Shown here: in pieces, positions 1 to 64,000 of the stretch
How the letters are laid out: every line of letters starts with the position of its first letter
Position numbering within the stretch: the stretch's first letter is position 1
Source: Escherichia phage 55
DNA: 64,000 nucleotides
Reading direction: 5' to 3' (one strand)
Sequence record: OQ599310
Made by a program: the position numbers and the translations under genes
Notes under the pieces: model-generated
Database searches by the model: none
The model's input: the letters and a program-made list of their open reading frames with translations, nothing else
Told to the model about the DNA's origin: nothing

Positions 1-39
1 TGTGTTACTATAGACATGTCAACTAGAGGAGAAATCAAA

Positions 40-498
40 ATGACTATCAATTCAGACGTTTTTATCCGCCGCAATAAACTCCGTCGAATCTTTGAAACGG
101 AGTTCCGCAAAATAAATGCCGGTATAAAAGATGCTGCAAAGTCTCTTGGACTACCAGGCTTTCATATCAAGTATTCTCAACATCTCTTAGATCGTGCCAT
201 CCAGAGAGAAATAGATGAGAATTACGTTTTTGAATTATTTCATAAAGTAAAAAATCATGTTAAAGAAGTTGCAGAATTTTTATCAATGCCGGCACGTCCA
301 GATGTTGATGAAGATTTTGTCGAAGGTGTCGAATATCGCCCAGGCCGTTTAGAAATAACTGACGGAAATCTTTGGTTAGGACTTACAGTCTGTCGCGAAA
401 ATCCAGCATTCAAAATGAAGACTCTTCAATGCAGAATGGCTATTATTAACAGTAAACGACTACCAGGAAAAGCTTCTAAAGCAGTGATTAAAATCTAG
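40..498 (+). CDS. regB: RegB-like sequence-specific endoribonuclease
   Basis: 152-aa ORF; GAGGAG RBS precedes ATG at 40 (track start 16 is an upstream in-frame ATG); size and position upstream of tk match T4 regB. Confidence 0.6.
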   Translation: MTINSDVFIRRNKLRRIFETEFRKINAGIKDAAKSLGLPGFHIKYSQHLLDRAIQREIDENYVFELFHKVKNHVKEVAEFLSMPARPDVDEDFVEGVEYRPGRLEITDGNLWLGLTVCRENPAFKMKTLQCRMAIINSKRLPGKASKAVIKI

Positions 499-506
499 AG
501 GTAAAC

Positions 507-1049
507 ATGAGAAAAGCACTACTCGCTGGTCTATTTGCTCTTTCGTTATCAGCACATAGCTCCGAGCATACTTTTAGTAATGTCCAACTCGATAACTTGA
601 ATTATGCTTATCAGTTTGGGGAACAGTTTTCTAAGGACGGAAAATTTAAAACGCATGAAAATATGCATAAGAAAGGACTTGGATACATAATGGCCGCAAT
701 ACTATGGCAAGAATCATCCGCAGGTATTAATCTTAAAGATAAGAAAGGTCACCATGCGTATGGAATGTTCCAAAACTATCTACCAACAATGAGGGCAAGA
801 ATTAACCAGCTTGGTTATAATATGACTGATGCCCAAATTAAGAAAATGCTATCTAAGCGGTCTAATTCAGCAAGATGGGCTTATATCGAATTTTCTTATT
901 GGTTAAATATACATAACGGGGATATAAGAAAAGCTATATCCTCATATAATGCGGGATGGAAGACAAGTGCTGGAAGTAAATATGCTTCTGAAGTCCTAGA
1001 AAAGGCTAATTACCTTAAATCAAATAAACTACTGGAAATAAAAGAATGA
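507..1049 (+). CDS. exported lytic-transglycosylase-like protein
   Basis: N-terminal signal peptide (MRKALLAGLFALSLSAHS); E-S...GMFQ...YNAG pattern resembles SLT-domain motifs. Confidence 0.45.
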   Translation: MRKALLAGLFALSLSAHSSEHTFSNVQLDNLNYAYQFGEQFSKDGKFKTHENMHKKGLGYIMAAILWQESSAGINLKDKKGHHAYGMFQNYLPTMRARINQLGYNMTDAQIKKMLSKRSNSARWAYIEFSYWLNIHNGDIRKAISSYNAGWKTSAGSKYASEVLEKANYLKSNKLLEIKE

Positions 1050-1393
1050 CCAAAGTGTTGGCTTTAATAGTTGGCTTGGTTTCATTTAACACTCTTGCTA
1101 ATACTACATATACTGATGTAACGGAGTATACAAACAGAACGGCGTCTGATTATTGTGGTAAAAGCCAAGAGTGTAAAGTAGATTTTTCACAAAAATTGTT
1201 ATATGCGTATAAAGACGGAGAAAAAGATTGGGCGTCTAGTAGGTTCAAGGCGTCTACCTTAATTAAAAGATACTATAAAAAATGGCAAATATTAGAATGC
1301 TCGGTGGCGGAACCTAAAGATAAGGCAGCATGCAATTCTATGGTGGACCGTCTAGTTGACTCTTATAATAGAGGACTTGCAGCAAGTGATTAA
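1046..1393 (+). CDS. small exported protein
   Basis: 115-aa ORF with hydrophobic N-terminal signal sequence; ATGA overlap with upstream gene. Confidence 0.5.
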   Translation: MTKVLALIVGLVSFNTLANTTYTDVTEYTNRTASDYCGKSQECKVDFSQKLLYAYKDGEKDWASSRFKASTLIKRYYKKWQILECSVAEPKDKAACNSMVDRLVDSYNRGLAASD

Positions 1394-1853
1394 AAACTAT
1401 ATCAAGGGCGATATTGTCGCCCTGTTTTCTAAAGGTAATAATATTGCTCATGGGTGTAATTGTTTTCATACAATGGGCGCCGGTGTAGCAGGCCAATTAG
1501 CAAAGGCTTATCCAAAAATTTTAGAAGCCGATAAACTTCAAACCGAATTCGGAGACGAGTCTAAACTCGGGTCTTATTCGGTTTATGAAAAATATTTTAA
1601 GACCCATAAAGCTTATTGCTTTAATCTTTATACACAGTTTGAGCCCGGACCTAATTTTGAGTACTCTGCTTTAATGAATTGTATAATAGAATTAAATGAA
1701 TTCGGAAAGAATAAGATAACAAAGCCTGTAATTTATATGCCAAGAATTGGTGCAGGTATCGGTGGCGGAAACTGGGATATCATCGAAGAGATTTTAGATA
1801 CGTATTCCACTAAACTAGAAATTGTGATTGTTGATTGGGAACCATTATTATGA
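1356..1853 (+). CDS. macro-domain (ADP-ribose binding/hydrolase-like) protein
   Basis: GDIVALF...NIAHGCNCFHTMGAGVAGQL and PRIGAGIGGG resemble macrodomain Gly-rich loops; start uncertain (38-nt overlap with upstream ORF). Confidence 0.5.
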   Translation: MTLIIEDLQQVIKNYIKGDIVALFSKGNNIAHGCNCFHTMGAGVAGQLAKAYPKILEADKLQTEFGDESKLGSYSVYEKYFKTHKAYCFNLYTQFEPGPNFEYSALMNCIIELNEFGKNKITKPVIYMPRIGAGIGGGNWDIIEEILDTYSTKLEIVIVDWEPLL

Positions 1854-2062
1854 ATATACATTATCCACATCCATACGACCCAAAGAATAAGGCAGTAATT
1901 ATTCGTCAATGGGAACGCATTTGCCGTACTAAATGTCCAATTAATAGTCCACATGATGTAGATAAAGACTACATTGGAACATTCGTTGAATATACCTTTA
2001 TTGATAAGAAAGGTCGTAAACAGCATGTAGAAGAATACTGCTTAAAGGTGACATGGTTATGA
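1835..2062 (+). CDS. hypothetical protein (75 aa)
   Basis: ORF in tight early-gene array; start overlaps upstream gene. Confidence 0.4.
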   Translation: MGTIIMNIHYPHPYDPKNKAVIIRQWERICRTKCPINSPHDVDKDYIGTFVEYTFIDKKGRKQHVEEYCLKVTWL

Positions 2063-2265
2063 GCCAAACAAAAATTCTTACAGGCGCTAAATGCGAAAAA
2101 TGCGAATGGCCTGTAGTTTTTGCTTTATGCAATGACGAAATGGCTTGTGATTTTGATTATTGGTGTTACTGTTCGAACAAAGGTTGTAGCAATCATAAAG
2201 GTGAAGGGTTTTACTCAGGATTTTACCCTTACCCAGATTTCGTTAAAGAAGGTGAACCTAAATGA
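2053..2265 (+). CDS. Cys-rich small protein, putative zinc-binding
   Basis: 70 aa with multiple CxxC-type pairs (CEKCEW..., CYCSNKGCSNH). Confidence 0.45.
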   Translation: MVMSQTKILTGAKCEKCEWPVVFALCNDEMACDFDYWCYCSNKGCSNHKGEGFYSGFYPYPDFVKEGEPK

Positions 2266-2444
2266 AATTGACTAAAGAAGAGAAAGCTAAACTGTTAGAA
2301 CTTATCCATGACCTATTGGATGAACAAGCAGCCACCAATGCGTACGATGAATATGCTCCTTTGACGGACGAAGAATATCACGCATTGATGGAATCATTTG
2401 ACAGGAAAGAACAAGAACTCATTGACTACGTGAATTCACTATAA
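2262..2444 (+). CDS. hypothetical acidic protein (60 aa)
   Basis: ATGA overlap with upstream ORF; helical acidic sequence. Confidence 0.45.
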   Translation: MKLTKEEKAKLLELIHDLLDEQAATNAYDEYAPLTDEEYHALMESFDRKEQELIDYVNSL

Positions 2445-2453
2445 GGGACTCTT

Positions 2454-3035
2454 ATGGCTAGTTTAATTTTTACATATGCCGCTATGAACGCTGGTAAGTC
2501 TGCTTCATTACTTACTGCCGCACATAACTATAAAGAACGTGGCATGGGTGTATTAGTTCTTAAACCGGCTATTGATACTCGTGATTCAAAAGGTGAAATA
2601 GTCTCTCGTATTGGTATTCGTCAGGATGCCAATATAATTACAAAAGACATGGACATCTTTGAATTCTATAAATGGGCTGCAGCACAAAAGGATATTCATT
2701 GTGTATTTGTTGACGAAGCTCAGTTCTTAACTACTGAAAAGGTGTATCAACTTAGTCGTATTGTTGACGTATACAATGTGCCAGTAATGGCATATGGGCT
2801 ACGAACAGATTTTAAAGGTAATCTATTTGAAGGTTCTCAAGCATTAATGGCTATTGCCGATAAGCTTGTTGAACTTAAAGGTGTCTGTCATTGTGGTAAA
2901 AAGGCCACAATGGTAGCTAGAGTCACGGAAGACGGACTTCCAATTACAGATGGCAGTCAAATTGAAATTGGTGATACCGATAGATATGTGTCATTATGCC
3001 GGAAGCATTGGAATGATTTGACAGGGTTGTTATAA
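2454..3035 (+). CDS. tk: thymidine kinase
   Basis: MASLIFTYAAMNAGKS P-loop start, CHCGKKA zinc motif; near-collinear with T4 Tk as recalled. Confidence 0.95.
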   Translation: MASLIFTYAAMNAGKSASLLTAAHNYKERGMGVLVLKPAIDTRDSKGEIVSRIGIRQDANIITKDMDIFEFYKWAAAQKDIHCVFVDEAQFLTTEKVYQLSRIVDVYNVPVMAYGLRTDFKGNLFEGSQALMAIADKLVELKGVCHCGKKATMVARVTEDGLPITDGSQIEIGDTDRYVSLCRKHWNDLTGLL

Positions 3036-3038
3036 ATA
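3031..3038 (+). promoter_or_regulatory. late-promoter-like TATAAATA overlapping tk stop codon
   Basis: exact TATAAATA about 25 nt upstream of the ATG at 3063. Confidence 0.35.
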
Positions 3039-3062
3039 CTAATATCTAATCAAGAGGTATAT

Positions 3063-3275
3063 ATGTAGCAATTAAACGAAAGACAACTTCGTAATCTTAC
3101 TGTAACCCAATTGGATGAAATCCGAAGAGAATTAGGACATTCTATTTCTCATTTAAATGAGGATATCCGTCAAACTGGTTCTAAAGCTGATTATACACGC
3201 AAGCGCAAGCTGGAAAAATACCTCACAGATGTTAAGGCCGTCCAAAGGCGAAAAATAAATACTGGCCAAAATTAA
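3063..3275 (+). pseudogene. small ORF with in-frame TAG as codon 2 (possible amber-interrupted gene between tk and rI)
   Basis: AAGAGG RBS, ATG at 3063 followed directly by TAG, then 68 sense codons with protein-like composition ending TAA at 3273..3275. Confidence 0.3.
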
Positions 3276-3287
3276 CAGGAGGCCTAT

Positions 3288-3590
3288 ATGGCCTTAAGAG
3301 CGATAGCTGTCATAGCGATGCTGGGGTTTTTTGCAGCAACAACTCCTATCGTTGGTACTGCACATATCGACCCATATTTTGATAACTTTATGGAATCAGG
3401 GATTAAAAACGTATATACTTTGTTTGAAATTCAAAATGTCGAGAATTCTGAAAAATTCTATAAGTATATGGCAAAGCATTACAAAAATAGTCCCTGTGAT
3501 GATGCATTTGAATGTCATGAACAAGGCATAAAAACCGCCAGACAATTTGCTGAGTTCATGAAAATAAAATTAGAGCCTACATCTATCTAA
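3288..3590 (+). CDS. rI: lysis-inhibition regulator RI-like protein with signal-anchor
   Basis: 100 aa, hydrophobic N-terminus, AGGAGG RBS; position downstream of tk and size match T4 rI. Confidence 0.6.
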   Translation: MALRAIAVIAMLGFFAATTPIVGTAHIDPYFDNFMESGIKNVYTLFEIQNVENSEKFYKYMAKHYKNSPCDDAFECHEQGIKTARQFAEFMKIKLEPTSI

Positions 3591-3596
3591 TTTACT

Positions 3597-3625
3597 AGCC
3601 CCTTCCGAAAGGTTGGGGCTTTTTG
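3597..3625 (+). terminator. rho-independent terminator after rI
   Basis: AGCCCC...GGGGCT stem with inner GAAA loop followed by TTTTT. Confidence 0.55.
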
Positions 3626-3635
3626 GCATTTAGCA

Positions 3636-3664
3636 GTTTACTTTTCCTCAGGTTGTGTTATAGT
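3636..3664 (+). promoter_or_regulatory. early promoter (sigma70-like, -35 GTTTAC, -10 TATAGT, 17-nt spacer)
   Basis: GTTTAC 3636..3641, TATAGT 3659..3664. Confidence 0.55.
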
Positions 3665-3691
3665 AGACCTTACTTACTAGAGGAGAACATT

Positions 3692-3871
3692 ATGACACGT
3701 AAAGAAAAAATTTCTAAGTTAATGTTTTTGATTGAAGAGTACGCTAATGCGGTATCTGATTGGGAAAATGCTCATGGTTGCGAAGATGGAGACATCGACA
3801 TTAACAGGGCCATGAAAAAGATGGCTGATACGCACACCGAATTGCAAATGTATGTTAACGAGATTATGTGA
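3692..3871 (+). CDS. hypothetical small protein (59 aa)
   Basis: GAGGAG RBS before ATG at 3692; track ORF 3623 extends upstream through the promoter. Confidence 0.5.
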   Translation: MTRKEKISKLMFLIEEYANAVSDWENAHGCEDGDIDINRAMKKMADTHTELQMYVNEIM

Positions 3872-3878
3872 GGATATT

Positions 3879-4088
3879 ATGCTTTACGATTATACTGGAA
3901 AATCTGAAGACGGTGTACTTGAACTTTTACCTGAAAGCGCTGAAGATGACGATATGACGACGGTGATGTTTTGTAAAAATGGCCCTGGGGATAAGGGATG
4001 GATTTATCTTCGTCAAGAAAATGACTTAATTGTTTTGGACCCTAAACAAGTTGAAGAACTTTATCAACATTTAAAACACAATCGGTAG
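3879..4088 (+). CDS. hypothetical acidic protein (69 aa)
   Basis: GAGGA RBS before ATG at 3879. Confidence 0.5.
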   Translation: MLYDYTGKSEDGVLELLPESAEDDDMTTVMFCKNGPGDKGWIYLRQENDLIVLDPKQVEELYQHLKHNR

Positions 4089-4126
4089 TTTACAACTTGA
4101 TAGGACTATGTTATAGTAGTCCTATC
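4088..4126 (+). promoter_or_regulatory. early promoter with 10-bp inverted repeat spanning the -10
   Basis: GTTTAC 4088..4093, TATAGT 4112..4117; GATAGGACTA / TAGTCCTATC arms. Confidence 0.55.
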
Positions 4127-4145
4127 AAACCGAACGGAGAACAAA

Positions 4146-4256
4146 ATGAAACTTTTGCTTATCGCTTATGTTGTAGTACAATACAATTATCCGATGTTTA
4201 CTTATAACATGGTAAACGGCATAGTGAATCTTATTGAAATGAGTATGGTAAAATGA
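4146..4256 (+). CDS. small hydrophobic ORF (36 aa), not in track
   Basis: GGAG RBS before ATG at 4146; stop overlaps next start as ATGA. Confidence 0.3.
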   Translation: MKLLLIAYVVVQYNYPMFTYNMVNGIVNLIEMSMVK

Positions 4257-4432
4257 CCCGTGAACAAGCTAATAAATTGATGGACCTTATCCGTGACCTA
4301 CGTGAAGCCGATTCAGATTTGAATGATGTAGCTTATCACGCGGTAAATGATAACGGAGACTTTTATGAAAATCAGGTTGACGCTTGCCAGAATGCTTTGG
4401 TGAATTTTGTTGAAACTTTAATTGGTGAATAA
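4253..4432 (+). CDS. small acidic ORF (59 aa), not in track
   Basis: ATGA-coupled start; protein-like sequence; stop 2 nt before next ATG. Confidence 0.4.
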   Translation: MTREQANKLMDLIRDLREADSDLNDVAYHAVNDNGDFYENQVDACQNALVNFVETLIGE

Positions 4433-4433
4433 T

Positions 4434-4964
4434 ATGAAAACTGTAATTGAAACAACAGAGTTGTTCGGTGATTTATGTATTGAAAAACGCGGTTATGCTT
4501 ACGTTCTGACGCAAGAAGATGATTCTGTTACTATTCTTCCTATGGAACTGGACAAGATTTTGAAACTCAATCCGCCAGGCCATGCATCTGTAATTAACAT
4601 CGATGAAGACCTTCAAGTTCGTTTTTATCACGGTCTTTATAGTGGGGTTAATATCGAAACAGAAGATGAATGCCTTTCTATCAATAATTGGAAAACATTC
4701 GTCACTAAGGTGAAAGAATTAATGGAATCTGAAATAGCCAAAAAGGCCAAACTTCAATGGGCTAAATGCCGTAATGCTTTTATTACAAATCAGGACCGCC
4801 CTGACTATACAACAGTCCTAGGCGTTAATCCTTCTTATGAAGATGGCGATGTTGTAGTTATTCGTCAAATTGATGACCTTCGTCAACATATCGTTACATT
4901 AGACAAAGATGAAGCAGTTGCTCTTAAAGCTTATCTCGATTCTATTATCCCGACTTTGAAATAA
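4434..4964 (+). CDS. hypothetical protein (176 aa)
   Basis: ATG at 4434 (track start 4422 is TTG). Confidence 0.6.
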   Translation: MKTVIETTELFGDLCIEKRGYAYVLTQEDDSVTILPMELDKILKLNPPGHASVINIDEDLQVRFYHGLYSGVNIETEDECLSINNWKTFVTKVKELMESEIAKKAKLQWAKCRNAFITNQDRPDYTTVLGVNPSYEDGDVVVIRQIDDLRQHIVTLDKDEAVALKAYLDSIIPTLK

Positions 4965-4973
4965 GGAATTATT

Positions 4974-5447
4974 ATGATTATCAATGAAAACTCTTGGCAC
5001 TTTAAAATTTATGCCGCGTTCAATAGTACATGGAATCGTCCGAAAACGTTGTGTGCTTATTTTTGGAAAACGTTAATCCCGGTATTGGCTGTTTCAATTA
5101 TTGGATTTGCGATTTTAGCAGCAGTCACAATCGTTGGCCAGGAAATTTTAACTAAATTCTTTGTTTTTAGCAGTCTATGGACATTAGTTCCAGCCTCAAT
5201 TGGTGTAGGCATTTTAATTGTAGCAGTCATGGCTTTTATTGCTACCGGGTTAGTAATTGGTCCGTCTTGGTTGTTAGACAAATATAACGACAGAAAATAT
5301 TATAAAGAAATTGAGCTCATTGCGCAAAACCAAGAACGAATTAAAAATGGACTTGAGCCTATTGAACGTAAGAAATCATTAATAGGTGAATACCTTAAAG
5401 CTCGTAAAGAAAAAGTCTGTCCTACTCTTGAATATAAGGCTAAATGA
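4974..5447 (+). CDS. membrane protein (multi-TM N-terminal region)
   Basis: long hydrophobic segments (LIPVLAVSIIGFAILAAVTIVG..., VPASIGVGILIVAVMAFIATGLVIG). Confidence 0.6.
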   Translation: MIINENSWHFKIYAAFNSTWNRPKTLCAYFWKTLIPVLAVSIIGFAILAAVTIVGQEILTKFFVFSSLWTLVPASIGVGILIVAVMAFIATGLVIGPSWLLDKYNDRKYYKEIELIAQNQERIKNGLEPIERKKSLIGEYLKARKEKVCPTLEYKAK

Positions 5448-6433
5448 TGAAAACAATTATGAAAGGCTACTTTGGTAGCCACCTTTATGGAACGTCTACT
5501 CCTGAATCTGACGTCGATTTTAAAGAAATTTATGTCCCTCATGCTCGTGATATCTTGACAGGTAACGTTAAAGAACATATGAGCAAGAACACGAATAACA
5601 CATCTTCTAAGAACACAAAAGACGACGTGGACCATGAGTTGTATAGTCTCAAATATTTCTTTAAACTAGCTGCGGATGGTGAAACTGTTGCATTAGATAT
5701 GCTTCACACTCCACCAAGTCTAGTAGTTAAATCTGATTTGCCTGATGTATGGAAGTATATTCAAGATAACAGGTCTCGTTTCTATACCACTAACATGAAA
5801 TCTTATTTAGGGTATGTCCGTAAGCAAGCTTCTAAATATGGTGTCAAGGGTTCTCGACTGGCTGTTCTTCGTCAAGCCCTTAAACGTTCTAATGAATGGG
5901 GACAATACTTTGATAACGGTGCAGTAATTCGTTTATCACATATGAAGAATGTTCTGCCTGTAGGTGAATTTGCTTCGTGGGTTGAAACCGAAAACGAGAA
6001 AACAGGTAAGCAAACATTCTATAATCTGTTAGACCGTAAATTCCAAGATACGTTAACCAATAAAGAGTTCAATGCCATCCTGGTTAAACTGGAAGAGAAC
6101 TATGGCGAACGTGCTCGTAAAGCAGAAGCTAACGAAGGTATTGACTGGAAAGCATTGAGTCATGCATGTCGTGGTGGACTTCAATTATTGGAAATTTACA
6201 AAACCGGCGACCTGGTTTACCCACTTCAGGATGCTCCATTTATTCTCGATGTTAAGCTTGGTAAACATACGTTTAAAACTGTACAAGAATTCCTAGAAGA
6301 TATCGTTGTCCAAGTTGAACATGCGTCAGAACAAGCTGCCAAGAACGGTATGCAACAAAAAGTAGATATGAGTTTCTGGGATGATTTCCTTGAGCAAGTC
6401 TATCTCGAAAATCATAATTCTTACTATAAATAA
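5444..6433 (+). CDS. nucleotidyltransferase-fold protein (Pol-beta-like)
   Basis: N-terminal YFGSHLYGTSTPESDVD fits the G[GS]-x(9-13)-DxD NTase signature; C-terminal ~200 aa unassigned. Confidence 0.5.
   Translation: MMKTIMKGYFGSHLYGTSTPESDVDFKEIYVPHARDILTGNVKEHMSKNTNNTSSKNTKDDVDHELYSLKYFFKLAADGETVALDMLHTPPSLVVKSDLPDVWKYIQDNRSRFYTTNMKSYLGYVRKQASKYGVKGSRLAVLRQALKRSNEWGQYFDNGAVIRLSHMKNVLPVGEFASWVETENEKTGKQTFYNLLDRKFQDTLTNKEFNAILVKLEENYGERARKAEANEGIDWKALSHACRGGLQLLEIYKTGDLVYPLQDAPFILDVKLGKHTFKTVQEFLEDIVVQVEHASEQAAKNGMQQKVDMSFWDDFLEQVYLENHNSYYK
6425..6432 (+). promoter_or_regulatory. late promoter TATAAATA
   Basis: exact TATAAATA 33 nt upstream of ATG 6465. Confidence 0.5.
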
Positions 6434-6464
6434 GTAGATAAATAACCCTTAACTTGAGGTAAAT

Positions 6465-6725
6465 ATGAAAAAATTAGCAATCGGTTTATTCGCAGTAATG
6501 ATGGCATTCTCTGTTGGTGCTACCACAGGAGCTGGTGGTAACCAGTCTTCTGGGCCTTCCAACGGTTCGGTAAATGCATCACATTCTCAGGGTATTGAGA
6601 ATATCAAATCAAGCTATATTAATAGCACGGCCGGACAAGCAACTGAAGCATGGTCAAAGGGTCGAGTAGTTACACGCTCCGTATTCTGTGATATGCCTAA
6701 TTATGTTGCTAAGTGTGATAAGTAA
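6465..6725 (+). CDS. small secreted Gly/Ser-rich protein
   Basis: signal peptide MKKLAIGLFAVMMAFSVGA; preceded by late-promoter motif. Confidence 0.6.
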   Translation: MKKLAIGLFAVMMAFSVGATTGAGGNQSSGPSNGSVNASHSQGIENIKSSYINSTAGQATEAWSKGRVVTRSVFCDMPNYVAKCDK

Positions 6726-6730
6726 ATGTG

Positions 6731-6750
6731 GGGACCTTCGGGTCCCTTTA
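6731..6750 (+). terminator. stem-loop terminator with UUCG tetraloop
   Basis: GGGACC-TTCG-GGTCCC followed by TTTA. Confidence 0.55.
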
Positions 6751-6777
6751 GGGGGTTAAAATATTTTTAAAAAGTAG

Positions 6778-6812
6778 TGTACATGCTTTTAGGATATGAT
6801 ACTATAGACCTA
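6778..6812 (+). promoter_or_regulatory. early promoter (-35 TGTACA; conserved ACTATAGACCTATC downstream box)
   Basis: TGTACA 6778..6783 followed by GATACTATAGACCTATC. Confidence 0.45.
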
Positions 6813-6843
6813 TCGAAACGAAATGAGTAAATTGGAGAATAAA

Positions 6844-7824
6844 ATGTTCAACGTTCAAATCAAAAAAGGTATCTATCGTAATAACGAAATCTCTGGTTCT
6901 TATGTTGCCACAAAGACCTGGTTCCCGGCAAAGCTTAATCCTGAATGTTCCCACTTAGGTGATGGTAAAATTTTCGTTATGATTGATGGTTCTGAACGTG
7001 GAGTATGGGTCTTCAAATCAGACATCGTAATGGAAGGAGTTGAGACGTCACCAGTTGCAGTTGTTGAAAGCACTGAAGATATGAAAACTCGTATCAACAA
7101 ACGCTTTAAAGTAATGAACATGATGACGAATGGCATTATTGATGGCAAAATTCGTTCACTCATTATTTCAGGTGCAGCTGGTATTGGTAAGACGTATTCT
7201 CTGGATAAAGCACTTAATAATGCTAATGATAATGGTTTCATCAAATACAAAAGCATTAATGGTAAAATCTCCGGTATTGGCCTTTACGAACAACTTTGGC
7301 TCAACCGTGATGAAGACAGCGTTCTCTTAATCGATGACGTTGACGTATTCTCAGATATGGACATCCTGAACCTTCTTAAAGCAGCATTAGATACCGGCGA
7401 TAAACGCAAAGTTTGTTGGAGCACTGCGTCATCTTATCTCGATGATAAGGGTATTGATAAAGAATTTGAGTTTGAAGGTACTATCGTTTTCATTACAAAC
7501 GTTGATATCGATAAAGAGTTAGAACGCGGTTCGAAACTTGCTCCGCACCTTCAAGCTTTAGTATCTCGTTCAGTGTATTTAGACCTTGGAGTACACTCTA
7601 ATGAAGAGATTATGGTTCGAGTTGAAGATGTAATATTATCTACTGACATGATGCAGAAACGTGGTCTGACGGATGCAGAAACGTATAAAGCATTGTCCTG
7701 GATGAAGGCTAACGTATCTCGTCTTCGCAATGTATCATTACGTACGGCTCTTTATGTAGCAGATTTTATTTCAACCGATAAAGATGGTTGGGAGGAAATC
7801 TCTGAAGTAACTTTACTGAAATAA
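6844..7824 (+). CDS. P-loop ATPase
   Basis: Walker A GAAGIGKT, Walker B VLLIDDVD; GGAG RBS before ATG 6844 (track start 6823 lacks RBS). Confidence 0.6.
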   Translation: MFNVQIKKGIYRNNEISGSYVATKTWFPAKLNPECSHLGDGKIFVMIDGSERGVWVFKSDIVMEGVETSPVAVVESTEDMKTRINKRFKVMNMMTNGIIDGKIRSLIISGAAGIGKTYSLDKALNNANDNGFIKYKSINGKISGIGLYEQLWLNRDEDSVLLIDDVDVFSDMDILNLLKAALDTGDKRKVCWSTASSYLDDKGIDKEFEFEGTIVFITNVDIDKELERGSKLAPHLQALVSRSVYLDLGVHSNEEIMVRVEDVILSTDMMQKRGLTDAETYKALSWMKANVSRLRNVSLRTALYVADFISTDKDGWEEISEVTLLK

Positions 7825-7962
7825 GCTTATAGGAAGTTCTGAGGTAACAAAAGCCATAAAGATGAATAATCATATGGCTTACCTAAAAGAAGGACACCAG
7901 GAACCTACTGAGGGCATAGAAATATTTAAAAATAATGATGTACAAATCAAAGAGGATATGTT

Positions 7963-8250
7963 ATGGATTTTATGCAAAAAATTAAAGCCGCAGTCGAACT
8001 CTATGCTCATCGTATGGTTAGTTCTACGATGCAATATAGCGAGGAGGTTCGCCAGGACTCTTCCTTGAAAGGAAAAACTAAAGCCTTAATTACCTTAGAT
8101 CATTTGCAAAAGAGTGCCATAGAGATGCTCCAGTACGACAAGGATGCGTATAAGAAAGAACAGGAAGAGAAACTTAAATCTGAAAAATTACAAAAAATCC
8201 CGAAGTCGGTTTGGTTCAGTGGAAAAAATACCGAAAAAAGTTTCTTTTAG
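7963..8250 (+). CDS. hypothetical protein (95 aa)
   Basis: AAGAGG RBS before ATG 7963. Confidence 0.5.
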   Translation: MDFMQKIKAAVELYAHRMVSSTMQYSEEVRQDSSLKGKTKALITLDHLQKSAIEMLQYDKDAYKKEQEEKLKSEKLQKIPKSVWFSGKNTEKSFF

Positions 8251-8252
8251 TT

Positions 8253-8281
8253 GTTTACAAGGTCTATGATTATGTTATTAT
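8253..8281 (+). promoter_or_regulatory. early promoter with inverted repeat
   Basis: GTTTAC 8253..8258, TATTAT 8276..8281; GGTCTAT/ATAGACC arms. Confidence 0.5.
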
Positions 8282-8308
8282 AGACCTATCAACTACTGGA
8301 GGTAAAAC

Positions 8309-8836
8309 ATGAACGCTAAAGATATTTTCAACCTGGTAAATTATAACGACGGTAAATTTAAATCTGAAGCACAAAGCAAGTTCTTTAATGACGTTGCTTA
8401 TGGTAACGAGATTACCGTAGACGGAGGTCAGATTTTCAAATCTCGCTGGAATTGGATTGTTATCATCGATTCAGTTGGAATTGTGGAAGTCTACAAAAAC
8501 ACCAACAAAAAACGTACATTATTCTGGTCTCGTGAAACTAACGAGCAGTACAAAAAGGATAAAGCATCTCGTTTATCCAAAGTAACCCAGGAAGATATCG
8601 AGTTTATCAAGAAAGATATCGAGATGTACGAAAATTTAATCGCTGAAGACCAGGCAGTACTCGATAAGTTTGATGAAATTAAAGCTTCTCGTGAAATCCC
8701 TGACTTCATGAAAGAAACAGTAAACGAACGATACGCTCTCACTTCAGAACGTATTGCAAACTATACAAAACAGAAAGCAGAACGTATTAGTACTCTTCGG
8801 AAATTTGAAGAACGTTTAAAGACGGTTCACGCATAA
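8309..8836 (+). CDS. hypothetical protein (175 aa)
   Basis: GGAGG RBS before ATG 8309. Confidence 0.6.
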   Translation: MNAKDIFNLVNYNDGKFKSEAQSKFFNDVAYGNEITVDGGQIFKSRWNWIVIIDSVGIVEVYKNTNKKRTLFWSRETNEQYKKDKASRLSKVTQEDIEFIKKDIEMYENLIAEDQAVLDKFDEIKASREIPDFMKETVNERYALTSERIANYTKQKAERISTLRKFEERLKTVHA

Positions 8837-8837
8837 A

Positions 8838-8863
8838 CGCTTTACCCAAGGACGGGTTATAAT
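8838..8863 (+). promoter_or_regulatory. middle-promoter-like element (MotA-box-like GCTTTA + TATAAT)
   Basis: aacGCTTTA 8836..8844, 13-nt gap, TATAAT 8858..8863. Confidence 0.35.
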
Positions 8864-8898
8864 GGTTTTGAGTTCCAATTCAATCTGAGGAAATAGTT

Positions 8899-9894
8899 AT
8901 GAGCATTACATCTGATGCGGTAAAACATGAAATTAACGGTTTATGTGCTTCACAGATTAAAGTGTGGTTTAAAGACCATAACGATCGCAGAGCACTTAAT
9001 TATGAGCAAATTGCTATCCAAGTTCATCAATTACTGACTAGTAAATTTGATTTTCATATGCCGTCTGAAATCTATACTAATCTGCCGCGAGCACTTATTA
9101 AAGCGTGTAAAGGTTATGGAAAATCAATGGCTGATGGAATCTTCAGCGCGCTGAATAAACTTAACGTTCTGTCGATGATTAACTCTAACAACATCCTGCG
9201 TAATCTAGGACGTACTGATTTGTTCGGTCGTGAACAGTGTAAAATGCCTTTGAAATGGATTGTTGCTCATCTTAACGAGAACCAAACACGTTTTATGGCC
9301 GTAACAGCACGTTTACAAATGGGCCTAGATCGTCAGATGAACTTTAAAACTCATCCACGTTATTCAGGTTCAACAGACTTTTATAAATGTGAGCTTCAAA
9401 AGGTTGGTGGTAAAACTGTCTTAGTAGTTCGTGTAACGTTTGAAGGACGACGTCAAGGATATTTTGACATAATCGGCTCTGGACTTAAACATTGTGGATT
9501 TATCGACGAAGTTGATATCAAGCGAGACGGCGTTGGATACCGTATTGGGTATGTTTGTACTCTTAAAGAAGAGATTTCAGGACCAGTACCAGGACTAAAA
9601 GACGTTAGATATAAAGACGAGCTCGTTGAAGAAATAAAAGAAGTTGAATATGATATCAACCAAGAAGATGCTCTTAAAGACCTTATTGATGAACTGAACC
9701 AAGACGTTATTCCTGTTCAGAAATTTGAATCAAAACATGCTGAGCAAATCAAATACTTTGAAGCTTTGATTAACGAACTTAATGTAACTATTCAACAGAC
9801 TGACGATGAAATCTCACGATTAGCAGGCTTAAATGGTAAAAATAAAACAGAACGAGCTAATCTTATTCAAGTAGTAAAACTTCTTAAGGAATGA
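8899..9894 (+). CDS. hypothetical protein (331 aa) with C-terminal coiled-coil-like tail
   Basis: long ORF, GAGGAAA RBS; heptad-like C-terminus. Confidence 0.6.
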   Translation: MSITSDAVKHEINGLCASQIKVWFKDHNDRRALNYEQIAIQVHQLLTSKFDFHMPSEIYTNLPRALIKACKGYGKSMADGIFSALNKLNVLSMINSNNILRNLGRTDLFGREQCKMPLKWIVAHLNENQTRFMAVTARLQMGLDRQMNFKTHPRYSGSTDFYKCELQKVGGKTVLVVRVTFEGRRQGYFDIIGSGLKHCGFIDEVDIKRDGVGYRIGYVCTLKEEISGPVPGLKDVRYKDELVEEIKEVEYDINQEDALKDLIDELNQDVIPVQKFESKHAEQIKYFEALINELNVTIQQTDDEISRLAGLNGKNKTERANLIQVVKLLKE

Positions 9895-9923
9895 TGTACA
9901 ACCAAGGATGGTTGGAGTATAAT
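9895..9923 (+). promoter_or_regulatory. early promoter, copy 1 of conserved ~30-bp promoter repeat
   Basis: TGTACA-ACCAAGGATGGTTGGAG-TATAAT. Confidence 0.55.
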
Positions 9924-9949
9924 AAATTTTTCAACATGAGGAATATAAA

Positions 9950-10909
9950 ATGGCTTTTATTACACGTAGAGAACTTATCAAAGAATTTACCTCGAACGCA
10001 TATACTCCAGGACCTAATCCTATCCGTATGCCTGTAAAGACTCCTGAAGAGATTGAGGAAATCTGTTCATATTATGGGATTAATTCTCGTATGTTTACTC
10101 AATTTGAATGCGTTACTAACACACCCGTTAAAGAGTTCATTAAAAATGGTGAGTTCAGCCGTTTATTAGCCAAACAGAAACTTCGTAATTTTTGTATTGG
10201 TGGTGAAGGACAATATTTCGCTAAGCAGTTCCGGAATAACCTTAACAATCTGATGGCCATTGCTTCTCGTATTCGTCCTCAAGCAATTAACATGAAACAT
10301 TTGAAATATACTTACGATAAGTTAGAAATCATGGTTATCAGTGAGAACGAGTTCACTCTTACATATAATCCTAAGAATGATAACGTTGCTCGTGTATTCC
10401 ACCAAGCACTGGAAGTTTTAGGCGATAATATCCACCAGATTAAAGCGATTTATTCTCGTGAGCTTAATATTATTGACCCTATCAAGAATAAGGGCAATAT
10501 CGCTATCCAGGCTCGTGTATCTATTGGTAAAAAGGTTCCTGCGCCATGGTGGCACAAAGACTCTGAATACTATCAAAATCTTAAAAAGGAAAATGCATTG
10601 TTTGAAGCATCGCTTACTGGGACCCCAATTGGCAATGCTGAAGTTCTAGGTGCATATTCTACTTCGAGTAAATCAATGTTTAAAGGTTTGCCAAATGTGT
10701 GCAAACTGTCTGCAGTAAAACTAAATGTTTCTAATGACCTTCTTCCGGCCGAAGATTACCATTACAATCAAATCAAGGCCACTATGGACCAACTGTCTGT
10801 TGAACTTGACAAAGCACAAGCTAAGCTTCGTGATGCTCAACAAGTAGTTACCAATCTCCAGTTGCAGTACTCTAAACTTTTTAACGCAATGAATGCATTA
10901 AAATCATAA
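9950..10909 (+). CDS. hypothetical protein (319 aa) with C-terminal coiled-coil-like tail
   Basis: long ORF downstream of promoter repeat; GAGGAA RBS. Confidence 0.6.
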   Translation: MAFITRRELIKEFTSNAYTPGPNPIRMPVKTPEEIEEICSYYGINSRMFTQFECVTNTPVKEFIKNGEFSRLLAKQKLRNFCIGGEGQYFAKQFRNNLNNLMAIASRIRPQAINMKHLKYTYDKLEIMVISENEFTLTYNPKNDNVARVFHQALEVLGDNIHQIKAIYSRELNIIDPIKNKGNIAIQARVSIGKKVPAPWWHKDSEYYQNLKKENALFEASLTGTPIGNAEVLGAYSTSSKSMFKGLPNVCKLSAVKLNVSNDLLPAEDYHYNQIKATMDQLSVELDKAQAKLRDAQQVVTNLQLQYSKLFNAMNALKS

Positions 10910-10913
10910 ATCA

Positions 10914-10943
10914 GTTTACAACCAAGGATGGTTGGAGTATAAT
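10914..10943 (+). promoter_or_regulatory. early promoter, copy 2 of conserved promoter repeat
   Basis: GTTTAC-AACCAAGGATGGTTGGAG-TATAAT. Confidence 0.55.
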
Positions 10944-10971
10944 GAATCTATCTTAACGAGAGGAAAATATT

Positions 10972-11916
10972 ATGACACGTTCACATTACATTGATTATTT
11001 TGCAGGTCTTATCGCTAATGTTCATGCCCAACGTGCTTCTGGTTCATTAGGATTTGATGTTCCACACCGAGATGTAGTAAGTGGTATTCTTCGCGATTTT
11101 GGTACATATACCGGCCAAGAAAATCATATCTGTAAAGATACTCAAAATGCGTATTCTCATTCATTAGGGACACTGCTTCAATGGTTCAAACGTTCTCGTT
11201 TATTATCTTCTACTGTGGCTCGCGATAACATTAAAAACTTTATGAAACCGAGCTTTATTAAATCTGTGACATCTAAAACCGATTTGGTTGAATTTACCAT
11301 TATTAACGATGTTAAAAAGACTCATTTAGCTGATTGGTTATCTACAATTCCTGAAACTAAATTTGCTGATAAATTTGCTTGTGAATTCAATAACCAAGTG
11401 AATATGCTTTTTAAACATTCACGTAAATTATTCACAGGCGGCGATGGTCGTACAAATAAAGTTCATGTTAAAGATTGGGTTACTGCAGTATTCAAACCAA
11501 CTGGTAATGGTAACGCATCGTTATCAATTGATATCCAGGTTCCTTATTATTACTCACGTAATCTCGGTACAATGAAAGCCGAAGAAATTAATAAGCGCAA
11601 CAAAACCATTCGTTCTCTGTCTTATAAACTTCGCATGATGTTACAGACTATGGATGTTGTTGAAATGTTCGACGAAACCGAAGATAACGGTTCAATGTTA
11701 TTCAGTTCTCGAATTAAAATTAAACTGAAGAACCCTAATGTGTTTAAGTCTATTAAAGAACCTAAAGCAGAAAAGGTTGATATCATGGCTGAAGAACGTG
11801 AGTACCTCAAATCTCGTCTGAAAGAAGTCGAAGCCCAGATTGCAGAACAAACTAAATCGTTAAAAGCTCTGAATGCGAAAGCGGACGGTTTACGAAATGC
11901 CATTGAGGTTTTATAA
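10972..11916 (+). CDS. hypothetical protein (314 aa) with C-terminal coiled-coil-like tail
   Basis: long ORF; GAGAGGAAAA RBS. Confidence 0.6.
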   Translation: MTRSHYIDYFAGLIANVHAQRASGSLGFDVPHRDVVSGILRDFGTYTGQENHICKDTQNAYSHSLGTLLQWFKRSRLLSSTVARDNIKNFMKPSFIKSVTSKTDLVEFTIINDVKKTHLADWLSTIPETKFADKFACEFNNQVNMLFKHSRKLFTGGDGRTNKVHVKDWVTAVFKPTGNGNASLSIDIQVPYYYSRNLGTMKAEEINKRNKTIRSLSYKLRMMLQTMDVVEMFDETEDNGSMLFSSRIKIKLKNPNVFKSIKEPKAEKVDIMAEEREYLKSRLKEVEAQIAEQTKSLKALNAKADGLRNAIEVL

Positions 11917-12221
11917 TGAAACTACGTCTTTTAGAGGATATTGATATGAGCACTAATCACGGCTTGGTTAAGTTTATTGACGATAGTTCAAAGATTGAAT
12001 TTGTTCAGCGAGATAAAATCCACGGTGAAGAAGAGTTCGTTCCTCCGGCATGGAACGAAATAATGAAAATGGTTGAACGACGTGAAAATGCTGCCAAATC
12101 GGCGGCAAAACATCTATGCCCGGAATGTGGAACTATCCAAGTCCAACTGGTTAACTGGACCACCGATAACTTGAAATTGAAATGCCGTAAATGCTTCCAC
12201 AAATTTGAGAGAACATTATAA
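11916..12221 (+). CDS. zinc-ribbon protein
   Basis: CPECG...CRKC pairs; ATGA-coupled start. Confidence 0.55.
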   Translation: MKLRLLEDIDMSTNHGLVKFIDDSSKIEFVQRDKIHGEEEFVPPAWNEIMKMVERRENAAKSAAKHLCPECGTIQVQLVNWTTDNLKLKCRKCFHKFERTL

Positions 12222-12634
12222 TGAGATATAGCCTTCGTTGTTTTATCGCAGCTTTAGTTTTTGCTGTTATTCCATTCATTTGGAACAGCCAGAATACTTA
12301 CATGGAAACTAAAGTAATTCCTGTGGAGGTAGTGGAATTAATCTCAGGCCAATCTACAGGAAAATATTCTAAATTGGAATTTATCGCAGTCTATAAAGAT
12401 GAGCAAGGACGAGTTTTTGACAGGCATGTATCTCCATCATTTTATACGCTTCTGAATAAAGGTGATACGATAGCTATAGAAATTCGTGAGATGGATATCA
12501 AACAAACTACTAAAGATAACTTGATTTGGTTCTTTGGTACAGTGTTGTTGGTTTCTATCTGTATCACAGGTTTTATTACATGTATTGTATTTGGCATTGC
12601 ATATTTAATCGATGAAAGGAAAAATAATGTTTAA
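12221..12634 (+). CDS. membrane protein
   Basis: N- and C-terminal hydrophobic helices; ATGA-coupled start. Confidence 0.55.
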   Translation: MRYSLRCFIAALVFAVIPFIWNSQNTYMETKVIPVEVVELISGQSTGKYSKLEFIAVYKDEQGRVFDRHVSPSFYTLLNKGDTIAIEIREMDIKQTTKDNLIWFFGTVLLVSICITGFITCIVFGIAYLIDERKNNV

Positions 12635-12890
12635 AGTGTACGGGTATGACTCTACTATTCATAAATGCATTTATTGTGATAATGCGAAACGATTGCTGGC
12701 TGTTAAGAAACAGCCGTTCGAATTCATTAATGTTATGCCAGAAAAAGGTGTTTTTGATGATGAGAAAATTGCTGAGCTTCTGGTTAAGCTTGGGCGTGAA
12801 TCACAAGTCGGATTGACTATGCCTCAAGTGTTTGCTCCTGACGGAAGTCACATTGGTGGATTTGACCAACTGCGAGAATATTTTAAATGA
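12627..12890 (+). CDS. nrdC: glutaredoxin/thioredoxin NrdC
   Basis: MFKVYGYDS...CIYC active-site motif; near-identical to T4 NrdC as recalled; ATG 12627 with GAAAGGAAAA RBS. Confidence 0.85.
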   Translation: MFKVYGYDSTIHKCIYCDNAKRLLAVKKQPFEFINVMPEKGVFDDEKIAELLVKLGRESQVGLTMPQVFAPDGSHIGGFDQLREYFK

Positions 12891-13054
12891 TTGAATTAAT
12901 GTTGGGTGTTTTGTATATTATCATTGGTATTGGCTATGCTAAGACCCTAGCTAAATTAGATGATTTCGGTGTAGGTGATTTTTGTTGGTGGCTGACGTCT
13001 ATGATTTGTTGGCCTTTATTTCTGGTTGGTGCTTCATTCTGGAACTTTAAATGA
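12887..13054 (+). CDS. small membrane ORF (55 aa), not in track
   Basis: ATGA overlap with nrdC stop; hydrophobic sequence. Confidence 0.4.
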   Translation: MIELMLGVLYIIIGIGYAKTLAKLDDFGVGDFCWWLTSMICWPLFLVGASFWNFK

Positions 13055-13076
13055 TTAATGAATTTATGGTGGAATT

Positions 13077-13385
13077 ATGAGTGAATTAAGTGGACAAACA
13101 ATTTATCTAGGCGATGGTAACGAAGACGACCTGGAATATAAACTATATGAATACATGGTAGCCCTGGCGAAAGAAGAAGGTATTGACTTTGCTGTTGCTA
13201 ACCATTGGGGTGAAAACACCGTCGTAATTGGTGGCACTGCTTATGAAGTCCAATGGCAATACGTTGGACTAGAACCTGAAGAATATAACGTCACTGACGA
13301 CGGTAAATGGATTCCTATCGGTCCCTGGTCCTGGAATGATGACGAACCCGATTTTGAAGTATCGAGCTATTGGTGTGACCGTTAA
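13077..13385 (+). CDS. hypothetical acidic protein
   Basis: 102-aa ORF. Confidence 0.55.
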   Translation: MSELSGQTIYLGDGNEDDLEYKLYEYMVALAKEEGIDFAVANHWGENTVVIGGTAYEVQWQYVGLEPEEYNVTDDGKWIPIGPWSWNDDEPDFEVSSYWCDR

Positions 13386-13524
13386 GCCATGGTATGTCGC
13401 TCGATGGGAGACTGTCGAGCCAGACGTTGAAACAGTTTACAACGACGAAGAAACGTGTTATGATGAACCTTCAATAAATGAATTAATTGATATGGAAATG
13501 GGAAGAGATTATTATGCAAGTTAA
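13336..13524 (+). CDS. possible small ORF (start uncertain)
   Basis: track ORF overlapping upstream gene by 50 nt; no clear RBS. Confidence 0.25.
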   Translation: MMTNPILKYRAIGVTVKPWYVARWETVEPDVETVYNDEETCYDEPSINELIDMEMGRDYYAS

Positions 13525-13684
13525 ATTATTGTACCGTTTATTAAAAAATGGCAAGCATGATTGGTATTTGCTTATTAAAACCGATCCTAATTTTTTCTCT
13601 GGACAACCATTTACAGTTCGTCCTACTAAACGTCAGCTTCGCAAAGCTAAACGTTCTCATCGTAACTTTTATAGAGAATATTGA
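13514..13684 (+). CDS. small basic protein
   Basis: internal ATG of track ORF 13487; Lys/Arg-rich C-terminus. Confidence 0.4.
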   Translation: MQVKLLYRLLKNGKHDWYLLIKTDPNFFSGQPFTVRPTKRQLRKAKRSHRNFYREY

Positions 13685-13685
13685 T

Positions 13686-14099
13686 ATGAATATTTCTGAA
13701 ACTCGCGGTAAATGGTTCAAGATTGTTAAAGAAGATGAAGAACTACAAGTCAAGTTTCCTGAATTAAAGAAAGGAACAATCATCAAGGTAATTGGTACTA
13801 CTACCGAAGATGGTTATGGCGACCATGGCATTATCGAAGTGATGTTGGACACAGGTGAGAAACTTTGCATCTATGACCGTGATACTTCTCTTTGGTGCTT
13901 CTGGGAATCCCATTCAATAGATGAACTCGAAGAAATTGACCAAGTAGTTTGTGATGGTGGACTTGGCGAATTCGAAGGTGAACGTATTTCTTATGCTTTA
14001 GCTAAATTAGCTGGTCAAGAAAATAATGACGGTTATGAAGGTAATCTGATGCAAGCCGCAGCGGAATACATTGAATATTTAGAAAGACGTTTAAGTTAA
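13686..14099 (+). CDS. hypothetical acidic protein (137 aa)
   Basis: ATG at 13686; track ORF 13548 extends upstream implausibly through the previous gene. Confidence 0.55.
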   Translation: MNISETRGKWFKIVKEDEELQVKFPELKKGTIIKVIGTTTEDGYGDHGIIEVMLDTGEKLCIYDRDTSLWCFWESHSIDELEEIDQVVCDGGLGEFEGERISYALAKLAGQENNDGYEGNLMQAAAEYIEYLERRLS

Positions 14100-14134
14100 T
14101 AAATACCCTTATCTATTTAAGGTAAGGGTTTATC

Positions 14135-14608
14135 ATGTTATTATCAGGCGCAAAATATAAAGAAGAAAAACAAAAATTTTATGATGCACAGAACGGTAAG
14201 TGTCCTATTTGCCACCGTGAATTAGACCCTGATGTTCAAGGTAACCATCTTGACCACGACCACGAATTAAACGGGCCAAAAGCCGGTAGAGTTCGTGGAT
14301 TACTCTGTAATCTGTGCAACGCAGCAGAAGGTCAAATGAAGCATAAGTTCAATCGTTCTGGTCTTAAAGGTCAAAACGTTGATTACCTCGAATGGCTTGA
14401 AGCTCTTCTTGCTTATTTGAAACAAGATTATTCTGATAATAATATCCATCCTAATTTTGTTCCAGACAAAACTAAAGAGTTCTCAAGACTAGGTAAAGAG
14501 GAAATGATGACTGAGATGCTTCAAAGAGGATTTGAATATAATGAATCTGATACTAAAACACAATTAATAGCTTCATTCAAAAAGCAGCTTAGAAAGAGTT
14601 TAAAATGA
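14135..14608 (+). CDS. 49: recombination endonuclease VII
   Basis: 157 aa; CPIC...HLDHDHEL...CNLCN motifs; matches T4 gp49 as recalled. Confidence 0.9.
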   Translation: MLLSGAKYKEEKQKFYDAQNGKCPICHRELDPDVQGNHLDHDHELNGPKAGRVRGLLCNLCNAAEGQMKHKFNRSGLKGQNVDYLEWLEALLAYLKQDYSDNNIHPNFVPDKTKEFSRLGKEEMMTEMLQRGFEYNESDTKTQLIASFKKQLRKSLK

Positions 14609-15426
14609 ATGTAGTATATAAACTATCATTTATTAATAGAATTAATGCTAAAACCCCACCATATTATTACATTGGAAGTAAAACCAATTGCACTTTTGAT
14701 GGAACGAATATTATTGATAAAAATGGTAAATTTTATTATTCGTCTTCGTCATCTTCCGAATTTCAAAAAGCCTTATTGAAAGAAACGCCGAAAGTTGAAA
14801 TATTATATTTTCAATTAGTCGGAGATGAACAAATAACTAGCATTGAAGCTGAATTTCAAAAGAATATAGAAAAAGATGTATGGAATAAAGAGTATTTTAA
14901 TTTAGCATATGCTGATGGCAAATTTACGACATATGGTATTTCTCCTTCTAAAGAAACTAGAGAAAAGCAATCAATAACCATGATTAAAAGAAATCGTAAT
15001 AAAGGCAAAAATCATGGATTTTATGGAAAGCATCATACTAATTTAGCCAGAAAGAAAATATCAGAAGCTTCTAAAAAATACTGGAAAGAAAATCCGCATC
15101 GTGGATTTTCGCATACAAAGGAAGCTAAAATTAAAATTGGAATTTCATCTTCTATCAGGCATAAAGGAAGTGGAAATCCGATGTATGGTGTAAAACCTTG
15201 GAAAACTCCGAACGCAATTAAATCTGGTACTTGTATATTATGGTTAAAATACGCAGAAATTTTATATGATTATTTAGGTCCAGATTTTAAAAGTAAATCA
15301 TCTATTTTTGCGGATTTAAACTTACCGAAATTTAGAATTGATAATTTCATCAAAAGGTTTAAAATGGGTTGGAACCCATATTTAGACGAAGAATTTCAAA
15401 AGGATAAATTAGAATTATGTCTTTAG
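14605..15426 (+). CDS. free-standing homing endonuclease (Seg-like, divergent GIY-YIG with NUMOD3-type DNA-binding motifs)
   Basis: N-terminal VVYK...YYIGSK; repeated GKHHT..KKIS / SHTKEAKIKIG motifs; very AT-rich gene between 49 and nrdD. Confidence 0.55.
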   Translation: MNVVYKLSFINRINAKTPPYYYIGSKTNCTFDGTNIIDKNGKFYYSSSSSSEFQKALLKETPKVEILYFQLVGDEQITSIEAEFQKNIEKDVWNKEYFNLAYADGKFTTYGISPSKETREKQSITMIKRNRNKGKNHGFYGKHHTNLARKKISEASKKYWKENPHRGFSHTKEAKIKIGISSSIRHKGSGNPMYGVKPWKTPNAIKSGTCILWLKYAEILYDYLGPDFKSKSSIFADLNLPKFRIDNFIKRFKMGWNPYLDEEFQKDKLELCL

Positions 15427-17234
15427 AGAAAGATGTTTTAAATTTTATTTCAAATAAAGATAAAGAATTAAATACCGAAAACGCCAACAAAGATTCTCGT
15501 GTCTTTCCAACAAAAAGAGATTTAATGGCCGGTATTGTTTCTAAACATATCGCTTGTCGTATTCTTCCAAGTCATATTGTAAATGCCCATAATGTTGGAT
15601 TAATTCATTTTCATGATTTAGATTACAGTATATCATTGCCTTTTACTAATTGTTGTTTAGTAGATTTAAAAGGAATGCTTGAGAATGGATTTAAATTAGG
15701 CAATGCTCAAATTGAAACGCCTAAATCTATTGGCGTTGCTACTGCAATTATGGCACAAATTACCGCGCAAGTTGCTTCACATCAGTATGGCGGAACTACA
15801 TTTGCGAATGTCGATAAAGTTCTTTCTCCTTATGTTAAACGTACATACGCTAAACATGTTGAAGATGCAGAAAAATGGCAAATCACCGATGCACCGAATT
15901 ATGCTCAATCTAAAACAGAAAAAGACGTATACGATGCATTCCAAGCTTATGAATATGAAGTAAATACTCTCTTTAGTTCAAACGGACAAACGCCTTTTGT
16001 AACAATTACATTTGGTACGGGAACTGACTGGACTGAACGAATGATTCAGAAAGCAATTCTGAAAAATCGTATTAAAGGTCTTGGACGTGATGGGATAACT
16101 CCTATTTTCCCTAAGCTTGTTATGTTTGTTGAAGAAGGTGTTAATCTTTATAAAGATGATCCGAACTATGATATTAAACAACTTGCGTTAGAATGTGCAA
16201 GCAAAAGAATGTATCCTGACATTATTTCGGTTAAGAATAATAAAGCTATTACTGGTTCTTCAATTCCTGTTTCTCCGATGGGTTGCCGTAGTTTCTTGAG
16301 TGTATGGAAAGATTCGACTGGCAATGAAATTCTTGATGGACGTAATAATCTCGGTGTTGTAACACTGAATCTTCCTCGTATCGCATTAGATTCTTATATT
16401 GGAACACAGTTCAATGAACAGAAATTTACTGAATTGTTTGATGAGCGAATGGACCTGTGTTTTGAAGCTTTGATGTGTAGAATTAGTTCCTTAAAAGGAG
16501 TTAAAGCTACTGTTGCTCCTATTCTTTACCAAGAAGGTGCATTCGGGGTTCGTCTTAAACCTGATGACGACATAATTGAGTTATTTAAAAACGGCAGAAG
16601 TTCAGTGTCTTTAGGATACATCGGTATTCATGAATTGAATATTCTTGTTGGTCGTGATATTGGACAAGAAATTTTAACTAAAATGAATGCTCATCTTAAA
16701 CAGTGGACCGAAAGAACTGGATTTGCTTTTAGTTTATATTCTACTCCTGCTGAAAACTTGTGTTATCGTTTCTGTAAACTCGACACAGAAAAATATGGAA
16801 GCGTAAAAGATGTTACCGATAAAGGCTGGTACACTAATAGTTTCCACGTTTCAGTAGAAGAAAATATTACTCCGTTTGAAAAGATTTCTCGTGAAGCGCC
16901 ATATCATTTCATTGCGACAGGTGGTCACATTTCTTATGTTGAACTTCCTGATATGAAAAATAACTTAAAAGGACTTGAGGCTGTCTGGGATTATGCTGCA
17001 CAACATTTAGATTATTTTGGTGTTAATATGCCAGTAGATAAGTGTTTTACATGCGGAAGTACCCATGAAATGACTCCTACTGAAAACGGATTTGTTTGTT
17101 CAGTTTGCGGAGAAACTGATCCTAAAAAGATGAACACCATAAGAAGAACATGCGGTTATCTTGGAAATCCGAACGAACGCGGATTTAATCTCGGTAAAAA
17201 TAAAGAAATCATGCATAGGGTTAAACACCAATGA
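15417..17234 (+). CDS. nrdD: anaerobic ribonucleoside-triphosphate reductase
   Basis: 605 aa; C-terminal Cys cluster (CFTCGSTHEM...CSVCG) and RxxCGY glycyl-radical-type tail; no intron. Confidence 0.95.
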   Translation: MSLEKDVLNFISNKDKELNTENANKDSRVFPTKRDLMAGIVSKHIACRILPSHIVNAHNVGLIHFHDLDYSISLPFTNCCLVDLKGMLENGFKLGNAQIETPKSIGVATAIMAQITAQVASHQYGGTTFANVDKVLSPYVKRTYAKHVEDAEKWQITDAPNYAQSKTEKDVYDAFQAYEYEVNTLFSSNGQTPFVTITFGTGTDWTERMIQKAILKNRIKGLGRDGITPIFPKLVMFVEEGVNLYKDDPNYDIKQLALECASKRMYPDIISVKNNKAITGSSIPVSPMGCRSFLSVWKDSTGNEILDGRNNLGVVTLNLPRIALDSYIGTQFNEQKFTELFDERMDLCFEALMCRISSLKGVKATVAPILYQEGAFGVRLKPDDDIIELFKNGRSSVSLGYIGIHELNILVGRDIGQEILTKMNAHLKQWTERTGFAFSLYSTPAENLCYRFCKLDTEKYGSVKDVTDKGWYTNSFHVSVEENITPFEKISREAPYHFIATGGHISYVELPDMKNNLKGLEAVWDYAAQHLDYFGVNMPVDKCFTCGSTHEMTPTENGFVCSVCGETDPKKMNTIRRTCGYLGNPNERGFNLGKNKEIMHRVKHQ

Positions 17235-17701
17235 ATTATGATAGATTTTATCCTTGCGATTTTGTGAATGGCCCTGGTTGCAGGGTCGTTCTTTTCGTTA
17301 CAGGTTGTTTGCATAAATGCGAAGGGTGTTATAATAAATCAACATGGAATGCTAGAAATGGTATTCCATTCACTGGTGAAACACTAGAACAATTAATTGA
17401 ATGTTTGAATAATGATTATATAGAAGGATTAACTATAACTGGAGGTGACCCTCTTTATCCTGATAACAGAGACGTGATTCACTCTGTGGTACAAACTATT
17501 AAAAATCTTTATCCCAATAAAAGCATTTGGTTGTGGACAGGATATAAGTTTGAAGATATTAAACAACTAGAAATGCTTAAATATGTTGATGTTATTATTG
17601 ATGGGAAGTATGAGAAAAATCTTCCGACCAAAAAGCTGTGGCGAGGATCAGATAATCAGCGACTTTGGTCAAATACCAACGGGGTGTGGAAACATGATTA
17701 A
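17231..17701 (+). CDS. nrdG: anaerobic RNR activating enzyme (radical SAM)
   Basis: CxxxCxxC-type motif (GCLHKCEGCYN); ATGA-coupled to nrdD. Confidence 0.9.
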   Translation: MNYDRFYPCDFVNGPGCRVVLFVTGCLHKCEGCYNKSTWNARNGIPFTGETLEQLIECLNNDYIEGLTITGGDPLYPDNRDVIHSVVQTIKNLYPNKSIWLWTGYKFEDIKQLEMLKYVDVIIDGKYEKNLPTKKLWRGSDNQRLWSNTNGVWKHD

Positions 17702-17815
17702 ATTGAATTATATTATGGATACTATAAATGATATGATTTTTCATTTTGGTCCAGAATTTTATTCACAGTGTAGTTTAGTGCTTATCAATGCTTGGTTAAC
17801 CAATTAAGGGTAAAT

Positions 17816-18028
17816 ATGTATAAATTTCGTAAAGGTTTAGCTGATTTTCTTACAACTGTAACGTTCTTTTTGTTTATGGCAGTTGGAGCTATTTTTCTTA
17901 TTCCTTTTACTGTTGTATTTTTCGTGATTAGTTTAATTTCTCCGGAAAAGGGTTTATCCTCCAGCGAATTCAATGAACGTTTGGACAAAATTACTAATAA
18001 ACTGAATTCTGTTCTTGGCAAGGAATAA
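17816..18028 (+). CDS. small membrane protein
   Basis: ATG 17816 with AAGGG RBS; central hydrophobic stretch. Confidence 0.5.
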   Translation: MYKFRKGLADFLTTVTFFLFMAVGAIFLIPFTVVFFVISLISPEKGLSSSEFNERLDKITNKLNSVLGKE

Positions 18029-18030
18029 TT

Positions 18031-18339
18031 GTGGAACACAACAAGATTGAAATTTATGGCATCCCTGAAGAAGTAGGACGTTGTCCAGGATGTTATACTG
18101 TTACAAAACTTTTAAAGGAGCTCAATGCTCCTTATACATTTTATAAAGTCCTCACTAATAATGGTAAGATTGAATATGACCGTCCTTTAATTGTATCTCT
18201 TGCTAAACGTGCAGGATTCACTTCACTTAATATTCGTTATCCTGTCATATTTTTAAATGGTAAGAAACAAAAGAATATTGCAGAGTTTAAAAAGTCCTTG
18301 ATTTCATTAGGATACGACTCTGATATCATAGAAGATTGA
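18031..18339 (+). CDS. nrdH: glutaredoxin-like protein NrdH
   Basis: CPGCY redox motif; GTG start 6 nt after AAGGA. Confidence 0.75.
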   Translation: MEHNKIEIYGIPEEVGRCPGCYTVTKLLKELNAPYTFYKVLTNNGKIEYDRPLIVSLAKRAGFTSLNIRYPVIFLNGKKQKNIAEFKKSLISLGYDSDIIED

Positions 18340-18363
18340 CCAGGTGCCGCCTGGTCTTCTTTA
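18338..18363 (+). terminator. stem-loop terminator after nrdH
   Basis: GACCAGG-tgccg-CCTGGTC followed by T-rich tract. Confidence 0.5.
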
Positions 18364-18447
18364 TCCCATTTCTAATATACTCCATTGGAATCTTCACTTC
18401 ACTATCTCCTTGTGCCCCTCTCAAATCAAAAATATTTTCATAAAACA

Positions 18448-18476
18448 GTTTACATCCTCAATAGATGTGTTAAGAT
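18448..18476 (+). promoter_or_regulatory. early promoter (-35 GTTTAC, -10 TAAGAT)
   Basis: GTTTAC 18448..18453, 17-nt spacer; CTCAATAGATG/CATCTACTATAGAGG inverted repeat. Confidence 0.45.
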
Positions 18477-18504
18477 TAAACCATCTACTATAGAGGAAAA
18501 TAAA

Positions 18505-18687
18505 ATGACAATTGAAGATAAAGAAATTAAGGTCGACCAGTACTATTCTGTCAACGGTAATGCAGTACAGATAACCAGAGTTTCAAGCCTGGATGTTTGG
18601 TACCGTTCAATCAAATATCCAGAAATTGGTGAAATGCTTTGTGACCGTGGTATCTTCTGTTCAATTGCGAAGGAAATTAAGCCATGA
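18505..18687 (+). CDS. hypothetical small protein (60 aa)
   Basis: GAGGAAAA RBS before ATG 18505. Confidence 0.5.
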   Translation: MTIEDKEIKVDQYYSVNGNAVQITRVSSLDVWYRSIKYPEIGEMLCDRGIFCSIAKEIKP

Positions 18688-18932
18688 TTAGTTTAGATTC
18701 AAAGAAAGTTGTTCTAACCCTTAAAGTTAATGACGAGCGACCGGTATTCATTACCATTTCCGATTTACATGTTGAAATTGCTAATGGCGTTCGTACTTAT
18801 CAAACGACTAAAACACAATGGGACTATATCCCGATGTTGACGCTTACTCAGCGTTTAGAATCAATCGGTCTTAAAGACCTTTCAGTAAGTGAAGTGAATT
18901 TTATCAAACGTGTCGTATCAATCAACCTCTGA
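18684..18932 (+). CDS. hypothetical small protein (82 aa)
   Basis: ATGA-coupled ORF. Confidence 0.5.
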   Translation: MISLDSKKVVLTLKVNDERPVFITISDLHVEIANGVRTYQTTKTQWDYIPMLTLTQRLESIGLKDLSVSEVNFIKRVVSINL

Positions 18933-18939
18933 GGTACTT

Positions 18940-19233
18940 ATGGGTAAAACATATCGTCGTAAAGATTTGAAAGTTCGCGATTATGACTATTTTGGTAAGC
19001 GTAAAGCTCCTGACGGTGTTAGCCACAAAGACATGGTTGAAAACATTTTCCGCTCAGATAAATGGAAACGTATGAAAGGAGTTGATTCTGAAGTCAAGAA
19101 TGAAATGAATCGACAACTCCGCAAAGAAGTTCGTAAGTTGAAAAAAGATGTTTACAGTAAAGAAGAGTATGATTATAATACTTCTCATACTGAAGCCAAA
19201 CGTAAAGCTAACGAATGTTATCGTTACAGTTGA
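18940..19233 (+). CDS. hypothetical basic protein (97 aa)
   Basis: GAGGT RBS before ATG 18940. Confidence 0.5.
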   Translation: MGKTYRRKDLKVRDYDYFGKRKAPDGVSHKDMVENIFRSDKWKRMKGVDSEVKNEMNRQLRKEVRKLKKDVYSKEEYDYNTSHTEAKRKANECYRYS

Positions 19234-19240
19234 GGAAATT

Positions 19241-19375
19241 ATGAATATCAAACGAATGCTTTTTAAGCAGGGATTATATACTTTAAATGTTAATCCAAAG
19301 GGTGATACAACTAAATGGTCTGTAAATGACTGGATTAAGTTCATCGATGAAAATGGGGCGTGGAACACAAAATGA
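19241..19375 (+). CDS. hypothetical small protein (44 aa)
   Basis: GAGGAAA RBS before ATG 19241. Confidence 0.4.
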   Translation: MNIKRMLFKQGLYTLNVNPKGDTTKWSVNDWIKFIDENGAWNTK

Positions 19376-19572
19376 ATCCTGAAAATATTGTGTCATGGCA
19401 ACTTCGTGAAGAACGTGCCGAATTCTTTGCCAATATGAAACTCAACGGTGTTGAGGATGAAGACTTTTTACGCTGGTTCTGGATTTACAAATACAAAGAA
19501 TGCCAACATGCTGTGCTATTGACTTGCGCAATTATGTACGAAGGCTGGAAAGGCGCTAAAAAGTTCGGTTAA
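19372..19572 (+). CDS. hypothetical small protein (66 aa)
   Basis: ATGA-coupled start at 19372. Confidence 0.45.
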   Translation: MNPENIVSWQLREERAEFFANMKLNGVEDEDFLRWFWIYKYKECQHAVLLTCAIMYEGWKGAKKFG

Positions 19573-19583
19573 TAGTTTATGAT

Positions 19584-19610
19584 GGTAGGAAGAAGTGTTA
19601 TCTTCCTACC
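19584..19610 (+). promoter_or_regulatory. promoter-associated inverted repeat (GGTAGGAAG/CTTCCTACC)
   Basis: 9-bp perfect inverted repeat between GTTTAT -35-like hexamer and the RBS of ORF 19628. Confidence 0.4.
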
Positions 19611-19627
19611 AATTTGAGGAGAATATC

Positions 19628-19867
19628 ATGGAACAAGAATTAGACATTATTACATCGAAAAAACGTCTTGAAGTTGTAGTGACCGGCTCAACTATTAAGT
19701 TTGTATATGACACTTTAACTGATGCTATTACCGTTAGTTGTGGCGGAAAGGCTTTTAGTCTAGATTCTACTGAAAACAAATACCCGTTCTATAAAGGTAT
19801 CTTTGATATGGGTGTTGATATCAGTGTTCGTCAAGCAAACTATTTACATTATCTTATCACGAAATAA
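19628..19867 (+). CDS. hypothetical protein (79 aa)
   Basis: GAGGAG RBS before ATG 19628. Confidence 0.5.
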   Translation: MEQELDIITSKKRLEVVVTGSTIKFVYDTLTDAITVSCGGKAFSLDSTENKYPFYKGIFDMGVDISVRQANYLHYLITK

Positions 19868-19933
19868 CGCACAAACTCTTGAGAGCAGAGTATAATGCTC
19901 TCGTTGGATAATAAAATAACAGAGGAAAATAAT

Positions 19934-20266
19934 ATGTCTACTAAAATCAAAAACGTAGTGAACTCTTTCGCTTTCGATAAAGTTGTTAGTCTTCTAGAAA
20001 AAGGTGGTATTGTTACTCCTCAAGTTCTTGACGCGTGGGAATTCCGTCTTTATGAAATCATGCAAAAACACGACCAGAAAATTGGACGTAATTCTATTCG
20101 TGAAATTCTAGTACAATATATTCTTTCTGAATTTGACGTTGCTGCATTTGGTGTTGAATCTAAAGCTTATCAGAAACATGAAATCTCTGAAAAAACTATC
20201 CGTCGTATGAAAAATCAACGTAAGAAAAAATTCGCTGACTTGAAAATTGTTAAGGCGGTAAAATGA
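19934..20266 (+). CDS. hypothetical protein (110 aa)
   Basis: AGAGGAAAA RBS before ATG 19934. Confidence 0.5.
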   Translation: MSTKIKNVVNSFAFDKVVSLLEKGGIVTPQVLDAWEFRLYEIMQKHDQKIGRNSIREILVQYILSEFDVAAFGVESKAYQKHEISEKTIRRMKNQRKKKFADLKIVKAVK

Positions 20267-20490
20267 GCATACTAACAGAAACTTTGATTAATGATCTGCG
20301 TCTAGCTGGTTACGAAGTTGGTACAAATAGTCTAGGTCTTCCTCAGATTGAAGGTCCTGGATTTATTCTAGAATACGAATTCAAACAATGGTGGCTATAT
20401 GCTACGGTTGACGATGCGTTGAATATTGATTTCGTTGACCAATTTGATTCATTGGATGCTGCTCTTGAAGCGGCAAAGGAACTAGAATGA
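20263..20490 (+). CDS. hypothetical acidic protein (75 aa)
   Basis: ATGA-coupled ORF. Confidence 0.5.
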   Translation: MSILTETLINDLRLAGYEVGTNSLGLPQIEGPGFILEYEFKQWWLYATVDDALNIDFVDQFDSLDAALEAAKELE

Positions 20491-20756
20491 AATTAACTCG
20501 AATCAGTATAACTGAAGAAAAGCTGGGCGAATTTTATGTTGACGAATACATGAAAGTCACGTATTTTCCATTCGTTAAAGGTGTTGGTTTTTGGGAAACT
20601 CATGTATCTCAATTAAATGAAGGCGACTATAACGAAACACATGAGAACTTTTTAGATTTTCTTTATAATGCCGGTCTTACTGAGCTTTATATTGATATAC
20701 ATGAGTTCAAACGTTTAATGGAAAAAGTGTTTCAGGCTTATTGTTTGCTCCGATAG
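20487..20756 (+). CDS. hypothetical protein (89 aa)
   Basis: ATGA-coupled ORF. Confidence 0.5.
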   Translation: MKLTRISITEEKLGEFYVDEYMKVTYFPFVKGVGFWETHVSQLNEGDYNETHENFLDFLYNAGLTELYIDIHEFKRLMEKVFQAYCLLR

Positions 20757-20763
20757 TATCTCG

Positions 20764-20807
20764 TGCTTTAAGATAGGTCTCTAAATATTATGATATAATA
20801 GACCTAT
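20764..20807 (+). promoter_or_regulatory. promoter region of gene 55 (TGCTTTA box, TATAAT, ATAGGTCT/AGACCTAT inverted repeat)
   Basis: TGCTTTA 20764..20770; TATAAT 20794..20799; 8-bp inverted repeat flanking the -10. Confidence 0.4.
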
Positions 20808-20828
20808 GAATTGAGCCAAGAGGTACTT

Positions 20829-21386
20829 ATGACTGAACAAAAACCTAAAAATAACTATGTGAATAATAAAGAGCTTCTCGCCGCTATAATCGAGTGGAAA
20901 AAGGAGCTCCTAAATAATAAAGACCCAAACAAAATTATTCGTCAGAATGATACCATCGGTTTAGCAATTATGCTTATCGCCGAAGGCCTGTCCAAACGTT
21001 TCAACTTTTCAGGATATACCCAGTCTTGGAAGCAGGAGATGATTGCAGACGGGATTGAAGCCTCTATTAAGGGACTTCATAATTTCGACGAAACTAAGTA
21101 CAATAACCCACATGCATACATAACTCGAGCTTGTTTTAATGCTTTTGTCCAACGTATCAAAAAAGAACGTAAGGAAGTTGCAAAGAAATATAGTTACTTC
21201 GTTCATAATGTCTACGACAGTCATGACGATGATATGGTAGCGTTGGTAGATGAAACGTTTATTCAAGACATCTACGATAAAATGACGCATTATGAAGAAT
21301 CCGCTTATAAAGCTCCTGGGGCTGAAAAGAAGGAAGTTGTTAGCGATTCGCCTAGTTTGGATTTTTTATATGAGGATGACAATTGA
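20829..21386 (+). CDS. 55: late-transcription sigma factor gp55
   Basis: [17 protein letters not shown]...; near-collinear with T4 gp55 as recalled; AAGAGG RBS before ATG 20829. Confidence 0.9.
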
Positions 21387-21585
21387 CATCTCTAACTACT
21401 TAGAAGAACCTTTTGACGAAGCAATCCCTTATTTGGTAAAACTGTTGGGTCGTGAATTTAAAATTAATTTTGACATCGACCCTTTGAACCCACATGACGT
21501 GTCATTTTCAATAAATGGGACTCCAGTTGAGTACGAGTTCTGTATTGAAGAGGATGGACGTTTTTATTTTAATTTAATGAGATAA
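21370..21585 (+). CDS. hypothetical small protein
   Basis: ATG pair at 21370/21376 overlapping the gene 55 stop. Confidence 0.45.
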
Positions 21586-21586
21586 T

Positions 21587-21910
21587 ATGACTACCGAGAT
21601 TATTGAAAATAAAGAAGCAGAAGATGCAGTAGCTAAAATGCTACAAGAAATCCAAAAGAAAAATGAAGCTGAAGCACGTAAAAAATCCGAAAAGATTCTT
21701 AAAAAGAATCGTTTTGAACTAAACCGTCTTTATGCACATGCTCAAGAAGCAGCAATTCAAAACAACTTCGAAGCTTACGAATATGCTATTAAGAAATCTC
21801 GGGATATTCTACGACAACCATATAATGACAAGTTAATTAAAATCCAGTGGATTACTACTCGTCAGGCTATTGAGGACATCATTAATGGCGCTAGTTCAAA
21901 CAAAGTTTAA
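21587..21910 (+). CDS. hypothetical protein (107 aa)
   Basis: ATG immediately after previous stop. Confidence 0.55.
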   Translation: MTTEIIENKEAEDAVAKMLQEIQKKNEAEARKKSEKILKKNRFELNRLYAHAQEAAIQNNFEAYEYAIKKSRDILRQPYNDKLIKIQWITTRQAIEDIINGASSNKV

Positions 21911-22091
21911 ACGTCTGAAGCTGAACGCAGGGTTCACCCTTAAATTGGGAGGTCCTCTCTGTGTTAAAATTTCTGAAAAGGAATATCACGACGGTTCTAT
22001 TACAGAAATTTGTCCGCCTATTGTAAAGGCAGACCCAAAACAACTCGTGTGGGTCGATTCATTTCAAGTTAAGAAATGGTGGAAACGATGA
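21885..22091 (+). CDS. hypothetical small protein (68 aa)
   Basis: internal ATG of track ORF 21870, overlapping the upstream gene end. Confidence 0.45.
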   Translation: MALVQTKFKRLKLNAGFTLKLGGPLCVKISEKEYHDGSITEICPPIVKADPKQLVWVDSFQVKKWWKR

Positions 22092-22130
22092 GAGAAATCG
22101 ATTTAGGTATTTTCTGAGAGGTGCTTATGC

Positions 22131-22304
22131 GTGACGAACATCCCGACTTCTGAAAATTTCGATAAAATCCGTAAAGGCAAAGCAGAAAGAACGAGACGTT
22201 TTAAAGAGTCTTATGATAAAGCTAAAGCCGAAGGAACTATTACATACAAGCCCATTCGATTTAAAAGTTCAAATGAGCCTCTGTACGGTGTACTATGTGG
22301 ATAG
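22131..22304 (+). CDS. possible GTG-initiated small ORF (57 aa), not in track
   Basis: GAGAGG upstream, basic protein-like sequence, stop abuts the terminator hairpin. Confidence 0.2.
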   Translation: MTNIPTSENFDKIRKGKAERTRRFKESYDKAKAEGTITYKPIRFKSSNEPLYGVLCG

Positions 22305-22327
22305 GAACTCTTCGGAGTTCCTTTTTT
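22304..22327 (+). terminator. stem-loop terminator with UUCG tetraloop
   Basis: GGAACTC-TTCG-GAGTTCC + TTTTTT. Confidence 0.6.
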
Positions 22328-22350
22328 GCTTTATAAACGGATGATAGAAT
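22327..22350 (+). promoter_or_regulatory. middle promoter of gene 47 (MotA box TGCTTTA + TAGAAT)
   Basis: TGCTTTA 22327..22333, 11-nt gap, TAGAAT 22345..22350. Confidence 0.5.
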
Positions 22351-22373
22351 GAATTAACTAATGAGGAAATAAT

Positions 22374-23393
22374 ATGAAAATTTTGCACTTAGGCGACTTC
22401 CATATCGGAGTCAAACAAGACGACCCGTGGGTTCAAGATATTCAACGTGATGGTATTCGTCAAGCAATTGAATACTCTAAGAAACACGGGATTAAAACTT
22501 GGATTCAGTACGGCGATTGGTTTGACGTCCGTAAAGCAATAACACATCGTACGATGGAATTCAATCGTGAAATCGTTGATATGATTTCTAAAGCAGGCAT
22601 TCACGTTCATGTCACGATAGGAAACCATGACATGGCGTTTAAGAATACAATAACACCTAACACTGTTTCTGAATTGTTAACTCAATTTGAAAACTTTACT
22701 ATTTACGAACATCCAACTACTGTAGATTTTGACGGATGTCTGATTGATATCGTTCCATGGATGTGTGAAGAAAATACAGGTGAAATCTTAGAGCACATCA
22801 AGACTTCTTCTGCTGCGTATTGTGTTGGTCATTGGGAACTGAACGGCTTTTATTTCTATAAAGGAATGAAGTCTCATGGGCTTGAACCTGATTTCTTAAA
22901 GACCTATAAACAAGTCTGGTCTGGCCACTTCCACACAATCTCTGAAGCTGCTAACGTCAAATATATTGGGACACCATGGACCCTTACTGCAGGCGATGAG
23001 AACGACCCGCGCGGATTCTGGGTATTCGACACTGATGTTGAACGTATGGAATTTATTCCTAATGAAACAACATGGCATCGACGAATCACTTATCCGTTTA
23101 AAGGCAAAATCAATTATTCTGATTATACTAATCTAGCCGTACGTGTTATAGTATCAGAAATTGATTCAGAGTTGACTAAGTTTGAATCTGAACTTGAAAA
23201 AGTAGTTCACTCTCTTCGTATGGTTTCTAAAGTTGATAACAGTGTTGAATCTGATGACGACCAGGAAATCGAGATTAAATCACTTCAAGATATCATTAAA
23301 GAATATATTGACGCGATTCCAGATATCTCAGACGAAGACCGAGAAGCGCTGGTCAAATATTCCAACGAACTTTATATCGAGGCAACACAATGA
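22374..23393 (+). CDS. 47: recombination nuclease subunit gp47 (Mre11-like phosphoesterase)
   Basis: 339 aa; HLGDFHIG and GNHD metallophosphatase motifs. Confidence 0.9.
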   Translation: MKILHLGDFHIGVKQDDPWVQDIQRDGIRQAIEYSKKHGIKTWIQYGDWFDVRKAITHRTMEFNREIVDMISKAGIHVHVTIGNHDMAFKNTITPNTVSELLTQFENFTIYEHPTTVDFDGCLIDIVPWMCEENTGEILEHIKTSSAAYCVGHWELNGFYFYKGMKSHGLEPDFLKTYKQVWSGHFHTISEAANVKYIGTPWTLTAGDENDPRGFWVFDTDVERMEFIPNETTWHRRITYPFKGKINYSDYTNLAVRVIVSEIDSELTKFESELEKVVHSLRMVSKVDNSVESDDDQEIEIKSLQDIIKEYIDAIPDISDEDREALVKYSNELYIEATQ

Positions 23394-23647
23394 CTTTAGA
23401 TGAATTTAACAATGCCGGACTCAGCCTTGAAGTTGAAATGGACGTTAAAGATGATGATGGATTCGAGAACACTATCAAGTATTGGATTGAACCATTACGT
23501 GTTGAAGGCAATGAAGTTAAAGCAGTTCATGTCTGCACCGACTGGGCTATTGAATTTAGCTTTAATATAATGGACAACGATACTCCCGGTTCTATTCTTA
23601 AAATGGCTGAAGCATGTATCAAGGATGCGTATAATGACGAAGACTGA
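23390..23647 (+). CDS. hypothetical small protein (46.x-like)
   Basis: ATGA-coupled ORF between 47 and 46. Confidence 0.5.
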   Translation: MTLDEFNNAGLSLEVEMDVKDDDGFENTIKYWIEPLRVEGNEVKAVHVCTDWAIEFSFNIMDNDTPGSILKMAEACIKDAYNDED

Positions 23648-23873
23648 TTATGAAATCCATCGTCACGAATTTAGTATTGGTGACGGTTATATTGGTATCG
23701 TTGAATGGACTGAGAATTACGAGGAGACAACTCCTCGTTTCTTTGGAACAATGTATGTTACCTGTGAGTACGCACCTGGTGTTGTTATGTATGCAGAACT
23801 AGATGAATATTTTGCTGATAGAGATGACATGTTAAAATATGTAGAGGACTTCATTCGAAGAGAATACATATGA
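23634..23873 (+). CDS. hypothetical small protein (46.x-like)
   Basis: ATGA-coupled ATG at 23634 (track start 23625). Confidence 0.45.
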   Translation: MTKTDYEIHRHEFSIGDGYIGIVEWTENYEETTPRFFGTMYVTCEYAPGVVMYAELDEYFADRDDMLKYVEDFIRREYI

Positions 23874-25558
23874 AATCATTTAAATTAAATCGTGTTCGTT
23901 ATCAAAACATCATGTCGGTAGGTGGGAATCCTATTGATATCCAATTAGATAAAGTCCAAAAGACCTTAATCACTGGTAAAAACGGCGGTGGTAAATCTAC
24001 GATGTTAGAAGCCATCACTTTCGGACTTTTCGGTAAACCATTTCGTGATGTTAAGAAAGGACAAATCATTAATAGCACGAACAAGAAAGAGCTCTTAGTT
24101 GAGCTTTGGATGGAATTCGATGATAAAAAATACTTCATTAAACGAGGCCAAAAGCCCAATATTTTCGAAATCTCCGTTGACGGTGTTCGTCTTGATGAAT
24201 CTGCCAGCAGTCGTGACTTCCAAGAAGAATTTGAACGTAGCATCGGAATGTCATACGCGTCTTTTAAACAGATCGTTGTGCTTGGGACGGCAGGGTATAC
24301 CCCTTTCATGGCTCTTAGCACCCCTGCTCGCAGAAAGCTTGTCGAAGACTTATTAGAAGTTGGAACACTAGCTGAAATGGATAAAATCAATAAGTCTCAA
24401 GTTCGAGAACTTAATTCACAGGGACAAGTTCTCGATGCCAAGAAAGATGGTATTATCCAACAAATTAAGATTTATAACGAGAATATCGAACGTCAAAAGA
24501 AATTATCTGGCGATAATGTAGCGCGTCTACAGAATATGTATGACGACCTAGCCAAAGAAGCTCGTTCATTAAAAGCAGAAATTGAAGAAGCTAACGAGCG
24601 TCTACTTAATATCGTTCTTGACGAAGACCCTACTGAGGCATTCAACAAGATCGGACAAGAAGCATTATTGATTAAATCTAAAATTGACTCATATAACAAA
24701 GTTATTAAGATGTATCATGATGGCGGTACATGTCCTACTTGTGCATCACAGTTGCACCAGGGTGATCCTATTGTCTCTAAGATTACCGATAAGCTTCATG
24801 AATGTAATCACTCATTCGAGCAACTTACCTGTCACAGAGATAATCTGAGTGTCCTAGTGGACGAATATAGAGCTAATGTTAAGACTAAACAGGACCTTGC
24901 ATCTGATATTCGTACCAAGAAACAAGCAATGATTGCCACTATTGATAAAGCTAAGAAAGTTAAAGCTGCAATAGAACAAGCCTCGGCGGAATTTATCGAC
25001 CATGCCGATGAGATAGCTTTGCTTCAAAAAGAACTTGATAAAATCATTAAAACAAAATCGGATATCGTTCTTGAAAAATACCATCGTGGTATTATCACAG
25101 ATATGTTAAAAGATTCTGGTATTAAAGGTGCTATCATTAAAAAATATGTGCCTCTGTTCAACAAGCAGATTAATCATTACCTTAAAATCATGGAAGCTGA
25201 TTACGTGTTTTCTATTGATGAAGAATTCAATGAATCTATAAAATCACGTGGTCGTGAAGATTTTAGTTATGCTTCATTTAGTCAAGGTGAAAAGGCACGT
25301 ATCGATATCGCATTGTTGTTTACATGGCGAGATATTGCTGAAAAAGTTTCTGGTGTTAAAATCAACACGTTGATTCTTGATGAGGTTTTTGACGGCGCTG
25401 TAGATTCTGAAGCTGTTAAGGCTATAGATACCATTCTTGGAAGTTTACAAAATACTAACGTGTTCATTATCTCTCATCGAGACCATGACCCTCAACGTTA
25501 TGGACAACATCTTCAGATGAGTAAAGTTGGACGATTTACTGTAATGACTGTTTCATAA
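23870..25558 (+). CDS. 46: recombination ATPase gp46 (Rad50/SbcC-like)
   Basis: 562 aa; Walker A GKNGGGKST; central coiled coil with CxxC hook-like CPTC; C-terminal ILDEVFDG D-loop. Confidence 0.9.
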   Translation: MKSFKLNRVRYQNIMSVGGNPIDIQLDKVQKTLITGKNGGGKSTMLEAITFGLFGKPFRDVKKGQIINSTNKKELLVELWMEFDDKKYFIKRGQKPNIFEISVDGVRLDESASSRDFQEEFERSIGMSYASFKQIVVLGTAGYTPFMALSTPARRKLVEDLLEVGTLAEMDKINKSQVRELNSQGQVLDAKKDGIIQQIKIYNENIERQKKLSGDNVARLQNMYDDLAKEARSLKAEIEEANERLLNIVLDEDPTEAFNKIGQEALLIKSKIDSYNKVIKMYHDGGTCPTCASQLHQGDPIVSKITDKLHECNHSFEQLTCHRDNLSVLVDEYRANVKTKQDLASDIRTKKQAMIATIDKAKKVKAAIEQASAEFIDHADEIALLQKELDKIIKTKSDIVLEKYHRGIITDMLKDSGIKGAIIKKYVPLFNKQINHYLKIMEADYVFSIDEEFNESIKSRGREDFSYASFSQGEKARIDIALLFTWRDIAEKVSGVKINTLILDEVFDGAVDSEAVKAIDTILGSLQNTNVFIISHRDHDPQRYGQHLQMSKVGRFTVMTVS

Positions 25559-25584
25559 ACGCTTTAACACGATGTGGTTATAAT
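25558..25584 (+). promoter_or_regulatory. middle promoter (MotA-box-like GCTTTA + TATAAT)
   Basis: aacGCTTTA 25558..25566, 12-nt gap, TATAAT 25579..25584; ATGTGGT/ACCACAT inverted repeat around the -10. Confidence 0.45.
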
Positions 25585-25612
25585 GACCACATCAAATTAA
25601 ATGGAGAACAAC

Positions 25613-25801
25613 ATGGAGTATTCAACCGGACAACATCTTCTTGTTGTCCCTGAAATTAAAAAATATGTTTTGACCAATACGTTTTCAGGTGAAGAACATA
25701 TTGTTACTGAACAAATGCTCAAATCTGCTTTTAAAGATGAGTATAATAAAATAATGTCTAATCGCAATTCCGCATGGACAGTTACTGACTTCTACGAATA
25801 A
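25613..25801 (+). CDS. hypothetical small protein (45.2-like)
   Basis: GGAGAA RBS before ATG 25613. Confidence 0.5.
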   Translation: MEYSTGQHLLVVPEIKKYVLTNTFSGEEHIVTEQMLKSAFKDEYNKIMSNRNSAWTVTDFYE

Positions 25802-25813
25802 GAGAGAAATAAT

Positions 25814-26230
25814 ATGTTTACTACTGCTAAAGGTTTCACTGCTGCTGATCTGAAAGTTACTTCTATCCGTACTGACGCTAACCCGCATAACCATAATCGT
25901 GTTCGTAAAGCATGGGTCCTGCATTGTGATGACGCAAGTGCTAAAAAGCTTCAATCTTTGCCACAAGAAACTCGTTTTATGATTTATGGTTTTATTGATA
26001 ACGATGTATCTGATATGTGGATTCATCTGATGCGTAAGCACTATAAAGATTCTATTGAAGCTGGCGGAAAAATCGTTCTTGATAAAGACGGTTCTGAGCG
26101 TCTAGAAGATTTCTACTGTGTTGATGCCGACGAACAACTAATTGCAGCTGGCGAAATTGTTGCTTCTAAAATTCCAGAATATATTGAATCACTGCCTGAA
26201 GCTATTAAAAAGCAGATGGTTGCTGCATAA
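25814..26230 (+). CDS. rpbA: RNA polymerase-binding protein RpbA-like
   Basis: 138 aa directly upstream of gene 45, as in T4; assignment by position and size. Confidence 0.45.
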   Translation: MFTTAKGFTAADLKVTSIRTDANPHNHNRVRKAWVLHCDDASAKKLQSLPQETRFMIYGFIDNDVSDMWIHLMRKHYKDSIEAGGKIVLDKDGSERLEDFYCVDADEQLIAAGEIVASKIPEYIESLPEAIKKQMVAA

Positions 26231-26272
26231 TAAATTTGTTATAAACTTTGAATTGTCTTGAAAGGAAATAAA

Positions 26273-26959
26273 ATGAAACTGTCTAAAGATACTATCGCTA
26301 TTCTGAAAAACTTTGCCTCTATTAACTCTGGTATTCTGCTGAGTCAAGGTAAATTTATTATGACTCGTGCAGTTAATGGCACCACTTATGCGGAAGCAAA
26401 TATCTCTGATGAAATTGATTTTGACGTAGCACTTTATGATTTGAATAGCTTCTTAAGCATTTTGAGTCTAGTGTCTGATGATGCTGAAATTTCAATGCAC
26501 ACTGATGGCAATATTAAAATTGCAGATACACGTTCCACAGTTTATTGGCCTGCCGCTGACAAGAGCACCATTGTTTTTCCTAATAAGCCAATTCAATTCC
26601 CAGTGGCTTCTGTGATTACTGAAATTAAAGCAGAAGATCTTCAACAATTGCTTCGAGTTTCACGTGGTCTTCAGATTGATACAATTGCTATTACAAATAA
26701 AGATGGTAAAATTGTTATCAATGGCTATAATAAAGTTGAAGATTCTGGCTTGACTCGTCCTAAGTATTCTTTGACTCTTACCGATTATGATGGTTCTAAC
26801 AACTTTAACTTCGTAATCAATATGGCTAATATGAAAATCCAGCCAGGTAACTATAAAGTAATGTTGTGGGGAGCTGGTGATAAAGTTGCAGCTAAGTTTG
26901 AAAGCTCTCAAGTAAGTTATGTTATTGCGATGGAAGCCGATTCTACTCACGACTTCTAA
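26273..26959 (+). CDS. 45: sliding clamp gp45
   Basis: MKLSKDTIAILKNFASINSGILL...; near-collinear with T4 gp45 as recalled; ATG 26273 (track start is TTG). Confidence 0.95.
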   Translation: MKLSKDTIAILKNFASINSGILLSQGKFIMTRAVNGTTYAEANISDEIDFDVALYDLNSFLSILSLVSDDAEISMHTDGNIKIADTRSTVYWPAADKSTIVFPNKPIQFPVASVITEIKAEDLQQLLRVSRGLQIDTIAITNKDGKIVINGYNKVEDSGLTRPKYSLTLTDYDGSNNFNFVINMANMKIQPGNYKVMLWGAGDKVAAKFESSQVSYVIAMEADSTHDF

Positions 26960-26965
26960 GTCAAA

Positions 26966-27008
26966 GCTTTACGTTTAATGTAGTACGATTATGGAGGAGA
27001 AATCCTCC
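26966..27008 (+). promoter_or_regulatory. gene 44 leader: middle-promoter-like element plus GNRA-tetraloop hairpin
   Basis: GCTTTA 26966..26971, TACGAT -10; GGAGGA-GAAA-TCCTCC hairpin 26993..27008 just upstream of the gene 44 RBS. Confidence 0.45.
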
Positions 27009-27034
27009 AGTTTAATGATAATGAGGAAAATTAC

Positions 27035-27997
27035 ATGATTACTATCAATTCCAAAGAGCACATTCTAGAACAGAAATATCGTCCTTCTTCCATTGACGAA
27101 TGTATTCTGCCTGCGTATGACCATGAAACATTCAAGTCTTTAGTATCTAAAGGAAAACTTCCTCATATTATTTTACACTCTCCATCTCCTGGTACCGGTA
27201 AAACAACCGTGGCAAAAGCATTATGTAATGATATCAATGCCGAAATGATGTTCGTCAACGGTTCTGATTGTAAGATTGATTTTGTGCGTGGTCCGTTAAC
27301 TGCATTCGCTCGTTCAGTCTCAATGGAAGGCAAGCCTAAAGTTATTGTTATTGATGAATTTGACCGTAGTGGCCTCGCCGAATCACAACGTCACCTTCGT
27401 ACATTCATGGAAGAATTCTCTAGTAACTGCTCTATTATTATCACTGCTAACAATATTGATGGAATTATTGAACCATTACGTAGCCGTTGTCGAGTTATCG
27501 AATTCGGACGTCCGACTGAAGAAGATAAAATCTCGATGATGAAGAAAATGATTCATCGTATGGTTGAAATCTGTAAGAACGAAAATATCGAAATCGCTGA
27601 TATGAAAGTTGTTGCAGCTCTGGTTAAAAAGAACTTCCCAGACTTTCGTCGCACAATTGGCCAATTAGACCAGTACTCGTCTAAAGGTGTTCTTGATGCA
27701 GGTATTCTGTCTATCGTAACTAATGACCGTGGCACAGTCTCTGATGTTATCGAAGCAATGAAGAACAAAGATATCAAACAGCTTCGTGCATTAGCTCCAA
27801 AATATGCTGCAGATTATTCATGGTTCATCGATAAATTAGTTTCAGAATGTTATGATCAAGTTGCACCCGGTAAAAGTATTATTTCGCTTTACGAAATTGC
27901 AGGCGAAAATAATAAGTTTCATGGACTAGCAAGTAATATTGAATTACATGTTATGTATATGCTTCTTCAACTGACCTGCGAACTGACTTGGAAATAA
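27035..27997 (+). CDS. 44: clamp loader large subunit gp44
   Basis: Walker [10 protein letters not shown]; DEFD Walker B; SRC motif. Confidence 0.9.
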
Positions 27998-27998
27998 T

Positions 27999-28562
27999 AT
28001 GAACTTATTCGATGATGACGTCCAGCTTAACGAGCACCAAATTGCATGGAAGTCTAATGACGCTGATGCGATTCAAAAATGTGCTGATATGTTTAAAGAA
28101 AAACCTGAGAATGAATTCTTTAAAATCATTAATGCTATTAATGAAAAGAAATCTATGTCAATTGCTCAGGTCGACTACTCAAAATTTATGGTTGAGAACT
28201 CATTATCACAGTTTCCAGAATGTATGCCAGCCGTTTACATGATGAACTTAGTCGGTTCTGAATTAAGTGATGAAGCGCACTTCAACTATATGATGGCGGC
28301 AATTCCACGTGGTCGTCGATTCTCTAAATGGGCTAAACTAGTCGAAGACACTTCAGAGTTACTAGTTATCAAACTGTTGATGAAACATTACACAATCAAC
28401 ATGAATGATGCTACCGAGTATAAGCGGCTCCTTGAAAAAAATAACAAGTTGCCAATAGTCCTTAAAGAACTGAAGGCCATGGTCACTGATGAATTTCTCA
28501 AAGAAGTTACTAAAAACGCAAAAGAACAAAAACAATTTAAAAAATTAGCATTGGAATGGTAA
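27999..28562 (+). CDS. 62: clamp loader small subunit gp62
   Basis: 187 aa immediately downstream of gene 44; position and size. Confidence 0.8.
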
Positions 28563-28564
28563 AA

Positions 28565-28933
28565 ATGATTGAAATTAAATTGAAGAACCCTGAAGATTTT
28601 CTGAAAGTCAAAGAGACTCTAACCCGTATGGGCATCGCTAATAACAAGGATAAAGTTCTTTATCAGTCCTGTCATATCCTCCAAAAGCAAGGTAAGTACT
28701 ATATTGTCCACTTTAAAGAAATGTTGCGTATGGATGGACGTCAGGTTGATATTGATGGTGAAGACTATCAGCGACGTGATTCGATTGCTCAGCTGCTTGA
28801 AGACTGGGGATTGATTGTTATTGAAGACTCTGCTCGTGAAGATCTGTTTGGCCTGACTAATAACTTCCGTGTTATCTCTTTTAAACAGAAAGATGACTGG
28901 ACTTTGAAAGCAAAATACACAATTGGTAATTAA
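28565..28933 (+). CDS. regA: translational repressor RegA
   Basis: MIEIKLKNPEDFLKVKETLTRMGIANNKDKVLYQSCHILQK...; matches T4 RegA as recalled. Confidence 0.9.
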   Translation: MIEIKLKNPEDFLKVKETLTRMGIANNKDKVLYQSCHILQKQGKYYIVHFKEMLRMDGRQVDIDGEDYQRRDSIAQLLEDWGLIVIEDSAREDLFGLTNNFRVISFKQKDDWTLKAKYTIGN

Positions 28934-28938
28934 AGCAA

Positions 28939-28957
28939 TGGGACTTCGGTCCCATTT
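28939..28957 (+). terminator. stem-loop with UUCG tetraloop after regA
   Basis: TGGGAC-TTCG-GTCCCA + TTT. Confidence 0.5.
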
Positions 28958-29014
28958 GGAGTATAATAAGTTCATCAACAAACAAAAGACAATAACTCGT
29001 CTAAAGGAAATTAA

Positions 29015-31726
29015 ATGAAAGAATTTTACTTAACGGTTGAACAGATTGGTGATTCAATTTTTGAACGTTACATCGATTCTAATGGCCGTGAACGTACTCG
29101 TGAAGTAGAATATAAACCATCATTGTTTGCTCATTGTCCAGAAAGTCAGGCTACTAAATATTTCGATATCTACGGTAAGCCGTGTACTCGTAAGTTGTTC
29201 GCTAATATGCGTGATGCCTCCCAATGGATTAAACGCATGGAAGATATCGGACTTGAAGCACTTGGCATGGACGATTTCAAATTGGCGTATTTGTCTGACA
29301 CTTATAACTATGAAATCAAATACGACCATACAAAAATTCGTGTGGCTAACTTCGACATCGAAGTAACATCTCCGGATGGGTTCCCTGAGCCGTCACAAGC
29401 AAAACATCCGATTGATGCTATCACCCATTATGACTCAATCGACGACAGGTTCTACGTATTTGACCTTTTGAATTCTCCATATGGTAATGTAGAAGAATGG
29501 TCTATCGAAATTGCGGCTAAGCTTCAAGAACAAGGTGGTGATGAAGTTCCGTCCGAAATTATCGATAAAATCATTTATATGCCGTTTGATAATGAAAAAG
29601 AATTATTGATGGAATATCTCAACTTCTGGCAACAGAAAACTCCTGTCATTTTGACTGGATGGAACGTTGAGTCATTTGATATTCCATATGTGTATAACCG
29701 AATCAAGAATATTTTTGGTGAATCTACTGCGAAACGTTTATCACCACATCGTAAAACTCGTGTTAAAGTTATCGAAAACATGTATGGTTCTCGTGAAATC
29801 ATTACATTGTTCGGTATCTCTGTTCTTGATTATATCGACCTTTACAAAAAATTCTCTTTCACAAACCAACCGTCGTATTCTCTGGATTACATTTCAGAAT
29901 TTGAATTGAATGTCGGTAAACTGAAATATGACGGTCCTATTTCTAAACTTCGTGAAAGTAATCACCAACGATATATTTCTTATAACATTACCGACGTGTA
30001 TCGTGTATTGCAAATTGATGCTAAACGCCAGTTCATAAACTTGAGTTTGGACATGGGTTATTATGCTAAGATACAGATTCAATCTGTGTTTAGCCCAATT
30101 AAAACATGGGATGCTATTATTTTTAATAGCCTTAAAGAGCAGAACAAGGTGATTCCACAAGGTCGTTCTCACCCGGTTCAACCTTATCCTGGCGCTTTTG
30201 TTAAGGAACCTATTCCAAATCGATACAAATATGTAATGAGTTTCGACCTTACATCTCTGTATCCAAGTATTATTCGCCAAGTGAATATTAGCCCAGAAAC
30301 AATAGCAGGAACGTTTAAAGTAGCTCCATTGCATGATTATATTAACGCAATCGCTGAACGTCCTTCAGATGTGTACAGTTGCTCTCCTAACGGCATGATG
30401 TATTATAAAGACCGTGATGGTGTAGTTCCAACTGAAATCACTAAGGTCTTTAATCAACGTAAAGAACATAAAGGTTACATGCTTGCAGCTCAACGTAATG
30501 GTGAAATAATTAAAGAAGCCTTACATAATCCTAATCTTTCTGTTGACGAACCATTAGATGTTGATTATCGTTTCGACTTCACTGACGAGATTAAAGAAAA
30601 GATTAAAAAGTTGTCTGCTAAATCTCTTAATGAAATGTTGTTTAGAGCTCAACGTACTGAAGTTGCAGGTATGACTGCACAAATTAACCGTAAATTGCTT
30701 ATCAACTCACTTTATGGTGCACTTGGCAACGTTTGGTTCCGTTATTATGATTTGCGTAATGCTACTGCAATCACAACATTTGGGCAAATGGCTTTACAGT
30801 GGATTGAACGTAAAGTTAATGAATACCTGAACGAAGTTTGTGGTACAGAAGGTGAAGCTTTCGTTCTTTACGGTGATACAGACTCTATTTACGTATCTGC
30901 TGATAAAATTATCGATAAGGTTGGTGAATCTAAATTCCGTGATACCAACCATTGGGTAGACTTCTTAGATAAGTTTGCACGTGAACGTATGGAACCGGCT
31001 ATTGATAGAGGTTTCCGTGAAATGTGTGAATACATGAACAATAAACAACACTTAATGTTCATGGACCGAGAAGCTATCGCTGGTCCTCCGCTCGGTTCTA
31101 AAGGTATTGGTGGATTCTGGACCGGTAAGAAACGTTATGCATTAAACGTGTGGGATATGGAAGGAACCAGATACGCTGAGCCTAAACTCAAAATCATGGG
31201 TCTCGAAACACAGAAATCTTCGACCCCTAAAGCAGTACAGAAAGCTCTTAAAGAATGTATTCGTCGTATGCTTCAAGAAGGTGAAGAATCATTACAAGAA
31301 TATTTTAAAGAGTTTGAAAAAGAATTCCGTCAATTGAATTATATTAGCATCGCGTCGGTATCTTCTGCGAATAACATTGCTAAATATGACGTTGGTGGAT
31401 TCCCTGGTCCTAAATGTCCGTTCCATATTCGTGGAATTCTGACATATAACAGAGCTATCAAAGGTAATATTGATGCTCCACAAGTTGTAGAAGGTGAAAA
31501 AGTATATGTTCTGCCTTTACGTGAAGGAAACCCATTCGGTGATAAATGTATCGCATGGCCTTCTGGTACTGAAATCACAGATTTAATTAAAGACGACGTA
31601 CTTCATTGGATGGACTACACTGTTCTCCTTGAGAAGACATTTATTAAACCACTTGAAGGATTCACATCAGCAGCGAAACTCGATTACGAGAAGAAAGCAT
31701 CTCTGTTCGATATGTTCGATTTTTGA
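29015..31726 (+). CDS. 43: DNA polymerase gp43 (family B, RB69-type, 903 aa)
   Basis: MKEFYLTVEQIGDSIF...; exonuclease FDIE/YNITD, polymerase DxxSLYPS and YGDTDS motifs; length and N-terminus match RB69 gp43 as recalled. Confidence 0.97.
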   Translation: MKEFYLTVEQIGDSIFERYIDSNGRERTREVEYKPSLFAHCPESQATKYFDIYGKPCTRKLFANMRDASQWIKRMEDIGLEALGMDDFKLAYLSDTYNYEIKYDHTKIRVANFDIEVTSPDGFPEPSQAKHPIDAITHYDSIDDRFYVFDLLNSPYGNVEEWSIEIAAKLQEQGGDEVPSEIIDKIIYMPFDNEKELLMEYLNFWQQKTPVILTGWNVESFDIPYVYNRIKNIFGESTAKRLSPHRKTRVKVIENMYGSREIITLFGISVLDYIDLYKKFSFTNQPSYSLDYISEFELNVGKLKYDGPISKLRESNHQRYISYNITDVYRVLQIDAKRQFINLSLDMGYYAKIQIQSVFSPIKTWDAIIFNSLKEQNKVIPQGRSHPVQPYPGAFVKEPIPNRYKYVMSFDLTSLYPSIIRQVNISPETIAGTFKVAPLHDYINAIAERPSDVYSCSPNGMMYYKDRDGVVPTEITKVFNQRKEHKGYMLAAQRNGEIIKEALHNPNLSVDEPLDVDYRFDFTDEIKEKIKKLSAKSLNEMLFRAQRTEVAGMTAQINRKLLINSLYGALGNVWFRYYDLRNATAITTFGQMALQWIERKVNEYLNEVCGTEGEAFVLYGDTDSIYVSADKIIDKVGESKFRDTNHWVDFLDKFARERMEPAIDRGFREMCEYMNNKQHLMFMDREAIAGPPLGSKGIGGFWTGKKRYALNVWDMEGTRYAEPKLKIMGLETQKSSTPKAVQKALKECIRRMLQEGEESLQEYFKEFEKEFRQLNYISIASVSSANNIAKYDVGGFPGPKCPFHIRGILTYNRAIKGNIDAPQVVEGEKVYVLPLREGNPFGDKCIAWPSGTEITDLIKDDVLHWMDYTVLLEKTFIKPLEGFTSAAKLDYEKKASLFDMFDF

Positions 31727-31766
31727 TATAATGCCATGGACGGTAAACTAATTAAATGAGAGAAAT

Positions 31767-32402
31767 ATGAAAACTACTCCTATTACTATCGCTATTGACG
31801 CAATTATAAAACAAGCTTCTTCTTTGGCCGCTATGGCCAAAGTAATTAGTCAAAACCCTGCTCGTTATAATGCTATTCTAGAAACTCTTCGACGCCCAGG
31901 ACTTAGCAATTATGAAAGCCGAGTAATTATTACAGGTGTTGGTAAGAATGCTAATATTGCAACTAAAGCTTCTGAGACATTTGCTTCACTCGGTATCCCA
32001 AGTATGTACTTGAACACCGGGCATTATTCTCACGGTGATGCAGGATTCATTGCGCCTAATGATGTGTTGATTCATATTAGTCGTTCTGGTAAAACTGAAG
32101 AAATGATAGGCGTGGCTAAGCATCTTAAAATGATTCGACCGAACGTCAAACAGATTCTGTTGCATTGTAACCCAGACATTCCACAAGAAAATGAAGCCCT
32201 TTTTGATTACTCTTTCTGTACAGGCATCGCGGTAGAGGTTGATGAGAATTCTCTGGCTCCGACCATGTCCACTACATTGTTGTTAGCGCTTATCGATACG
32301 TTTGCTATCAACCTTTCGTCTGAACGTGGATTTACCTCTAATGACTTCCTTAAGTTCCATCCAGGCGGTGCACTAGGTGCCATGTTACGAGGCGAGCAAT
32401 GA
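31767..32402 (+). CDS. single-domain SIS sugar-phosphate isomerase, D-arabinose-5-phosphate isomerase-like (KdsD/GutQ family)
   Basis: ITGVGKNANIATKASETFASLGIPS...HGDAGFI...ISRSGKTEE...LAPTMSTT...FHPGGALG tracks the KdsD SIS domain motifs. Confidence 0.7.
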   Translation: MKTTPITIAIDAIIKQASSLAAMAKVISQNPARYNAILETLRRPGLSNYESRVIITGVGKNANIATKASETFASLGIPSMYLNTGHYSHGDAGFIAPNDVLIHISRSGKTEEMIGVAKHLKMIRPNVKQILLHCNPDIPQENEALFDYSFCTGIAVEVDENSLAPTMSTTLLLALIDTFAINLSSERGFTSNDFLKFHPGGALGAMLRGEQ

Positions 32403-32542
32403 AAGCAATAACAATAGGACTTTTACTATTGATGCTTGCCATGACTATCTACTGGAGCTTAACGGCTCCAGTAATGATTCCAACACTTGTAATTGGATGG
32501 ATTATGATTGGTCTACAGGCAAAGTATGAATGCTTTAACTAG
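32399..32542 (+). CDS. small membrane ORF (47 aa), not in track
   Basis: ATGA overlap with upstream stop; two hydrophobic segments. Confidence 0.3.
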   Translation: MKAITIGLLLLMLAMTIYWSLTAPVMIPTLVIGWIMIGLQAKYECFN

Positions 32543-32583
32543 AATAGTGTACAATACACCTACTTACCAATGAGGACTTCAAC

Positions 32584-34269
32584 ATGAAAAAAGCTGTTAT
32601 TCTTGGTGCTGGATTAGCAACTCGTTTATATCCAATTACTCACCATATTCCTAAGGTGCTTGTTAACTATAAACAAGACACTATTCTGAGCAATTTGTAT
32701 ACAATTTATTCTGACCTTGGCGCAGATGAAATTATTGTAGTAGTTCATTCAAAATTTGCTGAAACTGTTCGAGCTTATTGTGAGCAAGAAGGGTTCAATG
32801 TGACTATTCGTACAGTTGATGAAGCGTATGGATCTGCTTATGCTCTTGCTAAATTACACAAAGATTTAGACGGCCATAATGTAATTGTTAACTGGTGTGA
32901 TATTATTCCTGATTTTGGTTCATGGTCTTGGAATGTCAACGCAATCTATGTTAAGGGTGATGAATGTCGATATAATTTCGACGGTGAAAATATCACTAAC
33001 GTAGGTTCAACAGGCGGTAATGTTGTAGGAATTTATCAGTTCAAAGACTGGGAATTCTATATGGGTTCTACCGATGAGGAAATTCATGAATACTGCAAAG
33101 GACGTGATTTCGTAGAATTCCTTTACAGCGGCGCATTCAATAAATCAGAGCTTATGAATATAATTGATTTAGGTGATATGCCTAAACTTGAAAAAGCTCA
33201 TGAAGTTCGTGAACTTAATCGTAGTTTTAATGCAGTTGAAATTGGTGAAGAAACTGTAACTAAATTCGCATTAACCGAACAGGGACGAGCTCTTCAGAAA
33301 GATGAGATTTCATGGTATTTGAAAGTGAAATCAGATTCAGTTCCTCAGTTAGTTTCTGTTAATGAAAACAATTTTGAAATGGAACGTATTAAAGGTAAGC
33401 CGGCATTTGAATATATTAAATCCAAATCAAGTCTTGCTCGTCCACAAATTGTTGATGCAATTTTAGATGCACTGAAATTCAGCACAGACACGTATTTTGT
33501 AAGTCCTGAAACTGTTCGTCGTGATTTCACTAAAGAATTCTATACGAAAGTTATTGATCGTTGTGAAAGCATTCAACCATTGATTGATTCATTTGGTAAA
33601 ATCACACATGTGAACTACACTAAGATTGGACGTCTGAAGCCAATGTTGAAACAAGCTTTAGAACATCTTATTCGTTATCATAACCGTTCTCAGGGACAGT
33701 ACTCTGTTATTCATGGTGACCCGAACTTCAGTAATACTATGATTACTGATAACGGCGAAGTCAAGTTTATCGACCCTCGTGGATATTTTGGCGAAACCAA
33801 GATTTACGGGCCAAAATTGTATGACGAAGCTAAAGTGCTTTATGCTGTTTCAGGTTATGATGAATTCAATGCTAATCCGACCTGGGGACAGTTTACTATT
33901 GATGAAACAACTTGTAATGTGACTATTAACATCAATCCATTAATTTACAAATATGGAAAGATGAGTTCGTTTAACGAGTATCATCATTTGGCGGTGGCAA
34001 TTATCTGGATTGCATTAGGTGGTTATTTCAAGAATAATCCACTTAAAGCGGTAGCCGCATATTATAAAGGTATGGAACTTCTGACTAAGCAATTACGTAA
34101 CATGGGCCGTGTACTTCAAGACGGCTCTATTAGTTATGACGTAGCAGAACCTGTAACGGCTACTCTGATTACAAAAAATCCTGGTAAATGGGTACTAACT
34201 GATAAAGAAACTGGTGTTTCCTATCGTCCAATCGGTGGCGATATCACTCACCAATGGGAACGAATCTAA
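32584..34269 (+). CDS. bifunctional sugar-1-phosphate nucleotidyltransferase / sugar kinase
   Basis: N-terminus AVILGAGLATRLYPIT (sugar nucleotidyltransferase G-x-G-x-R-L motif); C-terminus HGDPNFSN...IDPRG (APH/choline-kinase-like catalytic loop). Confidence 0.65.
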   Translation: MKKAVILGAGLATRLYPITHHIPKVLVNYKQDTILSNLYTIYSDLGADEIIVVVHSKFAETVRAYCEQEGFNVTIRTVDEAYGSAYALAKLHKDLDGHNVIVNWCDIIPDFGSWSWNVNAIYVKGDECRYNFDGENITNVGSTGGNVVGIYQFKDWEFYMGSTDEEIHEYCKGRDFVEFLYSGAFNKSELMNIIDLGDMPKLEKAHEVRELNRSFNAVEIGEETVTKFALTEQGRALQKDEISWYLKVKSDSVPQLVSVNENNFEMERIKGKPAFEYIKSKSSLARPQIVDAILDALKFSTDTYFVSPETVRRDFTKEFYTKVIDRCESIQPLIDSFGKITHVNYTKIGRLKPMLKQALEHLIRYHNRSQGQYSVIHGDPNFSNTMITDNGEVKFIDPRGYFGETKIYGPKLYDEAKVLYAVSGYDEFNANPTWGQFTIDETTCNVTININPLIYKYGKMSSFNEYHHLAVAIIWIALGGYFKNNPLKAVAAYYKGMELLTKQLRNMGRVLQDGSISYDVAEPVTATLITKNPGKWVLTDKETGVSYRPIGGDITHQWERI

Positions 34270-34655
34270 TGCACCGTGTAGAAAACATGCTTAATCTTTG
34301 TTTTGATGTCGATGATTGTATAACAGAGTGGAATAACAATCGTGATTACGTGAACTTCAAACCAGACGTCGAAATGGTGTCTGCCATTAATGCCTTGTAT
34401 GATGCAGGGCATACCATAACGCTTTACACTGCTCGCGGTATGAAGTCAGTAGGTCCCGGTCGTATAGCAATTGACATTCTCCCGAGTCTGATTCAGAACT
34501 TGGAAAACATTGGCTTGAAGTACCATAATTTGCTAACACATAAACCAGTATATGATTGGATTATCGACGACAAAGCTATGCGTCCTGACGAATTCAAAGC
34601 TCTTATGAATAAAGGCGAATTCGAAACATTTAAATCATATAAACCGAATCTATAA
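34269..34655 (+). CDS. HAD-superfamily phosphatase
   Basis: motif I FDVDDCIT, motif II TLYTAR, motif III K (LTHKP), motif IV WIIDD; TAATG-coupled start. Confidence 0.6.
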   Translation: MHRVENMLNLCFDVDDCITEWNNNRDYVNFKPDVEMVSAINALYDAGHTITLYTARGMKSVGPGRIAIDILPSLIQNLENIGLKYHNLLTHKPVYDWIIDDKAMRPDEFKALMNKGEFETFKSYKPNL

Positions 34656-34709
34656 TAATTTAAGTAAGACCTGCAAAAACCATCGCATCAATTAACGCGA
34701 GATGCAAAA

Positions 34710-35870
34710 ATGAACACTTTTAAAATCGGAACGAATTTTGATTTAGCTCTTCTTGATAAAATCGTAGAGCTCAATAAAACCTATCCTAATAGCTTGATAA
34801 ACGAAGTATATGGCTCTACAAGAGAAATGGCTTTTGTAGCAGCCAGACCTGATTTTAGGCTTCCTGACGTTGACAAAAAGATGTTAGAAGACTACGTTAA
34901 ACGTTGTAACGAATTAGGTATTTGCTTTAACTATACACTCAACACGATAAATCCTGGTTCAAAAAGAGAACTAGTTGAGTGGAAGAAGAAAGCTATTCAG
35001 GATTATGTTCAGTATCTTTGGTCAATAGGCGTATGGCGTATTACTATCGCTAACCCTGTTGTTATGGAAATTGTTCGTGAAGTCAATAAAGATATTGAGA
35101 TTGAAGTTTCAACAATTCTACATGTCGATGCTGTAACTCAAATCAAATACTTGCACGACCAATATAACATCAAAAAAGTCTGTTGCGGAATTCATAAGAA
35201 CCGTTCAGTTTCTTTCCTGAAGCGTGCAGCAGAGTTTTGCAATAAGAACAATATAATATTTGAAGTTCTTGTAAATGAGTTCTGTTCTAATGCTGGTAAA
35301 GGGTATACAACACATTGTAGTTATCGTGACTCTTGCTATATTTTCCATAGTACTGATGTTACCGCTGATGATGCTAAATCCTTAAATGGATATCCAATGC
35401 AGCACTGTATTAAAGCTCGTGATACAGATCCATTTAACTGGTTGAGAACTCGTTTTGTTCGTCCTCAAGATTTGAAACTTTATAATGATATTGGTATCAC
35501 TCAATTCAAAGTTTCAGGACGTACAGGTAGCACAGACTACATTTTGAAAGTTCTTGAAGCATACGCTTCTGAAAAGTTTGAAGGTAATTTGTTAGAACTG
35601 TGGAAGCCTTTAGAGACTATTTTCACTCTTGAAAACGAAACTGAGTTTTCACATACAGTAAATATTGAAACCTCTTTGTTAGATGGCTTTTTAGAAAAAA
35701 GGTGGTTCAGACATCCAGATTTTGATTGTGCTAATGAAATCTGTGGGTCAACGTGTACATATTGTGAAAGGTATTATAAACGTCAATTATCTAAAAACGG
35801 GTTAGCAGAAAACTCCATATCTATTATTGATATAACTAGCTCTGATGACGCTTTGAGATACCCGGAATGA
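34710..35870 (+). CDS. hypothetical enzyme with C-terminal Cys cluster (possible metal/Fe-S site)
   Basis: 386 aa; C-x4-C-x3-C-x2-C (CANEICGSTCTYC) near C-terminus plus internal Cys cluster; no confident family assignment. Confidence 0.55.
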   Translation: MNTFKIGTNFDLALLDKIVELNKTYPNSLINEVYGSTREMAFVAARPDFRLPDVDKKMLEDYVKRCNELGICFNYTLNTINPGSKRELVEWKKKAIQDYVQYLWSIGVWRITIANPVVMEIVREVNKDIEIEVSTILHVDAVTQIKYLHDQYNIKKVCCGIHKNRSVSFLKRAAEFCNKNNIIFEVLVNEFCSNAGKGYTTHCSYRDSCYIFHSTDVTADDAKSLNGYPMQHCIKARDTDPFNWLRTRFVRPQDLKLYNDIGITQFKVSGRTGSTDYILKVLEAYASEKFEGNLLELWKPLETIFTLENETEFSHTVNIETSLLDGFLEKRWFRHPDFDCANEICGSTCTYCERYYKRQLSKNGLAENSISIIDITSSDDALRYPE

Positions 35871-36106
35871 TTTCTAGAAAAAGTTTTAATTATAAACTTA
35901 ACGAAGAGATTTTGACTATGAAACTGAACACTAACGAACAAATTCTTAAAAAGGCCCTTATGGGCCTGTTTGAAACCAAAGCGGCTAAAGTGATTAAAGA
36001 ACCTGTTCAATTGGAATACTACACTGATGCATTCCTTCATAGTGTTCTTGGAAGTATAGATTCTGAAGCTTTACGTTATATCAACATTGCCAAGAAATTC
36101 AAATAA
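35867..36106 (+). CDS. hypothetical small protein
   Basis: ATGA-coupled ORF; alternative internal ATG at 35918. Confidence 0.45.
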   Translation: MISRKSFNYKLNEEILTMKLNTNEQILKKALMGLFETKAAKVIKEPVQLEYYTDAFLHSVLGSIDSEALRYINIAKKFK

Positions 36107-36130
36107 GCTTTATGAATTGAGTATATAATA
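36104..36130 (+). promoter_or_regulatory. middle-promoter-like element upstream of gene 42
   Basis: aaGCTTTA 36105..36112 then TATAAT-like at 36124..36129. Confidence 0.4.
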
Positions 36131-36148
36131 AATTGTATTGAGGTAAAC

Positions 36149-36865
36149 ATGGGAAAACATAACACAATGAAATATATCAAAGCCGCAGATTTTCAAACCG
36201 CATTTAAAGCAGTCAATCGTGAAATTTTAGAAAACCCGGAATTCGTAACCGATTCTCGTATTGGACGTTGTAATGAAATTGGGTCTATGACAGTAGTTGT
36301 TGACAATCCATCATCATTCAAAATGACCGACCCACGTATTAACCGCATCTCTTATGAATATGCCGAAGACTTCTGGAAGTTTATGATTTCTGGTGGTACT
36401 GATGCAGAAGAAGCGTTTAAGGCATATCCTAATGTCGCTAAATTTATTTCTAAACCTAAATCAGACGCTTTGCCTGCAAACTTCAACACTTTCTACGGTC
36501 CTCGCATTGCGGCCCAATTACCAGCTCTTCTAAAAGAACTTAAAGAGAAACCTAACTCTCGAAGAGTTGTGTTCCAAATTCTAGAAAGTTCTGATCAGGC
36601 TTTGCTTGATTCGGACGAAACACTTGAATATCCATGTACTGACTCAGTAACTTATTATATTCGTGATGGTAAGCTTTATACCCACTGCCATATGCGTTCT
36701 CAGAACTGTGCTGTTGTTATGCAGTTGGATTTTTATCTCCAAGGAAAATTACTTCATTATATCGCTAACGAATGCGGTGTAGAAGTTGGTGATTATACTC
36801 ATACCATGGTAAGTGCCCATGTGTTTGAACGTGATTTTGATTATGTTAAAGGATTCCTTGACTAA
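36149..36865 (+). CDS. 42: dCMP hydroxymethylase (thymidylate-synthase fold)
   Basis: KPNSRRVVFQI and PCTDSVTYYIRDGKLYTHCHMRSQNCAVV align with T4 gp42 NPDSRRGIMIY / MCTNTVQYLIRD...NMRSNDVV as recalled; N-terminus divergent. Confidence 0.75.
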   Translation: MGKHNTMKYIKAADFQTAFKAVNREILENPEFVTDSRIGRCNEIGSMTVVVDNPSSFKMTDPRINRISYEYAEDFWKFMISGGTDAEEAFKAYPNVAKFISKPKSDALPANFNTFYGPRIAAQLPALLKELKEKPNSRRVVFQILESSDQALLDSDETLEYPCTDSVTYYIRDGKLYTHCHMRSQNCAVVMQLDFYLQGKLLHYIANECGVEVGDYTHTMVSAHVFERDFDYVKGFLD

Positions 36866-37764
36866 TGGCTATTTTCCGCGTACCAATCTTGAGTATGCGG
36901 TCTTATGAAACTGGACAGTATGCTATCCTTAAGGATGGCAACTTCCAACTTCATTTGCACCGTGCTAATCCAGGTGATGTGATTACATATCCACGTAATG
37001 CATCTGATATTAAAGAATGCGAACGTCTTTTCCCAGAATTTAAGTTTGTTCCATTATGGTATAAAGATAACGCGTATAACACTCGTAAATATTTCTGGTC
37101 TGAAAATGAATTTGTGGTTGATTCATTAATTGCTTATTATGATTGTGATTTTCTAATCACAGATATCACCGGATATGACGGCGCTTTTGATGTTGAATTC
37201 AATTTCAATATCACTGCAGACCCTAATAAACCACGTTTTTATATTGACGAATTCTTAAAAACCGATATGTTGTCGGTTAATCGTTCACTTCAAACTACTG
37301 TGTTGAATGAACGTCAAAAAGAAGTGCTGGTTAACGCAGGTGCAGATGGTAATAAGATTATCGTAACGCAGAAAGTTATACGTCCTTCCATCATGCAGCG
37401 TCTTGTAGGTGATTTGGCCCCTATTCATCTAGATGGTATTTTTCATCCATTTCGAATTAGTGACCCATGCTATCGTTTTGAACAAGTGGTTGAATGTGCA
37501 ATTCAATTAGGTCAACCGCTTTATATAACCGATCCAAATAATAGTTTCGACAGAAATAAGTATCCTGAAGAAGCGCTGATTCGAATTTTTAAACCAACTA
37601 AAACTGAGTACTATCAAATTCTTAAAGGACGACCGAAGATTCAATATTTCGAAAATCCTGAAGAAGTATTCCATCCAGGTCTTGGCGAGTTCATCTACTT
37701 TAATGCTTTAATTTCTTCGCCGTATAATATACCTAAATACGAAGATGTCGTAATCGAGGAATAA
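36865..37764 (+). CDS. hypothetical protein (299 aa) at the T4 beta-gt locus
   Basis: TAATG-coupled to gene 42; no family motif recognised; not similar to T4 beta-gt as recalled. Confidence 0.6.
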   Translation: MAIFRVPILSMRSYETGQYAILKDGNFQLHLHRANPGDVITYPRNASDIKECERLFPEFKFVPLWYKDNAYNTRKYFWSENEFVVDSLIAYYDCDFLITDITGYDGAFDVEFNFNITADPNKPRFYIDEFLKTDMLSVNRSLQTTVLNERQKEVLVNAGADGNKIIVTQKVIRPSIMQRLVGDLAPIHLDGIFHPFRISDPCYRFEQVVECAIQLGQPLYITDPNNSFDRNKYPEEALIRIFKPTKTEYYQILKGRPKIQYFENPEEVFHPGLGEFIYFNALISSPYNIPKYEDVVIEE

Positions 37765-37765
37765 A

Positions 37766-38314
37766 ATGGCTAAAATTATTTTAGTAGATGGCCCAGATAA
37801 TGCCGGTAAAACAACTTTCATTAATGACATAATGGAAATTAGTGAAAGATACGTAAAGATTGATTTCCCTAAACGAACAGTTGATGGACGTTTCGATGTT
37901 AAGTCTCGAAATGAAGTTGGTTGTTTCGAAACGATGTTGAATTATTTAGACCCTACTAAGATTTATCTGTTAGACCGTGGATATATTAGTAACTGGGTTT
38001 ATGGACGTATTCGACAAGATGCGGACTCTGTTCTTGATGTTTATGAGCAGGATTATGTTCGTCTTTGCCAAAACCATGATGTGTTCACAATTATTTTAAC
38101 ACGTAACGAAATGACTGAAAGTTTTGAAGACGACCTTATTACTTTGTCTTCATTCGGTTTTAATACAGTCATTTCACATTTTGAAGAGTTTGCAATTCAT
38201 AACAAAATCCAAACGTATCAATTACTTAATCATGATGGTGCTAACAAAGTTATAGGATTTAATGCAAGCGAACGTAATGGTTTGATTATAGAAATCATCA
38301 AATGGGCTCGTTAA
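37766..38314 (+). CDS. P-loop kinase-like protein
   Basis: ILVDGPDNAGKTTF Walker A near N-terminus, typical of small (d)NMP/nucleoside kinases. Confidence 0.5.
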   Translation: MAKIILVDGPDNAGKTTFINDIMEISERYVKIDFPKRTVDGRFDVKSRNEVGCFETMLNYLDPTKIYLLDRGYISNWVYGRIRQDADSVLDVYEQDYVRLCQNHDVFTIILTRNEMTESFEDDLITLSSFGFNTVISHFEEFAIHNKIQTYQLLNHDGANKVIGFNASERNGLIIEIIKWAR

Positions 38315-38332
38315 GAGCCATTTAAAGTTTTA

Positions 38333-38359
38333 AATGCTGTATAACCCTTAGTATATAAT
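38333..38359 (+). promoter_or_regulatory. middle promoter of uvsX (MotA-box-like + TATAAT)
   Basis: aaTGCTgtA 38333..38341, 12-nt gap, TATAAT 38354..38359. Confidence 0.45.
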
Positions 38360-38412
38360 CATCTTATCTTTTAAACATGAGTAAAATATAATGACGCCTA
38401 TGGAAAAATACA

Positions 38413-39585
38413 ATGTCTGATTTAAAATCTCGTCTGATTAAAGCTTCTACTTCTAAAATGACTGCAGACTTGACTAAGTCTAAGCTGTTTAATAATCGTG
38501 ATGAAGTCCCTACTCGTATTCCGATGTTGAATATCGCACTAGGTGGTGCTCTGAATGCAGGATTGCAATCAGGCTTGACTATTTTTGCTGCACCTTCTAA
38601 ACATTTTAAAACATTGTTTGGACTAACTATGGTTGCAGCGTATATGAAGAAATATAAAGATGCAATCTGTTTGTTCTATGACTCAGAATTTGGTGCTTCA
38701 GAATCTTATTTTCGTTCAATGGGTGTTGATTTAGACCGTGTAGTTCATACACCAATTCAGTCCGTCGAACAACTTAAAGTTGATATGACTAATCAGCTTG
38801 ACGCGATTGAACGCGGTGATAAAGTTATTATCTTTATCGATTCAATCGGTAATACTGCATCTAAGAAAGAAACCGAAGATGCATTGAACGAGAAAGTCGT
38901 AGGTGATATGTCTCGTGCTAAGGCACTTAAATCTCTGTTCCGTATTGTGACCCCGTATCTGACTATTAAAGATATTCCATGTGTTGCAATTAACCATACA
39001 GCAATGGAAATCGGCGGACTATATCCTAAAGAGATTATGGGTGGTGGTACAGGTATTCTTTACTCTGCTAACACTGTATTCTTTATCTCTAAACGTCAGG
39101 TTAAAGAAGGTACAGAATTGACCGGTTATGACTTCACGTTGAAAGCAGAAAAATCTCGTACAGTTAAAGAAAAATCTACTTTCCCAATCACAGTTAATTT
39201 TGATGGTGGTATCGACCCATTCAGTGGCTTGTTAGAAATGGCAACTGAAATTGGATTTGTTGTTAAGCCTAAAGCCGGGTGGTACGCTCGCGAATTCCTT
39301 GACGAAGAAACAGGCGAAATGATTCGTGAAGAGAAATCGTGGCGTGCTAAAGCTACTGATTGTGTAGAATTCTGGGGACCTTTGTTTAAACACAAACCTT
39401 TCAGAGATGCAATTGAAACTAAATATAAACTAGGTGCTATCTCTTCTATTAAAGAAGTTGATGACGCTGTTAACGACCTTATTAATTGCAAAGCAACAAC
39501 TAAAGTTCCTGTTAAAGCTTCTGATGCTCCGTCTGCAGCAGATATTGAAAACGACCTTGACGAAATGGAAGATTTCGATGAATAA
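38413..39585 (+). CDS. uvsX: RecA-like recombinase UvsX
   Basis: 390 aa; MSDLKSRLIKASTSK...; matches T4 UvsX as recalled. Confidence 0.95.
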   Translation: MSDLKSRLIKASTSKMTADLTKSKLFNNRDEVPTRIPMLNIALGGALNAGLQSGLTIFAAPSKHFKTLFGLTMVAAYMKKYKDAICLFYDSEFGASESYFRSMGVDLDRVVHTPIQSVEQLKVDMTNQLDAIERGDKVIIFIDSIGNTASKKETEDALNEKVVGDMSRAKALKSLFRIVTPYLTIKDIPCVAINHTAMEIGGLYPKEIMGGGTGILYSANTVFFISKRQVKEGTELTGYDFTLKAEKSRTVKEKSTFPITVNFDGGIDPFSGLLEMATEIGFVVKPKAGWYAREFLDEETGEMIREEKSWRAKATDCVEFWGPLFKHKPFRDAIETKYKLGAISSIKEVDDAVNDLINCKATTKVPVKASDAPSAADIENDLDEMEDFDE

Positions 39586-39919
39586 TCTCGATGATTTAAA
39601 TCTAGAAATCGTTGATGAATCCCCTTCTTCGGAAGGGGAAGACATTCGCAAAGAACGAGTGTTTAATGAATCTCTTAAAATTATCCGTTCAGCAATGGAA
39701 AATGTCATTCAAGAGATTCTGATTACACTTGAAGATGGTTCTCATCATATAGTCTATATTACAAAACTAGACTGGGTTGATGGTAAAATCGTAATGGACT
39801 TTGCAGTTCTTGACCAGGACAGAAAAGCAGAACTTGCACCGCATGTTGAAAAATGTGTTACAATGCAAGTACAACAAGCTTTTAATGAACGGGCCAAGAA
39901 AAAATTTAAATTCTTTTAA
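39578..39919 (+). CDS. 40: gp40-like protein
   Basis: ATG 39578 overlapping uvsX stop; track ORF 39434 is an implausible in-frame extension inside uvsX. Confidence 0.6.
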   Translation: MNNLDDLNLEIVDESPSSEGEDIRKERVFNESLKIIRSAMENVIQEILITLEDGSHHIVYITKLDWVDGKIVMDFAVLDQDRKAELAPHVEKCVTMQVQQAFNERAKKKFKFF

Positions 39920-39928
39920 GGAGTTATC

Positions 39929-41371
39929 GTGGTAGAAATTATTTTGTCTCATCTAGTATATGACCAGGCTTATTTTTCTAAGGTCTGGCCTTATATGGAT
40001 TCTGATTACTTTGAGCGTGGACCGGCAAAAAACGTCTTTAAAATTATAAAGAGCCACGTTAACGAATATAATGCAATGCCATCTATCAATGCATTAAAGG
40101 TGGCTTTAGATAACAGTTCTTTAACTGAAGCTGAATATAAAGGAACTTCAGACCTAATTGAAAAATTGGCTGATACTCCTGAAGACCATGAATGGCTGGT
40201 TAAAGAAACTGAGAAATATGTCCAGCAAAAAGCGATGTATAATGCTACATCCAAAATCATTGAGATTCAGTCTAATGCTGAACTACCTCCAGAACAACGT
40301 AACAAGAAAATGCCTGACGTAGGAGCTATTCCTGATATTATGCGTCAAGCACTTTCAATTTCGTTCGATAGTTATGTTGGACATGACTGGATGGAAGACT
40401 ACGAAGCACGCTGGCTTTCTTATCTAAATAAAGCACGTAAGGTCCCGTTCAAATTAAACATTTTGAATAAAATCACCAAAGGCGGTGCAGAAACAGGTAC
40501 ACTAAACGTTTTAATGGCTGGTGTTAACGTTGGTAAATCTTTAGGCCTTTGTTCACTTGCTGCAGATTATCTTCAAACAGGACATAATGTTCTTTATATT
40601 TCCATGGAAATGGCTGAAGAAGTTTGTGCTAAGCGTATAGATGCAAATATGCTTGACGTATCGCTCGATGATATCGATGATGGTAACGTATCTTATGCTG
40701 AATATAAAGCCAAGATGGAAAAATGGCGTTCAAAATCCACATTAGGACGTTTAGTAGTTAAACAGTATCCTACCGGCGGAGCTAATGCTAATACATTCCG
40801 TGCATTGCTTAATGAATTGAAACTCAAGAAGAACTTTGTGCCATCTGTAATCATGGTTGATTACTTAGGTATTTGTGGGTCTTGTCGTATCAGAGTTTAC
40901 ACTGAAAATAGCTACACATTAGTTAAAGCTATCGCAGAAGAACTTCGTGCATTAGCAGTAGAATCTGAAACAGTTCTATGGACTGCAGCTCAAGTAGGAC
41001 GTGCAGCATGGGATGCTTCGGACATGAACATGAGTGATATCGCAGAATCAGCAGGTTTACCAGCAACGGCAGATTTCATGTTGGCCGTAATTGAAACCGA
41101 AGAACTTGCACAAGCTGAACAACAACTTATCAAACAAATCAAATCACGATATGGCGATAAGAATAAGTGGAACAAGTTCTTGATGGGTGTACGTAAAGGC
41201 AACCAGAAATGGATTGAGATTGAGCAAGAAGGCGTGAACACCCCTAACACCGTAAATGAAAACGCAGGTGCTCAGATGCGTCAGGCAGAGGTGAATCGTA
41301 CGGAACGCGTAGGTAAAGCCAAAGCAACACGTGCTGACCTAGATAGCTTAGCCAATGAGTTAAAATTTTAA
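39929..41371 (+). CDS. 41: replicative DNA helicase gp41 (DnaB-like)
   Basis: MVEIILSHLVYDQAYFSKVWPYMDS...; Walker A GVNVGKS; GTG start after AAGGAG RBS. Confidence 0.95.
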   Translation: MVEIILSHLVYDQAYFSKVWPYMDSDYFERGPAKNVFKIIKSHVNEYNAMPSINALKVALDNSSLTEAEYKGTSDLIEKLADTPEDHEWLVKETEKYVQQKAMYNATSKIIEIQSNAELPPEQRNKKMPDVGAIPDIMRQALSISFDSYVGHDWMEDYEARWLSYLNKARKVPFKLNILNKITKGGAETGTLNVLMAGVNVGKSLGLCSLAADYLQTGHNVLYISMEMAEEVCAKRIDANMLDVSLDDIDDGNVSYAEYKAKMEKWRSKSTLGRLVVKQYPTGGANANTFRALLNELKLKKNFVPSVIMVDYLGICGSCRIRVYTENSYTLVKAIAEELRALAVESETVLWTAAQVGRAAWDASDMNMSDIAESAGLPATADFMLAVIETEELAQAEQQLIKQIKSRYGDKNKWNKFLMGVRKGNQKWIEIEQEGVNTPNTVNENAGAQMRQAEVNRTERVGKAKATRADLDSLANELKF

Positions 41372-41377
41372 TAAAAA

Positions 41378-41397
41378 GGAGACTTCGGTCTCCTTTC
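41378..41397 (+). terminator. stem-loop terminator with UUCG tetraloop after gene 41
   Basis: GGAGAC-TTCG-GTCTCC + TTTC. Confidence 0.55.
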
Positions 41398-41458
41398 GGG
41401 GTTTACATCTTCCTCTAGGCATGATATGATGAACTTACACAAACCAAGAGGAAACATT

Positions 41459-41833
41459 ATGAATATGTCTCAAGCAATTTTTACTGCAATCACCGAAAAC
41501 ACAACTGTTGAAGTAGTTTCTCCGCTGGCAACCTACGTTATTCTTGCTCCTAAAACTATTGTATCTCGTATGGAAAACATGGGCAAACGTATCGTACAAA
41601 TCGTTGGAGCCGGAAATCAAAAACTTGATTATCTGCGAACCATCAAAGCTTATGAACATTTCCAACTCGAAAAAGGTTCTCCTATCCAGGTAGAACTCGT
41701 AAATGGTGATATCGTTCGAGCAATGTTCCATCATTTCTATGCATTGAATGACCCATCTAAAGCGGTTCGTTTAATTGCATACGACGCAAACCAAAACGAA
41801 ATCAATGCAGATATATCTAAATTACGTTTTTAA
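41459..41833 (+). CDS. hypothetical protein (124 aa)
   Basis: AGAGGAAA RBS before ATG 41459. Confidence 0.55.
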   Translation: MNMSQAIFTAITENTTVEVVSPLATYVILAPKTIVSRMENMGKRIVQIVGAGNQKLDYLRTIKAYEHFQLEKGSPIQVELVNGDIVRAMFHHFYALNDPSKAVRLIAYDANQNEINADISKLRF

Positions 41834-41880
41834 GTTTACTTCTCCAGTAGTTGTGTTATTATAGACCTATCAACTACTGG
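41834..41880 (+). promoter_or_regulatory. early promoter with 10-bp inverted repeat whose downstream arm overlaps the RBS
   Basis: GTTTAC 41834..41839, TATTAT 41857..41862; CCAGTAGTTG 41844..41853 / CAACTACTGG 41871..41880. Confidence 0.55.
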
Positions 41881-41888
41881 AGAACAAA

Positions 41889-42206
41889 ATGAAAACCATC
41901 GATTGTAAAGCAGAATTTAAGATTTTTTATCACGGTTCAAGTAGTTCAGTTAACATCGAAAACATGCTTTGTCCTCCTGAAGAAACAGGAGTTCTGTCTG
42001 AAACTGGACGTAAGAAAAACTTGGATCGTGTATTCTTTACTGAAGATATCGGTTTAGCAAAGATTTATGCAGGACGAGCAGCACGCTCTTATGGAGGTGA
42101 ACCACGTCTCTATCGAGTAATTTCTCCGGTAGACGTAGTTCAAATGAATGATACTAAAGGTGCTACAGTTTATCACGCTGAATGGGCCTTCTGTGAGGAA
42201 ATCTAA
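41889..42206 (+). CDS. Arr-like (rifampin ADP-ribosyltransferase family) fold protein
   Basis: FYHGSSS...RVFFTEDIGLAKIYAGRAA...GEPRLYRVISP parallels Arr motifs FYHGTKA...HIYFS...GYIYIVEPTGP as recalled. Confidence 0.4.
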   Translation: MKTIDCKAEFKIFYHGSSSSVNIENMLCPPEETGVLSETGRKKNLDRVFFTEDIGLAKIYAGRAARSYGGEPRLYRVISPVDVVQMNDTKGATVYHAEWAFCEEI

Positions 42207-42213
42207 AATGGAA
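42195..42213 (+). repeat. 19-nt gene-junction repeat copy 1 (GAGGAAATCTAAAATGGAA)
   Basis: exact duplicate at 42400..42418. Confidence 0.8.
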
Positions 42214-42411
42214 AATATGGCTAAAGTGTTGTTTATTGGTTGGTTTGAAAATGGGAATATGTTTACCAAAGAAGTTACCATGGACGTGTCTGATAAAGAC
42301 CAAATCCTACGGGCCACTTCTCAATTTGCTGAAGTAAATAAAGCTTTAGTTGAAGCATTTGTTGATGATAAGAAAGTTTTTGAATCCGATTGGCGTAAAG
42401 AGGAAATCTAA
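42208..42411 (+). CDS. hypothetical small protein (67 aa)
   Basis: GAGGAAA RBS before ATG 42208. Confidence 0.5.
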   Translation: MENMAKVLFIGWFENGNMFTKEVTMDVSDKDQILRATSQFAEVNKALVEAFVDDKKVFESDWRKEEI

Positions 42412-42418
42412 AATGGAA
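42400..42418 (+). repeat. 19-nt gene-junction repeat copy 2
   Basis: exact duplicate of 42195..42213. Confidence 0.8.
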
Positions 42419-42553
42419 GAAGTAGAATGTGTAGTGTGTGGTTGTAGCGTCTATGAAGACGAAGCTGTTTTCGATGCATATGATAATGCGACTTGTTTAG
42501 ACTGCGACCGTGAATCTGAAGAACATGCTTACGAGCATGAAGACGAGGAATAA
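42413..42553 (+). CDS. small acidic zinc-ribbon protein
   Basis: CVVCGC...CLDC pairs; 46 aa. Confidence 0.5.
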   Translation: MEEVECVVCGCSVYEDEAVFDAYDNATCLDCDRESEEHAYEHEDEE

Positions 42554-42565
42554 AATAAAATAATT

Positions 42566-42600
42566 GTTTACAGGGGTCTATGGTAGTGATACTATAGACC
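42566..42600 (+). promoter_or_regulatory. early promoter (GTTTAC + conserved ACTATAGACCTATC box; GGTCTAT/ATAGACC inverted repeat)
   Basis: GTTTAC 42566..42571. Confidence 0.5.
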
Positions 42601-42623
42601 TATCAACTATAGAGGAAATTGAA

Positions 42624-42992
42624 ATGAAAAAATTAATCGCTTTAGCAATGGTATTTGGATTAACCGGATGTGGTGCTCATGGCTTTATCCCTAATAACGT
42701 TGGCCAATTGATTTATAACCCGAATGTTAAACAGTATAACCAACCTAAAGTTGAAGTGGAAGACCCGGTTACTGTAGGTAATCGAATGATTCAAGCTGAT
42801 GCTCATGCTCAACGTTATCGTGACTCTGATACTGTAGCTATGTCAAAAGAACAACGCGTTAAAGAACATTGTCTACAGGCTACTGAAATCGCATTTATTC
42901 GCTATGTTGAAACAACTGGTAAAGAGCCTACCCAGAAACAAATCGCGAATAACTACGTCCAGTGTATTGAACGTTTAAACAAATTTAATTAA
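42624..42992 (+). CDS. predicted lipoprotein
   Basis: MKKLIALAMVFGLTGC lipobox; AGAGGAAA RBS before ATG 42624. Confidence 0.5.
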   Translation: MKKLIALAMVFGLTGCGAHGFIPNNVGQLIYNPNVKQYNQPKVEVEDPVTVGNRMIQADAHAQRYRDSDTVAMSKEQRVKEHCLQATEIAFIRYVETTGKEPTQKQIANNYVQCIERLNKFN

Positions 42993-43053
42993 TTGGTTTA
43001 CACCAAAGTTAAACCAAGATACTATAAACATAACAAATCAAGAGGAAATTAAC

Positions 43054-43302
43054 ATGGAATTATTCGTGGCTAGTTCAGTAGCAGTTTTAATCGCAGGTAT
43101 TGGTTCAATCATCATTTACATGTTGCCTTGGGTAATCGCACTTATTCGTGGCACAAAAAGCACAACAGCAATCTTCTTTGTATCTTTACTCTTTAACTGG
43201 ACGATGGTTGGTTGGATTGGAACTTTAATTTGGTCTATCGTTGCCGAAAAGAAATCGGCTCAGCAGCCTCAACAAGTAATTATTATTCGCGAAAAAGAAT
43301 AA
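43054..43302 (+). CDS. small two-TM membrane protein
   Basis: two hydrophobic helices separated by RGTK. Confidence 0.55.
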   Translation: MELFVASSVAVLIAGIGSIIIYMLPWVIALIRGTKSTTAIFFVSLLFNWTMVGWIGTLIWSIVAEKKSAQQPQQVIIIREKE

Positions 43303-43306
43303 ACTT

Positions 43307-43345
43307 GTTTACATTATAGATGGACTATAGTATAGTAGTCCTATC
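43307..43345 (+). promoter_or_regulatory. early promoter (GTTTAC, TATAGT) with inverted repeat
   Basis: GTTTAC 43307..43312, TATAGT 43331..43336; GGACTA/TAGTCC arms. Confidence 0.5.
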
Positions 43346-43365
43346 AAATCAACTAAGGAGTTAAA

Positions 43366-43659
43366 ATGAAAAAGTTATCATTGGCAGCAATCCTACTTGC
43401 AGTATCATGTGCACCGGCTCCAGTTACGGCAGGTTATGATAAAGACCTCTGTGAGTGGTCAATGACTGCAAATCAAGAAGATGTTGAACAACAAATCTTC
43501 TCTGATATCATGAACATCACTAAACGAGACCGTCCTAATATGGTTAATAAAGTTGTTGAACAACTTAAGTCTGGCGGTATCATGCAGTACAACTATGTTT
43601 TGTATTGTGACCCTAATTTCGATAACAAAGATATCGTAACCGAAATCACAGGTGAATAA
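43366..43659 (+). CDS. exported protein, Spackle (sp)-like by size, signal peptide and position
   Basis: 97 aa; signal peptide MKKLSLAAILLAVSCA; between genes 41 and 61 as T4 sp. Confidence 0.4.
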   Translation: MKKLSLAAILLAVSCAPAPVTAGYDKDLCEWSMTANQEDVEQQIFSDIMNITKRDRPNMVNKVVEQLKSGGIMQYNYVLYCDPNFDNKDIVTEITGE

Positions 43660-43660
43660 T

Positions 43661-44311
43661 ATGATTTATTATATGCACAAAAACGCACCATTTAAATATG
43701 GTAAATTTCCTAATGCACAATGTTATAATATAACGCCGAATGAAAATAATAACGGATACCATATTGGTGTAATTTTTGTAATTGTTAAAGATAACGAAAT
43801 TGTTGCCTGGGCAGATTTTAAAGGTACAACATATGATGTTAATCCAGTGCCTTTCACATATTATAATTTAATGGATTTAGCATACGACTATAATTGGTTT
43901 ACTCATGATACTCTAGCACATGTTGAAGGCGTAGGATTTGACATCTCTTATTCTAGTTATTCATTATGTCCTATGAGCCGAGCTCACGGTAAAGATGTAT
44001 CATATCTTTCAATTCGGAAACGTGTAAACTTCAAACGTAGTACAGAGTATGTTGGTGGACTCTTTGTTAAAGATAATAAAATAACTCGTATTAGTTATCC
44101 TTTAAGTGTAGGTCAAAAAGATGTTGATGTTGATTTAGACTTAACTGAAAGTAACATTAATCGTATTGCTTCTGTATATTTTGATATCGATGAAAAAATT
44201 GTAGTGTGTGGATACGAATTACCACCTGAAGAAAAGGTTGAAGCAATTGAAGTCGAATTAGAAATTTCTGTTGATGACCAAATATTTAATGCATTTATGA
44301 ATCGAGGTTAA
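43661..44311 (+). CDS. hypothetical protein (216 aa) in AT-rich segment
   Basis: ATG 43661 right after upstream stop; markedly AT-rich codon usage. Confidence 0.5.
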   Translation: MIYYMHKNAPFKYGKFPNAQCYNITPNENNNGYHIGVIFVIVKDNEIVAWADFKGTTYDVNPVPFTYYNLMDLAYDYNWFTHDTLAHVEGVGFDISYSSYSLCPMSRAHGKDVSYLSIRKRVNFKRSTEYVGGLFVKDNKITRISYPLSVGQKDVDVDLDLTESNINRIASVYFDIDEKIVVCGYELPPEEKVEAIEVELEISVDDQIFNAFMNRG

Positions 44312-44312
44312 A

Positions 44313-44510
44313 ATGACTACTGCAATTTGCACTGGTTCTAAAATTAGTGTTTTTACAAGTTTTGAAGATTATGAAGTTGTTTCAAAACACCAATACAATA
44401 TTAGCGTAAAAGCTAATGATGGTGTAATTTGGAATATTCCACACTATGAAGACACTACATATGAAGTCACAGATGCGAACGGTGATAAAGCGATCTTTGT
44501 GATTGATTAA
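44313..44510 (+). CDS. hypothetical small protein (65 aa)
   Basis: ORF directly following 43661..44311. Confidence 0.45.
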   Translation: MTTAICTGSKISVFTSFEDYEVVSKHQYNISVKANDGVIWNIPHYEDTTYEVTDANGDKAIFVID

Positions 44511-44529
44511 ATATACTCAGGAGGTACCT

Positions 44530-44997
44530 ATGGGTATTATTAACACTGCAATAGATTCTGTTTACGCATATAAGTTTATTCGACTAATGCAAAAACCTTT
44601 TACCGAATGGAAAGCGTACGAAGCCAAAATAATCGACGAACGTGGAAGTGTTCTTAAACGTCCTTCTACTCCCGAAGAGAAAGCGGCTTATACACCTTTT
44701 CATGCTTCAGTTCGTTCAATGAAGCGAATGATGAGTACTGTTCCAGGTCTTAATGGAATGGCCTCAATGATGTCTGCCTGGAGTGCTGTAGCTTCACGCT
44801 ATAACATTACTGAAGAACAACAGAAAGAAATATTTAAAGAACTCCCTTTATTTGAGGATATGGTTGCTGGTGATTCAGGTGGCAGTCCTCAAGCTATTGC
44901 ATCAGGAACAACTACAGGTGCAGTCGTAAATAAAGGTCCAGAACAAATTCCTTCCAAGAAAAGAAAGCGAATTAAAGTAAATATTAATAAGTTGTGA
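44530..44997 (+). CDS. hypothetical protein (155 aa)
   Basis: AGGAGG RBS before ATG 44530. Confidence 0.5.
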   Translation: MGIINTAIDSVYAYKFIRLMQKPFTEWKAYEAKIIDERGSVLKRPSTPEEKAAYTPFHASVRSMKRMMSTVPGLNGMASMMSAWSAVASRYNITEEQQKEIFKELPLFEDMVAGDSGGSPQAIASGTTTGAVVNKGPEQIPSKKRKRIKVNINKL

Positions 44998-45036
44998 TAA
45001 GATGGCCTTATTAATTTAAGGCCTCTGGAGAATACT

Positions 45037-46059
45037 ATGGCTGAATGGATAGATAATGAATTTGCTTATCGTGCGTTTTCTCACCTACCTCGTTTTAGAC
45101 AAATCAATAATTCAAGCACATTTAAATTAACATTTCGATGCCCAGTTTGTGGCGACTCTCAGACAGATGCAATGAAAGCCCGCGGATGGTATTATGGCGG
45201 TACTCCAGGTAATGTGCATTGCTATAACTGTCAATATCATAATACAATTTCTGGATACTTAAAAGAGTACGATGAAGAGCTTTATCGCGAGTATCTAATG
45301 GAAGTTCGTAAAGAAAAAGCTAGAATGGAACCAAAGATTGAAAAGGTTCCTGAAGCTAAGCCGGAGCCAGAGAAAAAGACTATAAATTCTTTGCCGTCTT
45401 GTTCTCGTCTGGACAAGCTGCCTGAAGAGCATCCTATTGTGAAATATGTTAAGTCTCGGTGTATTCCTAAAGAATCGTGGAACAGATTATGGTTCACATT
45501 AGAATGGCCCAAATTGGTCAACAAGATTCAACCTGGTACGTATAAGAAAGAGATTCCCGAACCACGTTTAGTGATTCCTATTTTTAATAAAGACGGGAAG
45601 GCCGAGTCATTCCAAGGACGTGCACTTCGTAAAGATGCTCCTCAGAAATATATCACTATTAAAGCGTTTGAGTCTGCAACAAAAATTTATGGTGTTGAAC
45701 GTGTTAAGGAAGGGGACGTCTGGGTAATGGAAGGCCCTATTGATAGTTTATTCATACCCAATGCAATCGCTATTACAGGCGGCTCAATAGATTTAGATGT
45801 GGTACCATTTAAAGAACGTCGGGTATGGGTAATGGATAATGAACCTAGGCATCCGGATACTATAGCTCGTATGAAGCGATTAGTTGATGCAGGCGAACGT
45901 GTCATGTTCTGGGACCGAGCTCCATGGAGATCAAAGGATGTGAATGATATGGTAATGAAAGAAAATGCAACACCACAAGAAATTTTAGAATATATGAAAC
46001 AGAATATTTCAAGTGGGTTGCATGCTAAAATGAGATTATCTCGTTATTCGAAGATTTAA
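45037..46059 (+). CDS. 61: DNA primase gp61
   Basis: N-terminal zinc ribbon CPVCGDS...CYNC; TOPRIM-like region. Confidence 0.9.
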   Translation: MAEWIDNEFAYRAFSHLPRFRQINNSSTFKLTFRCPVCGDSQTDAMKARGWYYGGTPGNVHCYNCQYHNTISGYLKEYDEELYREYLMEVRKEKARMEPKIEKVPEAKPEPEKKTINSLPSCSRLDKLPEEHPIVKYVKSRCIPKESWNRLWFTLEWPKLVNKIQPGTYKKEIPEPRLVIPIFNKDGKAESFQGRALRKDAPQKYITIKAFESATKIYGVERVKEGDVWVMEGPIDSLFIPNAIAITGGSIDLDVVPFKERRVWVMDNEPRHPDTIARMKRLVDAGERVMFWDRAPWRSKDVNDMVMKENATPQEILEYMKQNISSGLHAKMRLSRYSKI

Positions 46060-46253
46060 ACAAGCCCTATAATAGCAAAGGCCAAATCAACTACAGTATC
46101 CAATGGAACAGAAGGAACCATAACACCATGGGCAACTAACAATGGTGCAATCCCGAAGTTCCATGAAATAATGCCACCTACAACTATTGCAGCGATAGCA
46201 GTTTTCTTTTTATTGCCTTTAATAGCGTTGATTAACGATGGAAGTTTAAACAT
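46056..46253 (-). CDS. small membrane protein on the minus strand
   Basis: AAGGAG RBS 7 nt upstream of ATG (minus strand); two hydrophobic segments; convergent with gene 61. Confidence 0.5.
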   Translation of the reverse strand: MFKLPSLINAIKGNKKKTAIAAIVVGGIISWNFGIAPLLVAHGVMVPSVPLDTVVDLAFAIIGLV

Positions 46254-46284
46254 AATATCTCCTTAGTTACCTATTATTTATTAC

Positions 46285-46308
46285 GCTTTATAAAATTAAT
46301 GGTAGAAT
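46285..46308 (+). promoter_or_regulatory. middle promoter of gene 56 (GCTTTA box + TAGAAT)
   Basis: cGCTTTA 46284..46290, 12-nt gap, TAGAAT 46303..46308. Confidence 0.45.
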
Positions 46309-46341
46309 TAACTTTCTTATACTGAATTGAAAGGAAAAATA

Positions 46342-46863
46342 ATGGCACACTTTAACGAATGTTCACAACTTATTTCTGGTGTTGATAAAGCAGAAGAAGC
46401 TTATTTTAATGCTCTGATTCACGAAGATAAAGACCCACTGCAGGTAATGCTTGATATGCAGAAATCTTTACAGGTTCGTCTGGCAAATGACAAGCCTGAA
46501 CATAACAAACATCCTGATGAATTGGCTACTGCTGGTGATGTTGTTGATTGGCTGCGTAATCAGAAAGATTATATTGATGATGAATTCCGTGAACTGCTGA
46601 CTTCACTTGGTGGTATGAGCAATGGTGAAAAAGCCGCTAGCTCTGTATGGAAGCCATGGAAAGCACAACATGCTGAATATCGTAATCGTCGTATTGATGA
46701 ACTGTCTCCTGAAGACCAACTGGAAATTAAGTTTGAAATGATTGATATTCTCCATTTCGTTCTGAACATGTTCCAAGGTCTTGGTCTTACAGCAGAAGAA
46801 ATCTTTAAACTTTATTACCTGAAAAATGCTGAAAATTTCGCACGTCAAGACCGAGGTTATTAA
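46342..46863 (+). CDS. 56: dCTP pyrophosphatase gp56
   Basis: MAHFNECSQLISGVDKAEE...; matches T4 gp56 as recalled. Confidence 0.9.
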   Translation: MAHFNECSQLISGVDKAEEAYFNALIHEDKDPLQVMLDMQKSLQVRLANDKPEHNKHPDELATAGDVVDWLRNQKDYIDDEFRELLTSLGGMSNGEKAASSVWKPWKAQHAEYRNRRIDELSPEDQLEIKFEMIDILHFVLNMFQGLGLTAEEIFKLYYLKNAENFARQDRGY

Positions 46864-47030
46864 TGGCTCGTTTAAATAAACGCCAGCTCAAGAAAGCCCA
46901 TAAGAAACGTATTGACCAGCTATTTAAAGATTATAACAAAGAGCTCGTGTGTGAGCTCTTAACTAATCAACTTCGTATGGTTGAAGTTATAGAAGGTCCT
47001 GACGAAATTTTGTCAGTGAAGAAGCTTTAA
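46863..47030 (+). CDS. small basic ORF (55 aa), not in track
   Basis: TAATG-coupled to gene 56. Confidence 0.35.
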   Translation: MARLNKRQLKKAHKKRIDQLFKDYNKELVCELLTNQLRMVEVIEGPDEILSVKKL

Positions 47031-47052
47031 AATTAATTATAGAGCATTCAAA

Positions 47053-47277
47053 ATGAAATTTGATTTCTACGCATGGCAAAAAGCCGGGAGACCGGCTAAT
47101 AAAGCATTCGGCTCTGATGGATATAATACTAGACTCCACTGGAAATTTAATACTCCAGATGATTATTCTCCGGTAATAATTAACGGCGGTGTTGTTATAT
47201 TAGCTAAATTCGGATATTTTATTGTCCCGAAGAAATTCATTATAAATACACCTGTAATTAAACAACAAAGGAGTTAA
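47053..47277 (+). CDS. possible small ORF
   Basis: track ORF; contains the soc late promoter in its 3' end. Confidence 0.3.
   Translation: MKFDFYAWQKAGRPANKAFGSDGYNTRLHWKFNTPDDYSPVIINGGVVILAKFGYFIVPKKFIINTPVIKQQRS
47241..47248 (+). promoter_or_regulatory. late promoter TATAAATA of soc
   Basis: exact TATAAATA 32 nt upstream of soc ATG. Confidence 0.6.
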
Positions 47278-47279
47278 TT

Positions 47280-47516
47280 ATGGGTGGTTATGTAAACATC
47301 AAAACCTTTACGCATCCTGCTGGTGAAGGTAAAGAAGTTAAAGGTATGGAAGTTTCTGTGCCGTTTGAGATTTATTCAAACGAACATCGGATCGCAGATT
47401 CTCATTACCAAATCTTTCCATCAGAAAAGGCAGCTTATTCTACTGTAGTTTCTGATGCAGCTGACTGGAAAACTAAGAACGCTGCAATGTTTACCCCTAC
47501 ACCAGTAAGTGGTTAA
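47280..47516 (+). CDS. soc: small outer capsid protein Soc
   Basis: GYVNIKTF...HYQIFPSEKAAYSTV matches T4 Soc as recalled; late promoter upstream. Confidence 0.85.
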   Translation: MGGYVNIKTFTHPAGEGKEVKGMEVSVPFEIYSNEHRIADSHYQIFPSEKAAYSTVVSDAADWKTKNAAMFTPTPVSG

Positions 47517-47525
47517 ATAATTTAA

Positions 47526-47551
47526 GGAATCCTTCGGGATTCCTTTTTTTT
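47526..47551 (+). terminator. strong rho-independent terminator (UUCG tetraloop, U8 tail) after soc
   Basis: GGAATCC-TTCG-GGATTCC + TTTTTTTT. Confidence 0.75.
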
Positions 47552-47560
47552 GTTTATACA

Positions 47561-47590
47561 GTTTACAACCACTAAAAACTGTGTTAAGAT
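47561..47590 (+). promoter_or_regulatory. early promoter (GTTTAC, TAAGAT)
   Basis: GTTTAC 47561..47566; same GTGTTAAGAT -10 region as the promoter at 18448. Confidence 0.45.
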
Positions 47591-47618
47591 ATTCTTACTT
47601 ACTCAAGAGGAGAACAAT

Positions 47619-47846
47619 ATGTTAAATCGTTGGATTAAACCTAATAACACATTAGGTGCTTTGATTGCTCAAGAAGTTTCGTTGAAATACGGTCTTGGAT
47701 ATTACGATGATGTAGTCATACACTCATTCATGATGGATGGTGAAGACGTCAAATTTAATGCTGAAATCCGTTGGGATGATGGTGGTGTTCGTTTTGTTCG
47801 AGGAACAATTAATGCTTACGATACTGAAGAAGTTATTTGCTGTTAA
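47619..47846 (+). CDS. hypothetical protein (75 aa)
   Basis: AAGAGGAG RBS before ATG 47619. Confidence 0.5.
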   Translation: MLNRWIKPNNTLGALIAQEVSLKYGLGYYDDVVIHSFMMDGEDVKFNAEIRWDDGGVRFVRGTINAYDTEEVICC

Positions 47847-47859
47847 ACCAGGCGAAGGG

Positions 47860-48048
47860 ATGATGCCTATTCCTGATACACACGAAAAAAGTTGGGAATA
47901 CATTGGTGACGGCATGATGGAAGAAGTTATTCGTCCTAAGTCTGCTTCAAGCTCTTCAAGTTATAATCATTCATACGTATCGTCTTGGCCTGGTGATTCC
48001 GGGTCAAGTTATTCTGATTGTGGTTCAAGCTCAGGGAGCTGCGAATGA
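47860..48048 (+). CDS. hypothetical Ser-rich small protein
   Basis: GAAGGG RBS before ATGATG at 47860. Confidence 0.4.
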   Translation: MMPIPDTHEKSWEYIGDGMMEEVIRPKSASSSSSYNHSYVSSWPGDSGSSYSDCGSSSGSCE

Positions 48049-48224
48049 ACAAGTTAGTTAAATGGTTTAAAAGCTGGGACGATGGTGTCGGTCCAGAAGA
48101 TTGGCTGGATGTTCTTGAAGAGAATATGGCTAAAGAATTCCAGAAACATGAAGAAAAGCTCGTCGAAGATGAAGGCGAACGTATTGTAAAACTTTATATG
48201 GGTGAACCATCGAGGAAATTATAA
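48045..48224 (+). CDS. hypothetical small protein
   Basis: GGGAG RBS before ATG 48045. Confidence 0.45.
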   Translation: MNKLVKWFKSWDDGVGPEDWLDVLEENMAKEFQKHEEKLVEDEGERIVKLYMGEPSRKL

Positions 48225-48688
48225 TGGATGCTATGCTATTTAAAATGTATTTGCTTGAAGCCAAGTCATTTAAACATATACCAGTAGAAGATAAGACTCC
48301 ACTAGAAATAGCTATTCTCATTAACAAAAGTCTAAATAATCCGCAATATATCGTAGAAGAATTCTGCAAATTGCAGATTCCTAAAGGTTACAAAATTCGT
48401 GTAGAGCGAGTTGGAGCTATTACTCGTTCTAAAAATTCTCCGTTTAGTCTTGAAGAAGGCATAAAGGACTTAGGTTATGAATCCACGGAAAATGCTGTTT
48501 ATGTGAATCCTGAAAAGCGTTTAGACCTGTTTGAAAAGCGGGACCATAAGTATTTTGCCAAAAAATACTTTATTACATCATTAGCAGATTTAGTCCATTT
48601 GCAACGAGCTATTTGGAAATTTTTTAAGACAAAAGGTGTAGCGCTAGAAACATTCTCCGAGCAGCCTAGTTTTTATTTAGGTGAATAA
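48224..48688 (+). CDS. hypothetical protein (154 aa)
   Basis: ATGA-style coupled ORF. Confidence 0.55.
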   Translation: MDAMLFKMYLLEAKSFKHIPVEDKTPLEIAILINKSLNNPQYIVEEFCKLQIPKGYKIRVERVGAITRSKNSPFSLEEGIKDLGYESTENAVYVNPEKRLDLFEKRDHKYFAKKYFITSLADLVHLQRAIWKFFKTKGVALETFSEQPSFYLGE

Positions 48689-48689
48689 T

Positions 48690-48869
48690 ATGGACCTTAT
48701 GAGTATGTTTGACGAGCCTGAAGTTGAGGCTCCTAAAGTGCATCGTAGTGAACTTGTTGATGAACTAGATAGTATTATACAACGACACGGCTTTAGTTTA
48801 CCTGTTGAAGCCCTGAAAGACCTTGCCTCTTATTATGACGACCCTCCGCCATGGAGTCCTTGGAAATGA
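48690..48869 (+). CDS. hypothetical acidic small protein
   Basis: ATG 48690 after upstream stop. Confidence 0.45.
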   Translation: MDLMSMFDEPEVEAPKVHRSELVDELDSIIQRHGFSLPVEALKDLASYYDDPPPWSPWK

Positions 48870-49030
48870 AAGAGAAATTTAAAGAGAAATTCTTACTAGA
48901 AATCAAGGAAAAAGACTTTGAGACATGGTATCGAATGGTGAAAGGGTTGACATTGCTTTTTAAAGCATCTTTATTCATGTTAGAACAACCCGGTCCTGAT
49001 GGTCCTTTAGTAGGAAAGCTTAAAAAGTAG
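48866..49030 (+). CDS. small ORF (54 aa), not in track
   Basis: ATGA-coupled; Lys-rich. Confidence 0.3.
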   Translation: MKEKFKEKFLLEIKEKDFETWYRMVKGLTLLFKASLFMLEQPGPDGPLVGKLKK

Positions 49031-49058
49031 TTTACATTCCCTCCTCTCGTGTTATGAT
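49030..49058 (+). promoter_or_regulatory. early promoter (GTTTAC, 17-nt spacer, TATGAT)
   Basis: GTTTAC 49030..49035; TATGAT 49053..49058. Confidence 0.5.
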
Positions 49059-49085
49059 AGGCTTATCTTTAAATGGAGGTCTATC

Positions 49086-49667
49086 ATGACATGTCAATCT
49101 GAACTTCAAGAACGCGAGTATCTCGCAGCACTAATTAACGATAAATTCACTAAACAAGAACAAAACATTCTCTGGGCTTGCACCGATTCTAAGGAAGACC
49201 CGGATTTCCACTATGAATTAGACCATCTTGTTCGTAAGCATATGACTTCTACAGTACCAGTAGAACTCTACCGTGGTGTAACTCCAGAAGAAGTAGAACA
49301 TCTTTCCCTTCTTTCTGTTGGATGCCATTGGTCTCCTGGACGAGTAACATCGTTCACAACTGATTTCAGTACGGCTCGTCAATTCTCTGGGAGATGGGAA
49401 TATCAGACGTACACTATTCTTAGTCTCAGGAATGCTCCATTCATTTTTGATTACTACCAAAACATGGTTAACATTGTACTCGCCGGAAAGAATCCTAAGC
49501 ATGTTATGGAAGAAACGCGCGTTGACGTCCTAGATATGATTGAATCTGAACAAGAGTACATGGTCTCAGGCATCTCTAGATTTGAGATTGTGGAAATTGA
49601 AGACTTAGAATATGACCCTTTATCTCGATTATACAAAATCATTCATTTGAAAATGTTGAATTTTTAG
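49086..49667 (+). CDS. modA: mono-ADP-ribosyltransferase, ModA-like
   Basis: R / S-T / E-x-E ART-type motifs (YRG..., SFTTD, EQEYMV); first of two tandem paralogs. Confidence 0.5.
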   Translation: MTCQSELQEREYLAALINDKFTKQEQNILWACTDSKEDPDFHYELDHLVRKHMTSTVPVELYRGVTPEEVEHLSLLSVGCHWSPGRVTSFTTDFSTARQFSGRWEYQTYTILSLRNAPFIFDYYQNMVNIVLAGKNPKHVMEETRVDVLDMIESEQEYMVSGISRFEIVEIEDLEYDPLSRLYKIIHLKMLNF

Positions 49668-49724
49668 TGTACAAACTCTTCCTATGATGATACTATACCT
49701 TTATCAACAACAGGAGAAACCAAA

Positions 49725-50333
49725 ATGTTTATGCCGTATAACGAGTGTGAAATTGAAGAAATGGTTCGTCGTGCTCAAAACCCCGAATATCAAGATGTAT
49801 TGCAGTACGAAATTGATAGTCAATTCAGCGACATTGAACAAAGTGTACTGTGGCAGTGTATGGAAAACAAGCCAGACTGTATTCAACAGGAGTTAAGTTC
49901 AATCGTTCGTAGAAATTGGACGTCTTCTGTTCCTGAGACAATGTATCGTGGAATCTCTAAGAAAACTATGGCCACACTTGATGATAAAGGCATCGGTAGT
50001 ATTATTAAATTTGACAGAGTAATGAGCTTCAGTCCAGTGTTCGGTGTAGCACGTAACTTTGCTTCGTATAATTTTTACGGAACATTTAATATGTTCTGCA
50101 TCAAAGATGCACCATTTGCTTTCAACTTCCGTGAACATATGCTTAACATGATTCTGGCTGCGCCATCTTGTGAGTTCAATGGAGCTTTCCCTGAAGCGAC
50201 AAGACGGTCTAATGCTAGACTTATATCTGACGAATGTGAATTTATGCTCCCTATAGGGACTACACTGCGTGTAGATTCTATTATTCAAGATGGACGTTAT
50301 ACAATCTGGAATCTGTCTATTGTCGGTTACTGA
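49725..50333 (+). CDS. modB: mono-ADP-ribosyltransferase, ModB-like
   Basis: paralog of previous ORF (YRGISKK..., SFSP..., ECEFMLP). Confidence 0.5.
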   Translation: MFMPYNECEIEEMVRRAQNPEYQDVLQYEIDSQFSDIEQSVLWQCMENKPDCIQQELSSIVRRNWTSSVPETMYRGISKKTMATLDDKGIGSIIKFDRVMSFSPVFGVARNFASYNFYGTFNMFCIKDAPFAFNFREHMLNMILAAPSCEFNGAFPEATRRSNARLISDECEFMLPIGTTLRVDSIIQDGRYTIWNLSIVGY

Positions 50334-50486
50334 CTGGATTGGAATAACCGGATGGAACTCAGAACCATTATAACACATAAAAAATTAAAGCATTTTATGA
50401 AAAAAGAGTGTACACTACCTGAGGGCATGATATTATAAGCTTATCAGCTAAATGACCTTAACGTCCGTAAGACAGAGGAAAATATT

Positions 50487-51233
50487 ATGTTATCAAATAA
50501 TAAAATTAACAAAATCAATCGTCGTCTTGACCACACCAGAGCTTCTGCGAAGAGACGCTCTAAGGATTTTAACTTAGACTTTAATTACCTTAAAAACATT
50601 CTTGATCAAAAGGTCTGCGCTTACTCAGGTGAATCTTTTAATAACTCTGTTGAAGGTGAGAAATTATCCTTAGAACGTTTTAATAATGATATAGGCTACA
50701 TTAAAGGTAATGTTATCCCAGTTAAGAAAAAATATAACACGGCTCGTTCTGATTTAACACTAGAAGAACTTATTGAGAAACGTGACGCTGTTGCAAGACG
50801 TATTGCTAATCCTTCTGCCCGTAAAGTAGAGAAACTTAATCTCGACGAGAAGAAATGGGCCCAAATTAAAAAGGTTTATGATACTATTTTAAAAATCCGA
50901 GCAAAACGTGAAAATCGTGTTAAGCATATGGCGAACATGATGAAAAATCAACCTTTATCTAACGAATCTAAACTTAGAATTGTTGCTTTGAAAGCACGCA
51001 TTAATGGCTCACATCAAGCAGAAGGCCATGAACTTACTAAACTCAACGTTCTTCTTAAAGGCTCTGACTGGAAAACTAAAACTAAATTAACTGACGCTGA
51101 ATCGCTTTTCGATACATATGATAAAGTTATCCAAGGTCTGCGACGTTTTGAAAAGATTGGTTTCATTGGTAAATTAAAATTGAAACGTGGCTTACCACTT
51201 AGCGCATCATTATTCCAACTGATTAAAGGTTAA
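50487..51233 (+). CDS. Srd-like protein (by position and size)
   Basis: 248-aa basic protein between modB-like gene and dda, as T4 srd. Confidence 0.4.
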   Translation: MLSNNKINKINRRLDHTRASAKRRSKDFNLDFNYLKNILDQKVCAYSGESFNNSVEGEKLSLERFNNDIGYIKGNVIPVKKKYNTARSDLTLEELIEKRDAVARRIANPSARKVEKLNLDEKKWAQIKKVYDTILKIRAKRENRVKHMANMMKNQPLSNESKLRIVALKARINGSHQAEGHELTKLNVLLKGSDWKTKTKLTDAESLFDTYDKVIQGLRRFEKIGFIGKLKLKRGLPLSASLFQLIKG

Positions 51234-51235
51234 TT

Positions 51236-51547
51236 ATGGTTTATGTATATGCAATAGTTTATCGAGATATGGAAGGATTTACTGTCCCGGTTCCACTTGA
51301 TGAGCATCGTCCTGCAGTATTTTTTAGAAAGGATATTGCAGATAAAGTTTTCGATACTTTGAAAACACAGTATAAAACAGATTTAAAAATGGGAGTTCTA
51401 AGAATGGTCGAAACTCCGCGTAAGTTCTGGTTTAATAAGCTTGAAATGAAACACGTTAAACTAGATGCGGAGACGCAAAGATTGTATCAACGAATTCTGG
51501 ACACAGGCCGTATTGTTAGTATTCCAATTGCAGGGACTTTACGATGA
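51236..51547 (+). CDS. hypothetical protein (dda.1 position)
   Basis: 103 aa, ATGA-coupled to dda. Confidence 0.5.
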   Translation: MVYVYAIVYRDMEGFTVPVPLDEHRPAVFFRKDIADKVFDTLKTQYKTDLKMGVLRMVETPRKFWFNKLEMKHVKLDAETQRLYQRILDTGRIVSIPIAGTLR

Positions 51548-52857
51548 CATTTGATGATTTGACTGAAGGCCAGAAAAACGCCTTCAACGTTGTTATGAAC
51601 GCTATTAAAGAAAAGAAACATCACGTAACTATTAATGGGCCTGCTGGTACAGGTAAAACAACCCTTACTAGATTCATCGTTGAAGCTCTTATTTCTGCCG
51701 GAGAATCAGGTATTATTTTAGCAGCCCCTACACATGCTGCTAAAAAGGTTCTAAGCAAACTTGCGGGTCAAGAAGCATCGACTATTCATAGCATTCTTAA
51801 AATCAACCCAACTACATACGAAGAAAACGTATTGTTTGAACAGAAAAAGGTTCCCGACTTAGCCTTGTGTCGTGTACTGTTATTTGATGAAGCGTCAATG
51901 TGTGACCGTTCTCTGTTTAAAATAATGTTAGCTAGTATCCCTAAATGGTGCACAGTAATTGGAATTGGTGACCGATGTCAGATTCGACCGGTAGACCCAG
52001 GCGAATCAACTGCGTATCTAAGTCCTTTCTTCACTCACAAAGACTTTGTGCAATGCGACCTTACAGAAGTTAAACGTAGCAATGCACCAATTATTGATGT
52101 TGCGACTGATATTCGTAATGGCAAATGGATTTATGATAAAGTAGTTGATGGGCATGGTGTTCATGGATATACAGACCTTAAATCGTATATGATGAATTAT
52201 TTTAATGTCGTTAAAACTCCTGAAGACCTTTTCGAAAATCGAATGATGGCATTCACAAATAAGTCAGTAGATAAGTTGAATTCAATTATTCGCCGAAAAC
52301 TTCTTGAAACAGAAAAACCATTTATTAAAGACGAAGTCATTGTTCTACAAGAGCCGTTTACCAAGACATATAAGCTAGATGGCAAAAATATGACCGAAAT
52401 GCTTTTCAATAACGGGCAGTTCGTTCGTATTCGAGACGCTGTAGAAACGTCTACATTCGTTAAAGCACGTGGTGTTTCAGGCGAATATATGATACGATAC
52501 TGGAATCTTACAGTAGAAACATATGGCGATGATGAAGAATACGTCCGCGAGGATATAAAGGTTATTTCTTCTGAAGAAGAGCTTTATAAATTCAATTTGT
52601 TTTTGGCTAAGACCGCAGAAACATATAAATTCTGGAATAAAGGCGGTAAAGCTCCATGGAGCGAATTCTGGGATGCTAAACGTATGTTCACTAAGGTGAA
52701 GGCATTACCAGTATCAACCTTCCATAAGGCCCAGGGTATGTCTGTTGACACGGCCTTTGTTTATACACCGTGTATCCATTATGCCGATTCAGAATTAGCC
52801 AAACAATTACTATATGTCGGCACAACTCGTGGTCGTTTTGACGTCCATTTTATTTGA
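51544..52857 (+). CDS. dda: SF1 DNA helicase Dda
   Basis: Walker A GPAGTGKTT, Walker B LLFDEAS; matches T4 Dda as recalled. Confidence 0.9.
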   Translation: MTFDDLTEGQKNAFNVVMNAIKEKKHHVTINGPAGTGKTTLTRFIVEALISAGESGIILAAPTHAAKKVLSKLAGQEASTIHSILKINPTTYEENVLFEQKKVPDLALCRVLLFDEASMCDRSLFKIMLASIPKWCTVIGIGDRCQIRPVDPGESTAYLSPFFTHKDFVQCDLTEVKRSNAPIIDVATDIRNGKWIYDKVVDGHGVHGYTDLKSYMMNYFNVVKTPEDLFENRMMAFTNKSVDKLNSIIRRKLLETEKPFIKDEVIVLQEPFTKTYKLDGKNMTEMLFNNGQFVRIRDAVETSTFVKARGVSGEYMIRYWNLTVETYGDDEEYVREDIKVISSEEELYKFNLFLAKTAETYKFWNKGGKAPWSEFWDAKRMFTKVKALPVSTFHKAQGMSVDTAFVYTPCIHYADSELAKQLLYVGTTRGRFDVHFI

Positions 52858-52866
52858 GAGAAAATT

Positions 52867-53544
52867 ATGAGCACTGATGTTATTATAGATTTTGAAACAT
52901 TCGGCAATACATCAAAAGCGGCTGTTATTGACCTTGCGGTTATTGCATATAATTCGGACCCTGAAGTTGTTGAAACATTTGAAGAACTTGTTCAACGAGG
53001 TAAGCGAATTAAATTTAATTTAGCTTCTCAAAAAGGGAAGCGAGTTTTCGCTAAATCCACTATGAAATGGTGGAAAGAACAATCAGCAGAAGCACGTAAA
53101 AACCTGGCTCCGTCTGAAGACGATGTCACTACGCTTGAAGGCATTAAAATCTTTTTAGACTATTGCCGAGCTAATAAAGTTGACCAATGGAAATCACAGA
53201 TGTGGTGCCGTGGTATGAGCTTTGACTTCCCGATCTTGGTCGATTTGATTCGTGACCTCTATCGTGATGAAGGTGTTCTTGAACCAGATATTGATACTGA
53301 TAAATTAGAACCTGTTAAATTCTGGGCTCAACGTGATATTCGTACGGCAATCGAAGCTTACTCGTTGACACGAGGATTAAGTATGTGTCCATTACCGATG
53401 GGTACGCTAAAAGGATTCGTTGCCCATGATAGTATTCATGATTGTGCTAAAGATATTTTGATGTTAAAATATGCTCAGCGTTATGCGCTTGGCCTTGAAG
53501 ATGTCCCTGAGAATCCTGACCCGTTAAGTGTAAAACAGCGATAA
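52867..53544 (+). CDS. dexA: exonuclease A (DEDD family)
   Basis: IIDFETFG exo I motif; HDSIHD motif; matches T4 DexA as recalled. Confidence 0.85.
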   Translation: MSTDVIIDFETFGNTSKAAVIDLAVIAYNSDPEVVETFEELVQRGKRIKFNLASQKGKRVFAKSTMKWWKEQSAEARKNLAPSEDDVTTLEGIKIFLDYCRANKVDQWKSQMWCRGMSFDFPILVDLIRDLYRDEGVLEPDIDTDKLEPVKFWAQRDIRTAIEAYSLTRGLSMCPLPMGTLKGFVAHDSIHDCAKDILMLKYAQRYALGLEDVPENPDPLSVKQR

Positions 53545-53549
53545 AACCA

Positions 53550-53579
53550 GTTTACAACCAAGGATGGTTGGAGTATAAT
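53550..53579 (+). promoter_or_regulatory. early promoter, copy 3 of conserved promoter repeat
   Basis: GTTTAC-AACCAAGGATGGTTGGAG-TATAAT. Confidence 0.55.
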
Positions 53580-53609
53580 CTTTCTATCTTAACCAAACAG
53601 GAAAACATT

Positions 53610-54104
53610 ATGAATATCAATACTACGGCTACTTACATCCTGAAAGATGAAAAACAAATCAACTGGTATGGTGCTTCAGTGCGAGCTTATGAAAAGTTTT
53701 GTGAAATTTTAGGTGCCACTCAAGGTAATAGTTTCACTATTGTTAACTTCATCAAACAAGTTGAAGGCCCTTGGTTATTCTTAGAAATTAAAAATTCATA
53801 TGGTACAATTTCTACTACCGCCCTTCCAAGCACCGACTTTGAACTGCTGATTGAAGAAGTAGAACCCGTTAAAGATATCTGTATTGATATGGATATCGCT
53901 TGTATGTACGGTACTCTTATTAAGCCTATTGAGCCTACTGATTTGCTGTGTAAATATGTTTCAATTCGACGCCCATTCGCTGGTCCAGTAAATGGATGGG
54001 TAACTGATCAGTGGATTGAAGACGGTGTTGAACTTCTGAACGTTGTTCATGCCGGTGATTTTAGTGTGGTTCCACGTAGTGCAGTAGTTAATATTCTAAA
54101 TTAA
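53610..54104 (+). CDS. paralog 1 of a three-gene family (conserved C-terminal GW[IV][ST]DQW[IV]EDG...N[IV]V...GDF.VV)
   Basis: ATG 53610 (track start 53568 is a TTG inside the promoter repeat). Confidence 0.55.
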   Translation: MNINTTATYILKDEKQINWYGASVRAYEKFCEILGATQGNSFTIVNFIKQVEGPWLFLEIKNSYGTISTTALPSTDFELLIEEVEPVKDICIDMDIACMYGTLIKPIEPTDLLCKYVSIRRPFAGPVNGWVTDQWIEDGVELLNVVHAGDFSVVPRSAVVNILN

Positions 54105-54107
54105 TGT

Positions 54108-54136
54108 TGTACATCCAAGGATGGATGGAGTATAGT
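54108..54136 (+). promoter_or_regulatory. early promoter, diverged copy 4 of conserved promoter repeat
   Basis: TGTACA-TCCAAGGATGGATGGAG-TATAGT. Confidence 0.5.
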
Positions 54137-54168
54137 GAATTCAATTTAAACAAAGAGAGAGAGAAATT

Positions 54169-54624
54169 ATGATTACTATTGGTGAAATTAAGCGTGTATC
54201 GTCTGCATCTCGTTCTAAAGCTGCAGGTCGTCTAGTTGAAGTGGTAGGACTTCGTACTAATGGTACTGGACGTGTTAAAGAAGTTAAAGTTCGAATCATT
54301 CCTAGTTCTGGAAAAACTGAAACTCAGTACGCTTACGTAAGTCCTAAATTCTTGGAAACTCATGTGAGCGCTCATTTTGCTTCTACTGAACCTAATGTAC
54401 AGTTCAAATGGGCCCTTTGCAAAGGCGTTGAATTCCGGACTGATAAAGAATTTGATTTCATCGACGAATATGGTTATCCAAACAAAACTGATATTATGTG
54501 CGGCTTCATCACTGACCAATGGGTTGAAGATGGTGAAAAGTTATACAATATCGTATTCTTAGGTGACTTCCGAGTTGTTAAAGAATCTGAAATCACTCGC
54601 TATGTGTCTCCTCGTAAAGCTTAA
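54169..54624 (+). CDS. paralog 2 of the three-gene family
   Basis: shares N-terminal SRSK(A/V)AG(R/K)LVEV and C-terminal GFITDQWVEDGEKLYNIVFLGDFRVV with paralog 3. Confidence 0.55.
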   Translation: MITIGEIKRVSSASRSKAAGRLVEVVGLRTNGTGRVKEVKVRIIPSSGKTETQYAYVSPKFLETHVSAHFASTEPNVQFKWALCKGVEFRTDKEFDFIDEYGYPNKTDIMCGFITDQWVEDGEKLYNIVFLGDFRVVKESEITRYVSPRKA

Positions 54625-54633
54625 GGAATTATT

Positions 54634-55053
54634 ATGAATATTGTAAATCTCTCTACAGGTGATTACGTATATGTATCTGTTGCTTCTCGCTCTAAAGTTG
54701 CCGGGAAGTTGGTTGAAGTTCTTTCTGTGAGTGATCCGGTTTTTGGTCGTAACCAAGTTAAAGTTCGTGATGCTAATGGTAATATTGGCTACGTCTCAAG
54801 CCAGTTCATTGAGCCAGAAGAAAAAGCGTTCAAATGGGGACTATGCAGATCAGTTTCTGTTGAAAAAGACCATGAATTCACTATTGCCGCGGCAACTGAT
54901 GGAACGCCATGGAAAACTAAGCAAATCGCCGGATTTATTAGCGACCGTTGGGTAGAAGATGGTGTTAAGCTTTATAACATCGTTTTCGCTGGTCAGTTCA
55001 TGGTAGTTCCTGAATTCCAAATTAAAAAATATAGCCCAGCTGCTTTCGCATAA
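54634..55053 (+). CDS. paralog 3 of the three-gene family
   Basis: GFISDRWVEDGVKLYNIVFAGQFMVV. Confidence 0.55.
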   Translation: MNIVNLSTGDYVYVSVASRSKVAGKLVEVLSVSDPVFGRNQVKVRDANGNIGYVSSQFIEPEEKAFKWGLCRSVSVEKDHEFTIAAATDGTPWKTKQIAGFISDRWVEDGVKLYNIVFAGQFMVVPEFQIKKYSPAAFA

Positions 55054-55057
55054 AGTT

Positions 55058-55106
55058 GTTTACTTCTCCTCTGGTTTTGATATTATAACCATATCAACCA
55101 GAGGAG
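55058..55106 (+). promoter_or_regulatory. early promoter with 11-bp inverted repeat whose downstream arm contains the RBS
   Basis: GTTTAC 55058..55063, TATTAT 55081..55086; CTCCTCTGGTT 55066..55076 / AACCAGAGGAG 55096..55106. Confidence 0.55.
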
Positions 55107-55112
55107 AATAAT

Positions 55113-55637
55113 ATGTTAGTTTACCGCGTAGAACGTAGTTTTTGTACTCAACGTGAATCATTACCAGGAATTGTTATCGAAGACGGTAAAGCCGTCAGAA
55201 TTTGGGAAACCTCTTGGAATAAAGAACCTCGCTCACCTTACGGTTGGTCTGGCACTGACAACTCTGAAGAAACATGGGAGTTCCTTGATAAGCATGGAAT
55301 ACTCTCAGGTAACTTCTACCATCACGGCGACAACTATAATGTCCCTAATCGTCCTACTGTAAATGAGGACAAACTTCTTGAACAAAATATCTTAAGATAC
55401 TACAGAATTGAGCACACATTTGAATTGAACGAAGATTGGGCTCAAGGGTTCTATTTTGGATTTGAAAGTGTTGACGCGGTTTATGCATGGTTTGATGACC
55501 AGGTGGATGTTGAACTCTTGAAAGCTAAAGGATACTACATCGCGGTCTATGAAGCACCTGATTTCATCCTCGGAAGTTGTCAATTAATGTTTAGACGTTC
55601 ATTGGCAGAACAAGTTGATTTTATTTTGCTAAAATGA
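55113..55637 (+). CDS. hypothetical protein (174 aa)
   Basis: GAGGAG RBS before ATG 55113. Confidence 0.55.
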   Translation: MLVYRVERSFCTQRESLPGIVIEDGKAVRIWETSWNKEPRSPYGWSGTDNSEETWEFLDKHGILSGNFYHHGDNYNVPNRPTVNEDKLLEQNILRYYRIEHTFELNEDWAQGFYFGFESVDAVYAWFDDQVDVELLKAKGYYIAVYEAPDFILGSCQLMFRRSLAEQVDFILLK

Positions 55638-55674
55638 TGTACAACAACTATGGTCTATGATACTATAGACCTAT
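55638..55674 (+). promoter_or_regulatory. early promoter (TGTACA + GGTCTATGATACTATAGACC inverted repeat)
   Basis: TGTACA 55638..55643; conserved ACTATAGACCTATC box. Confidence 0.5.
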
Positions 55675-55694
55675 CAAAACAAGAGGAGAATATT

Positions 55695-55922
55695 ATGAAA
55701 CGTCAAATCATTAAAAACGTAACTACTGATTCAAACATCGATGAGTTTGAAGATGTTCTGTTTAATCCTGATTTAGTTGTTGTACAGAAAAACTGGACCG
55801 AATTTTTATGCTACACTGAAGTGGTTTACGTTTACGAAAAACTCGGCGATGAAATGCCTATCTACGGTATCTTCCGTGAAATCACTGAAAACGGTACAAC
55901 TTATTGGAAGGAAACTTACTAA
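55695..55922 (+). CDS. hypothetical small protein (75 aa)
   Basis: AAGAGGAG RBS before ATG 55695. Confidence 0.45.
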
Positions 55923-56332
55923 TGGCTAATAAATTCCGCATTAACTCATGGTACCAATTTAAAGATAAACGTGCCCAAGAAGAGTTTATTAAAGACCATA
56001 CTGATAATGGGATTTATGCACGACGTCTTGGCCTGGAACCATTTAAAGTATTAGATGTTGACCATCTTGGTCGTCCTACTAAAATTGTGACATCTACTGG
56101 CATGGTTGGATACGCAACAGGCGGTGATATCCTTGATGAAAACTTTATCTGGCTCTCCACGAATGAAGCAGAGTTCTTTGACGAAGTTGGAAATCCATAT
56201 CAAGAGTCTGAAGAGCAAGATTCTAGTGAACTTGGTGAATTGTCTGAATTTCCGGTGATGTCGATTACTATCGAAAATAACGACCAGGCATGGTCTTTGT
56301 ATCAAATGTTGAAAGCACATTTTAAGGAATAA
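55922..56332 (+). CDS. hypothetical acidic protein (136 aa)
   Basis: TAATG-coupled start. Confidence 0.5.
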
Positions 56333-56337
56333 TAATA

Positions 56338-56517
56338 ATGCCGTTATACGACTATAAATGTCAATCTGAAGATTGTGGTCATGAATATGAAAAAATTAAA
56401 AGAATTTCTGAACGAGAAAACGATGTTTGCCCTGAATGTCATCGTCTGTCTACTCGTCGGGTTTCTGCTCCTAAACATGTGAACGGTGGTTTTTACGACT
56501 TACTTAAGAAGGGATAA
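56338..56517 (+). CDS. FmdB-type zinc-ribbon protein (59 aa), not in track
   Basis: MPLYDYKCQSEDCGHEYE...CPECH matches the MP-x-Y-[DE]-Y-x-C...C-G...C-P-x-C zinc-ribbon signature. Confidence 0.5.
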   Translation: MPLYDYKCQSEDCGHEYEKIKRISERENDVCPECHRLSTRRVSAPKHVNGGFYDLLKKG

Positions 56518-56519
56518 TT

Positions 56520-56942
56520 ATGGCTTTTAAAGGTTTTGAAGTTGGTAAGAAATATCGTATTATCAAAGGTCAAGAAGATAATTTCTTGAGAATTCTTAAT
56601 ACAACTGGTAAACGTCTTAACACTACTCTGCATACAGTTTTATTATCAAGAGATTTTATTGTAGAAGAGATGATTGGTTACGGTGTTTCAATGATTGCCG
56701 CTGAAACCGATGGACCTGGACGTACAATCATTAGTATGCAAGGTGATATTCTGCTTTATGGTGCAGAATTTAAATTCTTTGAAGAAGTTAAGGAACCAGA
56801 TACAGCTGTCGATTTCAAAAAAGGCTCTATAGAATTTGTTGATGGTTCGGTTATCGTATCAGGCGATGTGGTCATTACAGTTAAAAGTGAACAAGGGCGT
56901 TTGGCTGCAATTGATGCACTTCAGAAAATTAAATTTAAATAA
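56520..56942 (+). CDS. hypothetical protein (140 aa)
   Basis: ATG right after upstream stop; terminator follows. Confidence 0.55.
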   Translation: MAFKGFEVGKKYRIIKGQEDNFLRILNTTGKRLNTTLHTVLLSRDFIVEEMIGYGVSMIAAETDGPGRTIISMQGDILLYGAEFKFFEEVKEPDTAVDFKKGSIEFVDGSVIVSGDVVITVKSEQGRLAAIDALQKIKFK

Positions 56943-56959
56943 GGGCTTCGGCCCTTTTT
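56943..56959 (+). terminator. stem-loop terminator with UUCG tetraloop
   Basis: GGGC-TTCG-GCCC + TTTTT. Confidence 0.6.
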
Positions 56960-56983
56960 GCTTTAGATTTCGGATGATAGAAT
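56959..56983 (+). promoter_or_regulatory. middle promoter of gene 39 (MotA box TGCTTTA + TAGAAT)
   Basis: TGCTTTA 56959..56965, 12-nt gap, TAGAAT 56978..56983; shares CGGATGATAGAAT with the gene 47 promoter. Confidence 0.55.
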
Positions 56984-57005
56984 ACCTTCATAACGAGGAG
57001 ACAAC

Positions 57006-58823
57006 ATGATTAAAAATGAAATTAAGGTATTGTCAGATGTAGAACATATTAAGAAACGTAGTGGTATGTATATTGGTTCTTCTGCTAAAGAAGCCCACGA
57101 GCGTTTTTTGTTTGGTAAATATCAACAAGTTGAATATGTTCCTGGCCTGGTTAAATTAATCGATGAGATTATTGACAACTCGGTTGATGAAGCTATTCGT
57201 ACATCATTTAAGTTTGCAAATAAAATTGATGTGCAAATTAAAAATAATCAAGTTTCGGTGGAAGATAACGGACGTGGTATTCCTCAAGGTTTAGTTACCG
57301 ACCAAACAGGTGAACAAATTCCTGGGCCTGTAGCAGCCTGGACTATTCCAAAGGCCGGTGGTAACTTTGGTGATGATTCTGAACGCAAGACTGGTGGTAT
57401 GAACGGCGTCGGGAGTAGTTTAACTAATATCTTCTCTACGTTGTTTACAGGCATCACGTCAGATGGCGAAAATGAAATCACTGTTAACTGTTCAAACGGA
57501 ATGGAAAACAAATCATGGTCTTCTAAGAAATCTAAAGGTAAAGGCACTAAAGTAATCTTCACTCCTGATTTCACTTCATTTGAAGAGCATAATTTATCTC
57601 AAATTTATTTAGATATTACTTTAGACCGACTTCAAACATTGGCAGTCGTTTATCCTGATATCAAGTTCACATTTAATGGTAAAAAGGTTGATGGTAATTT
57701 TAAACGATTTGCTAAACAATTTGGTGAAGATAACATCATTCAAGAAAATGATAAAGTCTCTATAGCATTCACAACATCACCAGATGGCTTCCGTCATTTA
57801 ACTTATGTGAATAACATCCATACTAAAAATGGTGGTCATCATGTTGAATGTGTAATGGATGATATCTGCGAACATCTTTTGCCGGGTATTAAAAAGAAAT
57901 ATAAGGGTATTGAAGTCACTAAAGCTCGTGTTAAAGAATGTCTCACAATGTTGATGTTTATTAGAGACATGAGCAACATGCGTTTTGATTCTCAGACTAA
58001 AGAACGTTTAACGTCAACGTATGGTGATATTCGTAATCATATCCAATTAGATACTAAGAAAATTGCTCAGGCACTTCTTAAAAACGAAGCCTTGATTATG
58101 CCTATTGTTGAAGCAGCATTAGCTCGTAAATTGGCGGCAGAAAAGGCTGCAGAAACTAAAGCAGCTAAAAAGGCAACTAAAGCTAAGGTTCATAAGCATA
58201 TTAAAGCTAACCAATGTGGTAAAGATGCAGATACGACATTGTTTTTAACAGAAGGTGATTCGGCAATTGGTTATCTCATTGATGTTCGTGACCGTGAACT
58301 ACACGGTGGATTCCCATTACGTGGTAAGGTGATGAATAGCTGGGGTATGTCATATGCTGATATGATGAAGAACAAAGAGCTCTTTGATATCTGTGCTATC
58401 ACGGGTCTTATTCTTGGTGAAAAGGCAGAGAATACGAACTATCGTAATATTGCAATTATGACTGATGCCGATCATGACGGTCTTGGAAGCATTTATCCGG
58501 CTTTGCTTGCTTTCTTTAGTAATTGGCCTGAATTGTTTGAACAAGGACGTATTCGCTTTGTTAAAACACCTGTAATTATTGCACAAATTGGCAAAACTCA
58601 AAAATGGTTTTATACTGTAGCTGAGTATGAAGAAGTTAAAGATACACTGCCTAAGCATAGTATTCGATACATCAAGGGATTAGGCTCACTTGAAAAGTCA
58701 GAATATCGTGAAATGATTCAGAACCCTGTGTACGACGTAGTTAAACTTCCTGAAAATTGGAAAGAACTCTTTGAAATGTTGATGGGTGATGATTCAGAAC
58801 TTCGTAAAGAATGGATGTCCTAA
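57006..58823 (+). CDS. 39: topoisomerase II large (ATPase) subunit, fused gene 39+60 type
   Basis: 605 aa; GHKL ATPase motifs (IDNSVDEA, GRGIP, GGMNGVGSS) and TOPRIM-like EGDSA; one continuous ORF. Confidence 0.9.
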   Translation: MIKNEIKVLSDVEHIKKRSGMYIGSSAKEAHERFLFGKYQQVEYVPGLVKLIDEIIDNSVDEAIRTSFKFANKIDVQIKNNQVSVEDNGRGIPQGLVTDQTGEQIPGPVAAWTIPKAGGNFGDDSERKTGGMNGVGSSLTNIFSTLFTGITSDGENEITVNCSNGMENKSWSSKKSKGKGTKVIFTPDFTSFEEHNLSQIYLDITLDRLQTLAVVYPDIKFTFNGKKVDGNFKRFAKQFGEDNIIQENDKVSIAFTTSPDGFRHLTYVNNIHTKNGGHHVECVMDDICEHLLPGIKKKYKGIEVTKARVKECLTMLMFIRDMSNMRFDSQTKERLTSTYGDIRNHIQLDTKKIAQALLKNEALIMPIVEAALARKLAAEKAAETKAAKKATKAKVHKHIKANQCGKDADTTLFLTEGDSAIGYLIDVRDRELHGGFPLRGKVMNSWGMSYADMMKNKELFDICAITGLILGEKAENTNYRNIAIMTDADHDGLGSIYPALLAFFSNWPELFEQGRIRFVKTPVIIAQIGKTQKWFYTVAEYEEVKDTLPKHSIRYIKGLGSLEKSEYREMIQNPVYDVVKLPENWKELFEMLMGDDSELRKEWMS

Positions 58824-58845
58824 GCTCCTTCGGGAGCTTCATTTT
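58823..58845 (+). terminator. stem-loop with UUCG tetraloop after gene 39
   Basis: AGCTCC-TTCG-GGAGCT followed by T-rich tract. Confidence 0.5.
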
Positions 58846-58865
58846 AATTTTAATAAGGCTTAATT

Positions 58866-59966
58866 ATGAAAGTTATGTTTATCCCATCTCGTGCAGTCCC
58901 ATTTAATCCTGACCGTGTACAAGGTGGTCTTGAAGCAGTACATTTAAATGTGTTGAAATATTTAGTTTCTATCGGTGCCGATATTGATTATATTGGTTTT
59001 GATAATGACACATTTGGTGATTGGAAGGTTAATCATCATCCTGTTGGTCATCTGACTAAATTCAGTCTAGGTATGAGTTATACTATGGCTCGTAAGATTG
59101 TTGAACTAGCCGGCATCCATGAATACGATTTTGTTGTTACTATGGAACCGACTAAACTAACCGTTCAGGCAATTAAAGACGCAGGTCTCTCTAAAGTTCA
59201 TAAGAATTTTATGGCAACACCATTTGAACCGGTATCTCGTGGCATTGTTCAAATTTGGGACCAGACTATTCAAATTCATAAGAACGGTGGTAAGAGTTAT
59301 GCTCCTACTAAAGCCTTCCGTGAATTTGAACGTAAATATTGTTATATGACTTCAGGTCTGACTGACAAAATTGATTATGATTATTGGCGAGCAAATCCGT
59401 TGTTTGAAGCCGAAGATTATCCGGTTATTTGTTTGAATGAGAAACCTGAAGTTCTTCCGGCGACTGATCTGATTATTAGTGCACAACGTTATGACACTAA
59501 AATGCGTCGTACTGATGTTGCTCTTGAAGCGATTAAAGCACTAGGCGAAAATGGTGCAGGATACTGTCCTAGTAAATGGGCACCACCAGCTAAATATCCT
59601 GTTATTATTGATGCTCCACACAGTGAAATTATGGAACGTCTTAAAACAGCTAAAGCACTTATTAATACGTGTCCTGACACAGGTACGGTAGAGAATAGTT
59701 CTATTGAAGCCATCTCTAAAGGTGTCCCTGTAATCCAGCTAGTTTTTAAGGATTATCCTCATGCGACATTTGAATACGACCCAGATACTGTGCGTGTAGA
59801 AATTGATTCCTCTACTCCTAAGAAAGAAGTAGTTGCGCTTTACACAAAAGCTGTATTAGAATTCACTGACACATACGAAGCTCGAGTTAAACGTGCTGAA
59901 GCAGTATGGAAGAAGTATAACCGAGATGCGGTTGTTGCGATGTGGGATAAAATCTTCACAGCGTAA
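58866..59966 (+). CDS. GT-B-fold (GT4-like) glycosyltransferase; candidate DNA hydroxymethylcytosine glycosyl(arabinosyl)transferase
   Basis: N-terminal GGLEAVHLNVLKYLVSIG and C-terminal E-x7-E-like ENSSIEAISKGVPVI; sits where T4 has gene 60/mobA; no alpha-/beta-gt homolog elsewhere in the window. Confidence 0.5.
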   Translation: MKVMFIPSRAVPFNPDRVQGGLEAVHLNVLKYLVSIGADIDYIGFDNDTFGDWKVNHHPVGHLTKFSLGMSYTMARKIVELAGIHEYDFVVTMEPTKLTVQAIKDAGLSKVHKNFMATPFEPVSRGIVQIWDQTIQIHKNGGKSYAPTKAFREFERKYCYMTSGLTDKIDYDYWRANPLFEAEDYPVICLNEKPEVLPATDLIISAQRYDTKMRRTDVALEAIKALGENGAGYCPSKWAPPAKYPVIIDAPHSEIMERLKTAKALINTCPDTGTVENSSIEAISKGVPVIQLVFKDYPHATFEYDPDTVRVEIDSSTPKKEVVALYTKAVLEFTDTYEARVKRAEAVWKKYNRDAVVAMWDKIFTA

Positions 59967-59981
59967 ATCCTGAATCGCCTG

Positions 59982-60032
59982 AGGCACTATTACACATAAG
60001 ATGATAGATTATATGGTCTTTAGTAATAGTGC
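59982..60032 (+). promoter_or_regulatory. 11-bp perfect inverted repeat bracketing a promoter-like region upstream of rIIA.1
   Basis: GGCACTATTAC 59982..59992 / GTAATAGTGCC 60022..60032, 29-nt spacer containing GATGATAGATTAT. Confidence 0.4.
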
Positions 60033-60058
60033 CCTAGGAATCTACTGAAGAGAATATT

Positions 60059-60259
60059 ATGAGAACATATAACGTGGACTTGGAACTTTTTGATAAAGCA
60101 GTGCTCCGGGAATTCCGGCTTATCCAAAGATTTTTTGATATCGAGTCAGCAGAGTCCTTTAAAGAACGCTTTAAAGAAATTCGATATAAAATACAAACCG
60201 ATACAGCTACTAAAGAAGAACTTCTTGAAGTAGCAGAAATTTTTAAACGTAACTTGTGA
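60059..60259 (+). CDS. rIIA.1: rIIA.1-like small protein
   Basis: 66-aa ORF immediately upstream of rIIA; AAGAGAA RBS. Confidence 0.5.
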   Translation: MRTYNVDLELFDKAVLREFRLIQRFFDIESAESFKERFKEIRYKIQTDTATKEELLEVAEIFKRNL

Positions 60260-60271
60260 TGAGAGAAAAAT

Positions 60272-62485
60272 ATGATTATTGAAACGGCTAAAGAAACGAT
60301 TATTGGTTCAGGCGGTAAGAGCACAGCATTCACTATTCAAGGCAATAGCAAAGTTTATAAGATTTTGTCTAATGACCTTTATACAAACAAAGAATTGGCT
60401 TGTGTACGTGAATTAATTACAAACTGTATCGATGGACAAATTCTTAACGGTTGCACTGATAAGTTTATTGTTCAGGCTCCAGGTCGTTTAGACCCACGTT
60501 TTGTAGTTCGTGATTTTGGACCTGGTATGAGCGATTTCACCATTCGAGGTAATGACGAAGAGCCAGGAATTTATAACTCATATTTTGCTTCAACTAAAAC
60601 ATCGAGTAACGATTTCATTGGTGGATTCGGACTCGGCTCTAAAGCTCCATTAGCATATACCGATACGTTTAACCTTACGTCTTATCACAACGGTGAAGTT
60701 CGTGGTTACGTAATCTACCAAGATGACACAGGTCCACAAATTAAGCCGACCTTTGTAGATAAGATGGGTCCTGATGACCGTACGGGTGTAGAAGTAGTTG
60801 TACCGGTTAACCCGGAAGATTTTGAAAAGTTTGCATCCGAAATTGCATATGTTATGCGTCCTCTAGGTGATATTGCAGAAGTTCGTGGTGTTAAAGATAT
60901 TAAATACTTCCCAGAATTTGATGATGTATATTTGGCCAAGGAAGCTCCATGGGGTGAACGTGGTAATATCATGGCTGTTTATGGTGGTATTGTATATCCA
61001 ATCGGAAGTGTTATTAAAGAACAAACATGGATGATGACGCGATGCACTACAGCTTATATTAAATTCCCTATGGGTGAACTAGACGTAGCTCCGTCTCGTG
61101 AAGCATTGTCATTTGATAAACGTACAGTAGCAAATATCCATAAACGCGTTGCAGAAATCGATGCTAAATTGTTCGCTGAAGATTCTAAGAAATGGATTGA
61201 TTGTAAATACCCACGTCATGTGTTCCGTGAAATTGATTCTCTTGGCTATACCGCTCGTAAATACATGGAAAAGGCCGGGTCTAATATTGAATCACTGAAA
61301 TACTCTAAAGAACAACTAACTTATTCTGAGTTGTACAAACGTTTTAAAATGGGGCCTGAGTGGTGTAATCTTGGCGTCGTATATGATATCGTTGAATCCC
61401 CTCGTCTTCGTCGTATTCGTGAAAGTGGTAGCTCAACGGCAACCATTTCAATTAACAGTCTGATTGGCATTAACATTAAAAATGTTGAAATTGTTATTGA
61501 CGACGTTAAGGGACGCGTTCCATTAATGCGAGCTCTTAATTCAATTGAAATGTCTAAAGACGAGGTTAAATTAACTGGTAAAGTTCCACGCGGTTTTGGT
61601 AAAAGTGTACTATTCGTTGACCCTACAGACGAAGATGCAATGAAACTTCTGGAACGCCTTAAAGTTATCTTTGATGGCGACAACATTAACATGTACAAGA
61701 CTTCAGAGCTTTTACAAATCGTTAAGCCATGGATTGAAGTCAGGAAACGAACTAATGAGCCTCGTCCTAAATCCCCAAGTGCTCATCGGTTCTTTAAGAA
61801 TGAAAACGATGTTTGGGTATCAGAAGATCTCTTTATTCCAGCGAGTGAAGCAGATGAAATCCAAGGTTATGCTGTAATTCGTAATCGTTCTAATGCTGAA
61901 TGTCTTGACGCAGATAAAGGTTGGTTGAACTATGACTCCAATTTCTTGACCCGTATTGCTGATTTGTCAGGTATTAAAGAGTTCACTGTAGTTCGTCCAC
62001 AGATTGCTAAGAAAGTTCGTAAACTTGGTGAAGTAGAATGCTTGTTCGAAAAATCAATTAATGACTATATTACGCTAATCGATAAAGTGGATTATGATGA
62101 GTATGTATCACCAAGTCGTAGAGCACAGCCTTATTTGAATCATATTACTCGTAACGAAGAGCTTAACTTCCTTAGTAAGTATTTTAGCTCTAAGAACAAA
62201 GAAATCAGTAAAGACTTTGCAAAACTCTCAACAGTAAATAATCGTTGGGGATGGAATCGATTCGCAGGTGCTACTAATACAGACCTGAATAAGAAGTTAG
62301 AATTGTGTGCTAAAATTTTCGATAAGCTTAAAGATAATGCTTACGATAATGATGATAAAATGGTTATTGAATTCGAAACCAATTATCATATTGTGTCAGA
62401 CTACATGGGACGACGTGGTACTCTTTCTAAAGAACAAGTCGCTCAAATCGTTAAATTCATGAAGGCCGTGGAAGCGGCCAAATAA
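60272..62485 (+). CDS. rIIA: rIIA membrane-associated protein (GHKL ATPase-like N-terminus)
   Basis: MIIETAKETIIGSGGKSTAFTIQG...YTNKELACVRELITNCIDG matches T4 rIIA as recalled; 737 aa. Confidence 0.9.
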   Translation: MIIETAKETIIGSGGKSTAFTIQGNSKVYKILSNDLYTNKELACVRELITNCIDGQILNGCTDKFIVQAPGRLDPRFVVRDFGPGMSDFTIRGNDEEPGIYNSYFASTKTSSNDFIGGFGLGSKAPLAYTDTFNLTSYHNGEVRGYVIYQDDTGPQIKPTFVDKMGPDDRTGVEVVVPVNPEDFEKFASEIAYVMRPLGDIAEVRGVKDIKYFPEFDDVYLAKEAPWGERGNIMAVYGGIVYPIGSVIKEQTWMMTRCTTAYIKFPMGELDVAPSREALSFDKRTVANIHKRVAEIDAKLFAEDSKKWIDCKYPRHVFREIDSLGYTARKYMEKAGSNIESLKYSKEQLTYSELYKRFKMGPEWCNLGVVYDIVESPRLRRIRESGSSTATISINSLIGINIKNVEIVIDDVKGRVPLMRALNSIEMSKDEVKLTGKVPRGFGKSVLFVDPTDEDAMKLLERLKVIFDGDNINMYKTSELLQIVKPWIEVRKRTNEPRPKSPSAHRFFKNENDVWVSEDLFIPASEADEIQGYAVIRNRSNAECLDADKGWLNYDSNFLTRIADLSGIKEFTVVRPQIAKKVRKLGEVECLFEKSINDYITLIDKVDYDEYVSPSRRAQPYLNHITRNEELNFLSKYFSSKNKEISKDFAKLSTVNNRWGWNRFAGATNTDLNKKLELCAKIFDKLKDNAYDNDDKMVIEFETNYHIVSDYMGRRGTLSKEQVAQIVKFMKAVEAAK

Positions 62486-62494
62486 GGAAACATT

Positions 62495-63430
62495 ATGTAC
62501 AATATCAAATGCTTGTCCCAAGAAGAACAGTTAGAAGCTTACGGCCTGGTTGAATCAGGCAAATGGACTCGTAAAGAAATTGCCGATTACTTCAATATTT
62601 CTACTGACACTCTTCGTAAGATTGTTAAGAACTTTAAAGCTGAAGAGAAAGCAGCTGAATTTGAAGACGAAGAACAGGTCCAAGAAAATGATGAACCTAT
62701 TATCGGCGGACATCGTCCTGAAATCGTATGGAACGCGTCATCTAAATTTATTTCAATCATTGAAGGACGCGTAGCATACAATGCGACCCCATCAAGTCAT
62801 GCAAATTTTGAAGAAATTAAAGCTAATCTGGTCGCAGGAAACCTTAGTAAAGCTGTCGAACTTATTAACATCAAGAAAGCTATTACTAAGTTTGTTGATG
62901 GTAATGTTACTATTGAAGGTGGTAGTTTATTTTATCAAGGTATAGAGATTCGTTCAGGGCTGGTTAACCGTATTATTGATTCCATGGAAAAAGGCGAAGA
63001 CTTTAAATTCTATCTGCCATTCCTTGAAAACTTGTTAGAAAACCCAAGCGAAAAAGCTGTACAACGTTTATTCGACTTCTTGGTTGCAAACGATATTGAA
63101 ATCACTGAAGATGGGTATTTCTATGCGTGGAAAGTAGTTCGTAAGGACTATTTAGACTGCTATAGTGGTACATTTGATAACTCCCCAGGTAAAGTTGTTT
63201 CAATGCCTCGTACTCGAGTTAACGACGATGATACTCAAACCTGTTCTCGCGGTCTCCACGTTTGTGCTAAATCTTATATTCGCCACTTTGGTTCAAGCTC
63301 AGATAAAGTTGTTAAGGTTAAAGTTCATCCACGTGATGTTGTATCCATCCCGGTTGACTATGGTGATGCTAAGATGCGTACTTGTCGTTATGAAGTAATT
63401 TCAGACGTTACTGAATTATTTGCAGAATAA
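62495..63430 (+). CDS. rIIB: rIIB protein
   Basis: MYNIKCLSQEEQ...; 311 aa directly after rIIA. Confidence 0.85.
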   Translation: MYNIKCLSQEEQLEAYGLVESGKWTRKEIADYFNISTDTLRKIVKNFKAEEKAAEFEDEEQVQENDEPIIGGHRPEIVWNASSKFISIIEGRVAYNATPSSHANFEEIKANLVAGNLSKAVELINIKKAITKFVDGNVTIEGGSLFYQGIEIRSGLVNRIIDSMEKGEDFKFYLPFLENLLENPSEKAVQRLFDFLVANDIEITEDGYFYAWKVVRKDYLDCYSGTFDNSPGKVVSMPRTRVNDDDTQTCSRGLHVCAKSYIRHFGSSSDKVVKVKVHPRDVVSIPVDYGDAKMRTCRYEVISDVTELFAE

Positions 63431-63435
63431 TAATT

Positions 63436-63458
63436 GGGGACTTCGGTCCCCTTTTTTT
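63436..63458 (+). terminator. strong rho-independent terminator (UUCG tetraloop, U7) after rIIB
   Basis: GGGGAC-TTCG-GTCCCC + TTTTTTT. Confidence 0.75.
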
Positions 63459-63472
63459 CTTTAGGGGTAATT

Positions 63473-63760
63473 ATGATTCATCCATTTGACGTATCAGAAT
63501 CCAAAATTGCTAATCTTCGTGGTCATCATAAGTGTAAATCAGTTTATTGTGCTAAATTGGTAAAACATCCTGGTGATGCACACTATGGCTGGTTAGAATG
63601 CGACGAAGTTGTTAATGAAATTCCACCGGTAGATGCTAACTATCTTGAAGAAGGAGACCGCATTTATTTTGGCGAACTACACATCAGAGGTATCTATGGT
63701 AAAGACGAACTTGGGACTGTTGAGACTGAAGAATCTTCCGACATTTATCCTGTCGAATGA
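63473..63760 (+). CDS. hypothetical Cys/His-containing small protein
   Basis: ATG 63473 (track ORF 63434 starts inside the terminator). Confidence 0.45.
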   Translation: MIHPFDVSESKIANLRGHHKCKSVYCAKLVKHPGDAHYGWLECDEVVNEIPPVDANYLEEGDRIYFGELHIRGIYGKDELGTVETEESSDIYPVE

Positions 63761-63776
63761 GTTTTTGACTAGTGAA

Positions 63777-64000
63777 ATGAAAGTGAAGATTGCTAACACC
63801 GCTCGGTATTCCCTGAGCCAAAATCCAGACCAAAACAAAGAAGATGTAGTTCGACGTTGTAAGGTTGCAGTCTTTGCAGAGTATGTAGTAGCAAATTGGC
63901 TAGACGGATATGTTAATAAAGGTATTGAAGATGTAGAAGACCCGTATACGTATGCATGGGACGTGTTAGCTCATCCTAAGTACTGTGGTCTACGCGTAGA
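63777..64000 (+). CDS. 5' portion of an ORF truncated by the window end
   Basis: ATG 63777, open to the window end; identity not established. Confidence 0.4.
   Translation, partial: MKVKIANTARYSLSQNPDQNKEDVVRRCKVAVFAEYVVANWLDGYVNKGIEDVEDPYTYAWDVLAHPKYCGLRV

What the first reader, a model, noticed from the sequence alone, without database searches (positions are those of the whole stretch)
1356..1853. Macro-domain protein in the regB-tk early cluster
The Gly-rich motifs (NIAHGCNCFHTMGAGVAGQL; PRIGAGIGGG) resemble macrodomain ADP-ribose-binding loops. The same window encodes two Mod-type ADP-ribosyltransferases and an Arr-like protein, so the phage may both write and erase ADP-ribosylation. 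It could alternatively counter ADP-ribose/NAD-based host defences.
Basis: inference. Interest (0 to 1): 0.55.

Follow-up and report, generated by a model that had tools for sequence, protein, structure and literature searches.

The report
T4 Tk.4/AdfM macrodomain orthologue
This gene is the counterpart, in a T4-like E. coli phage, of T4 tk.4 (AdfM), a small ADP-ribose-handling macrodomain protein already reported to protect T4 from the bacterial DarTG2 defence, so the finding is correct but already known.

Summary

One point is less ordinary. Tk.4 is not a DarG mimic. It belongs to the Poa1p-like phage family that includes Adpp, an ADP-ribose-1''-phosphate phosphatase. It keeps that family's essential His and has an invariant Gln where DarG, TARG1 and PhiKZ "AdfM" have the catalytic Lys. 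The lineage lacks NARP1, so an Adpp-type role is unlikely here. How Tk.4 neutralises DarT2 is still untested biochemically.

The parts
1386..1853 (+). tk.4 / adfM coding sequence: 155 aa, GTG start, TGA stop, a single macrodomain
   Evidence: ORF. Start homologous to the T4 ATG and to the annotated start in LR027383. 86% identity over 155 of 155 residues to T4 Tk.4 NP_049723. Pfam Macro above its cut-off. AF2 pLDDT 95.6, pTM 0.91.
1356..1385 (+).
   Evidence: T4 has a TAG stop directly upstream of its start, so the extension is not conserved.
1371..1375 (+). GAGGA Shine-Dalgarno-like sequence for tk.4, inside the end of vs; the tk.4 start overlaps the vs stop (TAA 1391-1393) by 8 nt
   Evidence: Sequence. 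The same motif at the same distance in T4.
1449..1490 (+). Loop 1 / catalytic motif H22-G-C-N25-C-F-H-T-M-G-A-G-V-A35. N25 equals DarG N22. H22 equals Poa1p H23 and Adpp H24.
   Evidence: Family alignment: G23, N25, G33 and A35 invariant; H22, C24, C26, M30 and G31 at 90% or more. hhalign to DarG. Adpp H24A abolishes its anti-defence function.
1623..1637 (+). N80-L-Y-T-Q84 motif at the end of strand beta 75-82. Q84 occupies the position of the catalytic Lys of DarG (K80), PhiKZ AdfM (K78) and TARG1 (K84).
   Evidence: Q84 is invariant in 64 of 64 Tk.4-like and 12 of 12 NARP1-linked relatives, while DarG-type proteins have Lys in 3 of 3. Profile-profile alignment NLYTQ / NFPTK, probability 98.8%.
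1740..1775 (+). Loop 2, P119-R-I-G-A-G-I-G-G-G-N-W130: the Gly-rich diphosphate-binding loop. Position 126, equivalent to TARG1 D125, is Gly.
   Evidence: P119, I121, G122, G124 and W130 invariant. Aligned with MPRIGCGLAGGKW of BT1257 and PPLGAGNGGLPW of DarG.
1850..2062 (+). tk.3, translationally coupled downstream gene: ATG 1850 overlaps the tk.4 TGA 1851-1853. Context only.
1046..1393 (+). vs (valyl-tRNA synthetase modifier), the upstream gene overlapping the tk.4 start. Context only; same order as in T4.

Best explanation
The gene is the Mosigvirus orthologue of T4 tk.4 (adfM). It encodes a stand-alone 155-residue macrodomain made from the regB-vs-tk gene cluster. The two Gly-rich loops (residues 22-35 and 119-130) form the ADP-ribose pocket. 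Its biological job is most likely counter-defence against the host DarTG2 toxin-antitoxin system. DarT2 ADP-ribosylates thymidines in single-stranded phage DNA and blocks replication, and Tk.4 most probably hydrolyses that ADP-ribose off the DNA again.

Shown here: the fold, orthology, synteny and active-site make-up. Shown elsewhere, for T4 only: the tk.4 knock-out becomes DarTG2-sensitive. Inferred: that the window protein does the same, and that it works by enzymatic de-ADP-ribosylation.

The chemistry cannot be that of DarG or TARG1, because the catalytic Lys is an invariant Gln. Catalysis would have to rely on the conserved His22 / Asn25 / Gln84 set that Tk.4 shares with the Poa1p/Adpp phosphatases.

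For: Orthology: 86% identity, no gaps, E 2e-105 to T4 Tk.4. Identical gene order regB-vs.1-vs-tk.4-tk.3-...-tk.

Function of the T4 orthologue: tk.4 was the single significant transposon-screen hit on a DarTG2 host, and a clean knock-out was sensitised. All T-even phages tested, including RB69, resist DarTG2, and T4 lacking both adfA and adfN stays resistant.

Consistency: T5, which is DarTG2-sensitive, has no family member.

Homology to the DarG macrodomain is real though distant: hhalign probability 98.8%, E 8e-17, with DarG N22 conserved as N25; PADLOC DarG model E 1.4e-8. A DarG-type phage macrodomain, PhiKZ gp104, does remove DarT2-made ADP-ribose from DNA in vitro. The same window also carries AdfA, another anti-DarT factor.
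Against: There is no biochemistry for Tk.4 from any phage, and the T4 evidence is one preprint with genetic data only.

The residue that is catalytic in DarG and TARG1 is Gln here and throughout the family, and there is no TARG1-D125 equivalent.

The closest biochemically characterised relative, Vibrio phage Gary Adpp (35% identity, E 2e-24), is an ADP-ribose-1''-phosphate phosphatase, not a DNA glycohydrolase.

The window protein differs from T4 Tk.4 at 22 positions, although none is at a conserved column, and this phage has not been tested on DarTG2.
Confidence: 0.68

Rival explanations
1. It is chiefly an ADP-ribose-1''-phosphate phosphatase, like Adpp and Poa1p. It would convert ADPR-1''-P, made for example by the aRES NAD+-cleaving defence or by tRNA-splicing-type reactions, into ADP-ribose.
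For: It belongs to the same family as Gary Adpp: full-length 35% identity, E 2e-24. Reciprocal searches retrieve about the same 2,700 phage records. It is nested with NARP1-linked macros in the tree. The His essential in Adpp (H24A) and mutated in Poa1p (H23A) is conserved as H22. Poa1p is the best Foldseek hit. T4 Tk.4 is annotated 'phosphatase; A1pp phosphatase motif'.
Against: Adpp only helps by feeding ADP-ribose to NARP1. Neither Adps nor Namat is present in the window or in the rest of a 98.3%-identical complete genome (best E 0.18, while the control Adpp hit is 1e-19). No Escherichia phage appears in the published list of NARP1-linked macros. The T4 phenotype is on DarTG2. Two columns separate Tk.4-like from most NARP1-linked proteins: G23 versus Gln, and T83 versus Gly. 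The activity may still exist as a side reaction.
Confidence: 0.17
2. It erases the phage's own ADP-ribosylation marks, written by Alt, ModA and ModB on RNA polymerase, S1 and other host proteins. This would give a write/erase cycle and is the reader's lead idea.
For: Two Mod-type ARTs are in the same window (PHROG 832), and an Alt-like ART is in a near-identical genome.
Against: Alt and Mod enzymes modify arginine, and N-glycosidic Arg-ADP-ribose is reversed by ARH-type enzymes rather than by known macrodomains (established knowledge). The family is widespread in phages of many hosts and genera. tk.4 is not adjacent to mod, lying about 47 kb away in the window. In T4, tk.4 insertions were depleted only on the DarTG2 host.
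Confidence: 0.04
3. It is a non-catalytic binder. It would shield ADP-ribosylated DNA, sequester ADP-ribose-derived molecules, or inhibit DarT2 directly, rather than hydrolysing anything.
For: The Lys needed for catalysis in DarG and TARG1 is absent.
Against: A close family member is a proven enzyme that depends on the conserved His. H22, N25 and Q84 are invariant or nearly so, as expected for an active site. The protein is a bare 155-residue macrodomain without the DarT-binding domain of DarG.
Confidence: 0.07
4. It degrades ADP-ribose-derived immune signals or by-products, such as O-acetyl-ADP-ribose or Thoeris-type cyclic ADPR isomers.
For: Some sources name homologues 'O-acetyl-ADP-ribose deacetylase'.
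Against: These are automatic names only. No genetic or contextual link was found, and the T4 screen pointed to DarTG2.
Confidence: 0.04

Closest known systems
Phage T4 Tk.4 = AdfM (NP_049723; bioRxiv 10.1101/2025.11.20.689424)
   Same: 86% identical over all 155 residues, with no gaps. Same locus between vs and tk.3, and the same start context. All conserved family columns are retained.
   Different: 22 substitutions at variable positions (for example G127, where T4 has K). GTG instead of ATG start. The host phage is a Mosigvirus, not a Tequatrovirus. The anti-DarTG2 phenotype has been tested only in T4.
Adpp of Vibrio phage Gary (KNV71_gp137), an ADPR-1''-phosphate phosphatase of the NARP1-AP pathway (bioRxiv 10.64898/2026.01.28.702374)
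   Same: Same sequence family: 35% identity, E 2e-24. Shared motifs are AH-x-CNCF..MG.G[IV]A, N-x-Y-x-Q and IG-x-G-[IL]-[AG]-GG-[DN]-W. The essential His is conserved.
   Different: Adpp sits between Adps and Namat, whereas this lineage has neither. Most NARP1-linked members have Gln at position 23 and Gly at position 83, where Tk.4-like proteins have Gly and Thr.
Yeast Poa1p (PDB 6LFQ/6LFR) and Bacteroides BT1257 (PDB 2AFC/2FG1)
   Different: Only 24-30% identity. They are cellular proteins. BT1257 has no known function. Poa1p acts on a tRNA-splicing by-product.
DarG antitoxin macrodomain (PDB 5M31/5M3E/5M3I/7OMU) and the DarG-like PhiKZ gp104, also named 'AdfM' (Cell Rep 2026, PMC13309987)
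   Different: Catalytic Lys replaced by Gln, and FPTK replaced by LYTQ. About 20% identity. DarG models score 31-33 bits against 133 bits for PhiKZ gp104, with an NCBIfam cut-off of 250. No DarT-binding domain. BLASTP to PhiKZ gp104 aligns only 23 residues. The shared name covers two separate macrodomain lineages.
Human TARG1/OARD1 (PDB 4J5R)
   Different: Both TARG1 catalytic residues are missing: K84 corresponds to Q84 and D125 to G126. The mapping uses the TARG1 sequence recalled from memory and the known residue numbers, and is consistent with the DarG alignment.

Membership tests
Macro domain (Pfam PF01661) | Profile match above the curated gathering score | tested here: met
   27.7 bits against 22, profile positions 2-117 of 118.
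Macro domain (Pfam PF01661) | Three-layer alpha/beta/alpha macro fold | tested here: met
Macro domain (Pfam PF01661) | Binds ADP-ribose | not testable with these tools
   Both Gly-rich loops and the conserved Asn are present. Binding itself needs ITC, a thermal-shift assay or a co-crystal.
T4 Tk.4 / AdfM orthologous group | Full-length high identity to T4 Tk.4 | tested here: met
   133 of 155 identical, no gaps, E 2e-105.
T4 Tk.4 / AdfM orthologous group | Conserved position between vs and tk.3 in the regB-tk cluster | tested here: met
T4 Tk.4 / AdfM orthologous group | Protects the phage from DarTG2 | not testable with these tools
   Shown for T4 only. RB69-group phages are reported DarTG2-resistant.
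DarG-type macrodomain (DarG2, PhiKZ gp104 AdfM) | Catalytic lysine (Taq DarG K80, PhiKZ K78) | tested here: not met
   Gln84 is aligned to the Lys by hhalign and MAFFT, and is invariant in 76 of 76 family members.
DarG-type macrodomain (DarG2, PhiKZ gp104 AdfM) | Active-site asparagine (Taq N22, PhiKZ N23) | tested here: met
   N25 is invariant.
DarG-type macrodomain (DarG2, PhiKZ gp104 AdfM) | Scores as DarG with curated models | tested here: not met
   NCBIfam NF048014 30.9 bits against cut-off 250. PADLOC DarG 32.6 bits against 132.9 for PhiKZ gp104.
DarG-type macrodomain (DarG2, PhiKZ gp104 AdfM) | C-terminal DarT-binding domain (DarG antitoxins proper) | tested here: not met
   The protein is 155 aa and is entirely the macrodomain. 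It matches only positions 4-146 of the 329-338-position DarG models.
TARG1-type glycohydrolase | Lys84 / Asp125 catalytic dyad | tested here: not met
   Q84 and G126 occupy the equivalent positions (TARG1 numbering from established knowledge).
Poa1p / Adpp-type ADPR-1''-phosphate phosphatase | Full-length homology and the conserved catalytic His (Poa1p H23, Adpp H24) | tested here: met
   35% identity, E 2e-24 to Adpp. H22 is conserved in 63 of 64 and 12 of 12. H24A is inactive.
Poa1p / Adpp-type ADPR-1''-phosphate phosphatase | Genomic linkage to NARP1 (Adps + Namat), as defines Adpp | tested here: not met
   No Adps or Namat homologue in the window or the rest of NC_041863. The neighbours are vs and tk.3.
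Poa1p / Adpp-type ADPR-1''-phosphate phosphatase | Phosphatase activity on ADPR-1''-P | not testable with these tools
   Needs an enzyme assay.

The most novel reading that the evidence does not exclude
T4-type AdfM (Tk.4) is not a captured DarG. It is a member of the Poa1p/Adpp phosphatase family, with an invariant Gln in place of the DarG/TARG1 catalytic Lys. If it really strips ADP-ribose from thymidine in DNA, it does so by a Lys-independent mechanism not yet described for base-linked ADP-ribose. It might also be bifunctional, acting as both a DNA-ADPr hydrolase and an ADPR-1''-P phosphatase, and so counter two unrelated defences, DarTG2 and aRES-type NAD+ cleavage. Phages would then have recruited two different macrodomain lineages against DarT2, both now called AdfM.
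Probability: 0.4. Interest if true: 0.5.

Novelty: already known. Interest (0 to 1): 0.22.

Why it matters
As a genome-scan finding it adds little. Proteins 97-99% identical are already deposited as 'macro domain protein'. The T4 orthologue has carried an A1pp-phosphatase note in its RefSeq annotation and received a name and a phenotype in 2025.

What remains useful is a clarification for the ADP-ribosylation and phage-defence field. The same 155-residue phage macrodomain family (PHROG 335, found in about 5% of sequenced phages) has within months been assigned two different counter-defence roles, AdfM and Adpp. The T4-type AdfM also lacks the catalytic lysine of the DarG enzymes it is said to mimic. 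That makes the substrate range and chemistry of this family a directly testable question. It also cautions against transferring either name across the family by homology alone.

Tried and rejected
1. A sigma-70 promoter and terminator scan of 1-3200 found fewer promoter-like sites than in shuffled sequence, so it says nothing about expression. The hairpin at 1405-1423 lies inside the coding sequence.

2. It was not found, but the scan did not cover every small ORF.

3. NARP1 genes (Adps, Namat) were searched by tblastn in the window plus the remainder of a 98.3%-identical genome and are absent.

4. T5 was checked for a family member that would have uncoupled family membership from DarTG2 resistance, and none was found. 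This is a single-phage correlation.

It was rerun without it.

6. Model coordinates are not exposed, so I could not measure distances between H22, N25, Q84 and K60, or dock ADP-ribose. The Q84 = K80 equivalence rests on profile-profile and multiple alignments and on the matching strand-end position.

7. The literature was searched for any Tk.4 biochemistry and none was found.

8. I looked for a subfamily marker that would separate 'AdfM-type' from 'Adpp-type' members. G23 and T83 differ in most cases, but one NARP1-linked Acinetobacter protein has both Tk.4-like residues, so they are not clean discriminators.

Full report
**What is there.**

The coding sequence almost certainly starts at GTG 1386, giving 155 aa:
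- This codon aligns with the ATG of T4 tk.4.
- T4 has an in-frame TAG immediately upstream, so the 10-codon extension is not conserved.
- Both phages have GAGGA 11 nt upstream.
- A near-identical GenBank record annotates the same start.

The start overlaps the stop of vs by 8 nt. The stop overlaps the ATG of tk.3 in an ATGA arrangement, so the gene sits in a tightly packed, probably translationally coupled run.

**Where the window comes from.** The first 3.1 kb are 98-99% identical to many E. coli phages of the genus Mosigvirus (the RB69 group, Tevenvirinae), and the gene order is regB, vs.1, vs, tk.4, tk.3..., tk. T4 has exactly the same order. Several of these records already label the gene 'macro domain protein', 'ADP-ribose binding module' or 'phosphatase'. 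The T4 RefSeq entry reads 'phosphatase; Tk.4; contains A1pp phosphatase motif'.

**Is it a macrodomain?** Yes.
- Pfam Macro (PF01661) matches at 27.7 bits against a gathering cut-off of 22, over almost the whole profile.
- PHROG 335 matches at E 1.4e-66.
- An AlphaFold2 model built on 64 homologues is very confident, with pLDDT 95.6 and pTM 0.91.
- Foldseek against the PDB puts yeast Poa1p first (TM 0.80), followed by TARG1, Bacteroides BT1257 and the DarG macrodomains, all at probability 1.00.

The protein therefore belongs to the TARG1/DarG/Poa1p branch of the macrodomain superfamily.

**What is known about the orthologue.** The window protein is 86% identical to T4 Tk.4 over all 155 residues without a gap. 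None of the 22 differences falls on a conserved family column.

A 2025 preprint used a transposon library of T4 on a DarTG2-expressing host. It found tk.4 as the single significant hit and showed that a clean knock-out becomes DarTG2-sensitive. It named the gene adfM (anti-DarT factor macrodomain) and proposed, by analogy and without biochemistry, that it removes ADP-ribose from DNA.

This filled a gap noted earlier. All T-even phages tested, RB69 included, resist DarTG2, and T4 lacking both AdfA and AdfN is still resistant.

Consistent with this, T5, which is DarTG2-sensitive, has no member of this family. The best tblastn hit is E 1 or worse, and a family HMM reaches only 7.7 bits over the whole unique genome.

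**What it is not.** A second paper used the same name, AdfM, for PhiKZ gp104. That protein is a close DarG relative (E 9e-25 to M. tuberculosis DarG), has the DarG active-site Asn and Lys, and was shown in vitro to remove DarT2-made ADP-ribose from DNA.

Tk.4 is a different lineage:
- BLASTP to PhiKZ gp104 aligns only 23 residues.
- The PADLOC DarG model gives 32.6 bits against 132.9 for gp104.
- The NCBIfam DarG equivalog gives 30.9 bits against a cut-off of 250.
- Profile-profile comparison confirms distant homology (probability 98.8%) and aligns NLYTQ of Tk.4 with NFPTK of DarG. Gln84 therefore sits where DarG has its catalytic Lys80.
- This Gln is invariant in 64 of 64 Tk.4-like proteins down to 35% identity and in 12 of 12 further relatives, whereas the three DarG-type sequences all have Lys.
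- The TARG1 Asp125 position is Gly or Ala.

Membership of the DarG and TARG1 enzyme types therefore fails on a defining feature, although the protein may still work on the same substrate.

**The family it does belong to.** A 2026 preprint describes Adpp, a Poa1p-like macrodomain encoded between the two NARP1 genes of Vibrio phage Gary and others. Adpp converts ADP-ribose-1''-phosphate, the product of the aRES NAD+-cleaving defence, into ADP-ribose so that NARP1 can rebuild NAD+. An H24A mutant is inactive.

Evidence that Tk.4 is in this family:
- The window protein is 35% identical to Adpp over its full length (E 2e-24).
- Searching phage genomes with either protein returns essentially the same ~2,700 records.
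- In a joint tree, the NARP1-linked proteins are sister clades of the T4-like clade, with BT1257 next and the DarG-type proteins on a long separate branch.
- Adpp H24 and Poa1p H23 correspond to His22 here, conserved in 63 of 64 and 12 of 12. Asn25 and Gln84 are shared by the whole family.

**Weighing the two roles for this gene.** Adpp is useful only as a feeder for NARP1. Neither Adps nor Namat has a homologue in the window or in the remainder of a 98.3%-identical complete genome, while the control finds tk.4 at 1e-19. No Escherichia phage is in the published list of NARP1-linked macros.

Together with the T4 genetics, this favours the anti-DarTG2 role for the window gene. An ADPR-1''-phosphatase side activity cannot be excluded.

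Two columns differ between most Tk.4-like and most NARP1-linked proteins: Gly23 versus Gln, and Thr83 versus Gly, with Thr also found in DarG. One NARP1-linked Acinetobacter protein has the Tk.4-like residues, so these are hints and not markers.

Two Mod-type ADP-ribosyltransferase genes are in the window, at 49086-49667 and 49725-50333 (PHROG 832). An Alt-like gene lies elsewhere in a near-identical genome.

A write/erase pairing is unlikely for three reasons. Those enzymes modify arginine, a linkage that macrodomains are not known to reverse (established knowledge). The family occurs in thousands of phages of many other hosts. In T4, tk.4 insertions were depleted specifically on the DarTG2 host.

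No Arr-like protein was found. The window does encode AdfA, an anti-DarT1 factor (Pfam PF23813, 393 bits), and the relative's genome has a gp30.3/AdfN homologue. This lineage therefore carries the full set of three anti-DarT factors described for T-even phages.

**Verdict.** The fold call is right, and the function is best explained as anti-DarTG2 counter-defence by homology to T4 AdfM. This is already known, so the score is low.

The remaining open question is biochemical. A protein of the Adpp/Poa1p phosphatase family, lacking the DarG/TARG1 lysine, is credited with reversing thymidine ADP-ribosylation, and nobody has yet shown which bond it cuts.

Noticed in passing
window 43652-44311 (+): Encodes AdfA (Pfam PF23813 'Anti-DarT factor A', 392.7 bits). 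The same 64-kb window therefore carries two different anti-DarT factors: AdfA against DarT1 and Tk.4/AdfM against DarT2. A gp30.3/AdfN homologue lies outside the window in the 98.3%-identical genome NC_041863 (21331-21789).
   Followed up: partly
literature: T4 Tk.4 vs PhiKZ gp104: Name collision. 'AdfM' was coined independently for T4 Tk.4 (Poa1p/Adpp-like, with Gln at the catalytic-Lys position) and for PhiKZ gp104 (a true DarG-like macrodomain with the Lys). By BLASTP they align over only 23 residues.
   Followed up: yes
window 49086-49667 and 49725-50333 (+): The tandem ModA/ModB-like ADP-ribosyltransferases match PHROG 832 (E about 1e-37) but have no Pfam hit at E below 0.01. Srd follows at 50487-51233.
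   Followed up: partly
window 31767-32402 (+): A SIS-domain (sugar isomerase) protein sits directly downstream of the DNA polymerase gene (29015-31726). T4 has no such gene there as far as I recall. It may relate to the different hydroxymethylcytosine sugar modification of RB69-group phages.
   Followed up: no
window 53568-54104 and 54169-54624 (+): Two adjacent ORFs both match the Pfam motB family (35 and 133 bits), which suggests a diverged tandem duplicate of the transcription modifier MotB.
   Followed up: no
window 5444-6433 and 6823-7824 (+): An RlaP-family (RNA-repair-pathway, polymerase-beta-type) nucleotidyltransferase scores 48 bits. It is followed by a 333-aa protein with weak, sub-threshold P-loop/STAND-NTPase and HTH matches.
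   Followed up: no
window 1405-1423 (+): A G+C-rich 8-bp hairpin followed by a T-run (AGGGCGATATTGTCGCCCT GTTTTCT) lies inside codons 7-13 of tk.4 and was picked up by the terminator scan. It is probably incidental to the coding sequence (IKGDIVALF), but it sits just after the start codon.
   Followed up: no
L008 7588-8094 (phage T5 gene T5.105): This gene is annotated 'Sir2 (NAD-dependent deacetylase)' in RefSeq. Its N-terminus (IIFLDIDGVLN) looks like a HAD-superfamily phosphatase motif instead, so it is probably mis-annotated by proximity to the real Sir2 gene T5.102.
   Followed up: no

Follow-up and report, generated by a model that had tools for sequence, protein, structure and literature searches.

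A private CAG-to-TAG change at codon 2 of the accessory gene rI.1, upstream of the antiholin gene rI, in a Mosigvirus phage

The locus lies in a 64-kb stretch of DNA from Escherichia phage 55, the whole of which is referred to here as the window, and all of the features described for it are on the plus strand. The thymidine kinase gene tk (2454–3035; Pfam TK, E 7.3e-57; 100% amino acid identity to tk of phage MM02) ends with the stop codon TAA at 3033–3035, and downstream of it, in the same reading frame, lies an ortholog of rI.1 (3063–3275) of 70 codons plus a stop that is broken at codon 2. The sequence TATAAATA at 3031–3038, which overlaps the tk stop, is a T4-type late promoter core for the rI.1–rI transcript; the preliminary description had already placed a late-promoter motif here, and this is borne out by the conservation of the core in 12 lineages and by the late promoter described at this place in T4 (PMC2962797). 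In each of the 12 lineages an ATAAATA core lies 29–35 nt ahead of the rI.1 ATG. Within the 64 kb of the window TATAAATA has three copies (at 3031, 6425, and 47241), all on the plus strand, compared with 7.4 expected from shuffles, and outside likely late promoters the motif appears to be avoided. The leader that follows contains a motif at 3046–3050 that reads CTAAT here and CTAAC in the relatives, the result of a private C>T change at 3050; the final C is kept in all 11 other lineages and in 33/33 Mosigvirus copies.

The Shine-Dalgarno sequence of rI.1, AAGAGG (3052–3057), stands five bases ahead of the ATG at 3063–3065, and in the relatives (A/T)GAGG or GGGG is kept at the same spacing. The ATG is followed immediately by a TAG amber codon (3066–3068), which alignments with the relatives identify as an ancestral CAG (Gln2) altered by a C>T transition at 3066, and then by 68 sense codons (QLNERQ...NTGQN) and the stop TAA at 3273–3275. 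The ribosome binding site, the ATG with its adjacent TAG, and the 68 in-frame codons were all listed in the preliminary description, and each is present in the sequence and its translation. The first in-frame start-type codon past the amber, a TTG at 3111–3113, is rejected as a restart site for reasons given below. The Shine-Dalgarno sequence of rI, AGGAGG, lies at 3277–3282, and RNA folding predicts a hairpin over the rI start (GAGGCC-UAUAU-GGCCUU, 3279–3295) that begins 4 nt past the rI.1 stop. The antiholin gene rI itself (3288–3590) is intact, with a Pfam Antiholin match at E 2.9e-24 and 100% amino acid identity to MM02, and is followed at 3597–3625 by a hairpin and U-run (fold -16 kcal/mol, z -2.4) that is likely the intrinsic terminator of the rI.1–rI unit. 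Past this hairpin and U-run there is an early-promoter-like site, TTTACT-16-TATAGT, at 3637–3664.

The operon of T4 consists of rI.1, rI, and rI.-1 and has two promoters, an early one that lies 3.3 kb upstream and a late one in the interval from tk to rI.1 (Golec et al., PMC2962797). The gene rI.-1, which belongs to this T4 operon (PMC2962797), follows rI in T4 and in several other genera, and a search of the window with the available N-terminal part of T4 rI.-1 detected no homolog. The transcription unit of Mosigvirus thus differs from that of T4 in ending with a terminator after rI, without the downstream rI.-1, and appears to consist of rI.1 and rI alone.

For a wider view, 104 genes were mapped onto the window from the annotation of MM02, one of which runs past the MM02 end. 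Three genes of 59–62 aa near tk and rI (2262–2441, 3692–3868, and 4253–4429) are labeled DUF7438 in contigs of the relatives and form a scattered small paralog family, and cross-hits of the MM02 proteins reveal a paralogous trio at 53610–54101, 54169–54621, and 54634–55050 with 43–62% identity. Accessory genes have turned over relative to MM02 at about 18026–18040, 42208–42623, and 19628–19864; MM02 genes of 105 aa and 70 aa have no counterpart in the window, and two small ORFs are just 56–61% identical to MM02 where their neighbors exceed 95%. An Rfam search returned no family anywhere in the window.

The window belongs to Mosigvirus (RB69-like Tevenvirinae) and shares 96.5–96.9% identity, over 25 kb, with the closest relatives in GenBank. 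When codon 2 is restored to Gln, the 70-residue protein matches phrog_1826 over positions 1–70 of 70 (E 6.6e-36); the amino acid identity of the ORF to T4 rI.1 (UniProt Y05Q) is 63.8%, and the annotations of JS09 and T4T name the gene rI.1. Searches with RI.1 of NCBIfam, and of a Pfam copy that does not contain PF26904 (Phage_T4_Y05Q), gave no significant family match; PF26904 is a precomputed assignment on 99%-identical homologs. By tblastn, rI.1 is found in 923 phage records, nearly full length in 921 of them; representatives of seven genera-level lineages all have 70 codons, and the proteins in 15/15 homolog clusters are 68–70 aa. Given the full-length phrog_1826 match of the restored protein and the 923 records, the 68-codon open stretch in this A+T-rich DNA is not a product of chance. 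The dN/dS values of rI.1, 0.12–0.47 with dS saturated, are those of a gene that is, by this comparison, under purifying selection. In all lineages examined (at least 12) rI.1 lies 7–12 nt upstream of rI, even where its upstream neighbor is not tk. The window copy likewise sits directly upstream of rI and behind a late promoter, and what sets it apart from the family is the intact frame of about 70 codons, which is interrupted by the TAG at codon 2. Judged from the sequence, the ORF is the Mosigvirus ortholog of T4 rI.1 and represents a disrupted allele of a known family. It resembles T4 rI.1 in its 70 codons, its place between a late promoter and rI, and its start context, and differs from it at codon 2, which is CTA (Leu) in T4, CAG in Mosigvirus, and amber here. 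This codon is not conserved across genera: three lineages besides Mosigvirus have CAG, T4 has CTA (Leu), and CC31 and kv8 have AAG.

The ancestry of the amber codon is evident from the closest relatives. An open rI.1 of 70 codons is present in every one of the 33 Mosigvirus copies read, so the possibility that relatives have no ORF at this place, one of the outcomes that the preliminary description would have taken against its proposal, does not apply, and the ortholog alignment that it had called for gives CAG at codon 2 in 33/33 of these sequences. The TAG version is private to the window. The window's 46-mer spanning the TAG is found in 0/152 phage records, IMG/VR holds the CAG version three times and the TAG version not at all, and a metagenome scan in which codon 2 was left free returned four contigs, all with CAG, while the same type of scan of a genome collection returned none. 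Past the amber the window has just one private change, C>T at 3158, which is synonymous, and it encodes the same 68 residues there as JS09; hence either the amber arose recently or selection still acts on the frame. Three readings of the locus had been offered at the outset, an amber-inactivated accessory gene, a lab-derived amber mutation, and a start at a non-canonical codon, and it is the first of these that agrees with the identity of the ORF as rI.1, the CAG of the relatives, and the private C>T in the window. We conclude that rI.1, a known accessory gene, very probably has in the window a private, spontaneous CAG>TAG (Gln2>amber) allele, which would be a natural null or severe hypomorph. 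The event is of a kind already known, an ordinary private knockout mutation and not a coding trick.

We propose that the consequences for RI.1 synthesis would be as follows. The signals needed for expression of rI.1 are in place, namely the late promoter, the Shine-Dalgarno sequence, the ATG at 3063, and 68 codons with unchanged amino acids. Where the host has no amber suppressor, the ribosome would initiate at ATG 3063, the UAG would enter the A site, and release factor 1 would end translation after fMet. Without a usable restart codon essentially no RI.1 would be made, and we infer that RI.1 protein is lost in this phage, although natural read-through of the UAG may occur at a low level.

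A sequencing error or minority variant, with CAG as the true state of the population, might come to mind for a single-base difference in one genome among roughly 190 relatives, and the preliminary description had named an error at the TAG as grounds for abandoning its proposal. In an independent assembly by Logan, however, contig SRR23720769_177 is 100% identical to window positions 1–3625 and reads ATG TAG CAA; gene calling left the interval from tk to rI empty in it, and the TAG site lies outside any homopolymer. The presence of the TAG in a Logan contig of run SRR23720769 means that the stop is in the reads and is not the result of editing or an artefact of a single assembler, although this assembly may share the reads of the window, such that TAG could appear in both through a systematic error in the reads or because the population is mixed. 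We consider an error or minority variant improbable. A second Logan contig from the same run, contig_214, is 100% identical to window positions 4100–7964. The phage is represented in SRR23720769 only as contigs of about 4 kb, and these two leave uncovered the stretch between window positions 3625 and 4100, which hints at low coverage or at a mixture of related phages in that sample. Our literature search found no paper that mentions this run. A different origin of a genuine TAG would be a lab-made amber mutation, produced by chemical mutagenesis or engineering. CAG>TAG via C>T is the classic hydroxylamine-type amber change, and the three window-private changes within 3000–3290 are all C>T, yet three private changes in 243 nt correspond to the background density of 0.8%, and no mutagen signature is seen among the 201 window-private substitutions found over 25 kb by comparison with four relatives, which form a balanced spectrum (T>C 47, C>T 40, A>G 36, G>A 29, and 49 transversions). 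Nonsense codons are also rare, as rI.1 is the only one of the 104 mapped genes with an internal stop, and the first 25 kb contain one nonsense change where about 7.7 would be expected from 201 random substitutions with that spectrum. The gene is, moreover, non-essential and would thus escape a conditional-lethal amber screen. The allele resembles the amber mutants of classical T-even genetics in being CAG>TAG and in being suppressible by supE with restoration of Gln, and it differs from them in its non-essential gene, the missing mutagen signature, and the absence of any other amber in 104 genes. In other respects the genome resembles that of a natural isolate, about 3% diverged from every record. 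We therefore regard deliberate mutagenesis as a very remote prospect, and the initial suggestion of a lab-derived amber is not supported in that form, although a spontaneous mutation may have become fixed during lab propagation.

The remaining alternatives concern the protein output of the locus. The most plausible of them, though itself rather unlikely in our view, is that the allele is conditional, and that propagation on a supE/glnV44 K-12 host (DH5alpha, JM109, or C600) leads to insertion of Gln at the UAG and synthesis of the ancestral protein at reduced dosage. The supE (glnV44) suppressor inserts Gln at UAG, and with CAG as the ancestral codon this would yield the wild-type sequence; the rest of the rI.1 frame is free of decay, and DH5alpha, JM109, or Top10 is given as the host in several records of related Mosigvirus phages. 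A null mutation of very recent origin would, however, leave the ORF just as undecayed, and there is no tRNA in the 64-kb window and thus no phage-borne suppressor in it, the tRNA cluster of the phage lying outside the window. In favor of a conditional allele, over-produced RI.1 is toxic (PMC2962797), and the mutation would then be neutral, or favored on account of this toxicity. Initiation elsewhere, whether at a non-canonical start codon, by reinitiation at TTG 3111, or through a bypass like that of gene 60 from AUG 3063 to AUG 3115, could be entertained given the 68 intact codons past the TAG, the in-frame TTG, and the AUG that lies 49 nt after the take-off codon. No start codon other than ATG 3063 is suitably spaced from the Shine-Dalgarno sequence, however, and it is here that the family profile and all homologs begin; all 15 homolog clusters encode 68–70 aa. 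TTG 3111 has no Shine-Dalgarno sequence upstream, its use would cost 16 conserved N-terminal residues, including the invariant L4, L9, R10, N11, L12, and Q16, and the 54-aa product that it would generate has no record in the contig collection. We thus set aside the non-canonical start that had been suggested, and give any such initiation hardly any weight. Landing at AUG 3115 in a bypass of the T4 gene 60 type would put the ribosome into frame +1, where it would read five codons before a stop, and this candidate was rejected. Finally, the stop might be functional in itself, through programmed read-through or TAG reassignment, or as a selected “start-stop” regulatory mini-ORF. In E. coli, termination at UAG is comparatively weak when the next base is C, and the leaky stop of tobacco mosaic virus, a signal that acts in eukaryotes, has the context UAG-CAA-UUA. 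In this case, CAA-TTA after the TAG is simply ancestral codons 3 and 4, the stop is missing from every relative and is not a conserved feature, and stop usage among the mapped genes (TAA 61, TGA 33, and TAG 9 among the 104) means that TAG is an ordinary terminator here. The chance that the stop is recoded or has a selected role is, we believe, negligible. Hence, the private null or hypomorphic allele of rI.1 is the reading that we carry forward.

What is known of RI.1 comes from T4, in which it is a protein of 70 aa with a pI of 10.2 (PMC2962797). When over-produced it is strongly toxic and causes filamentation, and this toxicity is relieved by RIII and restored by RI; when co-expressed with RIII or RI, RI.1 lengthens lysis inhibition (PMC2962797). 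Golec et al. proposed that the RI:RIII:RI.1 ratio tunes lysis inhibition (PMC2962797), and in the review by Abedon the role of rI.1 is still undefined (PMC6832632). Our search of the literature accessible to it found no loss-of-function study or knockout phenotype of rI.1. A parallel to the present allele comes from Escherichia phage vB_EcoM-fHoEco02, a Tequatrovirus in which 9 bp immediately ahead of the rI.1 start codon are deleted (PMC5981032). As in the window, the translation-initiation region of rI.1 has a private lesion, and the phage is a natural isolate; it differs in that the lesion is a leader deletion and not a nonsense codon, in belonging to another genus, and in that an effect on translation was only surmised by its authors.

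The rI.1 amber may also affect the gene downstream. In the predicted hairpin, the G of the AUG and the five bases after it (codons 2–3) are paired with the 3' half of the rI Shine-Dalgarno sequence, and an equivalent helix is predicted in 10/12 lineages, at -10 to -13 kcal/mol. In one lineage the helix is maintained by a double compensatory change (G-C to U-A); this is the one clear compensatory pair, the arms are mostly invariant, which is uninformative, and differences in loop length shift the 5' arm in an ungapped alignment. Serratia phage LC53 has a longer, re-registered helix and CC31 a weak helix only. The rI initiation region is predicted to be the most stable of those of the 104 window genes, at -13.3 kcal/mol, where the median is -2.55 kcal/mol and the next most stable region reaches -9.4 kcal/mol, and the rI.1 stop lies 3–7 nt ahead of the helix. 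From the known ribosome footprint, a ribosome terminating at the rI.1 stop would open the hairpin. With an amber at codon 2 ribosomes would no longer reach that stop, the hairpin would stay closed, and translation of rI would drop, and less RI would weaken lysis inhibition. Such a polar drop in rI translation is, on the strength of the folding predictions, a tentative suggestion that may well prove incorrect. Shine-Dalgarno-sequestering hairpins and translational coupling are known from the MS2 coat and replicase genes and from the T4 lysozyme gene e on early transcripts. The rI.1–rI junction resembles these in that a stable hairpin sequesters the downstream Shine-Dalgarno sequence and AUG just past the upstream stop; it differs in that the early and late rI transcripts would both contain the whole hairpin, and the hairpin is, at this point, a prediction for rI. 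In T4, plasmid-borne rI alone failed to complement an rI mutant, for which the authors invoke RI instability and host shut-off (PMC2962797), and this failure also fits with coupling of rI.1 and rI. Our literature search found no paper describing rI.1–rI translational coupling. Polarity of the Rho type was considered separately and rejected, the untranslated stretch 3069–3287 being A-rich with a C/G ratio of ≤1.27 and an unconvincing Rho-loading region.

Structure prediction provides a further clue to RI.1 itself. AlphaFold models of the 68 post-amber residues reach a pLDDT of 94.1 without an alignment and 95.5 with a 16-sequence alignment, and consist of a short N-terminal helix followed by a two-helix hairpin, which is the fold of ribosomal protein uL29 (L29/L35). 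With this model as the query, the top 50 Foldseek matches are all chains from ribosome entries, and as a check of chain identity a uL29 profile matches those same PDB chains with E values down to 1e-30. At the sequence level, the RI.1 profile searched against PDB with hmmsearch has L29/L35 as its best matches at E values of just 0.27–2, and no member of the RI.1 family (0 of 8) matches Pfam L29 at E ≤10. Aligned by hhalign, RI.1 and L29 are co-linear, with a P of ~4e-4, a probability of 23–36%, and a score of 23, compared with 9.8±2.1 for 200 column permutations (0/200 reach 23) and 13 for the reversed control. Thus, RI.1 and uL29 have a predicted fold in common with a sequence identity of 13–24%, and we propose that RI.1 has, as predicted by these models, the fold of ribosomal protein uL29. 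The homolog in Serratia phage X20 is already named “50S ribosomal protein L29”, which means that the resemblance had been noticed by an annotation pipeline, and our search of the literature found no paper linking rI.1 to ribosomal proteins.

These two predictions can be combined in a hypothetical scheme in which RI.1 would be a phage mimic of uL29 whose own translation is needed to open the rI hairpin, such that the amber would be polar on rI and the phage would be a natural r-like variant with weakened lysis inhibition. As a whole we regard this scheme as speculative and probably not correct in all of its parts; if true, the phage would be a ready-made tool for testing the function of RI.1. 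The uL29-like fold and the hairpin at the rI start suggest testable links among the ribosome, RI.1, and antiholin synthesis.

For annotation, the stretch is best labeled as rI.1 disrupted by an amber codon, and neither as a new small ORF nor as a gene with a non-canonical start. For the biology of these phages, the allele would amount to a naturally occurring knockout, and so far the part that this gene plays in lysis inhibition has been probed only by over-expression (PMC2962797). As a ready-made knockout of a poorly understood gene, it could supply the loss-of-function phenotype that is missing for rI.1.

Follow-up and report, generated by a model that had tools for sequence, protein, structure and literature searches.

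Repeated promoter blocks in a phage genome raise the question of whether they only start transcription or also serve as recombination substrates through which genes are shuffled. Here we examine this question for a 64,000-nucleotide stretch of DNA from Escherichia phage 55 (sequence record OQ599310; referred to below as the window), a Mosigvirus, i.e. an RB69-like T4-type phage, that shares 97% identity with O157 typing phages, ST0 and others. We consider it probable that its four repeats are regulatory cassettes of the PeSL type: early promoters whose direct copies shuffle single genes in Mosigvirus. PeSLs (promoter-early stem-loops) were described for RB49 and phi1 (Arbiol et al. 2010, PMC2839356) and also for PST/T4, in the form TTTACW-N17-TAYWAT, and nt-1/KVP40 (Comeau et al. 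2014, PMC4122927).

The sequence ACAACCAAGGATGGTTGGAGTATAAT occurs exactly three times in the 64-kb window (9898-9923, 10918-10943 and 53554-53579), as established by pattern search and direct reading, and a pattern search of the window located a further copy with three mismatches, ACATCCAAGGATGGATGGAGTATAGT, at 54111-54136. All four have + strand orientation. With 100 dinucleotide-preserving shuffles, no match to the ACAACCAAGGATGGTTGGAGTATAAT pattern was obtained, and the four copies claimed in the preliminary description are real. Copies 2 and 3 share an exact block of 32 bp (CAGTTTAC...TATAAT), and their likeness runs on to the ATG, over about 66 bp in total; the two are 42.6 kb apart and precede unrelated genes. 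Copy 3 of the window and copy 2 of RB69 share 46 exact bp. The longest exact run that copy 4 shares with the other copies is 10 bp (CCAAGGATGG).

Each copy occupies an intergenic gap of about 60 nt, in which the stop codon of the upstream gene is followed by an A/T-rich stretch, a -35 box, a 17-bp spacer, a -10 box, a leader of about 25 nt with a Shine-Dalgarno (SD) sequence, and the next ATG. The upstream stop codon precedes the hairpin by 4-10 nt, the SD and the next ATG follow 26-32 nt after the -10 box, and the -35 box lies immediately 3' of the stop codon or at most 6 nt from it. Copy 1 (9895..9923, + strand), upstream of nrdC.5, consists of the -35 box TGTACA (9895-9900), a hairpin, CAACCA-AGGA-TGGTTG (9899-9914), the motif GGAG (9914-9917) and the -10 box TATAAT (9918-9923). 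Copy 2 (10912..10943, + strand), upstream of nrdC.3, has TTTACA at 10915-10920, the hairpin at 10919-10934 and TATAAT at 10938-10943, and copy 3 (53548..53579, + strand), between dexA and the first MotB-like gene, has TTTACA at 53551-53556, the hairpin at 53555-53570 and TATAAT at 53574-53579. In the diverged copy 4 (54108..54136, + strand), upstream of the second MotB-like gene, the boxes are TGTACA and TATAGT (54131-54136), and the pairing of the hairpin (CATCCA-AGGA-TGGATG, 54112-54127) is kept by a compensatory double change (A>T / T>A).

A fifth, degenerate relative of the repeat lies upstream of nrdC.6 (8844..8863, + strand) and reads ACCC-AAGGAC-GGGT followed by TATAAT at 8858-8863, with no -35 box at 17-bp spacing; PST has similar PeSLs, described as 'half' or degraded. 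Its counterpart in ESCO47 has the perfect form ACCCA-AGGA-TGGGT. At the orthologous site, T4 (before nrdC.7) and likewise JS98 and VR7 (before nrdC.6) have TTATACCA-AGGA-TGGTATAA, an 8-bp stem in which an extended -10 box forms the 3' arm.

Copies 1 and 2 belong to the nrdC-mobD hyperplastic region (locus 1), copies 3 and 4 to the dexA-motB region (locus 2). In locus 1, copy 1 follows nrdC.6 (8899-9894; RB69 nomenclature), nrdC.5 (9950..10909, + strand; 319 aa, DUF7235) forms a single-gene cassette between copies 1 and 2, and nrdC.3 (10972..11916, + strand; 314 aa, phrog_1435) stands directly behind copy 2. The latter is a distant paralogue of T4 nrdC.4, a gene absent from the window. In locus 2, the first MotB-like gene (53610..54104, + strand; 164 aa) is the cassette between copies 3 and 4, and the second (54169..54624, + strand; 151 aa, PF17613) stands directly behind copy 4. 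The preliminary description had noted that the genes behind the copies resemble their neighbours in size. The dexA-adjacent triplet is truly paralogous and belongs to the MotB family (PF17613). For the 319/314-aa pair, the likeness is not explained by detectable paralogy, as the NrdC.5 and NrdC.3 proteins gave no blastp match with each other and fall into different PHROGs. The first MotB-like protein (164 aa) has only its C-terminal ~36 residues in common with the other two. The PHROG to which it mainly belongs (2333) is another one, and it may hence be a domain-swapped relative. No separate promoter precedes the third MotB-like gene (54634), which begins 9 nt after the second (block 53610-55053).

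From their boxes, all four copies are predicted to be strong 'early' promoters of the host sigma-70 type. Each has sigma-70-like boxes about 17 bp apart (TTTACA or TGTACA, N17, TATAAT or TATAGT), with 9 to 11 of 12 positions in agreement with the consensus; copies 2 and 3 (11/12) rank first among the sigma-70 matches of their regions, and copy 4 reaches 9/12. The predicted promoter role, already proposed in the preliminary description, is supported both by this fit and by orthologues in RB69, for which 58 early promoters were predicted by HMM (Nolan 2006, PMC1524935 supplement 3): Pe:52042, Pe:51019, Pe:8947 and Pe:8387 in that list correspond to copies 1, 2, 3 and 4, the last with a low score of 6.2 (PMC1524935). 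Other annotators have placed a 'promoter' feature at these sites in phage records; the T4 records NC_000866 and AF158101 contain no promoter features at the homologous sites. Like the early promoters of T4 (consensus of Liebig & Rueger and of Miller et al., as given in PMC1524935), the copies have a -35 box of the GTTTAC type, a -10 box of the TATAAT type and an A-rich upstream region, and lie 5' of early-region genes. In contrast to the ordinary early promoters of the window, which have only the boxes in common and quite different spacers, the four copies share the whole spacer and part of the leader. A middle or late promoter was rejected (there is no MotA box at -30, and only the T4 nrdC.3 variant resembles TATAAATA), as was a replication origin at the two loci, since T4 oriA (near soc) and oriC (near rI.-1) do not coincide with them (PMC3016281).

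Copies of the repeat flank indels between close relatives at both the nrdC.5 cassette and the first MotB-like cassette. In PTE-Eco05, which lacks the nrdC.5 cassette, nrdC.6 and nrdC.3 are separated by one repeat; the upstream flank matches that of copy 1 at 197 of 200 positions and the downstream flank that of copy 2 at 188 of 200. The gap measures 57 nt versus 1077 nt, and the difference of 1020 bp is exactly the distance from copy 1 to copy 2. With a 431-bp query across this junction, the nrdC.5-less arrangement was found to be contiguous in 21 phage records, PTE-Eco05 included; in the window-type records listed, the alignment of the query ends at position 231, which is 3 nt beyond the 3' end of the repeat. 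The situation at locus 2 is analogous: in AV116, a single repeat of the copy 3 type stands between dexA and the second MotB-like gene (upstream flank 199/200 versus copy 3, downstream flank 176/200 versus copy 4), and the first MotB-like cassette of about 558 bp is absent. The latter is missing from at least 10 records, which include AV116, PTE-Eco05, JK42 and JK45. All four combinations of presence and absence were seen among close relatives (mostly >92% identical): both cassettes are present in the window and neither in PTE-Eco05 and AV116, nrdC.5 alone is missing from JM10 and WFL6982, and the first MotB-like gene alone from JK42. The indels were scored by presence and absence, and deletion and insertion, in one or several independent events, both fit. 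The comparison of related genomes for cassette exchange that the preliminary description had proposed thus gave the predicted result (21 and at least 10 records), and its view of the repeats as recombination substrates is supported by the one-repeat junctions from which exactly nrdC.5 or the first MotB-like cassette is missing.

A chimeric repeat, ACAACCAAGGACGGATGGAGTATAAT, is present in ESCO47 (locus L050, positions 3502-3527). Its 5' arm is of the Mosig type and its 3' arm of the JS98 type, and the two mispair with one A.A and one A.C mismatch. Such chimeric arms suggest the footprint of a crossover within the repeat, inside its loop. An exchange between copies 3 and 4 would need either microhomology or a better-matched parent, such as the WFL6982 type, whose copy 4 has TATAAT, because in the window the two copies have only 10 exact bp in common.

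The spacer of copies 1-3 is a perfect palindrome with a 6-bp stem and an AGGA loop (CAACCA-AGGA-TGGTTG), which the preliminary description had not mentioned, and in copy 4 the palindrome is retained in altered form. Hairpins at about 15 loci of Mosig-, Dhaka-, Gapriver- and Tequatrovirus were aligned. All have the AGGA loop; the stems are CATCCA/TGGATG in Dhakavirus E33, C6 and 04086, CATCCA..CGGATG in JS98, CTTCCA/TGGAGG with one U.G pair in Gaprivervirus VR7, AGCCA/TGGCT upstream of nrdC.3 in T4, and CCACA/TGTGG, which abuts TATAAT, upstream of nrdC.4 in T4. Among 12 distinct variants from the four genera, 90% of the cells are paired (slid controls: 18-43%), double changes occur in 4 of the 6 pairs, and the covariation score was reached by none of 500 shuffles. 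The lower stem covaries across the four genera, and the AGGA loop and the closing C-A/T-G pairs are kept. When CAAGGAYG cores were searched without a pairing requirement, the intergenic ones had at least 4 flanking pairs each, except for the ESCO47 chimera with 2, and those inside genes had 1-2.

It is because of this covariation that the hairpin is judged to be a conserved feature; folding energy alone gives no support, as the stem is weak (about -7 kcal/mol, z-score not significant) and the hairpin is part of the minimum-free-energy structure of copies 1, 2 and 4 and not of copy 3. The two wobble pairs (one U.G, one G.U) against three A.C mismatches among the variants do not separate an RNA from a DNA hairpin. 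The offset of the hairpin from the -10 box varies by 3-7 bp in T4. The first G of the GGAG that follows the stem is also the last base of the stem, and the 3' context, UAUAAUA, agrees with the RegB consensus at 5 of 7 positions. An intrinsic terminator was rejected: none of the four hairpins appeared in lists of terminator-like sites, and they are followed by GAGTATAAT instead of a T-run. Rfam gave no covariance-model match at gathering score for the whole window. In ESCO47, the arms of the chimera are unpaired and the phage is viable, which argues that the hairpin is dispensable for viability. It is conceivable, albeit a long shot, that the AGGA loop with its C-A/T-G closing pairs is a putative recognition element for a phage factor (recombination helper, nuclease or RNA-binding protein). 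If so, the factor would direct exchange or RNA processing to these particular early-promoter cassettes, and cassette shuffling at the two loci would be partly site-specific and not a by-product of general homologous recombination; the same possibility has already been raised for the GGGG/CCCC stems by Arbiol et al. (PMC2839356).

A 68-bp cassette is present in 231 phage records, at two to four places per genome in Mosigviruses (mostly three or four) and at one place in Dhaka- and Gapriverviruses. The proteins encoded behind the promoter block (25-58% amino acid identity) are far less conserved than the block itself: NrdC.5 of T4 and the window are 25% identical, and NrdC.4 is 41-49% identical between genera. 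The cargo itself varies, with nrdC.4 and nrdC.3 in T4, only nrdC.3 in Mosigviruses and only nrdC.4 in Dhaka- and Gapriverviruses, and among the genera compared, nrdC.7 stands behind the nrdC.8-side hairpin in T4 only. Between genera, each variable cassette has one of these same hairpin promoters at its 5' edge. Searches with degenerate patterns yielded mainly spurious matches: in IMG/VR, all 38 loci with TAC-N6-AGGA-N6-GAGTATAAT were chance matches within genes with non-complementary arms, and the at least 120 metagenome matches to CCAAGGAYGG-N3-GGAGTATA were mostly unrelated motifs with non-complementary flanks. The metagenome matches listed included six T4-type nrdC.3 copies and no new stem variants.

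These results are consistent with the following course of events. As an early promoter within an intergenic gap, each copy would provide the downstream gene with its own immediate-early transcription, as judged from the sequence and from the earlier predictions. As direct repeats of 27-46 identical bp around single genes, the copies would at the same time offer portable homology to the highly active T4-type recombination/replication machinery, for which less than 50 bp of homology is enough according to the citation of Singer 1982 in PMC2839356. Exchange or slipped mispairing between two direct copies would remove the intervening gene precisely, possibly as a mini-circle, and the same reaction run backwards would bring it in. 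With a single hybrid promoter left in place, the next gene would still be expressed. Natural variants display the outcome; the enzymatic route we infer. The genes here are all co-oriented, and from the nrdC.8 promoter (8254) as far as copy 2 no terminator-like site was found on the + strand, so that read-through RNA containing the hairpin is expected. The hairpin would exist only in such transcripts from upstream promoters, or in single-stranded DNA, and its most likely roles would be to attenuate upstream transcripts weakly or protect their 3' ends, and/or to favour misalignment of the copies as a palindrome. Other candidate roles would be a RegB cleavage context at GGAG and a recognition site for a phage factor.

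The same data can be read in other ways. If the copies were only promoters that are alike by constraint and gene duplication, the indels would be due to illegitimate recombination or homing-endonuclease-driven exchange and would end in the gaps by accident. In favour of this, the MotB-like genes behind copies 3 and 4 are indeed paralogous, the distantly paralogous nrdC.3 and nrdC.4 both have a hairpin promoter in T4, and the nrdC-mobD region commonly contains homing endonuclease genes. Duplication of the promoter along with its gene, which is partly true for the MotB-like genes, is nevertheless rejected for nrdC.5 and nrdC.3, as these show no similarity and yet follow an identical block of 27 bp. 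The 32-46 exact bp of copies 2 and 3, found before unrelated genes 42.6 kb apart, and the quite different spacers of the other early promoters of the window likewise speak against constraint and duplication, and accidental ends are hard to reconcile with two independent indels that both start and stop within the repeat, with exactly one copy remaining, or with the existence of a chimeric repeat. We regard an explanation by promoter function alone as improbable.

The two remaining alternatives concern the hairpin. It might be an essential RNA signal in read-through early transcripts (attenuator, 3'-end stabiliser or RegB context), to which the promoter homology would be secondary. Such a signal would fit the covarying lower stem and the invariant loop and closing pairs in four genera, the conservation of the block beyond that of the downstream proteins (NrdC.5 25%, NrdC.4 41-49%), the one U.G and one G.U pair among the variants, and the read-through RNA expected from gene orientation and the lack of terminator-like sites. 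RegB cuts intergenic GGAG and prefers unpaired GGA (PMC3014915), and GGAG follows the stem at the MotB-like genes and at nrdC.3, nrdC.4 and nrdC.5; however, the motif is missing from the T4 variants at nrdC.4 and nrdC.7, and the strong RegB consensus GG*AGRAYARAA is matched only in part (PMC3014915). The weak stem, which is not significant against shuffles and lacks a T-run, the lack of an Rfam match, and the tolerance of A.C mismatches in the closing pair and of the broken stem in ESCO47 also count against an essential RNA. Moreover, covariation in a DNA palindrome can also come from the templated correction of quasi-palindromes, which is said to be known in T4 from Ripley's work. An essential RNA signal thus seems unlikely to us. 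Still less can be said for the palindrome as a double-stranded operator of a dimeric phage or host regulator of these early promoters, which we rate as very unlikely. Its limitation to two loci, instead of every early promoter, would suit an operator, but the half-sites covary (AAC/GTT, ATC/GAT, TTC/GAG, GCC/GGC) instead of being conserved, and it is the asymmetric centre alone that stays constant, the reverse of the pattern of a dimer operator; in addition, the T4 hairpin moves by 3-7 bp relative to the -10 box. T-even DNA contains glucosylated hydroxymethyl-cytosine, which we also count against an operator, and to our knowledge there is no operator-type repressor of T4 early promoters.

The preferred reading, that of PeSL-type cassettes, agrees with what has been reported for such elements. 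Like PeSLs, the repeats consist of a stop codon, an A/T-rich stretch, sigma-70-like boxes separated by N17, a stem-loop, an SD and an ATG; the window's boxes also fit the TTTACW...N17...TAYWAT of the PST/T4 elements. The stem-loops of PeSLs are most often found between the -35 box and the -10 box or overlapping the latter (PMC2839356), and the hairpin described here, which lies between or overlaps the promoter boxes, has the position of this commonest subclass. In both cases, a genome carries several conserved copies, which cluster in hyperplastic regions (here four plus one degenerate copy, as intergenic units from stop codon to SD/ATG), and these border single non-essential genes that very close relatives may have or lack. 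The PeSLs of RB49 and phi1 lie in hyperplastic regions beside genes that differ between the two phages, and the formation of mini-circles was detected by inverse PCR (PMC2839356). All sequence-level features of PeSLs are thus present, and by these features the element belongs to a known class. There are also differences: the genus here is Mosigvirus, unlike those of PMC2839356 and PMC4122927; the stem is short and weak (6 bp with an AGGA loop), whereas RB49 has G-run/C-run stems and PST has AGNA...TCNT stems; and the same hairpin core, C-A-AGGA-T/C-G, is common to four genera. Effective termination was shown for one RB49 PeSL (PMC2839356), whereas the hairpin here is not terminator-like, and its weakness and lack of a T-run make such a property doubtful. 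The idea of recombination at these elements is not new, having been put forward as the PeSL model by Arbiol et al. 2010 (PMC2839356). The novelty is modest and consists of the clean cassette indels in many Mosigvirus isolates, the AGGA core that covaries across four genera, and the natural chimeric repeat.

Two further systems invite comparison. Inhibitory RNA hairpins that start inside promoters are known from the T4 genes e, soc, 49 and I-TevI (PMC3014915); as expected here, they are confined to transcripts that come from upstream promoters, the local start being downstream of or inside the hairpin. Unlike these, the hairpin of the four repeats lies wholly upstream of the start site and contains neither SD nor AUG, so that it cannot sequester a ribosome-binding site. 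Deletions between short direct repeats, as far as they are described through the citations of Albertini et al. 1982 in PMC4122927 and, for T4, of Singer et al. 1982 in PMC2839356, resemble the present case in the precise loss of a segment with retention of one copy. A homology of less than 50 bp and a palindrome inside the repeat are also common to both. Deletion between short direct repeats is reportedly aided by palindromes, a finding attributed to Glickman and Ripley in 1984. Unlike the repeats in such deletions, those described here are functional regulatory units, which means that each product would still be correctly expressed and makes the reverse insertion plausible.

The loci would provide a clean natural example, beyond the original PeSL phage pairs, of single accessory genes that are gained or lost with the expression of their neighbours undisturbed, the promoters themselves being the boundaries of the exchanged unit. 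For the use of Mosigviruses in therapy and biocontrol, this predicts that nrdC.5 and the first MotB-like gene are unstable, and for their engineering, it predicts sites at which cargo could be placed for early expression. The conserved AGGA hairpin offers a small, defined handle on the question of whether the stem-loop of PeSLs has a function of its own.

Several additional observations were made. Strong stem-loops accompany other early-type promoters of the window (41829-41900, 55053-55120, 4083-4150 and 8248-8312; also at about 43308, 3637 and 49031). With -17 to -24 kcal/mol, z-scores down to -5.9 and the -10 box enclosed, they represent the stronger kind of PeSL stem. At promoters 41835 and 55059, the 3' arm of the stem includes the Shine-Dalgarno sequence of the next gene, so that the ribosome-binding site would be sequestered in upstream transcripts, as in T4 e, soc, 49 and I-TevI.

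The block of three MotB-like genes (window 53600-55058) is 88% identical to positions 2001-3485 of the corresponding locus (L052) of Tequatrovirus teqhad, and the dexA genes beside it are too diverged between window and teqhad for megablast. The likeness begins in the 5' leader, just 3' of the position of copy 3 in the window, and teqhad has no AGGA promoter at the position matching copy 3. From these sequences, it looks as if the block was transferred laterally between Mosigvirus and Tequatrovirus. The position of nrdC.7 also differs between genera. In RB69, the gene lies between nrdC.2 and nrdC, a position that we take to be 12221-12634 in the window because the order and sizes of the ORFs match those of RB69; in T4 (locus L048, 9902-10303, with which this interval was compared), it lies between nrdC.8 and nrdC.6, directly behind a hairpin promoter. 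By this comparison, nrdC.7 is relocated, and its boundary in T4 is again a predicted PeSL-type element.

Follow-up and report, generated by a model that had tools for sequence, protein, structure and literature searches.

In cells co-infected by T-even phages, free-standing homing endonucleases affect which alleles persist, the phenomenon known as marker exclusion. The Mob proteins are HNH enzymes; GIY-YIG enzymes, whose cuts have 2-nt 3' overhangs, also serve as parts for engineered nucleases. In phage T4, SegG (gene 32.1) is an active GIY-YIG enzyme that is encoded between genes 59 and 32 and targets gene 32 (PMC2988022). Characterised free-standing Seg enzymes cut a neighbouring conserved gene, hundreds of bases or more away, and segC, segF, segG, and several of the mob genes have no promoter of their own, being read from upstream transcripts (PMC2988022). 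For T4 SegF, "intronless homing" accompanied by localised marker exclusion has been described (Belle et al. 2002, summarised in PMC2988022). I-TevI, from the T4 td intron, is intron-encoded and cuts within 25 bp of its insertion site (PMC2988022). The nrdD locus of T-even phages hosts several such genes, namely I-TevII within an nrdD intron, MobC, and SegH between nrdD and nrdG; however, these are sited at about codon 180 of nrdD and at the nrdD/nrdG junction (PMC2988022). A 2010 review (PMC2988022, Table 1) lists 15 T4 endonuclease genes, none of them at the junction between gene 49 and nrdD.

The locus described here also involves nrdD. It lies in a stretch of 64,000 nucleotides from Escherichia phage 55 (record OQ599310; hereafter, the window), in which an ORF separates gene 49 from nrdD (Table 1). 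By homology, and by analogy with the characterised Seg enzymes, the ORF very probably encodes a SegG-family free-standing homing endonuclease with a divergent GIY-YIG domain, a NUMOD3 linker, and a helical C-terminal domain, carried as a promoter-less cassette whose predicted target is nrdD. T4 SegG is the closest characterised relative (39.8% identity across residues 1-126, E 2e-17), and the PHROG 7504 family "homing endonuclease" matches residues 1-125 at 1e-33. These matches uphold the assignment to free-standing homing endonucleases made in a preliminary description of this DNA; its label "Seg/Mob-type", however, is too broad, the N-domain being closer to SegG than to such proteins at large and the protein not being an HNH enzyme. 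Many GenBank records label the gene "homing endonuclease", and one gives "SegG homing endonuclease". Full-text searches of the literature turned up no paper dealing with this protein or with an endonuclease gene inserted between gene 49 and nrdD.

Table 1. Features of the 49/nrdD region, with coordinates in the window
Feature	Coordinates	Strand	Remarks
Gene 49 (endonuclease VII), left flank	14135..14608	+	Pfam Endonuclease_7 4.4e-20, Endonuc-dimeris 9.8e-32
ORF, very probably a SegG-family homing endonuclease	14605..15426	+	ATG start, 273 codons
N-terminal domain, predicted divergent GIY-YIG nuclease, residues 1-105	14605..14919	+	
Linker with two NUMOD3 motifs, residues ~113-190	14941..15174	+	Pfam NUMOD3 6.3e-07
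C-terminal helical domain, SegG-related, presumed DNA-binding, residues 198-273	15196..15423	+	
nrdD (anaerobic ribonucleotide reductase), right flank	15417..17234	+	single 605-codon ORF; Pfam NRDD 3.7e-171
nrdD 5' block read as foreign, codons 1-75 (225 nt)	15417..15641	+	always endonuclease-linked
Remainder of nrdD, without intron, putative conserved right homology arm	15642..17234	+	

As the preliminary description had noted, the ORF is very AT-rich and overlaps its neighbours at both ends. Its GC content is 28.6%, compared with 35.9% in gene 49, 36.0% in the remaining nrdD, and 36.9% in the window as a whole. The ATG of the endonuclease overlaps the TGA of gene 49 as ATGA, and the final 10 nt of the ORF overlap the start of nrdD. 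The ~100 final nt of gene 49 make up a conserved, putative left homology arm. Since one ORF matches Pfam NRDD end to end (positions 1-562 of 562), nrdD is without an intron, again in agreement with the earlier account; in T4, nrdD is a two-piece CDS whose intron encodes I-TevII. None of I-TevII, MobC, and SegH is present in the window, where nrdD and nrdG overlap directly. Some other carriers of the gene, such as G8, also hold the nrdD intron.

The gene fits a promoter-less cassette that would be read from upstream transcripts. Promoter-like sites near it are no commoner than in shuffled sequence, no terminator-like site or T4 late-promoter box was found nearby, and neither start codon shows significant RNA folding around it (z -1.67 and +0.60). 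For its translation, the endonuclease is predicted to use the ribosome-binding region and ATGA start that belong to nrdD in insert-free phages. The AAGGA ribosome-binding site of nrdD is at 15400..15404, in the last conserved endonuclease codons (FQKDK). Both in the window and in a metagenomic relative considered below (L058), these codons spell AAAAGGA directly before the nrdD start; thus, the 3' end of the endonuclease gene appears to provide a new ribosome-binding site and start, keeping nrdD expressed.

Most relatives lack the gene. A query joining the window's gene 49 directly to its nrdD matched 774 phage records holding these flanks, and the endonuclease gene is present in 49 of them (~6%), with ORF identities of 96.5-100%; nearly all of the matches listed for the joined query were unbroken and equal to it in length. 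T4 has no intervening sequence, gene 49 and nrdD overlapping by ATGA, and the same direct junction is found in every insert-free viral-contig locus with both genes, down to 67% NrdD identity. The carriers are filed under Mosigvirus and Tequatrovirus, and in all coliphage copies the insertion falls exactly on the ATGA junction. Scans of viral and metagenome collections yielded only two and one further copies, respectively. Thus, ~6% of the T4-like coliphages sampled carry the gene, and its position does not vary. The preliminary description had regarded the ORF as a mobile insertion and had named uniform presence at the site in all relatives as part of what would speak against this; comparison with insert-free relatives revealed a presence/absence polymorphism instead, so that this part of the objection falls away.

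The ORF is accompanied by a second unusual sequence. In 100-nt bins against mar005P1, the closest relative without the insert, gene 49 of the window shows 92-100% identity; the figure drops to 65-84% across the first ~225 nt of nrdD and recovers to ~95% thereafter. In a base-by-base comparison of five carriers with nine non-carriers, nrdD codons 1-75 formed a distinct allele in every carrier. Past nt ~225 of nrdD, the polymorphism is a mosaic that is independent of the insert, and the remaining nrdD is 92-99% identical to that of relatives with or without it. Only the junction and nrdD nt 1-225 always differ between carriers and non-carriers; gene 49 does not. Because Tequatrovirus-type carriers retain their own backbone's gene 49 type to the final base, there is no foreign tract on the left, whereas one right-hand block boundary is common to all carriers. 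The block is linked to the gene in all 12 intact copies read at the site (eleven loci and the window). Since the first 225 nt of nrdD belong to the mobile unit, this unit exceeds the ORF.

Relative to the usual nrdD allele, whose 5' end is nearly uniform across both genera, the block shows 63% nucleotide identity, and 47 of its 75 residues are identical. It is further from the T4-type allele than is the NrdD of Klebsiella or Enterobacter phages, and its GC content (29.3%) is like that of the ORF. Exactly 49 records contain the block at ≥95% identity, the next best match being at ~70-75%, and a search for its donor lineage found nothing closer than this. Together, the ORF and the block are read here as ~1.04 kb of foreign DNA (~14609 to 15641), putatively from a lower-GC T4-like phage. 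It is flanked by the end of gene 49 and, within nrdD, by the PFTNCCLVDLKG region, both of them conserved enough to be candidate recombination arms.

Nine copies of the gene were compared for intactness, identity, and dN/dS. All nine have an intact ORF, and dN/dS is mostly 0.05-0.3. The identity of the ORF is 96.6-99.6% regardless of whether the adjoining gene 49 is ~80% identical (unlike backbones) or ~97% identical (like backbones), and in all pairs with unlike backbones the ORF is more alike than gene 49. Between the window and Yersinia phage fPS-90, for instance, identity is 98.9% for the ORF and 98.7% for the block, but 80.8% for gene 49. There are two sub-haplotypes of the block, and both occur on both gene 49 types; thus, there has been more than one transfer between lineages. 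The gene is kept under purifying selection and has spread between backbones, and such near-identical copies in unlike backbones lend the proposed mobility further support.

The mechanism suggested for this spread follows the "intronless homing" of SegF and SegG. A carrier and an insert-free relative would co-infect one cell, and the enzyme would cut the insert-free DNA in or beside the first ~225 nt of nrdD. Repair of the break from the carrier genome would then copy in the endonuclease gene together with the adjoining nrdD 5' block, which, with ~37% of its bases different, would protect the carrier from its own enzyme. From this analogy we infer cleavage, the position of the target, and immunity conferred by the block. 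Because a carrier must not cut itself, the target is predicted to lie where carriers and non-carriers invariably differ, and the junction and the nrdD block appear to be the only sequence that qualifies. The block would then be the right-hand portion of the mobile cassette and represent an allele of the target that resists cleavage. Gene 49 was considered as the location of the target and rejected, as carriers and non-carriers of one backbone type share their gene 49 sequence.

A distant relative bears on the position of the cut. The metagenomic T4-like contig L058 contains a 58%-identical copy of the gene on a 31% GC, Proteus-phage-like backbone, although the contig is a single short assembly of public reads, with one frameshift in the endonuclease gene. 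Its order is gene 49, leftover codons 1-55 of a resident nrdD, the endonuclease gene, and a complete nrdD with a different 5' end; the stop of the leftover overlaps the endonuclease start as ATGA. This layout, which is given limited weight, is the product that would be expected from an nrdD break at or beyond codon 55 that was repaired by homology on the right only. With the leftover ending at codon 55, the cut would fall somewhere between codons ~55 and ~75.

Alternatively, a homing endonuclease at this locus could target the 49/nrdD junction itself, a site that its insertion would disrupt, as happens with intron-encoded enzymes, with the nrdD block being passenger donor DNA. Such an enzyme would fit the exactness of the insertion at ATGA in every coliphage copy, the similarly low GC contents of the block and the ORF, which look like one foreign piece, and the right-hand boundary that all carriers have in common, as if from one founding event. 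Since this boundary is shared, the block may not be an immunity allele but donor DNA inherited from one ancient event. Nevertheless, we consider a junction target unlikely, given that characterised free-standing Seg enzymes cut away from their insertion points (PMC2988022) and that the L058 cassette follows codon 55 of the resident nrdD rather than lying at the junction. In addition, no intact gene was found without the block; in DNA as conserved and prone to recombination as this, a harmful effect of their separation would account for this more readily. Cleavage in or beside the nrdD 5' end remains the preferred reading.

Two phages appear to retain remnants of a formerly filled site. In OLB35, whose GenBank record is marked "unverified", the gene is absent and the block is present; nrdD starts MNVVYKLLYFISNKDK, which corresponds to endonuclease codons 1-7 joined to the nrdD frame through the exact, in-frame removal of 812 nt. 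In FL18, endonuclease residues 1-205 are fused to the last ~17 residues of NrdD, so that the 3' third of the gene (the presumed DNA-binding end) and nearly all of nrdD have been lost; a canonical Seg-type GIY-YIG gene comes next, at the nrdD/nrdG position. The loss of the gene in both phages shows that it is dispensable. Judged by their sequences, the empty, filled, and decayed sites resemble the stages expected of a homing endonuclease life cycle. The fragment P0044 (84% identical) was also considered as an intermediate form and rejected. It represents the gene itself, interrupted by single-base deletions of which at least two fall in runs of A; because of these runs, and because the nrdD of this contig is broken as well, the deletions are probably sequencing errors.

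The catalytic domain was described at the outset as a divergent GIY-YIG-like N-terminus. The string VVYK...YYIGSK is indeed present, and homology to SegG and the predicted fold both favour this description; the standard domain models do not. The Pfam GIY-YIG model (PF01541) has no match to the ORF at E <= 1 and, among 19 family members, matches one (E 1.1), while the SegE_GIY-YIG model matches three of the 19, at 0.013 or worse. The NCBIfam model "group I intron endonuclease" scores 22.1 bits against the ORF, under its cut-off of 56. Against solved structures, a family-only profile of the N-domain found none, and a single-sequence search gave only a chance match (E 0.52). Since a Pfam GIY-YIG match is absent, the GIY-YIG nature of the protein is shown through fold comparison and SegG homology. 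T4 SegG itself has no Pfam match whatever, and it shares with the window protein the N-domain invariants MN.VY...R...PPYYYIGSK...Y.SS...E...YFNL.

AlphaFold2 modelled residues 1-105 with pLDDT above 90. Predicted strands at residues 2-8 and 21-26 hold V3-V4-Y5 and Y22-I23-G24, respectively. The best structural match of the modelled N-domain is I-TevI, with ~21% sequence identity across the aligned fold, followed by the GIY-YIG restriction enzyme 9u75, T4 EndoII, Eco29kI, and UvrC; the model has the alpha/beta GIY-YIG catalytic fold. In 19 aligned N-domains, Y5, R12, P19, Y22, G24, S25, K26, Y44, S47, E81, N99, and A103 are invariant, and a profile alignment pairs E81 and N99 with E75 and N90 of I-TevI. 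The window protein resembles I-TevI in combining a GIY-YIG catalytic domain with a NUMOD3-type linker and a small DNA-binding domain. However, the tyrosines of the GIY and YIG elements are 16 residues apart, compared with 10 in I-TevI, and the helix that bears R27 in I-TevI is replaced by a different segment. In the profile alignment this segment, FDGTNIID, has no arginine at the R27 position, and the models show short strands there, not a helix. T4 SegG likewise lacks an arginine at this position; because SegG has this arrangement and is reported to be active, the absence is not evidence against activity. R12, which lies in a short helix inserted between the two strands, or K26 may stand in for R27.

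The rest of the protein departs from SegG mainly in the linker. NUMOD3 (PF07460) is the only Pfam match of the ORF, scoring 29.7 bits against a cut-off of 20.4 in two stretches, of which the better covers residues 130-153. Both of the NUMOD3-type strings singled out in the preliminary description are present, YGKHHTNLARKKIS at residues 140-153 and SHTKEAKIKIG at 169-179. A profile from a wider alignment matches the I-TevI DNA-binding domain, 1I3J, at 1.8e-06. In the SegG-family alignment, the linker has an insert of ~55 residues that is missing from T4 SegG, and the protein is, as far as the alignment indicates, a SegG scaffold with ~55 extra residues of NUMOD3-type linker. T4 SegG is 62 residues shorter, the window protein being longer because of this extra NUMOD3-motif stretch. 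The C-terminal domain is related to that of SegG (PWKT..., F..GW.P..D.E), with P198, W199, W213, G255, P258, and D261 invariant between them. This homology is linked via intermediate sequences; direct BLASTP of the two C-terminal domains gave nothing.

The missing R27 equivalent and the absent Pfam GIY-YIG match could also mean that the protein no longer cuts DNA and is instead a retained, domesticated DNA-binding protein (a regulator or a phage-competition factor), the patchiness of the gene being due to ordinary recombination and loss. Purifying selection is compatible with any useful function, and a host-beneficial side effect has recently been reported for another Seg enzyme, SegB (PMC13096335). 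However, all of the family-invariant residues are kept (among them Y5, Y22, E81, and N99), as they are in T4 SegG, which is reported to be active (PMC2988022); near-identical copies with the same block on 80%-identical backbones point to active, directional spread; and the gene has been dispensed with in OLB35 and FL18. A protein without cleavage activity is, on balance, improbable. That the ORF is no gene at all but a chance frame or annotation artefact in an AT-rich spacer, for which its unusually low GC is the only argument, can be dismissed: 273 stop-free codons at this composition have a probability of ~5e-12 (the longest open run in 2000 shuffles being 114 codons), there are significant domain and family matches, residues 1-105 are modelled with a confident fold, and dN/dS is well under 1.

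With cleavage by a SegG-family enzyme as the favoured interpretation, a more specific version can be offered, and only tentatively. The sequences would allow a two-part cassette, consisting of the gene and an immunity block from nrdD, itself a gene of an essential pathway, whose enzyme cuts at about codons 55-75 of nrdD (window 15580-15641), with the SegG family representing a distinct sub-class of GIY-YIG enzymes that uses R12 instead of the canonical arginine.

Among the known systems, T4 SegG offers the closest parallel in arrangement as well as in sequence, being a promoter-less cassette directly upstream of a conserved target gene (PMC2988022), the latter a prediction in the present case. 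The two differ in site (59/32 and 49/nrdD) and in target (gene 32 and, as predicted, nrdD). T4 SegF, as summarised in the review (PMC2988022), is likewise free-standing between conserved genes, with a presumed target in a neighbouring gene and co-conversion of neighbouring sequence, and it overlaps its neighbours by a few bases, suggesting coupled and probably low-level translation; unlike the window protein, it is a hybrid enzyme, encoded between soc and 56. The co-converted tract at the present locus would be a fixed foreign block of 225 nt, known from sequence rather than from crosses. As to the other endonucleases of the nrdD locus, MobC also differs in family (HNH).

The class of enzyme, its mechanism, and the status of nrdD as a hot spot are already well known, and the gene leaves knowledge of the class unchanged. 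What is new is the location at 49/nrdD, the tight association of the gene with a foreign block at the N-terminal end of nrdD, and the set of natural decay products. The gene is a SegG relative at a new insertion site, for which a target region in nrdD can be clearly predicted. Among public genomes there are examples of the site when empty, when filled and linked to what we infer to be a resistant allele, after a precise deletion resulting in a chimeric NrdD N-terminus, and after gene and target were lost together. Thus, the locus is a natural system well suited to studying the invasion and decay of such cassettes.

Escherichia phage OLB35 retains the nrdD 5' block (the foreign codons 1-75 of nrdD that are linked to the endonuclease gene in carriers) although the endonuclease gene itself is absent. 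The N-terminus of its NrdD reads MNVVYKL, which is codons 1-7 of the endonuclease gene joined in frame. Relative to the window, the OLB35 sequence, whose record is flagged 'UNVERIFIED' in GenBank, shows an exact deletion of 812 nt.

In Escherichia phage FL18, a fusion ORF consists of endonuclease residues 1-205 followed by the final ~17 residues of NrdD, indicating a deletion that removed the 3' third of the endonuclease gene together with almost all of nrdD. Thus, FL18 is a phage without nrdD. Directly after the fusion ORF, at the nrdD/nrdG position, lies a canonical Seg-type GIY-YIG gene, which matches NUMOD3 and, weakly, the I-TevI DNA-binding domain.

Two contigs contain interrupted copies of the gene. 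In L058, a distant T4-like contig, gene 49 is followed by a remnant of nrdD (codons 1-55), the endonuclease gene (58% identical and split by a single frameshift), and then a complete nrdD whose 5' end is different. The presence of nrdD sequence on both sides of the insert indicates that the 5' end of nrdD has been duplicated. In L062, the endonuclease gene appears split into three ORFs by the loss of single bases, in two or more cases within A runs. Since nrdD is also broken in the same contig, these losses probably reflect sequencing errors and not gene decay.

Features of the insert locus in the window and in other phages and contigs
Feature	Source	Position	Detail
nrdD/nrdG region	window	17231-17234 and 17701-18031	nrdD-nrdG overlap ATGA
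Sigma-70-like site	window	15338-15365	TTGATA, 16 nt, TAAAAT; 10/12 matches
Deletion junction	OLB35 (L053, MH992122.1)	2480-2560	counterpart, window 14605-15440
Truncated endonuclease-NrdD fusion, then Seg-type gene	FL18 (L005, PP400780.1)	3001-4492	
Gene 49, nrdD remnant, endonuclease gene, full nrdD	L058 (Logan SRR27536177 contig)	1718-4712	
Apparently fragmented endonuclease gene	L062 (Logan ERR4622921 contig)	974-2463	three ORFs
Gene 49	Escherichia phage AV118 (L054, OR352948.1)	1031-1504	

T4 has two endonuclease genes at the nrdD locus, whereas the window has neither: its nrdD lacks an intron and overlaps nrdG directly, with neither mobC nor segH present at that junction. In some other phages that carry the 49/nrdD gene (G8, fPS-2, Manna and the Pu-Krd-SF phages), nrdD is interrupted and a second endonuclease gene is present too.

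The endonuclease gene has a sigma-70-like site in its 3' end, and nrdD starts ~50 nt downstream of this site. The site may be without meaning, because such sites are no commoner in the surrounding region than in shuffled sequence.

Two small-ORF regions of the window (~12900-13500 and ~18000-18600), variable among closely related phages, show only ~45-60% identity or gaps against the close relatives JK42 and mar005P1, which elsewhere are 95-99% identical to the window. AV118 is filed taxonomically under Mosigvirus, yet it has a Tequatrovirus-type gene 49 (97-98% identity to Tequatrovirus copies versus about 80% to the window). Thus, the AV118 backbone is mosaic immediately beside the insert.
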